A stretch of DNA of 63,557 nt, filler included, from Choristocarpus tenellus KU-1152 (Eukaryota; Protista; Phaeophyceae), in assembly GCA_964200185.2 (NCBI GenBank). It is 12 parts of 12 records of this genome, joined end to end, with 100 filler letters (N's around TTAATTAATTAA, not from the genome) between each part and the next. Parts side by side here need not be neighbours in the genome. Positions count along the whole stretch, not along the records: positions 46,865 to 52,635 come from CAXNAD020009791.1; 11 more parts are not named here. One strand, 5' to 3'. The notes below the pieces were generated by a model. That model made no database searches. It had not been told where the DNA came from and was given only the letters and a program-made list of their open reading frames with translations. This document shows positions 1 to 63,557 of the stretch, one piece after another (within the stretch, counting starts at the first letter, position 1; each line of letters opens with the position of its first letter). Both the position numbers and the translations under genes were made by a program.

Positions 1-935
1 CAGAAGACCTCTGTCCCTGTAGGGAGCTGTTCCAGCATCTGCTAGTGCCCCTGAGTGAAACACCAGATCGATGCAAAGATTCCAGTCCACAGTGAAAGGG
101 CTACCGTCCTCCGTAGTGCAAGCGATGCCCTTCCCCTTGCATAGTTGGTGCAGGGGTTTCACTATTGGCGTGTGCTGTTGTACCTGTTCCCCTGCCCTGG
201 GGCAGGTGCGGGTATGTCTGGTATCGACATTTTGCCTCCTGCACCCTGCCACTGGGCACCTCTTTGATAGGACCTCCTCTCTCCCTAGGGATCTGCTGAC
301 TGTGAGCTTGAATTCCAGAGGGAGGATCTGGCATGCTGGTTCCAGCGGTTGCGTCGAGGCCCAGGCGTCTGCTCCTTGTCCACACTAGCTCTGGTGGCGC
401 GCTAGGGCTAATGAAGAGCTTTCCCTCCCTTGGTGTGCCTCGTTTGGAAGGTCAGCTAGCTGTGTCCTGAAGGAGTCGAAACGAATCCTGTTGAGGAGGA
501 GTGTGATCTCGTGCTGAGCCCTCCTTGTGATCCTGGCGTCATGAGCTTCCAGGATGTTGACCTCTGGGGAAGGTGCAGGTGGTGCTGTTCCCCCCCAAGT
601 TACCCAGTCTTGGCCAATAATTTCAGCAAGGTCTTCAGAGGGGACACCTGTAGAAAGAAGAGTGTGTATAGACGCTCCTAAGGCCTGTATTGTGGGGCTT
701 GTACGTACGGCCTGTGAGAAGGACTCTCGCCGTGAGGCCCTTGCTGCCTTGCTAGGAGGGTGGGGAGGGTAGCCACCAGTGATCCTACAAAAGCTGCATG
801 CTGGCGGTGTTTCATGGAGGAGAGGCCTAGAATCCCCGCACTTGTAGGCATCTATGCCGGTACTTGTTGGTGGGTCTCTAGGCGGAGAGACCTATTGTTG
901 CACCCTCCCTCAAAGAAGTCTGTCACCTCTACCTT
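1..935 (-). mobile_element. CRE/R2-type (RLE) non-LTR retrotransposon fragment, copy 1 (post-RT thumb, zinc knuckle, start of endonuclease)
   Basis: Minus-strand translation gives GILGLSSMKHRQHAAFVGS and IDLVFHSGALAD..DRGLL; colinear with 1020-2810; frameshifted. Confidence 0.7.
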
Positions 936-939
936 GATT

Positions 940-2810
940 ATACTAAACTAAAGATCAACGTACATATAAGCTATGTTGTTTACTTGGATCAGCACAGATA
1001 ACATAAGGATAACACTAGGTTATTCGACAGATGGGAGGCTGCTTCACTTCTGCAAATATAGCATCTAGGAGGAGGCCTTTGTCCCTGTAGGGAGCTGATC
1101 TGGTGTCCGCAGGTTCCCCAGCGTGGAAAACCACATCCCATACCAAAATTCTTGTCCACCGCGAATGGGCTACCGCGGTTATGGTGCATGGGATGCCCAT
1201 TCCTTTGCAGAGTTGACCTAGATACTTCACCAATTGGTTTGTGTTGGCAGACCTGTCCCCCTGCGCTAGGGCAGGTATGAGCATGTCTAGTGTGTCCGCA
1301 AGTTCCCCAGCATGGAAAACCACATTCCATACCGAAATTCCTGTCCACTCCGAATGGGCTACCGCATTTATAGTGCATGGGATGCCCATTCCTTGGCAGA
1401 GTTGACCTAGATGCTTCACCAATTGGTTTGTGTTGGCAGACCTGTCCCCCTGCGCTAGGGCAGGTTTGAGCATGTCTAGTGTCCTCATTATGCCTCCTGT
1501 ACCCAGCAACTGGGAATCTGTTGGATAGGGCCTCCTCCCTCCCTAGGGATCTGCTGGCAGTGAGTCTAAGCTCTATGGGAGAGATCTGGTGTGCTGGTTC
1601 CAGGGGTTGTGTGGAGGCCCACATGCATTCCCCCCTTGTCCACACTGGCTCCGGTGGCGGACCAGGGTAGCAAAGAACCTTCCCTCCCTTGTTCTGCATC
1701 GTCTGGTACGTTGGCTAATTGCGCCCGGAAAGAGTTGAACCGGATCCTGTTAAGGAGGAAGGTTATCTTAGGTTATGCCCTCCTTGTGATCCTGGCATCA
1801 TGGGCTGTCAGAGTGTGGACCTCTGGGGCAGGTGTAGGGGTGGTTGTCCCCCCCCAGGCTGACCCAGCCTTGACCAATAATTCCTGCCAAGTCTTCTGAA
1901 GGGACTCCTGTCGAGAGGAGGGTGTGGATGGATGATTGCAGGACCCTATCTGTGGGGCTCATACAGATGGCTTGTGAGAAAGACTCTTAACGAGGCCCTT
2001 GTTGCCTTGCTAGGAGGGTAGCAGGGTGGCCACCACAGATCCTACAAAGGAGCGAAAGTATCTTAGAGGGTAGGGCCGGGTCCATTTGGGGTTCAAATCC
2101 CAATGTTGCGATTTTGATGTAATTTTGGCTCTCGTGCTTGTTAGGAAGTGTCAATATCCTTGTTCTGGACACACCTTTTCATAACGTATACGTTTATACA
2201 TACTCCGAAACATTTTGGAGTAGGAAATATCATTAAAAAAACATAGGAAGCCAAGCCCCAAATGGACAAACAGGCCAAAACTCGTCCTCTAAGATATTTT
2301 CACTCAAGGTTACATGCCTGCGATGCTTCATAGGGCATAGGCCTAACCCCCCCCAACTTGTGGGTGTCTGTGTCTGTACTTGTTTGTACACTTCCAGGTG
2401 AAGAGACCTATTTTCACACCCCTCTTCAAAGAAGTCAGTGGCTCCCGCTGAGTCTGCTGTCTCCATTATCTTCTCCAGCGTCCACAGTGAGGTGTTGTCT
2501 ACTTGTTCCATGGTGGGATATGCCAGGTGGGGGGGAGTGACCCTTAACAATTTGCCAAAGCGGGAAGAGAGGGACCAGGAGTTGAAGAGCCAGGCAACTT
2601 GTTTGTCGTCCATGTCAGTCAGGTGCATGGCCAGCACTCGTGACCCTGAGCACTCGATCACCTCAGCCATATGGGCTTGAGTGAATTCATATGTTCCCAC
2701 TGGAGCCCCTAGTGTAACAAAACCATGTGGATCCGAGACCAGGTTGATTCGTGCTGTGGTCAGACGTACTAGTTCTGAGGGCGTGGCTGGTGGCCCTGGG
2801 GAGGTGCAGC
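940..2810 (-). mobile_element. CRE/RLE non-LTR retrotransposon fragment, copy 2, with internal ~180-bp duplication, MITE insertion and 3' UTR (940-1026)
   Basis: TPTSWGGLGL (GGLG thumb motif), HAQTCPSAGGQVCQH (CCHC-like) and GLLLD (RLE); 1100-1285 duplicated at 1290-1475; 940-1026 recurs inverted at 55320-55412. Confidence 0.7.
2050..2305. mobile_element. MITE family A (~260 bp, TIR GAGTSAAAGTATCTTAGAGGGTA), TSD AAG
   Basis: TIRs visible; AAG on both sides; empty site present in paralogous copy at ~783-800. Confidence 0.92.
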
Positions 2811-4599
2811 AAAAGTCTTGTCCATGTTGAGGGCGATGCCTACATCGTGTAGATCAGTATATTCAGCTGCTCAAAAGCAGTTGTTGTGGTACAGTTAATC
2901 TCCTTTGCAGAAATAGATGTGTCATAAAAATATGGTGTGATATGGGAAGGTATACCGTGAAATGATAGAAAATATCTTTCACATTTACGGCAACTGTTAC
3001 CTTTTCAGAGGTCGTTCTGATAATGAATTAGCTTTTCCTCGTTTTTTCCCGACATATCTCCAAAATGTCAGAGGGCATAATAATATACTTATATTTTGAT
3101 ATTCCAACGGCATAATAAGGTACATGATTCCACAGTTTTCCATGATGGTTCAGGTTTCTACCACACACATGTGGCAATCCTGTATATATAGAAACTTCCT
3201 CGGAGCCGCCTCTCCTAACATGCTCCCAGACTATCCCCACTTGTTGAACAAAAACCAGACTCAAGGTTTGTAATCTTCCACTGCTTGTTCATAAACATCA
3301 TGTACGATGAAATTGCAAATTTGCTAGAGTGGTAGTGTGAGTGTGTGTTTTGTATGGTGATATGGGAGGTAAGAAGTGATAAACAGACAGTAGGAACTAA
3401 AACGTAAGTGCAGACCATGCTGTCGCTTTGGTTCTTTAGTGTGCAGGTGGTTGAGCCTGAGCATCATTACTATTCCTCTCAACCTTTATGCCCCCCCATA
3501 GAGCCCCTGAGTTGGTCAAGTAGACTCCATCAGGTGAAAAGGTTGCGTTCTGACTGCCAACTTGTGGTATCTGTCCCGTAGAAGAGACAAGTAGTGCAAC
3601 GTGAGGCATCTTTGGGCGCAATATCACCTATCCCGAGTTGTTGAGGTCAACCATTGGAAGAACGATCTTCTTCCAGAAATTGGAGGTTGAAATTCTAAAG
3701 GTTCAACTCTTCCTCTAAGACAAGGTACTCTTCCAGGTCAGGCGCAACCGAGGGTCTTCAATGCCCCCATTGAGAAGGTGGATCTAGTAGTGTAAGGGAT
3801 AGTCCAGTCTACCTTCAATTTAACGCCTCCAACCACACAAGAAGAGGGGGAGCACTGGACCGGATCTGGATGTCAGCCCAGGAGATATCTGTGGCCTCTA
3901 GTCCGAACTCAGCATCACTGCTGTCTCGTCCCTGCACTTCATTCATCAGAGGTCCTTCCTGGCGAGATGGGATCGAGAAACACCTCTATCCAGGGGTGTG
4001 GTGTGATTTGCTTCTTTGCGCTCTCCTCAAAAAATCTTCCAAATTTTACTGAGCCTTGGTTTCATGTTGGTGTGGCTGCCCTCCTTCTTGCTGTCCGACC
4101 CCAGGGGTGCCTGAGTAGCAGGGGAGGGCACAGACCTGGATGGGCCAGTACCTTACACTCTTTTACAAACAGATTCACATGTTTTGGTAATCTGTATACA
4201 AAATCGAATTTTTGTAGAGGTATGAATCGGTGCCCATTACAATCCGCCACGCTAATCATAATAACCATTTAAAAAAAACTGAATATTTAGTTCTTCCATG
4301 TACCATCTGCACGCACATACCTCCTAGGGTGTTGGTTGTATTGTGTGCTGGGGCAGGCGTGTGCACATGCGCGTACTATGAAAACAAAATGTGAAAATTC
4401 TTTCATATTGGTGAAAGGGAATCTAAGGTGCCCTCTATCCCTCTCTCTCTCTTTTACAACCATGATCATCATTCTTCTCACACAAACCACGGGCAGGAGA
4501 AGGAAGATGACAGCTTTATGTCATGTATACTTGTGTTGTTATTGCTACTACCACTGTGGTTCTAGTGTCATGCGTGCTCGAAGCAACTGCAAGGTCGGG

Positions 4600-5450
4600 T
4601 AGGTGGAATATGATGCATTATACACCACATATCATGCTGTACAAGGTGGAGTATTTTACAGTATTTGCTGAAGACATTCATCCCTCCGCTTGCAAAACAA
4701 ATACAATGATATGGTCCTCCAGTCTTGTGAGGTAAGTGAAGCAAGATAGGAGCTTGCCTCCAAAACATTTGCCCCCGGCAGGGTTTATTAACACTCAAGG
4801 GGATATCTTCTCAAGGCTTTACTGCTTGCCGGTCATTGCCAATGACCCAAACATTTTTTTTGCAATTAACCTGCTATATATATTGAACTGATTATAACTG
4901 TAAATCACAAGTCATCTTGGTAACAACTGTACATTTAGGGGGGTCGAGGTTATTGTGACGAGGTTAAGTGTGAAACAAAAATGTGTGGTGTACCTCCGAG
5001 AATTTGTATGAGAAAGGCGTGTTTGGTGTGCGTAGAAATCGTTGGTCTTCGTTGCTTTTCTACTTGCAGTAGACTGGAGTTGTATAGTCTTACTGATACA
5101 GAACGGGTTGACTCCAACTAAAACCATCATGCATTCTTTTTTCTTGCACCCCAAAAGTGATACCTTGCTGCTCCCACACCTTGTAGAGAGGGTAGCACAA
5201 TAATGTTGTCCGGAGTTTTTGAGATCCTTTCTGCTACCACTAAGTTTGAGATAATTGTCATCGTGGACTATGTCAGGAAGGTGTATTGATGCTCGGAGAC
5301 TAACCCGTCACCCACACTTTCCATTCTGATGGTGCTTTCAGTGCTGACAGGGAACACATCCAGATGTCTTGAGCATGATTTCTTCACCCTGGTTATTAAT
5401 TCCGGGTTTGTAATATTCGGATTTCAAATTTGTAGGTCACTGGAGCATGC
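4600..5450 (-). mobile_element. Highly degraded Copia-like pol remnants
   Basis: Weak echoes of integrase (QNGK) and RT (NVFSKY) motifs in broken frames. Confidence 0.3.
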
Positions 5451-5887
5451 AGAAATGAGACATATACTCTCAGGCGGCTTTAGGTAATTTTTTTCCACTT
5501 TGTTTTGATATCAATCAACCTCAGCTGAAGTTGTTTCACTCTGGTTTCTACCAGGGAGAAGTGCACTGACCGGTTCTCCTGCAGGACCCGGAGTATGGAC
5601 AGTCGGACCTAGTGCAGAGGTTCAATGGGGGGAACAACCTATCTGCTTTCATTTTGAAAAAGTCGCAACTCTGGTTTGACCTTCGCTTGAGGCACACCGA
5701 CAACCCGCTTTTAATAAGCGATATCTATTTGTGAATCCGTACGTTCCATCCAGTGTATCACACTGTTGCCTATTTGAATGCACCTGCTCGTCGAAATATC
5801 CTTCCCCAAAGCCACTGCTTGATTGTACAAGGTCAGTCAGTCTCAAGGATGAGCACGTCGTCGTTTGACGTAAAGACATCAGCATAC

Positions 5888-6156
5888 TGTTAAAGTATCC
5901 CCAAAATCATCAAAGAGGATAAAGGTGATAAACCCGGCGAGATTGCTTGTTGTCTGTAGAGTGAATTGATTAAATTTAGGTGGGGCATGCAAGGCCCCAT
6001 AAAATCAGAAATATTTCCTTATACATGAGAAAAATTATCTTTCAACTAATCACTGGTAAAAGGTTCTGATAACTCAACCACTAATTGATCGTTCCGTTAC
6101 TCCATACATATTTTACCGTAACTGTCCAATAGAGTTGGGAAGAGTCTAATCGAACA
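5888..6156. mobile_element. LTR-like repeat (~270 bp, TGTT...AACA); other copies 15645-15889 and 52564-52635 (truncated)
   Basis: Three colinear copies with TG...CA ends; no matching TSD seen. Confidence 0.7.
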
Positions 6157-6161
6157 CCCTC

Positions 6162-6261
6162 NNNNNNNNNNNNNNNNNNNNNNNNNNNNNNNNNNNNNNN
6201 NNNNNTTAATTAATTAANNNNNNNNNNNNNNNNNNNNNNNNNNNNNNNNNNNNNNNNNNNN
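6162..6261. other. Artificial contig linker (N44-TTAATTAATTAA-N44); same linker at 9615-9714, 14097-14196, 20172-20271, 26082-26181, 29429-29528, 38025-38124, 41432-41531, 46765-46864, 52636-52735, 59942-60041
   Basis: Identical 100-nt spacer with stops in all six frames, 11 occurrences. Confidence 0.98.
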
Positions 6262-6312
6262 CAAATGGACACCTTGGTGTAGACCCCCCCCCCCTCCCAG
6301 ATACTTTGGGCC

Positions 6313-6937
6313 TGACGAGGAGGGTGAGAACAAGACAACCTCCGAGCAAGCTCTCTCACCCACCCATCCTATCGCTTGCTCACGATCGATGGGATGCTGG
6401 GAAAAAGGGAGGGGGGGTCAAGTTCAAGTTCGGGCGGGGTAGATGTCTTCTTGTTCAAATGCAAGGTATGAAGTGGATGATGAAGGGGTGTTCTTGGATG
6501 ATTCTGGAGTGGTGTTGAGTGGTCTGGGATGAGTGGAGTGGTAACTTGTGTGGGGTTGAAGGGTGGGGGTGGTGATCGGAAATCAGTGGCGAAGGGGGTT
6601 CGCATTGGTTGCTCATCAGATGAAGGGGGTGACTGGAAATCAGTGACGAAGGGGGTTCGCTCTGGTTGGTCATTAGATATGTGGGGTAGCTAGGAAACCA
6701 GTGACGAAGGGGGTTCGCCCTGGTTGGTCATCAGAGGTGGGCGTTGGCAGGAGATCAGTGGTGAAAGGGGTTTGCATTGGTTGGCCATCATAGAGGAGGG
6801 GGAGGACGGGAAAACAGTGGCAAAGAGGTCGCACTGGGTGGTCATAAAAGTCGGGGTACAGTTGGGAGAGAAAGGGGAATGGGTGAATTGCAAACAGAGA
6901 ATAAAATAATAATAATCCAGAATTCGTGAGCAGAACA
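6313..6937 (-). repeat. Gypsy-associated LTR-like repeat containing ~57-bp minisatellite x5; homologues at 16752-17300 (+), 48492-48620 and 63290-63360
   Basis: Direct sequence match; lies 3' of Gypsy integrase in two contigs; starts TGTT. Confidence 0.65.
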
Positions 6938-6960
6938 AAATATTGCAATGGTACTCCTTT

Positions 6961-7100
6961 ACTGTCGGTGTACCTATATAAGAGAGGTCGATATTAGAGA
7001 AAACGGGATATAAGATAGGGTAAATTGCCTTGTCATGGCTTTTTAGGGTATAATAAGAGAGGTTTCAGCTTTCCCCTCCCAATTATCTCTTGCATCGAGC
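6961..7100 (+). mobile_element. pogo/Tigger-like terminal sequence; second copy 32979-33100 (TA|CAGTGG...)
   Basis: Shared ...GATATAAGAGAGGTCGATATAAGAGAAAAC... with repeated subterminal motif; TA-CAGT end. Confidence 0.6.
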
Positions 7101-8210
7101 AAACTTGAATTTTTTTTCACTACTTGACCGAGGGGTTTCCCAGATAATCATGTCTAAATTTAAGCAAAATATGACAAAGGCACAAAGGTGCTCGATATTA
7201 AAACATGGGCTACTCATTTGTTTGTTCCTCTATACGATACAGTTCCCAGACAACACTGACTGTTGATTGGTCTGTTACGATGGACGTTACTGTCACTAGT
7301 TCATCATCACCGCATCAATTACCATTTAGAACACCATAGTACAGAACAGTCGCTCTGCGTTCCACATGCAGGAATAGTATACGTCACTTGAGTTGCATCA
7401 CATATTGGTTCAAGTTTGTTCTCTTGTTCTCTTGTTTGTTTTTCTTTCACTCTTTCTTCTTCTTATCAGCAGAAGAAGATGAGAGTTGTACGTTGATTGT
7501 CGATTATTATTTCTTTCGTGGCTGTCATTGATCCCTCACAATGCACCAAGCTCACTCTGCAATAAGTGTACCAGCTACACACCTGGATGTAATATAATCA
7601 GAGTTAAAACCATCTGCGGAAACCCTTGCCAGCCAAGGTAACAAGCCTCTCCACAGAGCATGGACTTCTTTCTTCGAGTATCATATGAAAGAACACTGAA
7701 TTCACATCACATCATTCAGGATGGAGCAACCAAGAATACTGAATCCACATCGCATCATTATTGACTGAGAGATCAATTACCTCACAGTTACAACAGAATA
7801 AATGCATTGGTGCTTTGCAGCACAATCACATCTATCCATAACATAGACTATGCATATTACTCATCAGTGCTTTGCAACATAATGATTCCTCATCGCTCGT
7901 AGTCGACGCATTTTGCTTACATGCACGATGCATTCGATTCAGGGTTTCAACACTCGACACCAGCAGTACACAACATAACAGTATTTTTTCTCTCAGTACT
8001 GTACAGTAGAGTGTATATACAGTATATCAGATCAAGGTTTAGACCACCGCATTGTACAGATACAACGATGACCTGCACAGCGGGATCCAGCTGCAACATG
8101 CAGGGTAGTACTCCTGGTCCACCACACTATACATGCCATAATAAGTGCCGCGTTGTAGCGACTATGTTCATGGCATTTGCGGTGTTGCGAATCCTTTTGG
8201 TGCCAGCCAA

Positions 8211-9543
8211 ATGAAACGCGCGTGCAAGTTGTTCGTGGGCCCCACCAAGCGCAAGGCTTCGAGTCCTCCAGCTGGAGACAACACGGCGTCGGAGTGCCAT
8301 AATAACAAGAACAAGGGGAAAGGGAAGGTTCTACCAAATATATCTATGGAGAAAGCCGCGTCCTACAAGCCTCGCAGTGCCGACAATCATAAACGCTTGA
8401 GCTTTGCAGAGAAGGTGGAAGCATTGAAACTCCTGAAGACCATGACGGGAACTGCGGTTGCTCAGAAGTTTGGAATCGGTCACAGCACCCTATACAAGTT
8501 GAAGGAGACAAGAGCCATCATGGAGAAAGCACAGACGCTAAAGCCTGACACCAAGTCTACAAGGGGCGCCAAATATACCGAGGTTTGTCAGCGTGTGGAT
8601 TGAAATTCTGAAAGTAGATTGATTGTGATCGTGATTGAATTGTCTTTATGCACTGTCTGCGGATGAGGGTCATTAATTATTTTTTTGAACTTTTGCGCAA
8701 TTTCTGTCACACTTTAATGTCTGTACTATGTACTGCAGTATCACAGGTGGTCATTTTTTTTCATAGAGGAAACATCCCACACAAGATGTCCCTATATATC
8801 AATGAGGATCGAGTCGAAGTATCTTAGAGGGTAGAGCCGCGTCCATTTGGCGGCCGAATTGAAATATTGCATTTTTGCTGTAATTCTTGCGATCATTTTT
8901 GTTTGGAGATGTCAATGTCCTTTTTCCGGGCACTCCTTTCCATAACATACACATTGTAATACCTACTCATAAATATTTTGAAGTAAGTACAATGTCCTTG
9001 AAAACCCGTGGGCAGCCAAGCCCCAAACGGACAACCAGGGAAAAACTCGTACCCTCTAAGATACTTAGGCAAGATCTCTCTAATGCTCTTGACGCTCTGC
9101 ACCTCAATCCTGGAGGAAAGCTGTCTTAGGCTTCCATCAATGCAGCAAGAGCGTGGATCGGTGTGAAAGACAACGATGAAGTGGCCAATGCGACACTAGA
9201 TGGCATGAAAGACCAGATCCTCGAGAAATTCTTGTACCAGTTAGACAATGAAAACTTGGGTGATGAGGATGACGATGGGTTTATGAGAGGGGGCAGCAAA
9301 TCGGGGGCCGTGAGGAAAGGAGCAGCGCCTTCAGTGTTCTCAATTCCTCCACCCTTGTACTCTCAAGTAGCTGACGGGTTTGCAAGCTTAGAAACAACCG
9401 TCAAAGAGTGCAGCATGTACGATGTTTTGTACCCCTCTCCGGAAAGCAAACCTGGCTTGACTCAGCGCAATGGGGGCAAGGGCAATCAAACAAGCGGACA
9501 TTCGATTTTTTTTGGCAGTCGCGATTTTTTTATCAGCGAATAA
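8211..9543 (+). pseudogene. pogo/Tigger (CENP-B-like) transposase relic: N-terminal HTH plus C-terminal tail, DDE core absent, MITE-disrupted
   Basis: KRLSFAEKVEALKLLKTMTGTAVAQKFGIGHSTLYKLK is a psq/CENP-B HTH; acidic stretch and terminal KQADIRFF. Confidence 0.7.
8811..9073. mobile_element. MITE family A copy inside pogo relic, probable TSD ATC
   Basis: Colinear with 2050-2305; right terminus diverged. Confidence 0.88.
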
Positions 9544-10485
9544 GTTGTTTTACTCAGTGCGTGCGATGGGAGGTGCATGAGGGTGGAGCTACAGGGTGAA
9601 AGTATCTGGGGGGGNNNNNNNNNNNNNNNNNNNNNNNNNNNNNNNNNNNNNNNNNNNNTTAATTAATTAANNNNNNNNNNNNNNNNNNNNNNNNNNNNNN
9701 NNNNNNNNNNNNNNTCCATTTGGACCAAAATCATAAAAAGTGTATTTACATTATCCATCCGATGTATGGAACCAAATCAACCAAAAAATCGCAACATGAA
9801 AAAATTGACCCCAAATGGACAGCCACCCTCCCCCCCAGATACTTTGAGCCACAATTATTACTCTGTACCATCAAAATATGTTGCAAGGGAAGTAATTATA
9901 TCTCTGGGCAGTAAAGTGGTAAAAATATATTCTCTATTCCATACGACAAACCATATCTGATCAAGGACTACAATTCAATGACAGAAGAACTCATTGCAAC
10001 TCACCCAAGACCAAAGGAATCTGGGATTATTACTACAAATATCAATCACTACAATAAATAGAAGAGACTACATCCTGGAAACAAAGAGCATTATGACAAA
10101 TGAAAGAAATCCATGTTGTACCTGAACCAATACTGAAGTACATGTTGCAACCGTTTCGATCATATATTTCAACAGACACACTAAAAAATGCACCTCCTCT
10201 ATGTGGAGGAATTATGTATCACCGTATTGAGCCTTGGAGCTCTAGGTTACTTACCTGCATATAGTAATCTGAAAACGGATGAGATTGAACAATAGTCACA
10301 CACTTTTATGGACACTGAGCGCCCAGAAGAAATCACACTAAAAAAACACTTGAAAAAAAATCGGCATCACAAAACGATCAGACTGGCATGAACTTGGATC
10401 TGGATTCTTGACTAACAATACATACCACAGTAAGGAACCCTACACAAATCTTTAAAAAGTCCAGTCCAGAGTAGGGTATCATTAC

Positions 10486-12484
10486 CTCCTCATCAGGATG
10501 TACAAAGCCATGCCTCAGCGCAAAGTCGATCATGACCAGTGCACAGTTTGGCTTCCACAAACGGAGGTTGGTCTTGATGCTCTCCAACGCCTCTTCTACA
10601 GAAACATACAAGAACTCATCCACCTATTGAGAGACCAGGGAGGGTGTGGTAGGACCATCGGGTAAAGGCGATACCATGCAGGATTATTAGAGTACCTGCA
10701 CTCTATGGTTTCAGAAGTTTCATAGGGCAATCCATCGCCTCAACTACTATGAAGAGAGGATTACCAAGGATCAATGCGTTGCTATAGCACCATGTGGTCT
10801 TGGAAATTTCATTGCTTTAGTTGTGAACAAACTCATTATCAACAAGCCTATTACTGATTTCAACAACAACTTCTCATGTGCCTTCAAACACAAAACGCCT
10901 AGGTATCGACTGCGCCCCACTCCAACACCAAGCAAGGTCTGACATTGACCAACCTCTCCATCTCCATTGTAGGGGATGAAGTCTGCTGGGAGCTCCAGGT
11001 CAAACACACAAAGGAACTTGGTGCTGAGACCCTTTCTGGTGCTGTAGCGGTAGGACACCTTTAAGTTAGGGTTAGGGACAGGAGGGAGTCAAAACTACAG
11101 CACCAATTCGGGGCAAAGGCTAAATCATTGTCAGTGGGTGCTAGGTATGTGGGGGGGGGGAGAGGGGGGCATGAGGTAATGCACAGAAGAGGTCTTGGGT
11201 ATACATATCTTACAAAATGGTAGAGTCATGTGTAGTACTACAACACGGAGCAAACAGCAAGAGCATTGAAAAGATGCTTACAAACTGTGTGTGCCAAATG
11301 CAGCCATGTGTCAATCACTCACTTGTCCCACTGGCTTGATGGCCTGCACCAGGCTTGCTGGGAGGCTGGCCTCCTCTTCACACTCCTTGCGCACATTGTC
11401 CAAGAAACTGCACCACATTATGATACATACACCGGAAAAAACATCAGTCCAGCGCTACATACATACAAAGTTTGGTGGAAAAATCGTCCAGAAAAGGTTA
11501 ACCTGTTGCCTGCTAGACGCAACTGTCAACCTGAAGGTGAGACGTGGTGTATGAAGAGTGCAACCAAAATGTGGATTTAACTCAACTTCAGGGGTCATCA
11601 TCTATATGCCACAGATACAGCGCATTTAAAAACAGCACGTTGCTATTCTTGTCGAGAACAAGCAATGACACTACATCCGACAGCAACCTACCCATGGGAA
11701 CAAGATCAAAATGGAGCTGCTTCAATGTACTTGATGAGATGTCGACAACAGATTTAGACTTTAGTCATTCAGTTTAGTAGTTCAGTAACTGTGGGACGCA
11801 AGACATACCACTATCGAAATTCGACTAGAAAATGGACTAGAAACGATACTTTCATTTGGTAATAGCGTTGCTGATGGAGTCGATCCTTATTCTGTACTCT
11901 CCACAATAGGAACAGGTGCAATTCTGAAGTCAAAACTGAGCTTGAAACATGGTTCAGTAACAAGAAAAGAAGGTATTGAAACAACCTATGTAGTCAATAG
12001 TTCATACCCTGAGGCTGACTCAACACACCAAAAATCGCAAAAAACATCCCATGATGAGGTCAACTTTTCACAAGGGAAATCGCCATCAACCCCCGACCAA
12101 CATAATATATCATCATGAGAACATCATGAGAACATCATGAGAACATCATGAGAACATGACATGAATACTGTGGTCGAAAAGCACCTATCCTCACTCAACA
12201 AGTCAAGATGACATTGATTGACACTCCTCGAATCAGCAGACCTGTTCCTCTAATCACAACACGCACGATATAAAAAATAAAAAGAAGAGAACTCAAATTC
12301 AACGGCAATCCTACTGCACAACCAAAGTCACAACCTTGATCAAACCACAAACCCTATAACCCACACCCAAACCCCAAACCTGACCTCATCCCAGTTGGCT
12401 GGCCCCCAGCAACCATCTGGTCCAACAAGCCAGGGTAGGTTGCCTTGCTGATACTACGCCTCCCAATCCAAAGAAACATCCGAC
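10486..12484 (-). CDS. Nudix hydrolase (plant NUDT20/24-like), partial; exons 12385-12484, 11323-11407, 10954-11058, 10486-10623
   Basis: GT-AG exons splice in frame: [90 protein letters not shown]. Confidence 0.92.
12113..12160. repeat. 11-bp tandem repeat (CATCATGAGAA)x~4, intronic
   Basis: Directly visible. Confidence 0.9.
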
Positions 12485-13342
12485 CTCGAGTTAGGAAGGA
12501 GGGGGCATTCAAGAATAAAGACCAAGAGGAGATGACAGAGTTTCAGGCGAAAAAAAAATCAGCCTTTTGTGTGTAGCACTATAGAGTTTTATTAAAAACA
12601 ACAAGAGAGTTATATATTTCATTAGGGTTAGGAATAGTACTCATATCGCTATAATATACGTATCACTCTGTAAGAAAAATGCATAGATGGAGGTTTTGGA
12701 AGAGTGTGTCTTTTCTACTAACCCTAACCCTTTTCTACTCTCTTAGTGCTGGTTACTAATCGATCTTCATGTCAACAGATGGCATAACCAGGCCAAAGAT
12801 ATGATGGATACACAGCGTACTGACACGAAATATCAAGGCCACAAAAAGACTCCTCAACCAATTTAACACAATGAAATGCAAAATTGTCGGTTACATTTCA
12901 GTTACATGAAAAAGACATTCATCTCAGAGGTAAAACACTCTCTCGGTATTGTCAGAGGAGCCTAAGAGTCCTTGTATCAGGAGGGCCATTTTTTGTGTAG
13001 CATCAGTAACACGATAGTCTGAAGTACATACCTCATGAAAGATATTGAGCATGATCTACTCCACTACACTTACACACAACTACTCTAATAGGGTGAGAGT
13101 GGCATGGTACCAGGTAAACAGAAGATGTCAAATGTGTTACATGAAACATGTTAAAAGAGAGAGTGGTAGCAATGCAACTTAGTTCATCACCTGCCCTTTT
13201 CCCCTAGCATTGTCTCGTGTACGTTAGATCACACACAACTATTACCTACAACCTACTCATGCACGCCGTCCAGATCTCTAGAAAAAAAGCAAGTACAAAC
13301 AAGAAAGTACTTGAATGTAACGTAGGTTACGAAGTCCTCACT

Positions 13343-13384
13343 GGTTAGGGCTAGGGTTAGGGTTAGGGTTAGGGTTAGGGTTAA
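13343..13384. repeat. Interstitial telomeric repeat (TTAGGG)~6; others at 11066-11077, 20488-20540 (C-strand), 43876-43907, 45751-45770, 52394-52419
   Basis: Directly visible. Confidence 0.9.
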
Positions 13385-13505
13385 CTCGTGCGCTTACAGA
13401 GAAGTTTGAAAAATCAAAAAGGGAAGAAGAAAAAAGAATGAAAAAAAAAAGTGATTTTTTTTCAACTTGGAGAGGGTAGCATCGGAGACAGGGTAGAGAT
13501 GTCTC

Positions 13506-13825
13506 AAGTGTAAGTATCTTAGAGGGTACGAAATTTGCCCTGTTTGTCCATTTGGGGCTTGGTTTTCCATGTTTTTTTTTTTTTAGGACATTTCCATACT
13601 CCGAAACATTTTGGAGTGGGTAAAATGCACACGCTATGAAAAGGTGTGTTGGGAACAAGGATATTGACACTTCCTAACAAAACACGATAGCCAAGATCAC
13701 ATCAAAATCGCAACATTGGATTTTGGCCCTCAAACGGACACGGATCTACCCTAACCCTAACCCTAACCCTAACCCCCAAACGGACACGACTCTACCCTAA
13801 CCCTAACCCTAAGATACTTTGACTC
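13506..13825. mobile_element. MITE family A copy with (CCCTAA)n inserted in its right end, TSD CTC
   Basis: TIRs; CTC on both flanks; telomeric runs at 13749-13775 and 13795-13812. Confidence 0.9.
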
Positions 13826-14345
13826 CTCACTACTGTCTTGTGTCTCCCAGTAAGAGGTCCTCTAAGTAGCAAAAATATCATACCAACACAAAAGGTTTCT
13901 CAGCTCTTCTTGAGTATCAGATACAGGTTCACAGCGGCGGCAGTATCATAGACAGTCATTAAAATAGCGTAACAATAGACACTGTTCCCTTCTGGGAAAA
14001 AAAATAAATTACACAATTTACTCAACAGAATCCTCACTTGATTTTAAAGAAAAGGGGGGGGGGGGGGGGGGGGGAAAAAAATTGAAAAAAAAACAANNNN
14101 NNNNNNNNNNNNNNNNNNNNNNNNNNNNNNNNNNNNNNNNTTAATTAATTAANNNNNNNNNNNNNNNNNNNNNNNNNNNNNNNNNNNNNNNNNNNNTACA
14201 TCACATGGATTCAATTCAACACAATAATCCCATATACACAAAATAAGATACACTTCACTATTGTCCTATTTTGCACAGTGCGTACTGCTCGTTGTCGTTG
14301 CTGGTCGCACTTTCCACAGTAGTGTGAGAAGGTTTCGCCTCGGTC

Positions 14346-15605
14346 TCATTCTTTTCTTTCCCAGACCCCGCCGTAGTCATGAACACCAAAGTACATGCAT
14401 AGCATCATGAGAACGTCCACCACACTTGGTGTAAATGCAGTTTGGGGAAAATCCCTTCTCCTGTCCATTCTTACCACACCTCTCACAAGGAATCTTCTCG
14501 GAACGTTTAGGGTTGGAATTAGAACCATGTTGTTTCTTTCTTCCACGATGAAATTTACGTTCGACCCCACGACCTTGGCCGTTACATTGAGACTGGCTCT
14601 TCCCCTGTGATGAGCTGCTAACAACCAAAGCGTGGCTGTTCTTGTGTCCTGAGCCCTTCCTCTCATGAAGGGAGTCATATCGCTCTCTAGCAGTTTTCTC
14701 TATGTCTGCTCGACATAATGTCCTCTACGAGGTCATCATGCGTATCTCGGTATCGTAATCTTGTCCGAGAGCACTCAGAAACTGTAGGAGCAGCAGTTTG
14801 TCCAAGATGACCAGGTCCATTGATAGCATCCTACCCCATAGCTCTTCCAGGTGGTTTAATGTCAGCATCGGATTCGCCTCCTTCTCCACCTTTGAAGTGA
14901 AAAACTCACAGAACAAAATGTTGGCTATTACCCACTGTATTGGGCATGAACCAATCATTTATTGCTTGGAAAAGCTCGCTCGGGATTTGGTGCGAATAGC
15001 ACAGAGCCCTGGTGGTGGGTGCGACAAGAGCAACAGTAAGTGCATGGTAAGCCTCTTCGGCCATCCAGATATCATTCGCACTGAAGCCTTCCGAAAGAAG
15101 TTCCTCGTAGGAGCGTTCTTGTTTGACTGGTCTTCACTTGTCAATGCACCCAGGCAGTGGGTATATCTGCCATGCACGATGAAATGCCTCCGCCAGTCCT
15201 GGTAGTTCAAGTCATCCAATAGTTTCGGCGGCTGGGTCCTTGATCTCTTAGTCTTGGGGCGAACATTATGTGCATCTGACCCCGAACTGTCCGAAGAACC
15301 GGACCTCCGGCTCACCCCAATTCTGATGCTCACATCATCCAAACTGTTTCCCCTCTCTGGAAAATGTTTCCTTAACATGGGCTCCATAGGACCCACTTCG
15401 ACTGATACATGCCCAGCCGAAGGCCGTGTGCCGGCCACAGCGGCCTGGACGACAGGATGTTTCCATCGCCGAGTCTATCAGACTGCAATATGAGATTGCC
15501 CACATTTCTTGACAGATCCGCTACCATCGCTATAAGCTGTCGGAATTCTCGAACAGATGGGCCCTCGGCAGGTACAGGTAGAATCGCATCTCGATGTGTA
15601 GACAT
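14346..15605 (-). mobile_element. Copia gag pseudogene
   Basis: PPKLLDDLNYQDWRRHF (gag N-term), LQFLSALGQDYDTEIRM (UBN2-like), CERCGKNG..CGGRSHDA (zinc knuckles); frameshifts. Confidence 0.75.
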
Positions 15606-16079
15606 GATGAAATTATGGGTTAGAAACTGAAGGTCAATATATTGTGTTAAAGTATCACCCAAATCATCAAAGAGAATGAAGGTAATAAACCCAGCGAGAT
15701 TGCTTGATGTCTGTAGAGTGATTGATTAAAGGTAAGTGGGGCATGTAGCACCCCATAAAATCAGAAATATTCTCATATAGCCAATCACTTGTAAAAGGTT
15801 CTGATGACTTAATCACTAATGATCGTTCTCTTACTCCATATATATTTTACCGTAACTGTCCAATAGAGTTGGAAGAGTTTAATCGAACAAGGTGTTCTGA
15901 AGCAAGGACCTTGACACTTGCCAACAAACACGATAGCCAAAATTCATCAAAACCGCTACAATGGATTTATGAACCCGAATGGACGTGGTCCTACCCTCTT
16001 AAATGCCTTGCGTCAGATGTTGAACAGGACTTTCCCTCCGCAGCATGGTCGCCACATTTTCGTCTGAGTTCGTGCCATC

Positions 16080-16720
16080 AGCTGGACAATTGCGTGATTC
16101 TGCTGGAAGAACCATTTCTTTTGAAGTGCGGACGTGAGTTGGAGCGATCAAGCACACACAAGTGTGTTATCTTTCTTCTCTTCTGGGTGGCCCTGTCTGA
16201 TACCTTCAGATTGAGGCACCAGAGAGGAAGAAGATATTTTTCTCCACATGTTTGTTCATCGAAGAAACATATACGATCACAACACTACCAATGGAACTCA
16301 GCCTACAATCCCACCTCAGTCTGATGTGGTCGCGTTGATTAGAACTTGTGTCCCACAGCTCCAACCAACGTCATCCACTTGTTGGGAGGTCTGATATAGG
16401 TCAATCCTCACCCTCATGCGCCCACATAGACCTCGAAAGACATCCTCAGGTTGTCCATTTTGAGTGGCAGGAATTAGGTTCCAAGAGAATGTTTCGATGG
16501 GAAAATATTCCTGAGGAATGGTGGTCTGCGAAGGGTGTGGTACCAAGTACAAGGAGAAGATGCAAGTGGCGCCAAACAATGGTAGCATTCACCATTCTGA
16601 TAAAAAGAAGTATCTTGCAGGTCACAGCGATGCGATTAAGATTGCGCAACGACCCAAACCAAGAAATGTACCTCCTACCTATATCGTGCGTCAAAAAACG
16701 CGCGCAAGAAGAAAATAACT
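16080..16720 (+). mobile_element. Degraded Gypsy integrase fragment
   Basis: SAYNP / PQSD.V.LIRT resembles the TxAYHPQxxGxVER motif; followed by the Gypsy-associated LTR-like repeat. Confidence 0.45.
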
Positions 16721-17807
16721 AAAATGTCATGCGTTTTACCTCAAAATTGTTTTGTTTTGCTCGTGAATTCTGGATATTATCTTATTCCTTTTTTGCAATT
16801 CACTCTTTTTTTTTCCCACATTCCTTTCCTTCCCCATGTATCCCCTCTTCTGACCAGCCCAGTGTGACCTCTTTGCCACTGGTTTCCTATTTACTCCCCA
16901 ACTCTAATGGACCAACCAGTGCAAACCCCTTTCGTCACCGATTTCCAGTCACCTCCCCCCATGAGATGACCAACCAGTGCGAACCCCCTTTGCCCCTGAT
17001 TTCCAGTCACCCCCCCCACCCTTCAACCCCACACAAGTTATCACTCCCCTCAAACCGACAGCAGGTACCACTCCACTCACCCCAAACCACTCAACACCAC
17101 TCCGCAATCATCCAAGAACACCCCTTCATCATCCACTTCATACCGTGCCTTTGAGCCAGAAGACATCTACCCCGCCCGAACTTTACCTTCCCCCCCTTTC
17201 CCAGTGTCCCCATCGGTCGTGAGCAAGCAACAGGGTGGGTGGGTGGGAAAGTTTGCTCGGAGGTTATCTTGTTCTCGCCGTCCTCGTCCTGTATCCCTGG
17301 TTCTCAGCCCTCTTATCAGATACTGATCATTTCTTCCCCATCCCTCTTCCTACCACTCATTTATTTTCACCTTTCTCCCCCCTCTCTTAGTCAGTCATTT
17401 CTTAACTATTCGTTCCCTTCTAGCTTACTTCCTCTTCTTTTCTCTACCCTCCCTTGTCCTGTGCCCCCAGCCAACCAGAATTCTTCCGCCCACAATACTC
17501 AGATTACTTCATAAACTTTCACTTTGTCTTCTGCCATAAAAAAAACTCTTCTGTTTGGTAATACAAGTGTTTTAATACCACTGGTCTTGTGTCGCTTTAC
17601 ATCTTTGGGGCAGTATCACCTTGGACTGGACTCCTTGATGGGAAACTGAACTCAGGGATGGTACCTTGGAGGTCTATGTCATCGAAGCGTAAGAGAATGC
17701 GTTAGGAGTAGAGTAGACAGCATTACATATCTGTCTGTTTGAGTTAGCCCCCACTCACATCGCTTAAATCAGGCACTGCATCGTCCGATGTGGGGATTAA
17801 CTCTTAC

Positions 17808-19685
17808 CTCCTTGTTGCAAGGTGGAGGCATCAGGCATATATCGATAACGTAGAGTAATACACCACATAGCAGTATTCAAAGGGATTTCACTAGCTGCGT
17901 AGGTCATAGAGTAGATGTACATAAAGCATCCACCAGGAAGGTGAAAAGAGAAGCACCACCAGGAACGACAGACTGGTACAGAGAGTATCTGTGCCTTGTG
18001 AAAGACCTAACATCAGGATGAAGGGTGGGTTTTTCTTGTATATCCCAGGATCCTCCAGCATATAAGAGCATAGAAACATTGTTGATCTAGTACTTCTACG
18101 ATGATTCTGTTCTCAAATAAGGTCATTGGTCTTGAGCATGAAAAAATATCATGTGTATGTCCTTTCTTCTTGACAAAAATCGATATGCTGCAACATGTGT
18201 GCAATGCACAACTCTATTAATCATGCGGTAGTACCAAAACATGCGCATGGAAAATTGGAGTGTTCTACATTGATTGTCATACCGTTATGTTTTCCCACTT
18301 CTTCCACAAACTACCACTTTTGCAACCTGCGTATCCTATTCCTCCAGGCTGGATATTAGGTTCTCCCGCCAGTCCCTTAACCTTCTCATTTGCACTAAGC
18401 ACTCTTCCAAAAGCCAAAGGATAGCCCCCTCTCGGCTCAGTCCTGCTGGGATGTTAGTTGCTCCACTCGCCTCGGGACAACCCCCTGAACAACACTCTAT
18501 TGTGCCCAATGTCTCCTCTGCTGGATGATTCATCATTCTCTGCAAATTACTGCTGACAACAGGTCCAGTGCTGTTATTCATTCCTGTTGACGGTAAATGA
18601 CTAGATGCACTCCTCCTCTGCGACAGATATTTTTTCCCACCCCACCTGCCTTTACTGCTTTCCTGGCAAGGGGGACTTCCACCAGCCTGTTGCAATAGAC
18701 TCAATCTCCCCTGAAAGAGCCTGGCTTTGGCATCCCAGAGGAAAAACGATTCATTCACAGCCTCTAACGTAGCAACAAGGTCCATCTTCCTCTGAGACTT
18801 GACTTCATCCACGTACTCCTCATTTGTTTCATCACGTGTGATCGCTCCTTGACCGCACAAGGCATGTCTCTTGCCTCTTCTGGGGAAAAGATACATACAG
18901 TGCACCTCTGCACTAGCAAGGTCAACATGCACTGTTGTCAATGGGGAAGGAGGAGGAGGTGGAGGAGGGGGAGGGTGCAGGGTTTTTCCTTCTTCCAGGG
19001 GAACTGCATTCCTCATAGCTTGCTCCCCATGTTGCAACACGGGGCTATGTGCTCTTGTGGTGGCTGGTATGCCAGTCAGAACACTTGTAAAGCTTGAGCT
19101 GTGCACTAGATCGTCAAATATTATGTGCTGACGTCTCACCTCTGCGCCACCCTCTCTTGTGCAGTTGGTAGCATTCACTCTTGCTGGGATGTCTATCTCA
19201 ATAATTGACTGCGAATCTCCTGCTCGGTGCACCAACACCACGCTACCTCTTCCCCAAAGTGTCATCACCCTTGCTCCTACGAGGTCTTCTATGTGTATCA
19301 TGCCATCTGACTCTCTTCTTAGTTTCTTGAGGGCCGAAAGAGACCAGTTTAAAACTTCGCTTGCTGGACTGCACTGCCCTCGTGCATATGCTCCAATTTT
19401 ACTTTGTCCTCGACTGCACTGACCGTTTTTCTGTCCCATGTCTCCATTGCGTGGGGAAAGGGGAAATGTAGCTGTGCTACTGTTGTGCCTGCCAATGATC
19501 AATGTTGGCGAGGATTAGGAGGCGCTTATATATTTTTCAGTTTTTGGTTCTGAGGATCGAGGCCTTTTTGCTGCCCTCTACTTCCCTGTTGCGTCAATTT
19601 CATCTAAGCTGAGGTTACGATCGAAAAATCCTACCATCATTCTCGCCTCCCTTGGCACATTTACTTTTATCAGATCGCCAACTTA
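17808..19685 (-). pseudogene. Unidentified host gene, probably pseudogenised; 388-codon open segment 18336-19502 plus flanking exon-like segments with nonsense codons
   Basis: Long ORF with polyproline; plausible splice sites; in-frame TAG/TAA/TGA in flanks. Confidence 0.5.
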
Positions 19686-20564
19686 GAGAGAGAAGTCAAG
19701 TCCCATCAAACAGGGGAGAGGAAGGGGGGCGTAGAGAGGAGAGAACAGAAACTTGGGATTAAAATCTCCCACAGACTTGAGGTACCCCGATATTTATTGT
19801 AGAAAACGGCTGTGCTGGAGTTTTTGGGTAGATGGGAACTTACAGTCTGGAAGAAATTTCTTAGAAAAAGGATTAGACTGCGGGACATTGTGGAAGAGAG
19901 CTCTGACTTGACAATAACGTATAGAGACAAGAGCATCTGCTGCACCACCACAGTGGCATAGAATTATTGAGAGAAAATGACATACTCTTGCTCAGTTTCT
20001 CGTGTGCCCATATATGCTCGTGCAACCCCCATGCCCAGTACCCGTAACTGATTTATACCTTGACTGCGTTCTTTTTACGCTCCTCCAGTTCAATTTGAGC
20101 CAAAGTATCTTAGAGGGTAGAGCTGCGTCCATTTGGAGGTCAAAATCCAATGTTGCGATTTTGGTGTAATTNNNNNNNNNNNNNNNNNNNNNNNNNNNNN
20201 NNNNNNNNNNNNNNNTTAATTAATTAANNNNNNNNNNNNNNNNNNNNNNNNNNNNNNNNNNNNNNNNNNNNGTTTGCATTTAGCGCTGTATTAAATAGGG
20301 GGTGCCCCTTTGCCCCCCCCCCCCCCCCCCCACGTACCTGTCTGTGTTGCAAATATCAACATTCTTGCTCTTGCCACCAACTCTACCGTGGCCGTGAAAA
20401 AACACCACTAAAACAGTACCCCCCACATGCACATCACCAATAAAGGAGCACTCAACAATCCACTTCCCCCCTATGCCAAACCAACCCAGTCCTAACCCCA
20501 ACCCCAACCCTAATCCTAATCCTAACCCTATAACCCTAAATCCAACTCGTTTGTTCGAGGGTAG

Positions 20565-21287
20565 AGCCTCCCCGGACGCAAGGAGGACAAGCGCTCCCGG
20601 GCCAGCCCCAGCACCTACGAGCTCGTAATGAACGCTGCAGCATCTGCTGGGCAGGATCAGGTGGCCCTGGATATTGCCGGAAGTGCCCGGGCGGCAGGTG
20701 CCAACCCCTCCACAGGCTGGCTCACAGTGGAGATTGGTGCTGCAGGAAGGTTGAGGCTTTGGAGTCATGCCTCCTCCCTTCTAAAAGAGGCGAGGTCTCC
20801 GGCTCTAGGAGGTGGTGGTGGGATTGGCGCCCGTTTCTACTCAGCGTACATCGAGGCCTCGGTGCTGTGCGGGCAGCCTGAGCGCGGGCTCGAGGTTCTC
20901 AGGGAGCTAGAGGCGGGAGGTGGGGGACAAGGCCGGTTGGGGAGGGGGATTAGTGGCGCTCTCCCACCGCCAGATGGGCGAACATATGTGGCGGCGCTGG
21001 GTGCATGTGAGGCTGTGGGAGGGAAGAAGGGGGTGGAACTGGCGTTGGCCGTGGTGCAGGTGGCTATTGGGGGGAAAGGGGCAGGTGGAAGGTTAACCAT
21101 GGCTCGTGCAAGCGCTGTGCTGGAGAAGGCGGGGGAGGTTTGTGGTGCGTTAGGGGCTGCTTCGGCCTCTGAGGCCTTGGCGCAAAAGGCAAAGGAAGTC
21201 TTGGGGTTGGCTGGGAAGGAGGCGCCTGTGATGGGGGAAGGGGAGGAAATGGGGATTGGGGGAGTAGAGGAGGATGAGGTGGGGTAG
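20565..21287 (+). CDS. Terminal exon of a pentatricopeptide-repeat (PPR)-like protein
   Basis: STYELVMNAAASAGQDQVALDI, FYSAYIEASVLCGQPERGLEVLRELE, PDGRTYVAALGAC; GC-rich; TAG acceptor at 20562-20564. Confidence 0.75.
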   Translation, partial: SLPGRKEDKRSRASPSTYELVMNAAASAGQDQVALDIAGSARAAGANPSTGWLTVEIGAAGRLRLWSHASSLLKEARSPALGGGGGIGARFYSAYIEASVLCGQPERGLEVLRELEAGGGGQGRLGRGISGALPPPDGRTYVAALGACEAVGGKKGVELALAVVQVAIGGKGAGGRLTMARASAVLEKAGEVCGALGAASASEALAQKAKEVLGLAGKEAPVMGEGEEMGIGGVEEDEVG

Positions 21288-24200
21288 TGTGTCTTGATGG
21301 TGAGATTGGAGGGCTGGTGTGTGACTATGTGAGGGATAGTGTGACGGAGGTTGGGTTGACTTATTTAACTGTGCTCATGACGTTCTGTGACTGTGTTTCT
21401 GTTTTTGTGTCTGTGTCAGTGTGTTAGCCGTTTTTGTAGTGCATTATAATAGTTGTATTGAGGTGCGCCCCAATTTTCCTTTTGATACCACAATGCATGC
21501 CACAATGTGCTTGTTGTAAGAGAAAGCTGTGCATGTGGATCACCAGTGGGGATATTTTCTGTGCAAGCAAGTGGTTAGTATGATCTGATAGAAATTGTTT
21601 AGAGAGAGAGGACGGGTGAGTGCATTGGCCTGCCTTGGTAAGTACAGAAAGGCTGTTATCAAGAGTTGGTCTGTGCAGATACCTGTTGAGTGCTGTTAGG
21701 GGTGGGTAGTAAGAGTGATCTTATGTTGTACTCCAAGTATGATATAGTGCAATGTTAGGGATTGGTCCATATAGCTCCCCTCACAGCACCCCTTTCCCTT
21801 CAAGTGTCCAACTTGCTATAATATTTCGGTGGTGCATATGATGTACCGTGTAAGGTTTGTGTATGGCATTTTCCTGTTGAACCAAGGTTGCTAAATATCA
21901 CCGTAGTATGATGACCATGATGAACTGTTTGCAATCAAGGTCTAAAAGGTCAAAATGCCGTCGGAAGAATTGAACACTCAAATTTTGTTAATCTATGTTC
22001 TATGTCTTGCTGTGGGAAAAGAAGTGATCGCTACACACTCCTGCTGTTCAACCCTGGGAACTTCATTTTGTATTTTGATGTTCAATTTTGTATTGAAAAT
22101 CAATGCATGCTTTGACTGTTTTGAGTTGTTCTGAAAACGAGAACAAGATATGGAGCTAATTTACATGGTGGGTGATGCCATTTTTTATTATCAGTAAGGG
22201 TGGACCACTATGCATTATTGGTACAAATATGCATACTGCTACAGCGTGTAGGACAGAGTGCAGGACTGTTCTGCAGCTGCAGAGACTCATGTGTACATGC
22301 CATCTGCTTGACTCATAGTTCTGACCTTGGAGACCTCTTTGTTGAGTTCCTGTATGTATCACATGTATGTTGAGGATAGCCTTTTCATTGATTCCAGAAT
22401 GGATTGCTTACAGTAATGATTTTGGTTTGGTGAACGGTAAGCATGTTGTTTTAACTTTATTGGGTTGATCAAATGGAGTGTGTATGTTTGCAGAATCACA
22501 TCACATAATAAGGTGCTATGTTGACCAACATAGTAGTGACTTATGTTGCGATGATAGTAGTGAGGGATTGTGCACGACTTGGTCACCCCCTGCAATTTAA
22601 CCCAATGCACTTCTATGTTTCATAGTACTCTGTGCAGAATATGAATGACAACACTTTATATACTTCATTGTTGAAACGTTTTTCCCGTCCCTCCTAGTTT
22701 TGTCGGGACCTACCATGTACAAGAAAACCTTATTATAGTATAACAATTTGCATTTTACTTTGATCAGTCAGTGCGTGCTCGCTCAGTACATTGATCGATT
22801 GACTTCCCAATTATTATCTCACTCTTCTTCTACCTAGAATGACAAGTGTTTTGTTCAGGGGGGGTCAAGGACAGCTGCAGGGAAGGTAGACAACAAATGT
22901 TCATAGTTGAGCACGACGAAATGAACAAAATGGGTAAAAACTGCGATGGGGTCGCCCACCCTGCCTTTAATCATTTCTTGTAGGAAAATCTCGAAGGAGT
23001 AGACCAGCAAACCGCCCACTACATATTGTGAGACGTTCAATCACGTCGAACGTTTCTTGTGGTACAATTTGCCGTGATGTTTGCCAATAATGGACCAATT
23101 CATATATAGAATACACTGTAACTACTGGTGCATGCTTCGAGGTATACAGCACTGGATACAGAGAGGGAGGAGAGTGAATGTGCGTCAAAGTAAACGAGAG
23201 GTACCCAGAGTTGCATTTGAGGATGCTGGTGATGATGTACAGTATTAGACCTTTTTTTTTATCAAATGCATAGAGGAAATTTTTCGAATTGTGCCTACAA
23301 AGTTTTAAACAATAGAGAAATCAACCCTTTCAAGTCAAACATAGCACCTCATCCATAGAAGTATGATGGGCGAATCGCAAAATATTGAAAGATTGGCTTT
23401 TATTGCAAAATTGGAAAAAAGTGGGTACCTCTCGTTTGCTTCGGCTCTGAATATTAGAAGAGTTCGATGTTAGTATGGATGAGAAGATTTGGGAGGGAAC
23501 AAGGGCAGTACAACCTCTGTTTGACTCAACGTGATATCTGGACTATTTCTCTTATTATTGTTGCATACACGACTACGTTGTTTTTCAGTTTTCAACCCAT
23601 CCATGCATGACCCTTCCTTACTCCTCCACCTTGGGAAAATTTGACCATGTTTTTGCTTGGGAGAGTTGAACCACATTACATTGATCAGCTAATAATAATG
23701 ATGATGCTTCAGTATATATTAGGTTATTACGTACTCCAGCAGTAAGCATATTCAATTCATTTCTCGCTCGCCATCAACAGTTTCTGTCTGTTTGTAGTGT
23801 AGTGGTTGCTGGACAAGAAGAGGGCCCGTCAAATATTTAGGAAGATTCACGTCAGTCAAGGAATGATTTCCTTTGAAGGACAGCGTTATTCATTAACGTA
23901 AATATAATTATAGAGAACCTACCTTTTTTGGTTGTCGAACCTTTTAAATCCATGTAAAAATCTGAAACTGGGGTCACAGATTTGGGTGCTTGCATGTTGT
24001 GTCTCTCTGTCTCTGCTGTTTGCCAATTCAGAGTTCCGATACAGCACAATCCGCTTCCTTTAACTCTACCTAGAAGTCCATGAACACCTCCCCCTTGCCA
24101 CAATGGACTACTCGAGCAACCAACCATATATATTCAATTACGATTGATTGTTCTGCCCACCCCTTTACGTTTCTTGCTTCCCACTACTACTTGGCTGGCC

Positions 24201-25070
24201 CACCACATGATGCTGGACTGACGAGCATCGTATAAGAAGGGTCGTCGTTGTGTCGATAGATAGGTAGTAAAGTACTCTAGAGGTCCATATTATAAGTAAT
24301 CTCCTCACGTATCAAGAACGAGGACTTTGACGTTCGAACTTTAATTCAATGCACTGCTTGGATGGTGACTTAGGTGCCAGTAAGTAATGCACTTCGAGTG
24401 CATATTGTTTGCTTTGGCAGCTGTGGCTTGGTTTAGTTAGGTGGGCAAGATTATCCAAAGGTAACCTACTCCTTCCTAATAATAATAAGGTTGACACAAA
24501 ATATGCATTGTTGCAATGTATTACAACAAACGGACAAGATGACAGGCCGTTGTACAAGCAAGATGGTTGAGCGGGCAAACACCACACACACAGGAGGAAG
24601 AATGTCCAGACGATGGAGTAAGCGGTCATGTCATGACGGAGCAACAAGGCTGTAGGAGGAAGTTGCCAACAGACGAGTGTTTGATGGTTTTCTTCTGTTT
24701 TTTTGTGTTGGCCATAATATACTACACATACATCATGAAGTCCCTGGATAATAATATCATTTAAAAAAGCAGCAGGCGTTTTCACATACCTACAGACACA
24801 TAGGTGAACCAGGATCTTATGTCTACACAATGATAATTGTACTCTGTGCCAGAAGTTTGTGCCACGAAACATCTGGGCTGGCCAAGCGAGAACAGCGCCG
24901 AATCGGATGATAACTCCACGGAATGAAATCAGGTTGACGATCTCAGCTTTCAGAAAGGTGGGGGTCGAGGATCATCAGGTACAAACTTGATGTGCTTCAA
25001 GCTAAGTAGGGATCTTTTGGGGTGATTTTGAGCCCAGAACTGGGCACGTCGAGGGTCATAACGTCGGTAT

Positions 25071-26081
25071 ATGGCAACCCCTCCGTCGACCCCCCCATGT
25101 AGGAAGGGTGCCCAAGTGTCCCTGAAAACCAGGGTTGCGCTTGCAGTGCGGCACGCCCTCGCGATGATCCCTGGTGAGCATAAACTGCCGCGACACGTTG
25201 GGTCAGCCCTGTTGCAGCAGAGAGTGGAGTGTCCGAACGTTACATGTGAGGGCTCTGGGAGGACGTTGTAGATCAGCTCGCCGGTGGTCATACGCTTGAC
25301 CTAGGGGTGGCGGCATGTAGTGGACGGCCTTCGGAGCTAACACCGACCAATATGGGTGCAATACATAGTGTCAACTCTGATAATCGGTTATCCACAATGC
25401 GTCAGGTGACAATGAAGATGGCCACCAAGGGGCTGAATTATAGCACGAGCACCATAAACAGGTGATTGGATGATATGGGAACCATGCCGAATCGCCGCTG
25501 GATCAAACCCAATCTTAAATCGTGTCAAAAGGTATGAGGAATAGACTTTGTTGGCGATCAAGTGGACGAGAAACGTGGTGTATACACCTCCATGACGAAC
25601 ACGATCCGTATGGCTGAAACCTGGTTTTACGTGATGGCTGATGGGGAAAGGGTTAGGGTATTTCGGCATGAGGATGGTAGCGACCTTCCAGGATTGCCTA
25701 CTGTGCAGCACAGGAGTCATATCCCCCGAACCATGATCATTGCAGCCAACGCCCGCCCAGATTCGGCTCACAGCTTTGATGGAAAGCTTGATGTTTGGCG
25801 TGTGTGTGCGCCAAAAACGGCAGAGAGGACAAGCAAGAACCATAAAAAAGGGGATGTGTATGAGAAGGACTGTACTTTAGACCATTTGTGATAAAGGAAG
25901 TGGTACATGAAGGAGTTACTGCGCCTGCAATCAAGACCAAGATGCCTTGGTTGCAGGGGAAGCACGTTGTCGTTCAGCAAGATGGTGCCACCCCCCGCAC
26001 GGGCAAGGGCAACTCAGAAATCTTGTCAGGGGTAGGGAAGACTGAGGGGTGGTCGATTAGGCTTGTGATGCAGCCATCTAA
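25071..26081 (+). mobile_element. Tc1/mariner (plant-type DD39D) transposase pseudogene
   Basis: ETWFY, HIPRTMIIAANARP..FDGKLDVW, AERTSKNHKKG, PAIKTKMPW..VVVQQDGATP; frameshifts. Confidence 0.85.
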
Positions 26082-26181
26082 NNNNNNNNNNNNNNNNNNN
26101 NNNNNNNNNNNNNNNNNNNNNNNNNTTAATTAATTAANNNNNNNNNNNNNNNNNNNNNNNNNNNNNNNNNNNNNNNNNNNN

Positions 26182-27658
26182 GCAATGATGGACAACGCGC
26201 TTGCACATGCACATATGCGCATTCTGTGACAAAGGCAAAGGATGCGGCCCTGAAAAAGTAGAGGCCACACTCGAAAGTGCTGCTGCTGATATGATGGCCT
26301 TCTTGCTGCACGTTTCTGTGGGAAACCACACCCACGCTGTGGCTAATGTATCAGCACGACGAGCTGGAGCAACAAGCAAATAATCAACCCACTATAGAAA
26401 CACAAATTATTACAAACCCGCTCTCAAACCGTTTCACCCCATCCTTGACACATGTGGCAGTTACAGCCAGACTTCACTAGTGACAAGTGATCCGATACTC
26501 AGACCTCTGCACTGACGCCGAAAACCACATTTGGACTAATCGAAACAAAACAGATGCGAGAGGACCGTGATGGAGCCCCTCAGTGAACTGTCATCTGGCG
26601 GTTCCTTGGGCAATTACAAAAGTTCTTATGTCGACGGTACCTGTGACAACGACGAGACATCACAGGGTCTATGGACAAGCACAACCAGAGGCGAAAGGTG
26701 AGCGAGAGTCTCCTTTGGGCGAAAGTATAGTGTATATTTTGAGTGGGTCACGACGTTTTTGTCCAATAACGGGCAGATCCTCCCACCCACACCACCGGAC
26801 ATTCGCGACTATACCGCAACAAAGCCTGCATCACTACGACTTATCACTAGCTGTAAGGCTTGAAACGCGACCACTTGGCCCCTTCAATGCAGGTGCTGTA
26901 CCCATGAATGGAGGGATTCTCTACACTCCTAAAGGTCATCTTTGCAAACTTTGACAAGAGCTTTTTCCTGCATCACAACACCACCATTTGGCAGGCGCAA
27001 CAATACAAACACTGCACTACTCCCCAAAGGCCACGCAGCCATGTCCATGGCCTTCAGTGCCCACCTTCAACACAACCGCCAAGACTTGACACAACAAGAG
27101 GTTTTTCAATCTATTCCTCATGGCACTTCTGACCATTCTCTGGTGGTTGAGGGATCTCAGGGAAGAGGCAAATCTTGGAAAGGGAAGGGTGTGGTCTCAC
27201 AGCATTATGGTGTGTAGTGACGACCGAAGCCAAGACAACGAAATTGTCCAGAATGCCGTGGAGATGTTTGTCAAAGACCACCTAATACCTCTAGCCCAGG
27301 AATACGGACAGACCCCAGAGGTCCTCCACATCTGGTCCGATGGCTGCGGAAGTCAGTTCAAGAACAAATGGCAGATGTGGTGGTTTCTCAGTCCTTAGCA
27401 CGGATGGGAATTTCCGTAATATACAACTTCTTTGCCTCCTGTCACGGCAAGTCCTTGTTCGATGGATTCGGGGCTGTGGTGAAGTCTGCCTCCAGGAGGC
27501 TGGAGCTAGACGGGGTACACATGCCAGAAACCTCATCCCTCGTGGAGGCAATCAAGGCAATCAAACCTCAATACAACTTGAGGGATCCGACACCAGAGGA
27601 AGAGTGGCCCTGCTGCATAGGCCACAGGGTTTCTCCCGGACAGGCGATCGTGAGAAAG
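26182..27658 (+). mobile_element. Sola2-like DDD transposase pseudogene (core), ending at a donor AAG|GTAGG
   Basis: HIWSDGCGSQFKN and YNFFASCHGKSLFDGFGAVVK are Sola2-type catalytic motifs; frameshifts. Confidence 0.75.
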
Positions 27659-27689
27659 GTAGGCACCCTCCACATTACGGTCCCCCCCA

Positions 27690-28230
27690 CTCACACTAAT
27701 CGACCTCTATTTGCCACTGGCGACAACCCTAACCCGTGCGCCCCTTGCCCACCCATACACTAAACATACAATAGATATCGTTGCAAATTATGTCACATCC
27801 GTGACTCCCTTACGTCGACAACGTGCACAGCATAAGAATCGTACATATGCACTTGAGTGAAAGTATCTTAGAGGGTACGATTTTTGCCCTGTTTGTCTAT
27901 TTGGGGCTTGACTTCCCACGAGATTTTTTATAACATTTTTTACCTACTCCAAAATGTTTCGGAGTAGGTAAAAAATGTATACTGTATATGAAGGTGTGTC
28001 CAGAACGAGGATATTGACATCTCCTAACAAACATGATAGCCAAAATTACATCAAGATTGCAACAATGGGTTTTGACCCCCACATGGACACGACTCTACCC
28101 TCTAAGCTACTTTGGCTCCTTCTCAATCGACCGCAGACTGTTCGTGCACACTTTCAAATCATCGCCCCTTATTTTGCATAAGTTTGCCAACCGTCAAACT
28201 AACCCAAAACTCAAAGTTACTATTTTCTTT
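27690..28230 (+). repeat. Repeat D (~270-360 bp), also tandem on minus strand at 37350-37610 and 37700-37950
   Basis: Direct alignment, e.g. CCCATACACTAAA..GTCACATCCGTG..CGACCGCAGAC. Confidence 0.85.
27855..28118. mobile_element. MITE family A copy, TSD CTT
   Basis: TIRs; CTT on both flanks; empty site visible in paralogous repeat near 37445-37470. Confidence 0.93.
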
Positions 28231-29659
28231 AGGTGGCAAATACAACCACTTCGGTACACCATCATGTCAGCCACATGCTAATACATGCTACGTGAACGGA
28301 CGAAAGCCGCAACATCCGCCAAAGGCGCTAAATCATGACGGTGTGTTCGCAATATTGATCATTCAGAGATGCTCCAGTGTAGGCTGCACGAAGGGCGAAC
28401 GTTTCTTGTATGGGGACTCACCTTCTGGTTCCCTTTGGAGGATTGCGGCGTTTGGTGGTTGGACTAAGCCTCTCAGTTGATTACGGGGTGTCTACATCGG
28501 GTGGGCACATTGGAAATGGGACAGGAGAAATAAACAGAAGGAGAGAGAGAAAATGTTTTGCGCATGGAGTCAGGCCCAGAGAGGATGGCATGTCACGGTC
28601 GATTCACATCATCCTCCAGCCGTACGCACCTGGTCACCTTGCACGAAGTGGAAGTCTTGTCGTCTTTTTACCTTCCGACACGCCCGGTATTTAGCGTAAC
28701 GTACAGCGCACAGGAATAGCCACAGACGAGCCTTATTCTCATGGAAGGGATACACACCTATCCTTTCTTGACCAAGAATATATCGTCCTTTCAGCTATTT
28801 TTTTTTCCGTTGTATAACAACTGCGCAATAATCAATGAAAGAAGAACCGCCTTTAAGTAATATTGTACCCCTATTAAATAGTAGTATATATAATTTGGTT
28901 ATGAACAGGCTGGTTGGGGTGTTCCTTTTCCTCGGCAAAAAAAAAGGAGATGTAATGAGGGGAACTTTGCTCTCTTCACAGATGTATTGATATTTTAATG
29001 TATCTCTACGACGACATTGAACTGGAACATACAGACATAAAAATGTATATATATATATATATATATGAATATATTTAACTCTCCATGTGCTATTTCTTCA
29101 TTAGTGCGAGAGGGTCAAAACTTTGAATTGACATGTTTTTTTTCATATATTTGGAGTTTTGTAGAATTATATTATAGTGCATAACAAGAAAACGTTCGCC
29201 AAACCACATATGTGACAAACCCCACACTCCCTCACTCTGTCGACAACAAACCAACGGGCCTGGACAATAAAGAGGAATCGTTGTCGCAGTTCTTCGAGAG
29301 GACCACACCCATCGCACCGCAGATGTATGATGACGACTCACCAGCCACTAGGGGATCTTGCTAACAACGGGAATGAACTCGTGGACTCCGGAGGGGTATA
29401 CCCCAGGACATCCCAAAGGCAAGGCCAGNNNNNNNNNNNNNNNNNNNNNNNNNNNNNNNNNNNNNNNNNNNNTTAATTAATTAANNNNNNNNNNNNNNNN
29501 NNNNNNNNNNNNNNNNNNNNNNNNNNNNCCCCCCCAGATACTTTGACCCAGTCAATTGTGCAAAAAAAAAAATACTCCCTGACATTTTGCAAATGTTGTT
29601 GGGGGGAGAAAAAAATGCAGAAGAGGGCACTGTATTCGTAGTAGGAATAAAGAATAGTT

Positions 29660-31479
29660 CATGTCTTACATTTTCTTTCTTCAGGCCGTTTTCCAAAAAA
29701 GATACGGTACTCAACACATCCCTTCAAGGTAACGTTGCTCGCAGCTACACTCAGCAATGTCAATCTCTGTGGATACTACAAGAAAGAGTGCTTCCTCAAT
29801 CATTAGAGTGAAAGTATCTTAGAGGGTATGATTTTTGCCCTGTTTGTCCATTTGGGGCTTGGCTTCCCATGGGTTCTTTTATGACATTTTTCTACTCCAA
29901 AATGTTTTGGAGTAGGTAAAAGGTGTATGTTATGAAAAGGTGTGTCTAGATCATGGATATTGACACTTCCTAACAAACACGATAACCAAAATTACATCAA
30001 AATAGCAACATTGGATTTTGGCCCCGAAATGGACGCGGATATACCCTCTAAGATACTTCGTCTCTCTCCTTTATTTGACCTCAACGATTCCAAGGACAAA
30101 GGTCTCCGTTGGCGACATCCCTATGCTCTTGCTAACTCTTGTTGACACTTTTATCACAACGCTGTGTAGGAAGGGATTTGACCACCATATTTCCCCATCT
30201 CCCCCCCTCTCTATATAAACATGTTTCTACAACATGTAGCTTTTCAAGTTGGGTGACACGTGTACCACTCTCAGAAAACGTGGTGGTGAACCATGCTAAG
30301 GTGGAGAGGGAAGAAATTATTTTGCCACGAGGATTGGGGGATAGGGGGTCCGGAGAGACAATGTCGACACCATGCTCCAGCTCTAACAACAACAAGATGG
30401 CGTCAGGGATTTGGCTTGGAAATTGGTCTCAAAAACTGCACTTTCATCAACATCCAAAACGGACACCACTGTACAACATGTCACGCAGGAAGTCTTCAGG
30501 AGGTGAAGGTAATAATGAGGAAAGTAGTAGATCCTGTACAAAATCTCAATTTCTTCCTGACATTCGCATATTAGATGTAGAGGAACTTTTGGTGATCACG
30601 CTTGGGGGGGGGGGGCTTGTGCTATGTTCAAATAGTGCGGAAATAATGAGAAAAAAACATATTAACAGACCTCTGGTTGATACCAATGACAACGACATAA
30701 CCTTATTTCGAGATGGAAGACAATTGAACTTCAGGTAATTGGGGGGTTTTGCGTCTAGCTCTTACAGTGTTGCAATTCACTGTGCTTTCGAGATTGGGGC
30801 ATGGCTTAACCAATTTGTCCTACATTTCCGCAAGATATAATTTGGAGCTTTGCATTACTTGGCATGATATCTGTGTGCATTCAGTTAAAAATGAATCCAC
30901 TGCCACTCCCCTGTCCTAATAGTCACCCAATAGGAACAAACCCAAGACGCACAGGTCAAGTCTCTATCCTTACAAGCAAGACGAAATTTCAGACTCCTTT
31001 GCCACAATTACCTACATATCTCTTCTACGGCCAAGCCTAACTATATTGTTTACTGATGTTCATATCGCGTAATGTTTTACTCATTAGGAGTGACAGCTCA
31101 CACCTTGCACCGTGCGGGGGGAATGAAAAAGCCGATTAAGCTGACGTCAATGAGCTTTGACGGAGAGACCCTTGATGATGGAGCAACAGCAAAGGAAACT
31201 ACCCAGAGTGGCACAAGAAAAAGAAGTGAAGGGATGAGTGAGAGTGGCATGAAGGGGAGTAGAAGGGGCAGTGAAGGTTGGGAGAAGTTCCTTGTCGGTG
31301 AAGGATACCACAACGTGGTGAGGAGAGGAGCATCTGCCGAGAACATCGGTGTGGGCGAGTGGGTGAAGGTTTCATCTACAGATATAGGGACCCCTGCACG
31401 AGGAGGCTTGAGCAGCACCAAGCTCCCTGTGACTGGATTGAGTGGAGTATGGCGAAAGGAGCATATTGGGAAGTACTGA
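29660..31479 (+). pseudogene. Exon-like segments of an unidentified gene (about 29660-30735 and 31089-31479), interrupted by MITE A
   Basis: Long open frames with plausible AG/GT ends; no recognisable domain. Confidence 0.35.
29806..30064. mobile_element. MITE family A copy (TSD not clean)
   Basis: Full-length match with both TIRs. Confidence 0.9.
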
Positions 31480-32688
31480 TAACTCCTAATTTCGTGGGGC
31501 TTGTGATAAGGTCGGGTTTACCCAGCGGTGAAGTGGAAGTTAACACTAAAACGTAAATAGTCGTAATTTGAAGCAGAGTGGAGTGGAGGGAGAAGAGGGT
31601 GCACAAGATGTGCAAGAAAAGTGGTTGTTGGGGTGTATGTGGCAAGGTGGGTGTGGGTTTTGGTGGCAACAAGTTGGGGGAAAATGCTCCTCTCACCCCA
31701 TGCATCTATCTCCATCACAGTTGTGCAAGCTAGATTTTTCAGACTAAGTTCCCGTTTTAGCCTCATTTGGCGTTTGAGAGGTGTAAGTAAGGTCTGCACC
31801 ATGCAACAAGCAAGGCACATGGAACTGTGTCGAAGTGTTGTCGATAGTGGATGTTTGTCTATGGACCTGCCTGGTTCCTGGATGTGACCAAAGTTAGAAG
31901 ACTGTTCAACAAAGGTCGTTTCTGTGTGCTTGGCCAGGCAAAAGTCAGGGAGAAGACAGGAATTACCAGTTATACATTCATTTTTCTCCTTCTTTCTTAC
32001 CTTGTGAAGCATGTTGGACAATATCAATAGAAATTCTGTGGCAGCTGTTCACACTACTTAGGGTTTGCGCAACCTGTTGAAAGACCTCCAATGTTTATGG
32101 CAAGTTGCCTTGGTTGTAGTATTATGGCATAGACAACTTGAGTAGAGGGATATGCTACGCTTCATTTAGGCATAGTGTTGAAGGTCTTCAAACCATAATT
32201 TGGTTTGGACAGCTTAATTGTTTGATTCACTGTTAGGAAATAAAAGACAGCTAAATAGGAATCCATAAAAGCAAGATCCCTGGACGTTTAATCTAGATGC
32301 AATAATGAGATGCTTTCAATGTACGAGTAAATCTAAGTGTTTGATGTATATTTATCATTCTGAAGAAAGACTTGACAAACGACTGATTGAATTGGAGTAG
32401 CATCAGGACAACAAAAAGAAAAAGAAAAAGCATGATATACCCACACAACACGCACAATCCGTTCTACTCATGAAAACAGTGAAAACATTTTACCCAGTTT
32501 ACACTTTTGAAACCCAGTACGAAATTTCGTAGAAAAAACATTCTTTGGGGTCGTCCTGTGTTTTGGAAGACGGAACTGAAGTGAAATTTCTCATGCATAC
32601 TGTAGTCTGTCACTAGTGGGGACCTTGTTGAAATGAGGCGTGATCTGACGACACGTAGTGTGCGTGCGGTCACTCTGTTGACATTTTA

Positions 32689-32868
32689 GGCTCGAAGTAT
32701 CTGGGAAGGGGGGGGGTGTCTCCACCAGGGTGTCCATTCGGGCCCTGACCAGGAGAAGTCCACTTACATTATATCCATACCACATATACAAGCAAATCGT
32801 TCAAAACTCGTGACATGGCAAAATGAGCCCCAATGAACAGCTGCCACCCCCCCCAGACTATTTGGGCC
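32689..32868. mobile_element. Diverged MITE family B copy, TSD TTA
   Basis: GGCTCGAAGTATCTGGG...CCCAGACTATTTGGGCC with TTA on both flanks. Confidence 0.8.
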
Positions 32869-34522
32869 TTAAGCCCAATATAGAAAATTACTTCCTCCAC
32901 TCGGAATGAAATGAACATAACATTTGCCCCCCTGAAGAAGCAAGACTTGTTTTCACATGTTCATGTTTTATAGGTATACAGTGGGCGTACCGATATAAGA
33001 GAGGTCGATATAAGAGAAAACAGGATTAAAGAGAGAGTAAATTGCCTTGTCACTATTTTTCAGGCTGTAAGAGAGGTTTCAGCGTTTTCCTACCAATTCT
33101 TTCTTATCTTTTATTATTATGGCATATCATATTTTCCAGATGTGTCAGGGGGAAAACCAATGAAAACTATTCAGATGTCAATATAACCCCTAAGAAATAA
33201 AATATGCCACAAATGTGAAAAACACTAGTAGAGTGTTTGCACAAAATGAAATAGGTTATGGAATTTTGTCTAATGACGATGAGAAAATCCACTACGGAAA
33301 TCAGATTGCGGAAAAATGAAATTCACTATCAAAAAGAAAAATGCAAAAAACAAGAAACTCCACCCGAAGGTGACAGGCCAATTCAAACCATCTTCAGGAC
33401 GGTTACTGGGCGCCCCATGACGAAAGAGCAGTCTGCCATAGCCCGTGTTAGCTTCCGACTCTTTCGACCCTTCCCTGGACATTCCCCAGTGGATTGAGCG
33501 ATGGAGGTAGGCCTTTGTCCAAATGGTGTCAACTTCTATCACTCGTCATGTCTGGGCTAAAGCAAGTGGAGATCGAAGCACAGGCTGGGGAACAGATATG
33601 ACTGGTCGAACAGGTATTGTTTGATGCATTGCTTTTTTTGAATGAACAAGGTCCGTATTTCGCAGGAGCCAAAGCAGGTTGTTTGTTAAGGCAACACAGA
33701 CAGCGGGCGAAGAGTTCTGGGTTAAAACAGGTTGAAGCATTGGTGTGACGGCTGCCAGTACACTGTTGACAGCCTCTTGTTGTGGCAGCGAAGTTTGACT
33801 TGATAATTCATCGTGCATGGACGTCCTGTTCTGGGGAGGTAGTCGTAGTTCCTACCTAACGATCGGGGTTTCGGTTGAGGCAGCGAAAGGGTGCGACATG
33901 CTAGCAAACATAACATGCGCATCTCCCATGATACCCAAAAACATTGTGTGTCTTGTCCTTGTACAATGCACCTTTTTGTAGCGTTTTGGTTGGCTAAAAC
34001 AAATGTAAATTGGTCGCTTCAATGGTATAATTCCTCTATGAGATCATCAAACATTTGAGTGTTGCCCCAAGGGTCTTAGCGAGGGCATAACGCTTTTCAC
34101 TATTGTTTCGAACTAGAAATGAAAAGTTTCATCACATTTGGTAATGAAAAACACTACTTGCAGAACATGGGGTGATAGACAAAACTTTCCGATAGTGAAT
34201 TTCATTTTACACAAACACTCTGATCTATTTGTTATTTCACTACTATGTTGTACCACTGCCTTCCTGTGCCTCCAATCTACCTATTCCTGCACCCCAGGGT
34301 GAGGAGCTAGGGAGGCATCCCAAGAATCCAATAAATCCCTCCATGCCCATCTTCCTGGTGACTCCAGCTCAAAACGCGTGACACGTCTAGATAGTGCCAC
34401 TTGCGTAGTTACTGAGACAACTTGGCGTAGCCGGGATTTTACCGCTCCTTTCCTGCTATATCCTCCAGTTCCTCTCCCCCCCACCGCATGTGTAGCCAGC
34501 TCATCCGGGAAGCATTCCGCTT

Positions 34523-34726
34523 GGATCAAAGTATCTTGGGGGGGTGGTGGTTAGTGAGGGGGCGTCCGTTTCAGCCCCGATGAGTTGCTCAAACATTTTT
34601 GCAATTGCTGTCTTCAGTCGTGGACGTTCATGCCTGAAGACAGCAATTGCAATAATTTCTGAGCACGTCATCGGGACCGAAACGGACGCCCCCTCACAAT
34701 CCGCCCCCCTCCCAGATACTATGGCC
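34523..34726. mobile_element. Fold-back MITE (family B2), near-complete palindrome; partial copy at 52736-52780
   Basis: Same AAAGTATCT/polyG termini; arms GGGGCGTCCGTTTC..TTGCAATTGCTGTCTTCAG / CTGAAGACAGCAATTGCAA..GAAACGGACGCCCC. Confidence 0.85.
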
Positions 34727-35162
34727 AAGCCACCGTCCTTTTTATATGTATTTTGGAATAAAATGCATTTAGGACCTGCACTTGGCGCTTGAGTGGGTGT
34801 AGACTGTGTGACTATGGCTTAGGGAGGTTGCCGTTGGGTTCAAATTTTGGAGCTGGGATGGTTGCCGCCGTTTGGATTGGGTGTTAAAGAGGGGTAATCT
34901 GTTGTGAAAATCTCGACTTGTGCTGTAGATGGTGGTACGGAGTACGAGATACTTTTGCGTCAACATTATTTTAGCAAGTTTTCTGTCAATTGCTCTGTGA
35001 TCCGACCAACGTAAAGAGGGGAGAAAGAAGGATTGTGGCATGGCAGTAAAAGTATTACAGAATGGTGGCAGAACGCACTAATTGAGATGAAATCTAGGTT
35101 GCCACCAGGCCAATAAAAGCATGCGTACGAGGACACATAGACACAAACTCTTCAGGAAGATA

Positions 35163-36134
35163 TTAAAACCAAGTGTCTAAGTCCGTTAATTTAGATAACG
35201 TCCGACCTCTCCATGTGTCTGATTGGCGAGGTAGAGAGTGACTCAGGAACAGGAGTTGGCCTAGGTGGCCCCTCAAAGTTATGTCTCTCGTCAGTATGGG
35301 GGTGAGACTTGTCCAGAACCAGGCACGTGTAGGAGCGTCTTGGTCTATGCTGTAGCGTTTGACAAGAAGCGGGATATTTCGCAAGTCGCCATTCTCCCAA
35401 TTGACCTCGTAGGGGTAGCTGACTCGCTCATCTCCAACTTTCACCGTGTAGTGGGGCTGGTACTTGGACACGGTCCCTCACATTCACTGATCGTCCCATC
35501 AGAAGAATAGTCCCCTGCCCTTGGCACCAGCATTGAGTGTTTCTCCCTCATCTAAATCCGGCACATCCCTCAGTGTCGGTTCAAGGAGTATATATTTCTC
35601 TGTATCCTTCTACATATCCCTGCGCTTCCACTGGTGGCCAACCATGGACTGGCGGCATTGTCTGACACGCTGAGCTGCAGCCTTGACACCGTCTCTCTTG
35701 TTCTTCTCCCAAAGTTGGTCGACACCCTCCTCGATCTCGTCCTCTGTCATGTACGACCTCAGATGAGGGGGCAAAGAGTTTTCGCCATCGTCCAGAAGGT
35801 AGGACACTGAGTAAATGTACGCCCCTGAACCGTTGACATGAGCATCGCTGACCTTCCCCTGTACGATAGACACCCCACTAGAACATAGGATGAAGGTGGT
35901 TCCTCAACCGAATCTGGCTTCGGGCATGCCCTCAAGTCCAAGTTGCCTCGATAACCGAGCAGGTATCCCACCGAGGGATTGCTGGTTGGATTCTGAGGTG
36001 AACCTCTGGTATTGACCAGGGAGGATCGTGAATGTGTTGTACAGGTGGTTGTGGTGGATGTCTGTGAAGTCTAGGATGATGATAGCCTGAAGGGGCACGA
36101 TGCGGGGACCTGGTTGTGCGTCCTGTATCACCAC
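35163..36134 (-). pseudogene. Broken coding sequence downstream of Sola2 C-terminal exon, with Tudor-like motifs
   Basis: YIYSVSYLLDDGE and YEVNWENGD; protein-like frames linked by frameshifts. Confidence 0.35.
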
Positions 36135-36519
36135 AAAGATGTTCGTTGAAGGGCTGTGTTGGTGTGTGGGATTATTGGCATGTGTTTGCGCGTGATGGCC
36201 TTATTTGGTTGTGTAGGGGTGTTGTTTGTTTTGGTTGTGAGGAATGGAGAGTATTATTTAGGATAGAGAATACACTTCGACAGCGAAATGAAGGAATGGG
36301 ATACGCTTGTTTGCCCTATGGAACTTGTAAAATATTATGTGAAAGTTTACTATTGCGGTTGTAGACTAGGAGGAAAAAATGATATAAGAACACTTGAGGT
36401 TTGGATGTCAGGGTTGGATGTTATGAGAGGAATTTATTTGGGTTAGAGGGGATATCAGGGGATATGCAATATCTGTATATAGACAGCGTGGATTCATTCT
36501 TGTGGAACATTGCTCTCTT

Positions 36520-37306
36520 AGTAACAATAAGAAGCGTTTCTCACCTTGTCTGTCCGTGACATGCAAATAGTTGGCACTCCATCAACAAAGCTAGCACTTA
36601 GCACCTCGAAGTCTTCAGTGACAAAGAACACCTCATCTCCAGCACTGAACATCCCTCCATAGCTGTGGAGTGGTGCCTGGCGTTCCATTGAATCGTGTCC
36701 TTGTGGTGGACAGTGAACGGCAAGAACTCTATACCATTGTACTCCAATGGCTGCGTCCGCACAATGCATATGTTCCCCCCAGCGAGCTGTCTCTTCTTCC
36801 TCGACAGCTGGCTCCTCAGATACATATCGCCCGTTCCTGTTTCTGTAGAAAATCCGAGGTCTATCTCCTTAAGCGGAGGCACGTGGGTTAGTTGCCACCT
36901 GCATTGGGCCAGGTTGCCGATTGAACAGTTCGTGCAGTAGCACGACAGCTCGGCGTATATCAATGTATGGGAGTCTCCGGTAGTGAGCTGACCAGTGAAG
37001 AACCTGTGCATGGACTTTATGCCACCGAGGTTTGGGACATGTGGGACGTGTCGTCCCATGTGGTCAATCTTATATGCCGGAAGGGGGACTATCTCCTGTG
37101 TTCCGAACGTGTCGATGTATAGAAGTTTTGTAGACGTGTTATTGTGCGGTCCGACGTCCCTATCCGTTGAATCGTAAGGGGTGCGGTGATTGTGCGTATA
37201 CAGGAAGGGGTGGTACGTGTTGGAGTCAGTTTTGGTACCGAGGCGGGGTCCTGTGACCGAATCGATGTTATGGCATTTTCTTTGGGACTGTATGTGCAGC
37301 CTATTC
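36520..37306 (-). mobile_element. Sola2-like transposase C-terminal exon (Cys-rich)
   Basis: GIKSMHRF..YAELSCYCTNCSIGNLAQC; acceptor TACAG at 37307-37311, preceded by repeat D. Confidence 0.6.
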
Positions 37307-38398
37307 CTGTAGCAATTGTTTGGTAAATGACATATGTTAATATGGGGAAGAAAACAATAACTTAGAGTTATGGGTTAGTTTGACGGTTAGCAGACTTCTG
37401 CAAAATAGAGGGCGAGATGATTTTAAGTTTGAACGGATGGTCTGCGGTCGACTGAGAAGTGTGTATGTGCGATCATCATGTCGCACGTGTTGTCAACGTG
37501 AAGGGAAGGCACGGATGTGACATAAAGGGTCAACGATATCTAACGCGTTTTTAGTGTATGGGTTAGCAAGGGGTTGGAGGGGGCAGTCTGTCGCCAGTGG
37601 CAAACAGACGCTGATTATTGCGAGTAGGTGGGACCATACATGTAGTATATGTGCTACCTATTCCTACAACAAGTAATGGGTACATGGCAGACGTTGATAA
37701 GGGAAAGGAAACAATAACTTGGAGTTTTCCCCGAGTTTTCCGATTGGCAGACTTATGCAGAATAGAGGGCGATGGTTGCAAGTGTGTACAGACAGTCTGC
37801 GGTCGATTAAGAAGTGTGTATGTGCGATTAGCACATCGCGCATGGTGTCGACAAGAAAGGAAGGCACGGATGTGACAGAATGGGTCGACAATATCATTTG
37901 CGTGTTTAGTGTATGGGTTGGCAAGGGTTGGGAGGGGGGAGTCTGTCGTTGTGCAAAATACCTTGGGAGGTAATGCCATTTGTTAGTAGTGAAGATAAGA
38001 AGGTGTGAAGCCTCACACGACCCCNNNNNNNNNNNNNNNNNNNNNNNNNNNNNNNNNNNNNNNNNNNNTTAATTAATTAANNNNNNNNNNNNNNNNNNNN
38101 NNNNNNNNNNNNNNNNNNNNNNNNGAGGGGGAGGGGGAGAGGGGGCAGAAGAGAGTCTAGGAGAGGGGTCTGTGTGGGGGGGGGGTACAATTGTAGAGGG
38201 AATGGAATAGACAGGAAGAGATTTGGAATGATGCTGAGATTTGGTGAAGCGGGAAGAGCGTTGGGCAAGGCTGTAGGTGGACCACGTCTAATTGGTTGGG
38301 TGTGAGAGAGTGGACTTTTAGCCTGTCCTAATTGGTTGGATGTGTGAGAAAGTGGGCTTGTGCTATTGGCGAAAACACCTTTCTACTATCACAGTTTG

Positions 38399-38441
<43 letters not shown>

Positions 38442-38847
38442 TTTTTTTTTAAAAAAAAAAAAAAAGATCTGGAATGGGATTTTGTTGGTGAGTGGGTGTG
38501 GTTTGGGTTCTTNNNNNNNNNNGAAGAAGTTTGGGTTTGGGATTTTTTTTTTTTTTTACTTTTTGTATATTTTTAAGCATGTTGATAAGTTAAAAAAAAA
38601 AAAAAAAGACTCGCACAGAGATTTGATTGGTCAGTGGTTGTGAATTGAGTGCATTGTGAGTGAACCACAAATCCCTGCCTTCTCATTGGTCAACAGTGTT
38701 GAGCTTTCTGCTGTCTGAGGAACCTTATTTCCCACCCTATTCCTATACCCATTTCTTGGATTTTTTTCTTCTTAGCCTGTGCTATATGGCCAACACAATT
38801 TTCCCAATTATCTAACCACGTCAAATGACAAATTTGTGTAATTTTAT

Positions 38848-39228
38848 CTAAGAGACTGGTGATCAATTTTTTTAAAATTATGTACATAGCATTGTATTCT
38901 AAGAGAGTGGTGATTAATTTTTTTTTAATTATGTAGTGATTATTAATTTTTTAATTATGTATATGGCATTGAATTCTAAGAGAGTGGTGATTAATTTTTT
39001 TTTAATTATGTACGTAGCATTGTATTCTAAGAGAGTGGTGATTAATTTTTTTTAATTATGTACATAGCATTGTATTCTAAGAGAGTGGTGATTAATTTTT
39101 TTAATTATGTACATAGCATTGTCTTCTAAGAGTGGTGATTAATTTTCTTAAAATTATGTATATAGCATTGTATTCTAAGAGAGTGGTGATTAATTTTTTT
39201 TAATTATGTACATAGCATTGTATTCTAG
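38848..39228. repeat. ~50-bp AT-rich minisatellite x7
   Basis: CTAAGAGAGTGGTGATTAAT(T)nAATTATGTACATAGCATTGTATT units. Confidence 0.95.
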
Positions 39229-41577
39229 TATCTTTGTAAAGTCCTAACTCAAGCAGATGAGATGACATACCCAACCCAACAAAAAAAGAAATGTCCAGAA
39301 TATTTTTCTCAAGGTATTCCGGACTCTTGAAGAAGTGCATCTTTGCAGAGTTTATTCATCTAGTCAACATGTATTCAGAAGATAGGATTGAGGCTGGATC
39401 ATGATCATGATTGAGATTGTCAAGATGCAGATGACATATTTGTCCCCAAGTTTAAAAAATATATTTTAGAGATTTATAACATGGCTAAAGCTCTCTCTCT
39501 CTCTCTCTCTCGTGAGGTCACTGGAAGATAAATTTGTTAGGTTTCAATACAGGAAACTAGAATATTTATCGACCTCCTATTTGAGACTGACTTTGAAAAG
39601 AAGATGAAACGGCACCTAAGGTGACACTTTTAATTTCTTGGGAATTTTCTTCTCATTCTCCAAAATATAAAGGCCCAAAGCTTCTTGTCCGACTCAGAGC
39701 TGCTCCGTAGCAACCCGTGGCCAGATTTTGTGCTGGACTCTTTGTTTCACACTGTGGATCCTGGTATCTGAGGTCCACGCAGTCAACTGCTGTCAATCCT
39801 ATATAAATACATTCTTGGAGATGGGTGATCAGGTCTCAGCAGTTCAACTCCTAATTGGTGAAATGTAATTTCGTGGAAATTGCTGTCAAAAACGCCTCAT
39901 TTACTCATACACGGAGTTTTGCTAATCCCAGATTTTGAACCATCTCATCAAGGACATCAGCATGATCGCTGTTTCATCTCCAAATTCCGAAATCTTGTTA
40001 TTGCCTTGCACTGAACGGTAAATATTTTGCTATATATATATAATATATATATATATGTGAACTATTCAATATGCTTGAACCATCTAGATGAAGTGTAACT
40101 GTCAGAAAAAATACATGGCACAAACAAAAAAATGAGAAAAATGAGCGGTTGATGAAGATAGGAGACATTCGTTGAAAACTTGGCATACATAATGTGTTGA
40201 GACTTTTTCATGAAGGGGTCAAAGTTTTGAAAACAGACTGCAGCAAACGCACGACAAGGATCATGACCAGTCCAACAACCCAGCAGGAAGATATTTGAGG
40301 TGCTGTATCAAATCAAAGATGCACTTCAAGTTGTATCACTCCCACCAAAGCAATTGACGTGAGCAATCTGAAAAAAAAAAAATCTTGCTTCTCTTCTTAG
40401 AGAAATGGTGACAAGTCCTCTTCTTTATTGCATGATCGATGATGTTCCCTCCCTTGCTAACATAATTGTCCTCTCTTCTTATTTAGTCAAGACTTTTCTG
40501 AATACACACACCTGTTGCTTGCTACATGGGATACCAAGGTATGTTAAAGAAAAATAAATTAATAATAATAATAATAATGGAAATAAAGAGTAATGACAAG
40601 AATGATGAAAGAGCTCTGCTCCAAGGTGTTGCTTCAGTTGCAACCAAACAATCTTAACAATTTGTACCCTCCTCCGTGTATTGCTGTGGAGAAGTGCTTC
40701 TTGTGAGGGGAGGACTGCTTCTGTCACATCTTGACAGCATATGCTTAGAGGTTGAGGTTGAAATCTACCTCATTTCAAAGCAATACCTCACAAGCACCAC
40801 TACCAACCTTCCCCAGTTTCGACTCATCTATAGCGCCTTTGTGCTGCTGGTTGGACTAGAAGGTGGGGTAAGGAAACTAACCCAGGTGCCTACATTGAGT
40901 CTCAATCGAATATTTTTGCGACCTGTGGTCATTAGGAAGGGCTACTTCTTCAAGAGAAATTGGAAGGAAAAGGGGTTAGACCAGGAAAAAAGGTAGTGAT
41001 TAATATATTTTTTGAAACATTTGGTTGTCATTGGTGTAGGAGCACACCGTAGACATTGGCTTTACCAATCGGTTTCATACCCTTACCTTCCGATTCTTGG
41101 CAAGTCTTTTCTCACATGCACATCTCACAAATATAACACCCCTTGAAGACACAGTCTTATGTAACAGTCACATCCAATACGGTTGCTACCTGGATACCTT
41201 CAAAGGAAGCGACTCTTCTCATCAAATCAGGTTAAGTGCCATGAGTGATTCTTGACCCAAAGCATTTAAGAGGGTAGGGTCACGTCCGTTTGGGTTCATA
41301 AATCCAATGTTGCGATCTTGAATATATTTGGATATCGCGACTCACAGTATCTGGGGGGAGGGGGGGGGGGGTGACGGCTGTCAATTTGGGACCCATTTTT
41401 CCATGACGCAATTATGTGCGATCTGGCTGCANNNNNNNNNNNNNNNNNNNNNNNNNNNNNNNNNNNNNNNNNNNNTTAATTAATTAANNNNNNNNNNNNN
41501 NNNNNNNNNNNNNNNNNNNNNNNNNNNNNNNCGCCAACCCCCCCCCCCCCCCCCGCGCGGGCTCTGTGGGAGAAGGA

Positions 41578-41612
<35 letters not shown>

Positions 41613-42539
41613 AAGGGAATTGCAGTGCCAAATCTGGTATTAGTGAGCAGTTCTTTAGTATCTGTCTTGCTGGTTTTGTAAACATTTCACTGCATGGGAG
41701 GTGTTGCCACTACACCCCCTTCCCCCCCCTTCCCTTGCAACTCGTTCCAATTTGTGAAGATAACTTGACCATGTGACCCTCACAACTTGCAAACATGTCT
41801 ACTGTGATACATGCAAGGCCAACTCTGTGTGCAAGGCAGGAGAAGAAAGATGGAGCAAGGGCACCAAAGGGCAAGCCCAGGAGGACAAGTGCAAGCAGTG
41901 ATTGGGGAGGGGGGAACAACAGGGTTGGGGGGGGCTGGGGCAGGGGGGGCAACGTCACTGCAGGCAGGGGCTGTGGTGGCTACACCTATGGCTGAACTTG
42001 AGTGTCGCTTGCCGCTCAACTCTTGTGACCATGATGAAGGAGGGATCGTGGACAAGAGGGAACGTAGGTTCAGCAGGTGCACCAGATATAATTAAATTAT
42101 TCCAGCCTATGGTTGCACGTGTGAAATGTAAATGATGGTGTGTGAGATAAATGCACCATGATTATGGTGTGTTCATTGAGCTAAGAACGAGAAGTGCTGT
42201 GCTTTAATAGAATATTTTGATACATGAGGTAGGAAGGGGAGAAAAAAAGACTAAAACTATTAGGCACCTTTCAAGGGTTGTGCGTAGGCTCGTTTCTAAC
42301 ATCATTCTTGCTTTTCCGCCTTGTGTTGGTTTTTGTTATGTATTTCCTCAGTGGAGGCGATGTTAGAAGATCAGAGATTTTTCGTTCTTGTTATATGTAC
42401 TTTTTTTAGCTTCTTATTGGGAGTGAGAATTTGATTTGGTCTCCTTCCTAAGCTTTTCTTGTTCTCATAGTACCTTCCCTGTACCTCTTTTACCATCTCT
42501 GTATCTTCCCCCTCCCCTGCTCCTGCTTTTAATTCAGGC

Positions 42540-43824
42540 GCCTTCGTGGGCAAGAGGCCCTTGCATCTCTGTCACTGTTCCATCGACAGTGTTCCCCGCA
42601 TCGGTCCTCCTCTTGCCCCTCTACTTCACTCTCCCCAGTCCAATTGGACTCTTCGCAGGCTATCCCCGCCCTTGCCCAATCACCTCCCCACCAGTTGTTG
42701 CCCCTCAGCCCTGGGGCACAGCCCCTTAGTCCTGGAGCACAGCATGCTGTTATTTGTTCACCTCGATCATCTGGTGCTTGTTGTCATGGTCAAATTGGAC
42801 TTGGGGCGTTGGGAGATAAGGAGAATGAGACAGGAGTTCAAGATTGGCGTGAAGGAATGGGAGGCGATTATAGTGGAGGAGAAGTGTGTGGTGTTACGAT
42901 GTTGTCAACTGCCACAGTAATCCCAAAGGAGGGCGTGTTCTCCTTGGATAACAATGATCCAGCCGTGAGCAGTGAAGGTTGCAGTTATTCTAGTAAAATA
43001 CAGGTGGGAATCTGGGCATTACTTGTGCATATGCCACATATATATTTTTCCTATGTAATATTTTGTGTGTTTATTGTTTACTGTTTGTATTCTTTGTGCC
43101 GTCTCAGGACAAGAGTTGAGAGTAGAGTGATCTACTTTGCTGTGCTGGACAAACAGGAATGTTGTTCATCCTCACGTGGCAAGTTCTCTCTTTTAGATTC
43201 TCAGTCGCCCTTCCCTCCCCCCAAGATGGTATGGCATTGTGCCACTTACTGCTCCATGATTCTGTCTTCTACTCCAACCCTCACCTTTTAAGGCCTTATC
43301 TACAGCATATGCTGTTATTAAACATTAAGTTTTTCAGAAAGGATACTTACCTCTACAAGTGTAATCTGGAGGACCCGGTCAATCATATTCCCGTTGATTT
43401 CCCATTTTTCCACTCCCCCGCTTTCATGTCACTCCAGACCAATCCTTTGACATGCACCGTGCTCTGTTCTACCCAGCATGATAGGACTCAACTCTTCAGC
43501 AATCAGACATCCCCTCCCCGGGGCAGAACTAGAGCAGCTACGGCAGCTGGAGGAAGAGAGGCAGAGAGGGTGGGGGAGGGTGGAGGGGGCCGGAGGCGAC
43601 TGACCCCTCGTCCAGCAAACTTGGCGCATGCTCAATTGAGCAGGGGAGGCAGGGGAGGAGTAAAAGAGAAGACTGCTCGACTCGTTGCGACAGCCACACC
43701 AGCAACGAGGGTTCTGCCATGCAGGGTGATTACTTCTCCCCCACCTGTAGGTCGCCGGTCTGGTCGTCGGGTGGCCCGCCCTTGTTCTTATCAAGAGCCA
43801 GCGCTCAACTTCAAGATGCGTCAG
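42540..43824 (+). CDS. Exon-like low-complexity coding segments of an unidentified gene
   Basis: Long open frames (215 and 222 aa); donors CAG|GTGGG (~43003) and GTGAGT (~43825). Confidence 0.35.
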
Positions 43825-46800
43825 TGAGTGCCTGTTTCTGCATTGCTTATATCCTAATAATGGTTCAGTGTCATGGTCAGGGTCAGGGTTAGGGTTAGGA
43901 GTAGGGTGCATCTGGGAGGAGAGGTGGGTTGCTTTCTTGTTTGGTGTGTGAGCATATTGAGGCAAGTGGGTTCTATTTCTGGCCGTTTTGTCAGTATGCT
44001 TGCCACTGGTGTTGTTTAGATTTCGGATGCAGTCAGTAGGGTGTCTGTTGGGTACAGTTGTAACACGTGTGAGACAGGTGCAACAACAGGGATGAAATTT
44101 GTTCTCATTTTGTAATTTTTGAACTGTCTACGCTCCGAAGGGCTGTGTCGTCTCTGGTATGGGACAGGCGTTATTGGCACGTTTTTGGCACATTTTCACC
44201 CTGTTTATGAACAATGGCTCCTACTTTTGTCACTGTTTACTGTGTTCGATGTGTCATATTTATACATGTATGAGTTGAGAATACCCTGACAATTAGTGTC
44301 TACTCTGCCTTTCTAGTAGTTTTTCAGTAGCAAACTGATTACAGATGCCATTATTGCGCAGCATTGGTCAAGAATATATTTTACGATTACTTCAGGACAG
44401 ATGCAGGTCTCAATTTTGGGGGGTGAGAGGTATAGATAAGTCCGATTTTTTGTCCGTCGGCCTTGAGTGGTTGGTCTGAGTTTTGGTTTGAAAAACATGA
44501 ATGTTTTGCACCCATGAATGCCAGTGTTTGAAGTAAGGCCATTCAACCCGATGGATGGCTGATTTATCCGGAAAATTCATGATCTCAACCGTCTATGAAA
44601 TGGGCAGTTGGTGGAGCGGTATACTATTACAACATGTACAGCTGGCTGCTCGACTGTTTTCATTTATTGTCAACGGTTTAGCACGTAGTGGTACCTTACC
44701 CCTGACTAAACCAAAACCTTCTATCTATAAAAAGGTGATGGACGCGTTGCTGTTTGCTGCTTCTAAGTTAGCTGTTTCAAGATTATAGGGTAGTGAAGCT
44801 GTGGGTTTAGTGCATCCTATTGACTGAATTGGAAGCAGATAATATTCCAGTGGTGGGTATGTTGCTTTTTGTGCAATGTTCTCTGCCCCTCATTCTTCTT
44901 CATACTAGTACTACATTAATTTTCATTGCTGATTTTTTGTAGTAGTGTGAATCAAAGAAAACTTTTGATGTACTCGGTTCTAATGGAAACTTACATGCAG
45001 TACACAAATGGAGGTGCACTAATTTCCGAGCTCTGCAGGCAATTCATGCAACACACATTCATAGAAAAGCAACAAATCAAAAATCCCCCCTTCATTTTCG
45101 GATTCGTTTAATCAGGGTTTTTAATCAAATTGCTGCAGTTCACAAGACTGTGATCTTTTTCATGACTCTGTCTTGTCCCTGTCTTTCATTACCTAGGGGT
45201 GTGGAACTCTTCCCGAAGGTAAATACCTGGGTGGGGGAGGGTGAGGGGGGCAGTGTTAAGGAGATGAAGCAGGTCGGGTAAGGGAGCAAGCCGCAGAGAT
45301 CTTTATGAACAGAGGAGAGCCATGGTTAAAGGTTTTTGCCTTGTTGTGTCTGGTTTGATTGATAGTTCTGGTGATGGTGTAATTGTAGTCAGAGAGATGC
45401 AGGAGCAATGCAATGGGGCATTTGCATTTGCATTCAATCGCATTAGGCTCTCTTGGGGAAGGACCAGAATGGACACGTACATCTCTATTGCTTGTCCTAA
45501 GGGTCAACGAGAGAGGAGAACGCAAGGTGTGTTCGGATGTCTTATCCCTGTCTCGACCTAATCCAACTGGAACTCTTTGAATGATAGAATACATTCTACC
45601 AGGTGTGTGGGACACTAGTCACACCTGAAGGTTGTGTCTTCTTACTGGTTATGTAGACTTGAAGAGGGGGTAGAACTCTGTACTCTGCTGTGGAAGTAGA
45701 TCAGGTTGCTATCTTGTTTCGTTTTGGTACGAAGTTAGCAATTAGAACATAGGGTTAGGGCTAGGGTTTGGACAACGGCTTAGGCACCGTCTTGGGGTTG
45801 AGCTTTGCTTCAAATGTAATTATTATAGTCTCATAGCTTTTCTTTCACTGCAGAGAAGTACATTTTTTGTGCTCACAACAATGGGTATGGAGTGGTTGCC
45901 CGAATAGTAGAGGTAGAAGGACCATTTTTTGTGGTTCGTTTTTTGCTCTGTGCCTCCTTGCGATGAGGAGGGGATTGCTGCATTGTTTGGTTTGCTCACT
46001 GTAGTTGTTATCCCCTCTGGTTAGTTCATGTTTTCTATTTTGTTTGTGGCCTAGTGAGTGAATACTAAACTCTAAGGATGTCCCCACAACCTATTCCAGC
46101 CTTCCCCTTTTGATACAAAAACGACGTGCCAATCCCAACCCCCTTTCCAGTTCTGAAAAGAGGGTAAGCCTTGGATTGCCTGTGGGCAGGAACCTCCTGT
46201 TTGTACACCAAGACAGCATGTTGGATTTTCATCTGAGCACTACTGCAAACTCAATGTTCATTGATCAGGAGGAACCAGCAGTTGTTTTTTTTGCAAATTA
46301 CCTCGAGTTGTGCAAATGGGCTTGACTTTCAGGACTGGTTGGTGACCATTCTTCTTCACCAATTGCTTTTTCGAATCATAATACCTCCATATCAGAAGTT
46401 GGGATGGAGAGTTGTTCTAGCATGCAATGAAATGTTTCAAGGAATATCATGAATGCCACTGTATTCAATGAAAGAGCCCTGGATATATGGAACAGTTTAA
46501 TGTGTTAAGGTGTAATTTCCGAGCTGTAGAGGTGAGGTATGTACATTCGAAGTGATTTAGCTGAAAATGAACAGTAAGAAAACCTTTCCCAAGTGCTTCA
46601 CAGCCACCATGTCATTGCCATTCCCAACTTGAACCCCAAGGACCAACATCAATTTTCGAAGTGGAATCATTCAGCGTTTTCTGATGTATATTGTGATGGC
46701 GGTTTCGCATATGACTCAGACCCAAAGTATCTGGGAGGGGGGGGGGTCTACAGCATTGTGTCCANNNNNNNNNNNNNNNNNNNNNNNNNNNNNNNNNNNN

Positions 46801-46937
46801 NNNNNNNNTTAATTAATTAANNNNNNNNNNNNNNNNNNNNNNNNNNNNNNNNNNNNNNNNNNNNCTGTCTCGTGTGCCGTCGTCGCCTTCCTCCATCACC
46901 TCCACAACCCCATCCCCTCCTTCTATTCTTTTTGTTT

Positions 46938-47880
46938 TCTTTAGGGCTAATAATGGCATATATATAGTTTTCATTGGTCTCTCCCCTGACACATCTGTAA
47001 AATGTCTGAGGGCATAATAATAAAAATATAATAATATATATAAAGATATTTTTTAAGCGCTTGCAAGCGTAAAAAATGGGTACAAAGAAATCCCTAATTT
47101 TATTAATTTATTATTATACCTTCTGATATTTTGCAGATGTGTCAGCGGGAAAACCAATTAAAACTATTTTCGAAAATATCAACCTCCCAAAACATTAAGT
47201 TCTATTAATATCAAGTTATTATGTGTTAGGCAGGGTCCAATCAGTCGTGGGGGGTGTTCAGAATCACCAGTTGTGTCATGGTGGGGTGCTTCCCCAAGCT
47301 CTATCAGTTATCAAATCTTAGGGAAAGTTTTGATGGGACCTCAGATCCGATGGATGATATCACACCTTTGTGAATATTCAACCGAAAGTGGTTTGTGTTT
47401 ATGATATTGTTGGGAACGTCACCAATGACAAAGAAATGTGCGCGCGCAATACACTTGTATGTGCTCGCAGATGTGTATTTGGACTGAGATCAGCTCCCAA
47501 AGGGACCCGTCCGTCACAATTAAAAGCAATGTAAGAAAATAAATGCCTTGTCAGATAAGATTGTAGAAATCATAATCCATTCCCCTCTATGAGCACAAAA
47601 GTTTAGACCAGAACATTTTTTTAATTACAGAATTATTCTGATAACATAAACAAAGTAATTAAACCTTTAGCTTTAACCGGTAGCAAAGTTGATAAAAAAA
47701 AATGGTTTGATATTAAAACAATTCATCAAGAAATATGTAGCAAAATTTAAAATAAAAAATATCAATAGGCCAAGTCAGCTATATATATTTTTATTATTAT
47801 GCCCTCTGACATTTTGCAGATTTGTCAGGGGGGAAACCAATGAAAACTGTATATATGTCGTTATTAGCCCTAAAGAAATA
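46938..47880. mobile_element. Element bounded by ~90-bp inverted repeats (repeat C); other C copies at 3040-3085, 33110-33200, 47110-47170, 55625-55715
   Basis: TTAGGGCTAATAA..CCCCTGACACATCTG..GAGGGCATAATAATAAAA at left and its reverse complement at right; no clear TSD. Confidence 0.6.
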
Positions 47881-48098
47881 AAATATCCTAAACGTAAGAA
47901 CACTTTAAAACATTGTGAGTTTGGAAACCACTAATCTAACAGTTACTTCCCCGATATAAAATTTTGTACTACTGTCGTCCTTTGCTTCCCATCTACCTAC
48001 TACTGTGTGTCCCATCAAGCTGTGCACTAATTGGTTACAAACCAAATAGTACACGGTACAACTTAATTCACTAAAATCTTATCTAAACGATACCTTCA

Positions 48099-48241
48099 TT
48101 ATTTTGCTTTAGGTAGAGCACCATTTTTAGCAAGTATCAACTGATATTCTCTTCCTAATAATCTAGCCGCAAATATCCATAATATTACAATAGAAAGAAA
48201 GATAAATGCAAAAAATGGAGTAGCTTCAACAAAAGTATGGC
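48099..48241 (-). pseudogene. tlc: Fragment of bacterial ADP/ATP translocase (Tlc/Npt), last TM helix and C-terminus, Rickettsiales-like
   Basis: [38 protein letters not shown] resembles the Rickettsia Tlc1 C-terminus as I recall it; AT-rich, no intron. Confidence 0.75.
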
Positions 48242-48492
48242 ACTGTTGCATGTGTATTTGCTCAAATGGACGATGAATCAAGAAGAGCAGCTTATAGTTG
48301 TGATATTACGTATGTAACCAATAACGAGCTCGGATTTGATTTTCTTAGAGATACATGAAATTTACTAAAGAAGAATCTAGGGTACAATTACCTTTTATTT
48401 ATGCTGTAATAGACGAGGTTGATTCAATTTTAAATGATGAAGCGAGAACTCCGTTAATTATACCTGGTCTTGTTAACGATACCACGGAATAG
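48242..48492 (+). pseudogene. secA: Fragment of bacterial preprotein translocase SecA (DEAD motor region), frameshifted
   Basis: [82 protein letters not shown]. Confidence 0.93.
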
Positions 48493-48619
48493 GAAACCAA
48501 CGGGGTCGCAAGGGGCTGGTCAGAAGAAGGAATACATGGGAAAGGAAAGGAGTGGAGACTAAGGGAATGGCAAACAAGGAATAAGCTAATAATAATAATC
48601 CAGAATTCGTGAGCAAAAC

Positions 48620-51600
48620 AAGCACGGGGATGGAGTTGGTCATACATTATCATGGAAATAACTGTTGAACAAAGAGTTGTCCTCCTGAAAAAGAAAAAAG
48701 AAAAAAAAAGAAAGATTAAATAAATTAAAAACAAGTGTGCAAGAGTCATTTTGAAAAACATGAACTCGGGTCTTCTCTGTTCATACATGGGTGCACATAT
48801 ACAAAAAAAAACAAATATCATAAGTTGATATTGGCCAAACAAACATCCATGTGACAAATATATATACATATATATATAATATGTAACAACACAACCACAA
48901 ATCATTGACACCCAAAAATATATTTCGCAACACCAATATATATATATATAAATATATTACCTCCAGAATAAAATTCAATCAAGTATGGAAACTTTTTTTT
49001 TTATGGATCAGAGTTGATATTAACCGAAGGTTTTGTGTTGGAATTAGGTGTATCCAGACAATGTTGTTGCCTATATGCAGTAATATTTTCTGCACATTGT
49101 GGAAAATCACGTGGACATAGAAGAATACCTCAGAAGCACGGTCATAGCTTTTAAGGCGTAATCTATATTCTATGTTCATAGGTGAACGAGGTCAACGGCC
49201 AAACTTGTGTCCCACAATAGCTTCAATAATGTAAGGACCAATGGTTACTGGGGATTCTAAATCATCAAGATCCGGTAAGAGCAAAGTTCAACCAAGAAAA
49301 AGTTCTTTGAGTTTAATTAAATCAGGTTCAGATAGTTGTTTGGAATGTAAGGTTTCAAGTGGGCTAAGTGAACAGAAATATCTTTGATGTCACCTTATTT
49401 GCGGACGCGGTAAACTACAGGGGAAATCTTAGCAGTCACTGAGATAGGTTCATGCTAAGGATGGATCAATTTTGGATTAGGTCCGTCAAGGTCAGTGTGT
49501 GGACGGCGCACCAAAACTTGAGCTCCAACTTGAAAAACAGGGAAAACAAGAGCTTCATTGCTAGCATTTTTTTTTGCATTCTGTTCTCCCAGATTGCGAC
49601 GGGCTAATTCAAAAGCTAACTGTGAGTTCTCAGCTGTTGATTGAGTAAGCTCTTGACTAGAATGTGCAACTATTGTTTTAGAGAGACCAAAAATGACATC
49701 TATCGGTAAAATTGGCCGGCGTCCAAAAAGCAGGGAAAAAGTTGTTTCTTGTAATGTGGTATTGTATGCCGTATTGTGAGCCAAGTGAAGGAATGGAATA
49801 ACAGTCGCCCAATTATTCTCTGCTATGTTACTGTACATGGATAACATTTGATACGGAGTACAATGAACACGCTCTAAAACAGAGCTGCCCTGTGGTCTGT
49901 AGGGTGTGGTACGAGTTTTATGATACCCAAACACTGTCTGCAATTCCAGAACAAGTTTATTTTCAAATTCCAAAACTTGGTCAGAGTGGACGATTTCGGG
50001 TGCCCCAAACATTGAAAATATCCTTTCAAACAAAGCTTTGGCAATGGTCACTTCTTGTTTGTCTGGAATGGGAATGAGAAAAGCAAAGCGTGTCAACTGA
50101 CAAGAGCCGACAGAACATACCAGCAACCACGAGAAATGGTTTTATATTGTGCAAGATCAACAGCAATCCATTCGAATGGTCGAGTGGCAGGAATTTGTCC
50201 TTGAGTCAATGTAGGACGTCTGTGAGAAGTTTTTCGTCTTTGGCAAAGTTGAAATATGGGCCACCAATACCGGTCTGGTACCTTGTCAAGAGTATGAGAA
50301 AGACCGAAGTGACCTCCTGAAGCAGGATGATCATGGCAAACATGTAATACCAAAGATTGCAATTCTTTTGGAACCACTAAATAACCACGAAAAGCACGGT
50401 GTTTGCGTGTATGCCCTGGAAAATATCATCGGCAAGTTAGTGTTAGCATCAACATAAAAATATGACATGCTATACCTCGATTCGCGGGGAGGTAAAGACA
50501 CTGAATCAGGGGCTTGTAAGTACGCAAAGTAAAGAGAAAATTGGTTCATTTGTGCTTCACGAAATTTTCATGCGGTCCAAAGTTGGAAAGATGTTCACTG
50601 AACTACTAAAAACTTCATAGTCTCTCTGAATTATATCTTATTCATGAAGGCGATCTGGATATATTTCGTATGCTTGAAGTGGGGTTACCGCACTTGACAT
50701 TGTTTTTTCTGGAATACTCCTGCAAATAGGAGCAATTACTTTGGGCATTCGATCAATCTCAGTATCAAAGAGGCGAGAAAGGGCATCAGATACAGCATTG
50801 TCTCTGCCTGGTTTATGATGGACTGTGAAGTCAAAATATTGAAGAGCAAGAGCCCAACGTATCAACATGTTATATGTCTTGCATATAATACAGATATCTG
50901 AGTGCCGCATGGTCAGTGAATAAATCAAAATGTCGACCCCAAAGATATGGACGGCAGTAGTTAATGGCATGGACCACTGCTAAACATTTTTTATATGTGG
51001 CTGAATAATTTCGTTGTGCTCCATCAAATATCTTGCTAAAGTAAGCCACAATATGAAGTGAGGTGTTCGTTGGATCATCAGACGCTTTTGGGGCAAGAAA
51101 ACCACCACTGCCTACATTGGAAGCATCCACATGTACCACAAAAGATTTTGAGAAATCAGGATAATGCAAAAGGGGTGCCGATATTAATGCCATTATAATT
51201 TTGGTCAATGCGGTATCGTGAACTGATGCCCATGCTTTTCCTATTTCACCAGAAGGATGCGCTACGAACTCCTTACGTGTGAATTTTAGAAGGGGTTCTG
51301 TCAGGTCTGTATAATATGGGATGAACAAAAATTGCACATACAAAAATAGAACGAATGTCTTTTATTGTTCGAGGAGTGGGTAGGTCAACAATAGCTTGAA
51401 TTCGAGCTTTTCCAAGACGTACCCCTGCACTAGAAACAATATGACCAAGGTATTCAACTTCTGCTGGAGGAACCTTCAATTTAGAAAGTTTTAAAGGAAG
51501 GCCAGCATTTTGAAGGGCCAAAAAAGCTTTTCAATCAAAGTTATATGATGCTTCCAAGTGGCAGAACAAAGAATAATCATTGCAGAATCTTGGGGTCCCA

Positions 51601-52563
51601 TCTGCTTTAGCAACGATAGTAACAGGGGAACCCCATGGGCTAGAACGAGCCTCAATTAGTCCTTGGTTTTGTAAATGTTAAAAACATTTATCAATAATAC
51701 CTCTAACATGTGGATTGGTTCGATATGGTGCTCGACTAATAGGTCTGGTATCTGGTTCGAGAGGGAAATCGGCTTCAGTAATGGTGCAAATTCCCAATTC
51801 AGAGGTGTCGAGGAACACATTGAGCGGAATTTGGAACAAAGATTCAGTGTTTCTTGTATTTGAGGTGAAGAGAAAGTACTGTTGGCAAAGGCAGGTTTCA
51901 ATGCATTATCAAGACGAGTTCATTTAGACCCAGATAGAGATATTGCAGACGCAGTGTGAGAGTGTTTCGTATTAACTATATTTGCAGGGTGTAGATGTAA
52001 CCAAGTAGAGTATTCTTTGGTAAATGAACTGCCTGTGAGGATATATTAGCAATTTGTACTACCCCTGACCCGTCATCAGAATCCCACGTTGAATCTGTTC
52101 AGGCAACAGCAATATATTGCCAAGGATCATTAATATTTAATTAATCTATATCATGAAATAAACAGATACGTGGTTCTAAAACAGTATCTCAAGTATCAGA
52201 GGGGGTTTCGTCACTTCCAACAGATACATGCGTTTCTGATTCTGGGTGAATGGAATTATTTTCCCTCAAGCGAATTGGGACAGATGGAACTTTCGCTTGT
52301 ATAGCTGCTATTTGAACAGGGGATGACATATCAAAAGAAGGGGTAGTACGACGAATGACAGGTATTACAGTTGCAATTTTTGGAGTGATAACATTAGGGT
52401 TAGGGTTAGCGTTAGGGTTCTTTGAGCTTTCCAGTAATATGTTGCTCCAAAAGCATCAAGAACAACGTTTTCAAGAAGAACATCATCAGATTCTAAAGTG
52501 GGCAACACTAAAGCTTCAACTGGGATAGTAATATCACCCAATTGAAGAGAAAACCTGATAAAC
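48620..52563 (-). mobile_element. Gypsy (chromovirus-type) LTR retrotransposon relic: RT (core deleted), RNase H, integrase, chromodomain
   Basis: VEYLGHIVS, VHVDAS..QRNYSAT..LFTDHAAL, HDHPASGGHFG, TTPYRPQGSSVLER, YIIEAIVGHK. Confidence 0.93.
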
Positions 52564-54674
52564 TGTTAAAGTATCCCCAAAATCATCAAAGAGGATAAAG
52601 GTGATAAACCCGGCGAGATTGCTTGGTGTCTGTAGNNNNNNNNNNNNNNNNNNNNNNNNNNNNNNNNNNNNNNNNNNNNTTAATTAATTAANNNNNNNNN
52701 NNNNNNNNNNNNNNNNNNNNNNNNNNNNNNNNNNNCGTAACGGACGCCCCCTCACAGACCACCTCCCCCCCCGAGATAATTTATTCTGTCAGAGGCTTAG
52801 GTATGTCAAATCGTGATGAAAAGAAGATGCATTGCATATCTTTGGAGACATTTGTTGACGACAATCTCGGCAAGTATTAGTGTGAGAAATAGATGCAGAC
52901 TGCCTTATAATAGCCATGTCCCTCGTTTCCGTCAGATTCCGGACAAGGTTTATCTTTGGTGGACATTTTGCCTCGACTACGTCCTTTAACTCTGCATTTA
53001 TGGGGTCTGCGTATGAGGGGAATTTGGTGTTAAAGGTTGACTGAATGGGTGGTTATCATTAGAAATCGGGTGGTGGACAACTCTGTGGTTCACTACCAGG
53101 AAATCTATGTTGACAAAGACTCTGGAAGATTTATGGAGGGGAAATTTCTGTACGTCCTCCAGGAAGACCTCATCAAAGAAATTAGGATCGCCATTTTGCA
53201 AGGGTGGTAGAATGTGTTCTGTTCGTTCAATCTCTTTGTATTCTTGCCCATGAATACTTGGAAACGGTTCCCCCGTGGTATAGAAAGTGCTTTTTTGCTC
53301 CTTATCGAACCCTTACGCCAATCGTAATGATGTGGCATACGTAGTTTTCGAAGTACAAGCAATGTACCAAGAGCGTTATCAATTTACTATTGAAACACTC
53401 TTCCACTTCAGAAATCTGGTTAATACCACTGTGAAACACTCGGGAAATCGGCACTGAGGTTCTTCAGACAAAAGGGGAGTGGGAAGACCCTCAGAAGGAA
53501 CAGTAGGGAGAGAGACAATCCAGGAGAATGAGTGACCCTCAGAAGATCACTCTCAAGGAAGGGGTGAGCAAGGATAGTGAACGAGAGGGGGTTACAAGCT
53601 CCACTCACCAACCCGATATTGACTTCATCAGTTGTAGCAATGCTGATATCTATGAGGAAACAGACGTTTACGTGTATCTTCTGAAGGAAGGACCATTTAA
53701 AGTTATATGGTTGGCTACCACACTAATGTCTGTCGAAATATATTAACAGAAGGAACAACTACAACAGGAAATTGTCATGTACTTGGTGGAGAATTGGTCA
53801 TACATAACTTTTAGCAGTCTTCGCCCTATCGGAAAAAAGAGTTGTGAATCGGCTCCGATAAATCGGACGCACAAATTTAGTAGGTTATTTCACGTGTCAT
53901 CTGTTTTTAAGAGAGATTTTGATTCAATCGCACCACGCATAACTCCACACGTCGAATTTTATCCGCAAATATCTTGCCCTATAGCACAGCTGTGACGTAA
54001 TGATAGGTGTCAAATACAAATATCAACCTCATTTATGGAATATATAAAAATTGTTTTTGGCCTATTTTTATCAGAAAGGTGGAAAATTTCTTGCGTGTGT
54101 AATCAGAGATATTTGATATATTGAGATATTGGTTTGATTTATTGGAAGTCTGACGGAATGTTACAACCCCCTCTTCTCCATTCGCCACAGTAAGAGATGC
54201 ATTCCCTTTCATGTAATGGAAGGAATGTCTATCACTCCTCAGAAAAGTACAAAAAGGTGGGCTAAGTGTGACAAGAAACACATGTTCATATTTTCATTAT
54301 TTCGGAGCAGGAATAATATATGTACTGGTAGTGTCCCTCAGGTGATGTTCACACTCAGTGTAGTGTCTGAGCTGACACGACCAAAGCGAACATAAACTAA
54401 GAAAGAGAAAACACTCCAGGTACCACACTAACCTAAACCGATGTAGATATACAACCGCTAGGCAAAAGAGGTGGCAAAAATCACCTTACAGGGTTTTGTG
54501 CTTCTCTCCACCAATACTATGATTTCCTGCTACCTATGCCTTCCACACTTGGACACCAAAGGCATCCTCACAAGAGTGCAGCACCGCACAATGTCATCAA
54601 TCACATCCCGAGAGAGACGGTTCAGCTTTTTGGTGACTGTGTTGCCAGGAGTGGAGAAGGGTTCAGCACATAGA

Positions 54675-54978
54675 GAGTAAAAGTATCTCAGAGGGTACGA
54701 GTTTTTCCCTGTTTGTCCATTTGGGGCTTGGCTTCCCTCAGGGTTTTCTTTATGACATTTTCCTACTCCAAGAAAATTCGGAGTTGGTATAATGTATACG
54801 TTATGAAAAGGTGTGTCCGGAACAAGGATATTTACACTTCCTAATAAACACGATAGCCAAAATTACATCAAAATCACAACACTGATATATACATGATAGC
54901 CAAAATTATATCAAAATCGCAACATTGGGTTTTGGCCCCCAAAAGGACACGGCTCTACCCTCTAAGATACTTCGGCTT
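54675..54978. mobile_element. MITE family A copy with internal ~45-bp duplication
   Basis: Both TIRs; flanks AGA/ATA. Confidence 0.9.
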
Positions 54979-54989
54979 ATATACAACTG

Positions 54990-55412
54990 AAGTGACCTGT
55001 GCAGCCAATGCTTCAGTGCACTCCTCCCTTGCTTTCTGTCATTTGAGATTATGATCAAGAATTTCTATCTCCACTGGTTGCATGCCAGGCTCCAGGTAGA
55101 TATTGCACTTCATCCTCCATATAGGTACCTCCAACCGTGCCCTCTTGTGGTCACTCCCTCACCTCCATCTCTACAGGAGGGCATCTCCATCACCCAACTG
55201 TTGTGTGTGACGTCTTGACGGTTTCTTGACCACAGCTAGTCATGCTGTACCGTTGGTTACTTTCATTATCATCAGTGGAGCTCTCTCCCCCCTCCAGGTC
55301 CTATTCCTCCACAAGGGTTGTGGAATAACCTATTGTTATCCTTACGTTGTTTTATGTGCTGATACAAGGATATAACATAGTTTTCATGTGAGTTCATCTT
55401 TGGTTTGGTACA
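54990..55412 (+). mobile_element. 3' end of the CRE/RLE non-LTR family
   Basis: 55320-55412 matches reverse complement of 940-1026; WLHARLQVDIAL upstream. Confidence 0.55.
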
Positions 55413-55770
55413 ATACAAACTAGAGTCACCAGGGAGATGGGCACGGAGGGGTTTGCGGATTCTTGGAATGCCTCCCTAGCCCCCCCCACCGGGGCACAGG
55501 AGTAGGTAGATAGGAAGCACAGGAAGACAGTAGTACAAATATTGATAATGGTGAAGTAACTGATAGATTAGTGGTGGTTTTCACACTTACAGTGTTTTGT
55601 AGTGTTTTCATATTTATGATAATTGATTTCTTTAGGAATTATACTGACATATGTATAGTTCTCATTTGTTTTTCCCCTGACACATCTGCAAAATGTCAGA
55701 GGGCATAATAACAAAATACAAATTTGTAATGTGCTAAAAGATATGATGAGTAGCGGTATGATGAGTCAAT

Positions 55771-56042
55771 CCGTGGAAGTATCTTAGAGAGTACGAGTTT
55801 TGCCCTGTTTGTTCATTTGGGGCTTGGCTTCCCATGTTTTTATTTTATGACATTTTACATACTCCAAAATGTTTCGGGGTAGGTAAAATATATACGTTAT
55901 GAAGTGGTGTGACCGGAACAAGGATATCGACATCTCGTAACAAACACTATAACCAAAATTACATTAAAATTACATCAAAATTGCATCGTTGGACTTTGAC
56001 CCCCAAATGGATGCGGCTCTACCCTTTAAGATACTTCGACTC
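55771..56042. mobile_element. MITE family A copy, TSD AAT; partial copies also at 15890-16014, 20097-20171, 41254-41340
   Basis: Both TIRs; AAT on both flanks. Confidence 0.9.
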
Positions 56043-56074
56043 AATGTAAATTCATACATCAGCGATATTGGACA

Positions 56075-56250
56075 GGCTGAAAGTATCTGAGGGGGGTGTC
56101 AACCGTCCATTTGGACCCAATTTTTTTATGTTGCGATTTTTTGGTGATTTGGTTCCATACATTGGATGGATAATGAAAGTGTACTTTTCCTGGTTTCGGT
56201 ACAAATGGACACTCTGTTGTAGATCCCCCCCCCCCCAGATACTTTGGGTG
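56075..56250. mobile_element. MITE family B (~180 bp, TIR NNNNNAAAGTATCTG-polyG), TSD ACA
   Basis: GGCTGAAAGTATCTG...CAGATACTTTGGGTG with ACA on both flanks. Confidence 0.88.
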
Positions 56251-57444
56251 ACACCTGGCGGAGAATAATTATTTCAGTGTATCTTCACCATGAAACTCAA
56301 CCAGCCGTTATGGGCGACAAGCCTTACATGCACGAAGCTATTTAACAAGGCATTTAGCCTTCAGGTTGAACGCCTGCCAACACCAATGAAAGAAATACCT
56401 AACTCCTGGCCTTCCTTTGTTGTTGGGGGAAAATTTCACAACTGATACCTCAGCTTCACCATCAACGTTCTTGTTGTCTCCTAGGCCATCGTCTTCTGTT
56501 CTCTTTTTTGTCGTTGCGTTTACTTTCATATCCAAGAAATTGTCTAACGAGTCAACCCCCATCTACCATGATGGTAAGCGGAACTTTAATGATGTAATAT
56601 TGACCCACGGAAGTGAGTACTGTATGCTGGCAGGATCTAGACTGTTTCATGTATCAAAACACACTTTCAGAATAATATTCAATCAGGGAGTGTTGCAAGG
56701 AGTGTAGAGTTAGTACATTTTGACACAAGAACCACACAATTTGTGTACCTGTGTACAAAGTAGAAACACTCATGCGCAAAGCACTAATGCCGCATGCTGG
56801 CAGGAACTAGGCAATTTTTGTTCATATATACCCACCACAGGAAGGAGTAGAATGTGTGCACTTAGACGCAACCACACCGTTACTACATGAAATTAGTACA
56901 TTTATTTCGTATGTGCGTGTCGTGGGATTATACCCAAGAAGATATAATACTAGTGAGGCAAAAGAACATTTTCCCCTCGAAACAAAATCACACCTACTGA
57001 CTGGGATAAACCCCAGCATTTTATCTGACCAAGGGCTAATAATCAGCCCTTTGTTACCTACGATTTGATTGAGAGCTCGATCATATCATGTACTACTTAA
57101 AATAAACACGAAACTAGACATGGTTGGCCCACATCCCACATGGAATTGGAGCCAAACCAATTTGAGAGGTAGGCAGTGTTGCATTAGGTGGATCCCAAGA
57201 AAGGACAAAAGGTCGGCATTTTGTACAATTGGAGAAAGAAACTTTGGTTATCTCTGGTGTCACTTTGTGTTTGAAAAGGATGAATATCGATTTTGCTTAC
57301 ACTATCCTCCACATGAATAATTAAATAAAGTGTATTGCAAGGAGTAGGAAAGATGACTTGGAAAGCGTAAGGGTCCAAGCCTGACTGTCTCTCAATTGTG
57401 TTGACTCGTTAGGTACATTATCTCTAAATTGGTCACAAAACCCA

Positions 57445-57625
57445 GGCTGAAAGTAGCTGAGGGGGGCGGCAACCGTCCATTTGGACCCAATTTTTTCATG
57501 TCGCGATTTTTGGGTAATTTGGTTCCATACGTTGGATGGATAATGAAGGTTTACTTTTCCTGGTTTTGGTACAAATGGACACTCGGGTGTAGACTCCCCC
57601 CCCCACCCCCCAGATACTTTGGGTG
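57445..57625. mobile_element. MITE family B copy; partial copies at contig ends 6262-6312, 9594-9614, 9715-9851, 29529-29549, 41339-41430, 46719-46763
   Basis: Near-identical to 56075-56250. Confidence 0.88.
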
Positions 57626-57906
57626 TCCAACACCAACACGAAACCAGTCCAAAATTGGGGTGGAGGGGTCGAAGGATGAATTTGATGGAATGGTCTTTGG
57701 ATTTGATTCAGATATGGATGTTTTCGAGTTCTGCATAGGTCGAGGAATGAACCTCCTTCTAGTACTTGCACCTGAATTGTGAAGGAATTGATTGGGTTTC
57801 TCAGGTTGAGTTTTTGGGAAATCAGGTTGAAGTTGCGATTAGACGATATGATTGAGTAAAGGTATGTTGCATTGCCCAATTTGTTGTATCGTCTTTATCC
57901 TCACGC

Positions 57907-57915
<9 letters not shown>

Positions 57916-57982
<67 letters not shown>
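57916..57982. repeat. (TG)n microsatellite
   Basis: Directly visible. Confidence 0.98.
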
Positions 57983-57986
<4 letters not shown>

Positions 57987-60799
57987 TTGTCTTCCTGACG
58001 TATAAGTAGAGGAGACCTCTCTGACATTTTTTTCAAAAGTTATAACCAAGGAAAGAGGAGGATTAAAGCGTGCAAACACAATATTGTAACCACCCATAAT
58101 CATATTCAACAGTGTGGAAATATGGCTTGGACAGGACCAGACGAAACGCGATTCCCTCTAGATGAACACAAGAGTGAATGAGCTTTACCCACATCCTAAA
58201 TCCCCATTCCGAGTAGTACTACTTCTCAATATCGGAAAATATTTTGTCTCCTTCACCCACATACAAGTACAACCTAGATTTACGCAAAACTAATACTATT
58301 TTTTTCTTCAAGGCTTCACCATATCCTCATTTCTTCATCTTCTGCCCCAACCTACAATTCAGAACTAATTGTACTTCTTCTGCTTATCGGTGTATTATTC
58401 ATATTCCAATATCTACACCACTGCTGTTATCACATACGGTGGAACTAATCGACTTGATGTTGCGGTTCCGATACCTACAAATTGAAGTGACTCTAAATGA
58501 AAAGGTTGTAATTCTGTTACTACAAGCTGTATGTCTTGAATCATGGAGGTTCTACTGAGACGTTGTTGCTTTAATACACCTGGTTTCGATCGACACATTG
58601 ATGCAATCAAATACACGCAGATACATCACACTAGGAACAATGACTGCAAACAGACCCCAGGCATGAAGTGCCAAACTGCTAATGAATATCAGTTGGTGAG
58701 GGTACTGTGTGTAAAACAAGTTAAAAATGCGAAGACAGAGGAAAACTCATTCTGGGTGCAGGCAAGGTAGGTACATGTGATAAACAATGCATCAACAATA
58801 GCAAGATGCCAAATGGCTCTGCTCACTGTCGTGCGATTTAGGGCATGAGAACGACACTGCTTAACCAGCCTGTAATGAGGTACCTACCCAGCGGTCATGT
58901 AGACAGTCAGTTGTACACTGATATTGTTTGGTACCAAAAAATTGCATGTCAAGATAGGGTGCACCAAAGACAGAAATGGCATTCGATCCCACCTAGAAGA
59001 AAAAAGATATCCTTGCACAGTATCACATACAATTTTGGAGAGAAACCGATGGTACGGAAGGTGGGGTCTCCAAGATGACCTTTCAAGTCTTTCGATATTG
59101 CAAATGATCAGTGAATTTCACTTGTAGAGGACATAAATAGGTGGCACAAATGTGTGAAGGATGGAGAAAAATACGTAATGGACGCCTGGCATACTGCAGA
59201 GGTCCAAGTAGTCATATATGATCACAATCGGAAGGGGCTTTGTCAACCAATCATCGGTGAAAATGTCGGCTCTCTTTTTCTTCTTTGAAGAGGAGGGGAC
59301 AAGGTTCATTGCCTAGCCTAGGGTACTCTTCTTGATGATTGTAGTAGGTTGTATTTGCTGGGTGTAAGGACTTACGCAGATACTCTAAATATCGCGCATG
59401 CAGTTTGTACGTACACATACATTCGAGTACTACATGGATATGTTCCCTTTCTTGTACCAATTATAGCCCTTCTTGATGGAACTGGGATTCTTTAATTTTG
59501 AGCCTTTTTTTTATTTTCTATTCTGTATAGATTTTGCTGATTAATGAAATATATGTCCGTGGTTTTGTTGGCATATAAATACGTTCAACAATATCTTTAC
59601 TCTGGGGTTCAGGAATAGGTGGGTTGGAGGTAAAGGAAGGCAGTGGTATGTATAACAGGTGGTAGTAAGATAGGAAATAGACCCTTTCCCCTGCACACAC
59701 TCACTGGACCTGGGCCGTGCCTCGGCTCTATACCTCCACGCCAGACCCCTACATCCCACCCCGTGCCCCACCTGTCGTATCCCTGTCAGCCCCGAACACT
59801 ACTACGCCGCCATGGAGGGGAGTGTGGGAACCGAAGCTGTGCTGGAGTCCATCCGCTCACAATCGTCCTCCACCCCTTTTGCCATCCCACCATTTCGCCT
59901 ACTCTCCATCCCACGCCCCAACACCCCAGCCCCTCCCCCTTNNNNNNNNNNNNNNNNNNNNNNNNNNNNNNNNNNNNNNNNNNNNTTAATTAATTAANNN
60001 NNNNNNNNNNNNNNNNNNNNNNNNNNNNNNNNNNNNNNNNNGTATACCTTCAGTGGAATGTGGCTCTCACATCACCCCCCCTCCTAATGTGGTTTGATGC
60101 AGGTATCAAAACAACATAGGTGTCAATGGAAAATGGAGGAAATGTGTGTGCAGAACAACTGACATGAGCACTGAAAAGAAAAGTAGTCTTTCAACAAAGA
60201 AATACTGTCTTGCAAGACCGTTGTGTACACAAAAAAATAAATATATGTATGTATATATATATCTGCAAATTAGCAAAAATGCAGCATAAGAAAGTGGTTT
60301 TCGTGAGACCTCACAACTTAGCACTTGTAACTAAGGGATTTGGTGTCAACCAAATCAGTGACGCTTCACCTTGATCAAGGGTGAGATAATCAAACATATC
60401 TGAGCACATGGAACGATCACGATTTTGCTGTATCAGATACGACCATGTCTGGTCAAATCTTCAACAAAAAAAAGGGCAAAGGCAAGGACTAGCTAGTCTT
60501 GTCATGACATTCTGTTAATTCCGGCTAGGAGATCCAGATGTAAAAGCATGGACCATCATCTCAAATGAGGAAAAAAGAGTATGGAAGACTCCTAATGGGA
60601 GCACAGAAATCGTGATCAAATTACAGCTGTATCGCTGCATCACCAATCAGTATATACTTGCGTATATAAAAATGTTCAAATCAATTCGAAACAAAATGGA
60701 AAAGAAAAAAGAAAAAGAAAGAAAGAAAAAAAGAAAGAAAGCAAGAAAGAAAGCAAGCAAGAAAGAAACATTGAACAAATAAAAATTCAATTTGAAACC

Positions 60800-62445
60800 G
60801 TGGACAAACACGGGGATGGAGTTGGCCAAACATTATCACTGAAATAACTGTTCATCAAAACAGTTGTCCTCCTGAAAAAAAAGAAAAGAAAAGAAAAATG
60901 AAATAAAATATAACAAGTGTGCAAGAATCATTTGTAAAGAAATGAACTCGGATTTCCTCTGTTCATACATGGGTGCACATGTACAAAAAAAAAATCAACT
61001 TATCAAAATTTGATATGGCCAAGTAGACATCCATGTGACATATATATCAAAAGATATATATATGTAACAACACAACCACAAATCATTGTCTGAAACAAAA
61101 ATAAAATTTGCAGCACATACATATTTGAAAAAATACATGTATATAATACCTTCAGCAGAAAATAAATGAAGTATGGAATCTTTTTCATGGATCAGAATTG
61201 ATAACCGTCGAAGGTTGCAAGTTGGAATGAGATTTATCCAGACAATGTTGTTGCCTTTATGCAGCAATCATATCTGCACATTGTGGCAAATCACGTGGAC
61301 GATAGAATACATCAGAAGCACGGTTATAGCCTTTAAGACGTAATATATATTCTATGTTCATAGGTGAACGAGGTCCACGGCCAAACTTGTGTCCCACAAT
61401 CGCTTCAATAATGTAATGACCAGTGGTTACCGGGGATTCTAAATCATCCAGATCTGGTAAGGGTAAAGTTCGGCCAAGAAAAAATTCACTGAGAGTCATA
61501 AAATCAGGTTCAGGTGGTTGTGTGTTTGGAATGTAAGGTTTCAAGTGGGCTAAATGAACAGAAATGTCTTTGATGTCACCCTATTTACGAACACAGTAAA
61601 CTACAGGGGAAATCTTAGCGGTGACAGTGAAAGGTCCACGCCAAGGATGAATCAGTTTTGGATTAGGTCCGTCGCGGTCAGCATGCAGCCGATGCACCAA
61701 AACTTGAGCTCCAACTTGAAACACCGGGAAAACAAGAGTTTCATTGTTAGCAATTTTCTTAGCATTCCGTTCTCCTACATTGCGACGGGCTAATTCAAAA
61801 GCTAACTGTAAATTCTCAGCTGTTGATTGAGTAAACTCTTGGCTAGATTGTGCAACTGTTGTTTTAGATGGACCAAGAATGACATATATCGGTAAAATTG
61901 GCCGGCGTCCAAAAAGTAGGAAGAAAGGTGTTTCTTGTAATGTGGTATTGTTTGCCGTATTGTGAGTCAATTGAAGAAATGGAACAACAGTCGCCCAATT
62001 ATTCTCTGCAATGTTACTGTACATGGATAACATTTGATGCAAAGCAGAATGAACACGCTCTAAGACAGAGTTACCCTGAGGTCTGTAGGGTGTGGTTCAA
62101 GTTTTATGGTACCCAAACACTGTCTGTAATTCCAGAACAAGTTTATTTTCAAATTCCGAACATTGGTCAGAGTGAAGGATTTCGGGTGCCCCAAATATTG
62201 AAAATATCATTTCAAACAAAACTTTGGCAATGGTCACTTCTTATTTGTCTGGAATGAGAATGAGAAAAGCAAAGCGTGTCAACTGACAAATAGCCAAAAG
62301 AACATAACGGCAACCGCGGGAAATGGTTTTATTTTGTACAAGATCAACAGCAATCCGTTCAAATGGTCGGGTGGCAGGAATTTGTCCTTGAGGTAATGTA
62401 GGACGTCTGTAAGAGGTTTTCCGTCTTTGACAAAGTTGACATCTC
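60800..62445 (-). mobile_element. Second copy of the same chromodomain Gypsy family (integrase, chromodomain, 3' region)
   Basis: Colinear with 48620-50250; RPFERIAVDLV, HPWRGPFTV, YIIEAIVGHKFGRGPRSPMNIEY. Confidence 0.93.
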
Positions 62446-62581
62446 GAATGGCGACAACTTCTTCCAACCGTTTCATTCGATAAAGAAACAATAAAATGTC
62501 CAAATGGAATCGTTACAATATGAAGTACGTGCCCTAAACTGCCTACACATTCCCCCACTCCTCGCATCTAATCTGCCCCAA

Positions 62582-63557
62582 TGTAAGGAATTTTTTCGGC
62601 ACAAAGGAAGAAACAATTTTTATTTATTACAATGAATGAACGTCCACCAAGCTTGGCCCACATCTCGTACTATACCCGTTTCGATCAGGCAGAACGATCA
62701 GCAACACAAGCAAGGCAGAACATCTAACCAGCTTTTGCACCTCCGTACGCGGGAGGGACGAGAACCATCGCTTCTCACACGTGGGACGGACACTCCAAGG
62801 CCGTTGCGAGACATTACGAACGCATGGGTTCCAGTCGTGGATTCGCAAAGCACATATACCCCAATGCCCAAAAGGTATGGCTCACCCCCCATCACCACCA
62901 TATAATACGGGAATGGCTCACCCCCCATCACCACCATATAATACGGGAATACTTCGTACTTGATACGTACCAAACAAGATACAAATTCCCGCGCCGTACT
63001 ATACAATTTCGAACCGAAATATTGAAAAATGTAGTTCATGGACGCGCCTTATGACGTCATCATCACAGCCTCACATCGTGTAGAAAATCCGCAGGGTTAG
63101 GAAAAGTGAGAGTTTATGAAGTAAACTGAGTTTTGTGGGCGGAAGAATTCTGGTTGGTTGGGGGCACGGGACAAGAATGGGGCGAAAAAAGAAAAGAAAG
63201 ACGTAGGAAGGGAAGGAAGAGTTAAGGAAGGGACGAGATGGTTAATAGAAATGAGTGGTAGGTAGAAGGAAGGACAGCAAGCCAATTAGTTGGAAGGGGA
63301 AAGAACATCAAGGATATAAGACGAGGAGGGGAGACCAAGGCAACCTCCGAGCAAGCTTCTCGCCGGAGTGGACCAAGACATAACCCGAACAATCTTTCCG
63401 AAAGCTGGAAGGGAGAAAGGTCCGAGGGGAGGGCGGGGATGCTTGAGAAGCGGATACGGAAATGGTAAGAAAAGGTCGACAAGGTAAGGGGGCTGATGAA
63501 TGAGACGATGAATAACAGTGTGGATAGGTGTAGGGTAGGTAGGGAATACGGGTAGTG
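62582..63557 (-). repeat. Probable LTR of the Gypsy family, with 36-37-bp tandem duplication at 62877-62951
   Basis: Minus strand ends ...CTTACA followed by TTGGGGC (PBS-like); 63290-63360 is homologous to the LTR-like repeat at 6313. Confidence 0.4.

Follow-up and report, generated by a model that had tools for sequence, protein, structure and literature searches.

Introduction

NUMT and NUPT mosaics consist of donor-genome pieces that were ligated irrespective of orientation, with hardly any or no microhomology at the joints, were captured in nuclear DNA and have since drifted neutrally. DNA of Wolbachia is also reportedly found in host chromosomes, mostly as non-functional, decaying fragments, as Dunning Hotopp and co-workers in 2007 and Nikoh and co-workers in 2008 are said to have described. 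To our knowledge, Wolbachia and the other Anaplasmataceae lack TLC translocases. The nearest documented case that we found to the locus described here is a Rickettsiaceae-derived insert of ~9 kb in the nucleus of Volvox carteri, parts of which resemble four genes (Kawafune et al., 2015; PMC4324946). This insert has been read as an endosymbiotic gene transfer from a past symbiont, the strain being without the bacterium (PMC4324946). In the Trichoplax adhaerens genome project, tlc1, secA and PRK06567 were recovered and were read as genes of a living symbiont (Driscoll et al., 2013; PMC3641634).

The window analyzed here is a stretch of 63,557 nucleotides, filler included, that joins 12 parts of the genome assembly of Choristocarpus tenellus KU-1152 (Phaeophyceae; GCA_964200185.2), and the analysis covered one of these parts, the 5.8-kb piece at positions 46865-52635 (CAXNAD020009791.1). 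An earlier note on this DNA proposed that fragments from two loci of a Rickettsiales-type intracellular symbiont had been joined, integrated into the host genome and were decaying. This core reading is upheld by the SecA tree, by the non-native joint between the two fragments and by unitigs that run through all the junctions. In its present form, narrowed to the family, the reading is that the locus is very probably a non-functional nuclear insert of DNA of a Rickettsiaceae symbiont, in which unlinked pieces were joined and captured in a repeat-rich host chromosome.

Like the Volvox insert, the locus is Rickettsiaceae-derived, gene-like sequence in eukaryotic nuclear DNA, but where the former spans ~9 kb, here there is ~0.4 kb plus a probable 0.2 kb, in short internal or terminal scraps that meet head to head and are broken up by host repeats. 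With the Wolbachia inserts it shares the integration of Rickettsiales endosymbiont DNA in host chromosomes, whereas the donor in this case carries tlc and groups with Rickettsiaceae. The joining of short pieces from different parts of the donor genome resembles NUMT and NUPT mosaics, except that the donor is a bacterial symbiont and not an organelle. The genes represented (tlc, secA and probably PRK06567) are signature genes that were also recovered in the Trichoplax case, but the pieces in Choristocarpus are truncated, frameshifted and continuous with host repeats at host depth. The locus adds one more case to a known type of event and leaves existing knowledge unchanged. The coordinates of all features are given in Table 1.

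Table 1. Features of the 5.8-kb piece, in positions of the window
Feature	Position	Strand	Evidence and remarks
Probable fragment A of PRK06567 (GltD-UbiB chimera)	47524-47589	+	NCBIfam NF005128, E=0.0015, profile 796-816 of 1031
Probable fragment B of PRK06567, in another frame	47625-47705	+	NF005128, E=0.015, profile 829-855
Very high-copy host repeat (MITE-like)	47784-47883		Inverted repeat of 100 nt, 90% complementary to 46931-47030
C-terminal ~46-47 codons and stop (48099-48101) of a TLC-family ATP/ADP translocase gene	48099-48238	-	TIGR00769, P0001, metagenome C-termini
Head-to-head joint tlc/secA, at most 3 nt unassigned	48239-48241		tlc DNA homology reaches 48238; secA starts at 48242
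secA piece 1	48242-48352	+	SecA residues ~151-187; Pfam SecA_DEAD, E=2.6e-13; alignment with P0051 and L124
Loss of 1 nt within the Asn codon of LRDNM	48353-48358	+	Base lost at 48353-48354, giving a frameshift and TGA at 48356-48358; alignment with L124 and L053
secA piece 2	48355-48489	+	SecA residues ~189-233, including the DEVD Walker B box; Pfam SecA_DEAD, E=6.2e-11
3-nt insertion (AAA) in secA piece 2	48367-48369	+	Alignment with L124 and L053
Ile/Val to Asn in secA piece 2	48433-48435	+	Alignment with relatives
Ser to Pro in secA piece 2	48463-48465	+	Ser in 99.6% of 258 SecAs
TAG at the right-hand junction	48490-48492	+	Lies exactly where secA homology stops (alignment with L124 and L053)
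High-copy host repeat on the right flank	48518-48691		Summed contig depth ~40,000 (insert, 24.5) in run X1; GC 43%
Degenerate Ty3/Gypsy-type pol, several broken ORFs	49458-51343	-	Pfam rve 3.7e-5, Integrase_H2C2 1.6e-10, RT_RNaseH_2 1.1e-27

Results and Discussion

The secA fragment and its donor

The plus-strand internal secA piece reported previously is borne out by family models. The two Pfam SecA_DEAD (PF07517) matches cover 48233-48355 (profile 148-184) and 48355-48489 (profile 188-226), and both pieces also match the NCBIfam SecA equivalogs (TIGR00963) at ~1e-13 and the SecAs in the PDB at the expected residues, ~181-238. The motor-domain signature, including DEVD in piece 2, is thus present, within an internal piece of 249 bp (48242-48490) that represents only residues ~151-233 of ~908 and is split by a frameshift. 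The remainder of the gene (~800-950 codons in full, with the preprotein-binding, second P-loop and wing/scaffold domains) is absent, and what is left is a gene fragment that would not yield a functional SecA.

The best protein match to the two pieces combined is P0051, a Rickettsiaceae-like SecA of an uncultured bacterium, with 82.7% identity (67 of 81 residues), and the best DNA match is L124/L125, with 80.4% identity over 250 nt. The rare residue states GFDFLRD and YAVIDEVD are common to the window SecA and P0051, which is encoded on a bacterial contig along with nuo genes, fliE, a reverse transcriptase and an IS110 transposase. A panel of SecA loci was collected by scanning 185,579 species genomes of GTDB for a degenerate DNA pattern that combines the DEARTPL stretch with a relaxed G.VND motif (DEARTPL[IV][IV]xGx[VI][NDEK][ND]); at least 120 loci were found, and the matches listed come mostly from Alpha- and Gammaproteobacteria. 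The G.VND motif, which the earlier note took for an alphaproteobacterial or Rickettsia-like marker, is therefore not diagnostic, being common across both classes. The listed loci are still of use as a panel that favours no lineage: among the 115 usable listed rows, the three that are most similar to the 86-residue window fragment, namely L053 (74%), L059 (69%) and L047 (64%), are also the only Rickettsiales-labelled loci. In a quick tree, the window SecA joined these same three sequences (SH-aLRT 93).

Closer relatives (n=120) were then obtained with the L053 SecA restricted to residues 140-240, and a careful tree of 137 rows and 97 columns, with no plastid SecA among the rows, was built with IQ-TREE. 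In this tree, the window sequence is the sister of P0051 (UFboot 87, SH-aLRT 0), although with fewer than 100 columns the fine branching order is unreliable, and it falls inside a 14-row clade (UFboot 98, SH-aLRT 84) in which P0083 and P0078 are named "Rickettsiaceae bacterium" by NCBI and P0076 "Rickettsiales bacterium"; P0049, the cluster of which includes a protein named "Rickettsiaceae bacterium", belongs to the same clade. A larger clade that contains the window sequence has 23 rows (93/88) and also includes L053, one Rickettsia endosymbiont and one Rickettsiaceae MAG. The secA fragment is nested among Rickettsiaceae-labelled and related uncultured sequences, so that the Rickettsiales origin that had been suggested for it stands. 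The ranking, the quick tree and the careful tree consistently point to a donor within Rickettsiaceae, and the true donor is not among the sequences compared. The closest SecAs come from metagenome assemblies that carry no genus name, and the Megaira-like donor given as an example in the earlier note is a candidate.

The locus with the closest SecA, L124, carries two copies of a reverse-transcriptase ORF of 433 aa each (Pfam RVT_1; 2031-3332 and 20399-21700), which may be group II intron reverse transcriptases. An IS110 transposase and a serine recombinase are also located within 20 kb in this locus (feature listed at 19292-20278). The donor-like lineage is rich in mobile elements.

The tlc fragment

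The minus-strand sequence adjacent to the secA piece is the C-terminus of an ADP/ATP translocase, as had been noticed previously. The ORF at 48099-48281, the first ~14 residues of which are secA read in antisense, matches the last 36 positions (437-472 of 472) of the NCBIfam model TIGR00769, 'NTP/NDP exchange transporter', with E=5.7e-5, whereas its match to Pfam TLC (PF03219; E=0.031) scores 13.5 bits, below the cut-off of 21. A filter-free phmmer search of 1.84 billion protein representatives yielded one credible match, P0001 (60% identity, E=1e-8), a C-terminal ORF of 49 aa that bears the JGI name 'AAA family ATP:ADP antiporter'. The second match in this search, P0002, is a repetitive protein with seven weak stretches and was treated as spurious.

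When JGI metagenomes were scanned with the window piece and the P0001 alignment, ten loci were found at 54-68% identity; the match is located at the C-terminus of the ORF in all ten, and the ORF has ~500 codons in nine. Three full-length ORFs from these loci were tested, and all score ~590-600 bits on Pfam TLC. Given that the matches lie at the C-termini of ORFs of this length and that those tested score so on the family model, the assignment of the fragment to tlc is sound, although the piece is too short to reach the Pfam cut-off. At the DNA level, the tlc piece is 83% identical to L001 over 71 nt. A search of GTDB genomes with the tlc piece alone, using exact 8-residue words (too strict at such divergence), gave no match, and a protein homologue search with the 60-aa tlc ORF found none. 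The full transporter (~500 residues, 12 membrane helices) is absent, the sequence upstream of the tlc piece being antisense secA.

A probable third fragment

The insert might be larger than the earlier note recognized. Two plus-strand stretches to the left of the tlc piece match the NCBIfam model of PRK06567, a GltD-UbiB chimera (Table 1), and are collinear: the 35 nt between them correspond to the 12 intervening profile positions less one base, as expected if ~1 nt had been lost with a resulting frameshift. PRK06567 has been reported from almost all Rickettsiales genomes, is sparse outside this order and has been described as one of its signature genes (PMC3641634). The matches are weak, far below the whole-protein cut-off of 1072 bits, and AT-rich DNA can favour models built from AT-rich genomes; the GC content of the patch at 47524-47747 is 27%. 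However, 18 other segments of the piece, many of them equally AT-rich, gave no match to the PRK06567 model. The PRK06567 stretches found no partner among all the fetched loci and no Pfam match, and a search of the Atlas gave no usable match. Depth is at the single-copy level from 47561 onwards, the bins up to 47560 being repeat. On balance, we consider the PRK06567 fragment to be probably real, and in that case the insert extends beyond the tlc and secA pieces. The patch lies ~350 bp from the tlc piece, with a high-copy host repeat between the two.

The tlc/secA joint and the number of donors

The earlier placement of the boundary between tlc and secA at about 48241 agrees with the alignments, in which the two DNA homologies end at 48238 and begin at 48242. 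This joint lies within perfectly matching unitigs of both sequencing runs (see below). In all four related bacterial genomes that were inspected, secA is flanked by a rotamase gene on one side and by a GATase-hemB pair on the other, and tlc is nowhere near. The tlc/secA joint is therefore a rearrangement and not the native gene order, in line with the earlier claim that two symbiont loci had been joined.

The tlc relatives are anonymous metagenome contigs that carry no lineage name, and the PRK06567 patch is separated from the other pieces by a host repeat. These two features leave some room for another tlc-bearing donor, such as Chlamydiae, Holosporales, Midichloriaceae or other Rickettsiales, or for several donors at different times. 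We regard this as improbable because SecA places the donor within Rickettsiaceae-labelled sequences, no more than 3 nt separate the tlc and secA pieces, for which a single event is the simplest explanation, and nine of the ten tlc-relative contigs have a GC content of 32-35%, similar to that of the Rickettsiaceae secA loci (31-39%).

Host context and physical continuity

The host environment of the insert is dominated by repeats. The flanks at 47735-48082 and 48518-48691 are very high-copy repeats; in particular, run X1 has a summed contig depth of ~370,000 around 47784-47883, ~15,000 times the 24.5 of the insert. The description of the patch as lying between a host repeat and a Gypsy element was accurate, the repeats being recognized by depth and the Ty3/Gypsy pol by Pfam. 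The retroelement and the high-copy repeats are also the basis on which the location is called nuclear. As stated previously, the patch is AT-rich and intronless: the GC content is 33% in the tlc/secA patch and 27-34% in the bacterial patches, compared to 41-46% in the host flanks, and there are no introns.

The MITE-like repeat is present in three copies and two orientations within 1 kb (46931-47030, 47107-47165 and 47784-47883) and is extremely abundant in the genome. Elsewhere in the genome, the right-flank repeat (ending at ~48621) is followed, after 6 nt, by the left-flank repeat (from ~47850), and both repeats may belong to a single composite element. The segment at 48692-48960 is AT-rich, consists partly of (TA)n low-complexity sequence, has low or zero contig depth in both runs and matches no families. 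Ten AT-rich segments in 48493-49000 gave no bacterial family match, and no Rfam family or tRNA was found in the 5.8-kb piece.

The continuity of the insert with its flanks was assessed with Logan unitigs (de Bruijn), which were built independently of the submitted assembly from two runs, X1 and X2. Both runs belong to one study and may include the assembly's own sample, which means independence from the assembler but not from the project; the data are unitigs rather than single long reads. In X1, a unitig of 560 nt (47972-48531) matches the locus with 0 mismatches at a depth of 24.5, and in X2, a unitig at 48009-48531, also with 0 mismatches, has a depth of 6.1. Each of these unitigs runs through both host junctions and the internal joint; its host portion comprises at least 90 nt of repeat before 48099 but only ~40 nt after 48490. 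Neighbouring unique unitigs have depths of 18-35 in X1 and 3-10 in X2, and to the right of the insert the depth climbs from 24.5 to the repeat level within ~30-100 nt. The insert is present in two samples of one study. On junctions and depth, two points that the earlier note wanted checked, unitigs of both runs bridge all the junctions at host single-copy depth.

Reads of a co-sequenced Rickettsiales symbiont could have been stitched into a host contig, given that symbiont reads are common in eukaryotic genome projects (PMC3641634) and that the insert is flanked by high-copy repeats, where assemblers err. Such an assembly chimera or contamination is nevertheless unlikely, and we give it very little weight, because mismatch-free unitigs from two runs pass through the three junctions at the depth of neighbouring unique host sequence. 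Moreover, no contig of X1 or X2 with at least 85% likeness piles up on the insert; the depth over the insert is that of a single unitig, which indicates that neither the secA nor the tlc of a close living symbiont, nor a near-identical symbiont genome, is present in the contigs of these runs. The pieces are also truncated, frameshifted and placed head to head, unlike all the intact bacterial secA loci seen.

Even less credible, from comparisons with bacterial sequences and one chloroplast carrier, is the derivation of the pieces from decayed host genes for organelle-targeted proteins, a plastid-type SecA and an NTT transporter. Both TLC/NTT and SecA occur in plastid-bearing eukaryotes, and a PDB search with the tlc piece found just a chloroplast ADP,ATP carrier, at a non-significant E=1.3. 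However, bacterial TLC C-termini match this piece at 47-55 bits and the chloroplast carrier at 13, the secA piece has 80% DNA identity to a bacterial contig (nuo, fliE, IS110) and nests in Rickettsiaceae, the single cyanobacterium-labelled row in the tree is outside the 40-row neighbourhood of the window sequence, the third fragment matches, if weakly (E=0.0015 and 0.015), a Rickettsiales signature gene, and the pieces have no introns and a GC content of 27-34%.

Lesions and extent of decay

Alignment of the secA piece with L124 and L053 reveals the 1-nt deletion that had been described as GAT AC ATG in place of the codons for DNM, as well as a 3-nt insertion further downstream that the earlier note missed. 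Both of the substitutions reported at conserved sites, DSILND for DSILID and LIIPG for LIISG, are present as well, and the resulting Asn (48433-48435) and Pro (48463-48465) residues are predicted to be damaging. The secA piece had also been said to end in a stop. A TAG is indeed found there, but it belongs to the junction and not to the gene, because it coincides with the end of the secA homology and hence is junction sequence rather than an internal nonsense mutation.

The claim that the fragment is decaying holds in part: the lesions are real, but the decay is mild. Of the 34 highly conserved SecA columns, 32 are intact in the window fragment, and the differences from L124 are mostly in third codon positions (5, 10 and 30 differences at positions 1, 2 and 3, compared with 12, 7 and 38 between the intact genes of L053 and L124). 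This pattern indicates that most of the divergence from L124 is ordinary divergence between bacterial lineages, with a modest part attributable to decay after insertion. The mild decay would fit a host that evolves slowly or, equally, an insertion that is fairly recent.

Origin and significance of the insert

A nuclear insert of Rickettsiaceae symbiont DNA most likely formed as follows. Lysis of an intracellular Rickettsiaceae bacterium would have released DNA that became fragmented, and some of the pieces (the 3' end of tlc, the internal 249-bp piece of secA and probably the GltD-UbiB piece) would have been ligated irrespective of their origin and orientation. A chromosomal break would then have taken up the joined pieces, with non-homologous end joining as the most likely mechanism by analogy with NUMTs and Wolbachia inserts. 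After insertion, the sequence would have drifted neutrally, acquiring one frameshift, one 3-nt insertion and the two damaging substitutions, and host transposable elements would have inserted nearby, one of them now lying between the pieces. We infer this order of events, as well as a single donor and a single event for all the pieces. With no reading frame longer than 60 codons, and with each piece amounting to a small part of a gene, the pieces cannot function and are expected to have no role in the host.

A more extensive version of this scenario is that a larger Rickettsiaceae genome integration was scattered and shredded by host transposons, with the three scraps as its visible tip. We consider this possible but somewhat doubtful; in its favour, only 5.8 kb of host sequence was examined and one extra fragment was already found 350 bp away. 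If correct, it would mean that a lost, germ-line-associated symbiosis is recorded, in datable form, in a host lineage that is not known for such bacteria.

The insert is a trace of an old or current symbiosis. As a molecular fossil, it indicates an association between the host lineage and an energy-parasitic, tlc-bearing Rickettsiaceae bacterium that was intimate enough for bacterial DNA to enter the chromosomes, and it could serve as a marker that is traceable across populations and related species for dating this symbiosis. It is also a warning for annotators and for contamination filters that a Rickettsiales match in this assembly need not mean contamination.

Observations on related sequences in databases

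Several of the sequences recovered in the course of this analysis show peculiarities of their own. The homologue search with secA piece 2 returned short ORFs only, and the two that were inspected are frameshift-broken secA genes on long metagenome contigs; such ORFs have just the universal core in common with the query and hence say nothing about the donor. In these ENA metagenome contigs (L002, 5414-7938, and L003, 5714-8075), secA is split into 6-10 short ORFs and the neighbouring genes are split likewise, which looks like frameshift errors of long-read assembly and not like pseudogenes. Error-split ORFs of this type pollute searches with short queries.

The locus L053 (CAMCXV010000001.1) comes from a MAG titled 'Rickettsia typhi', but its SecA groups with uncultured metagenome sequences, apart from the Rickettsia endosymbiont L047, so that the species label looks wrong. 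Finally, two SecAs filed under the rotifer Rotaria magnacalcarata (P0024 and P0025) are 92% identical to the L053 SecA in the compared region and are located on a 58.9-kb contig, which is probably a Rickettsiaceae symbiont or contaminant in the assembly of this rotifer.
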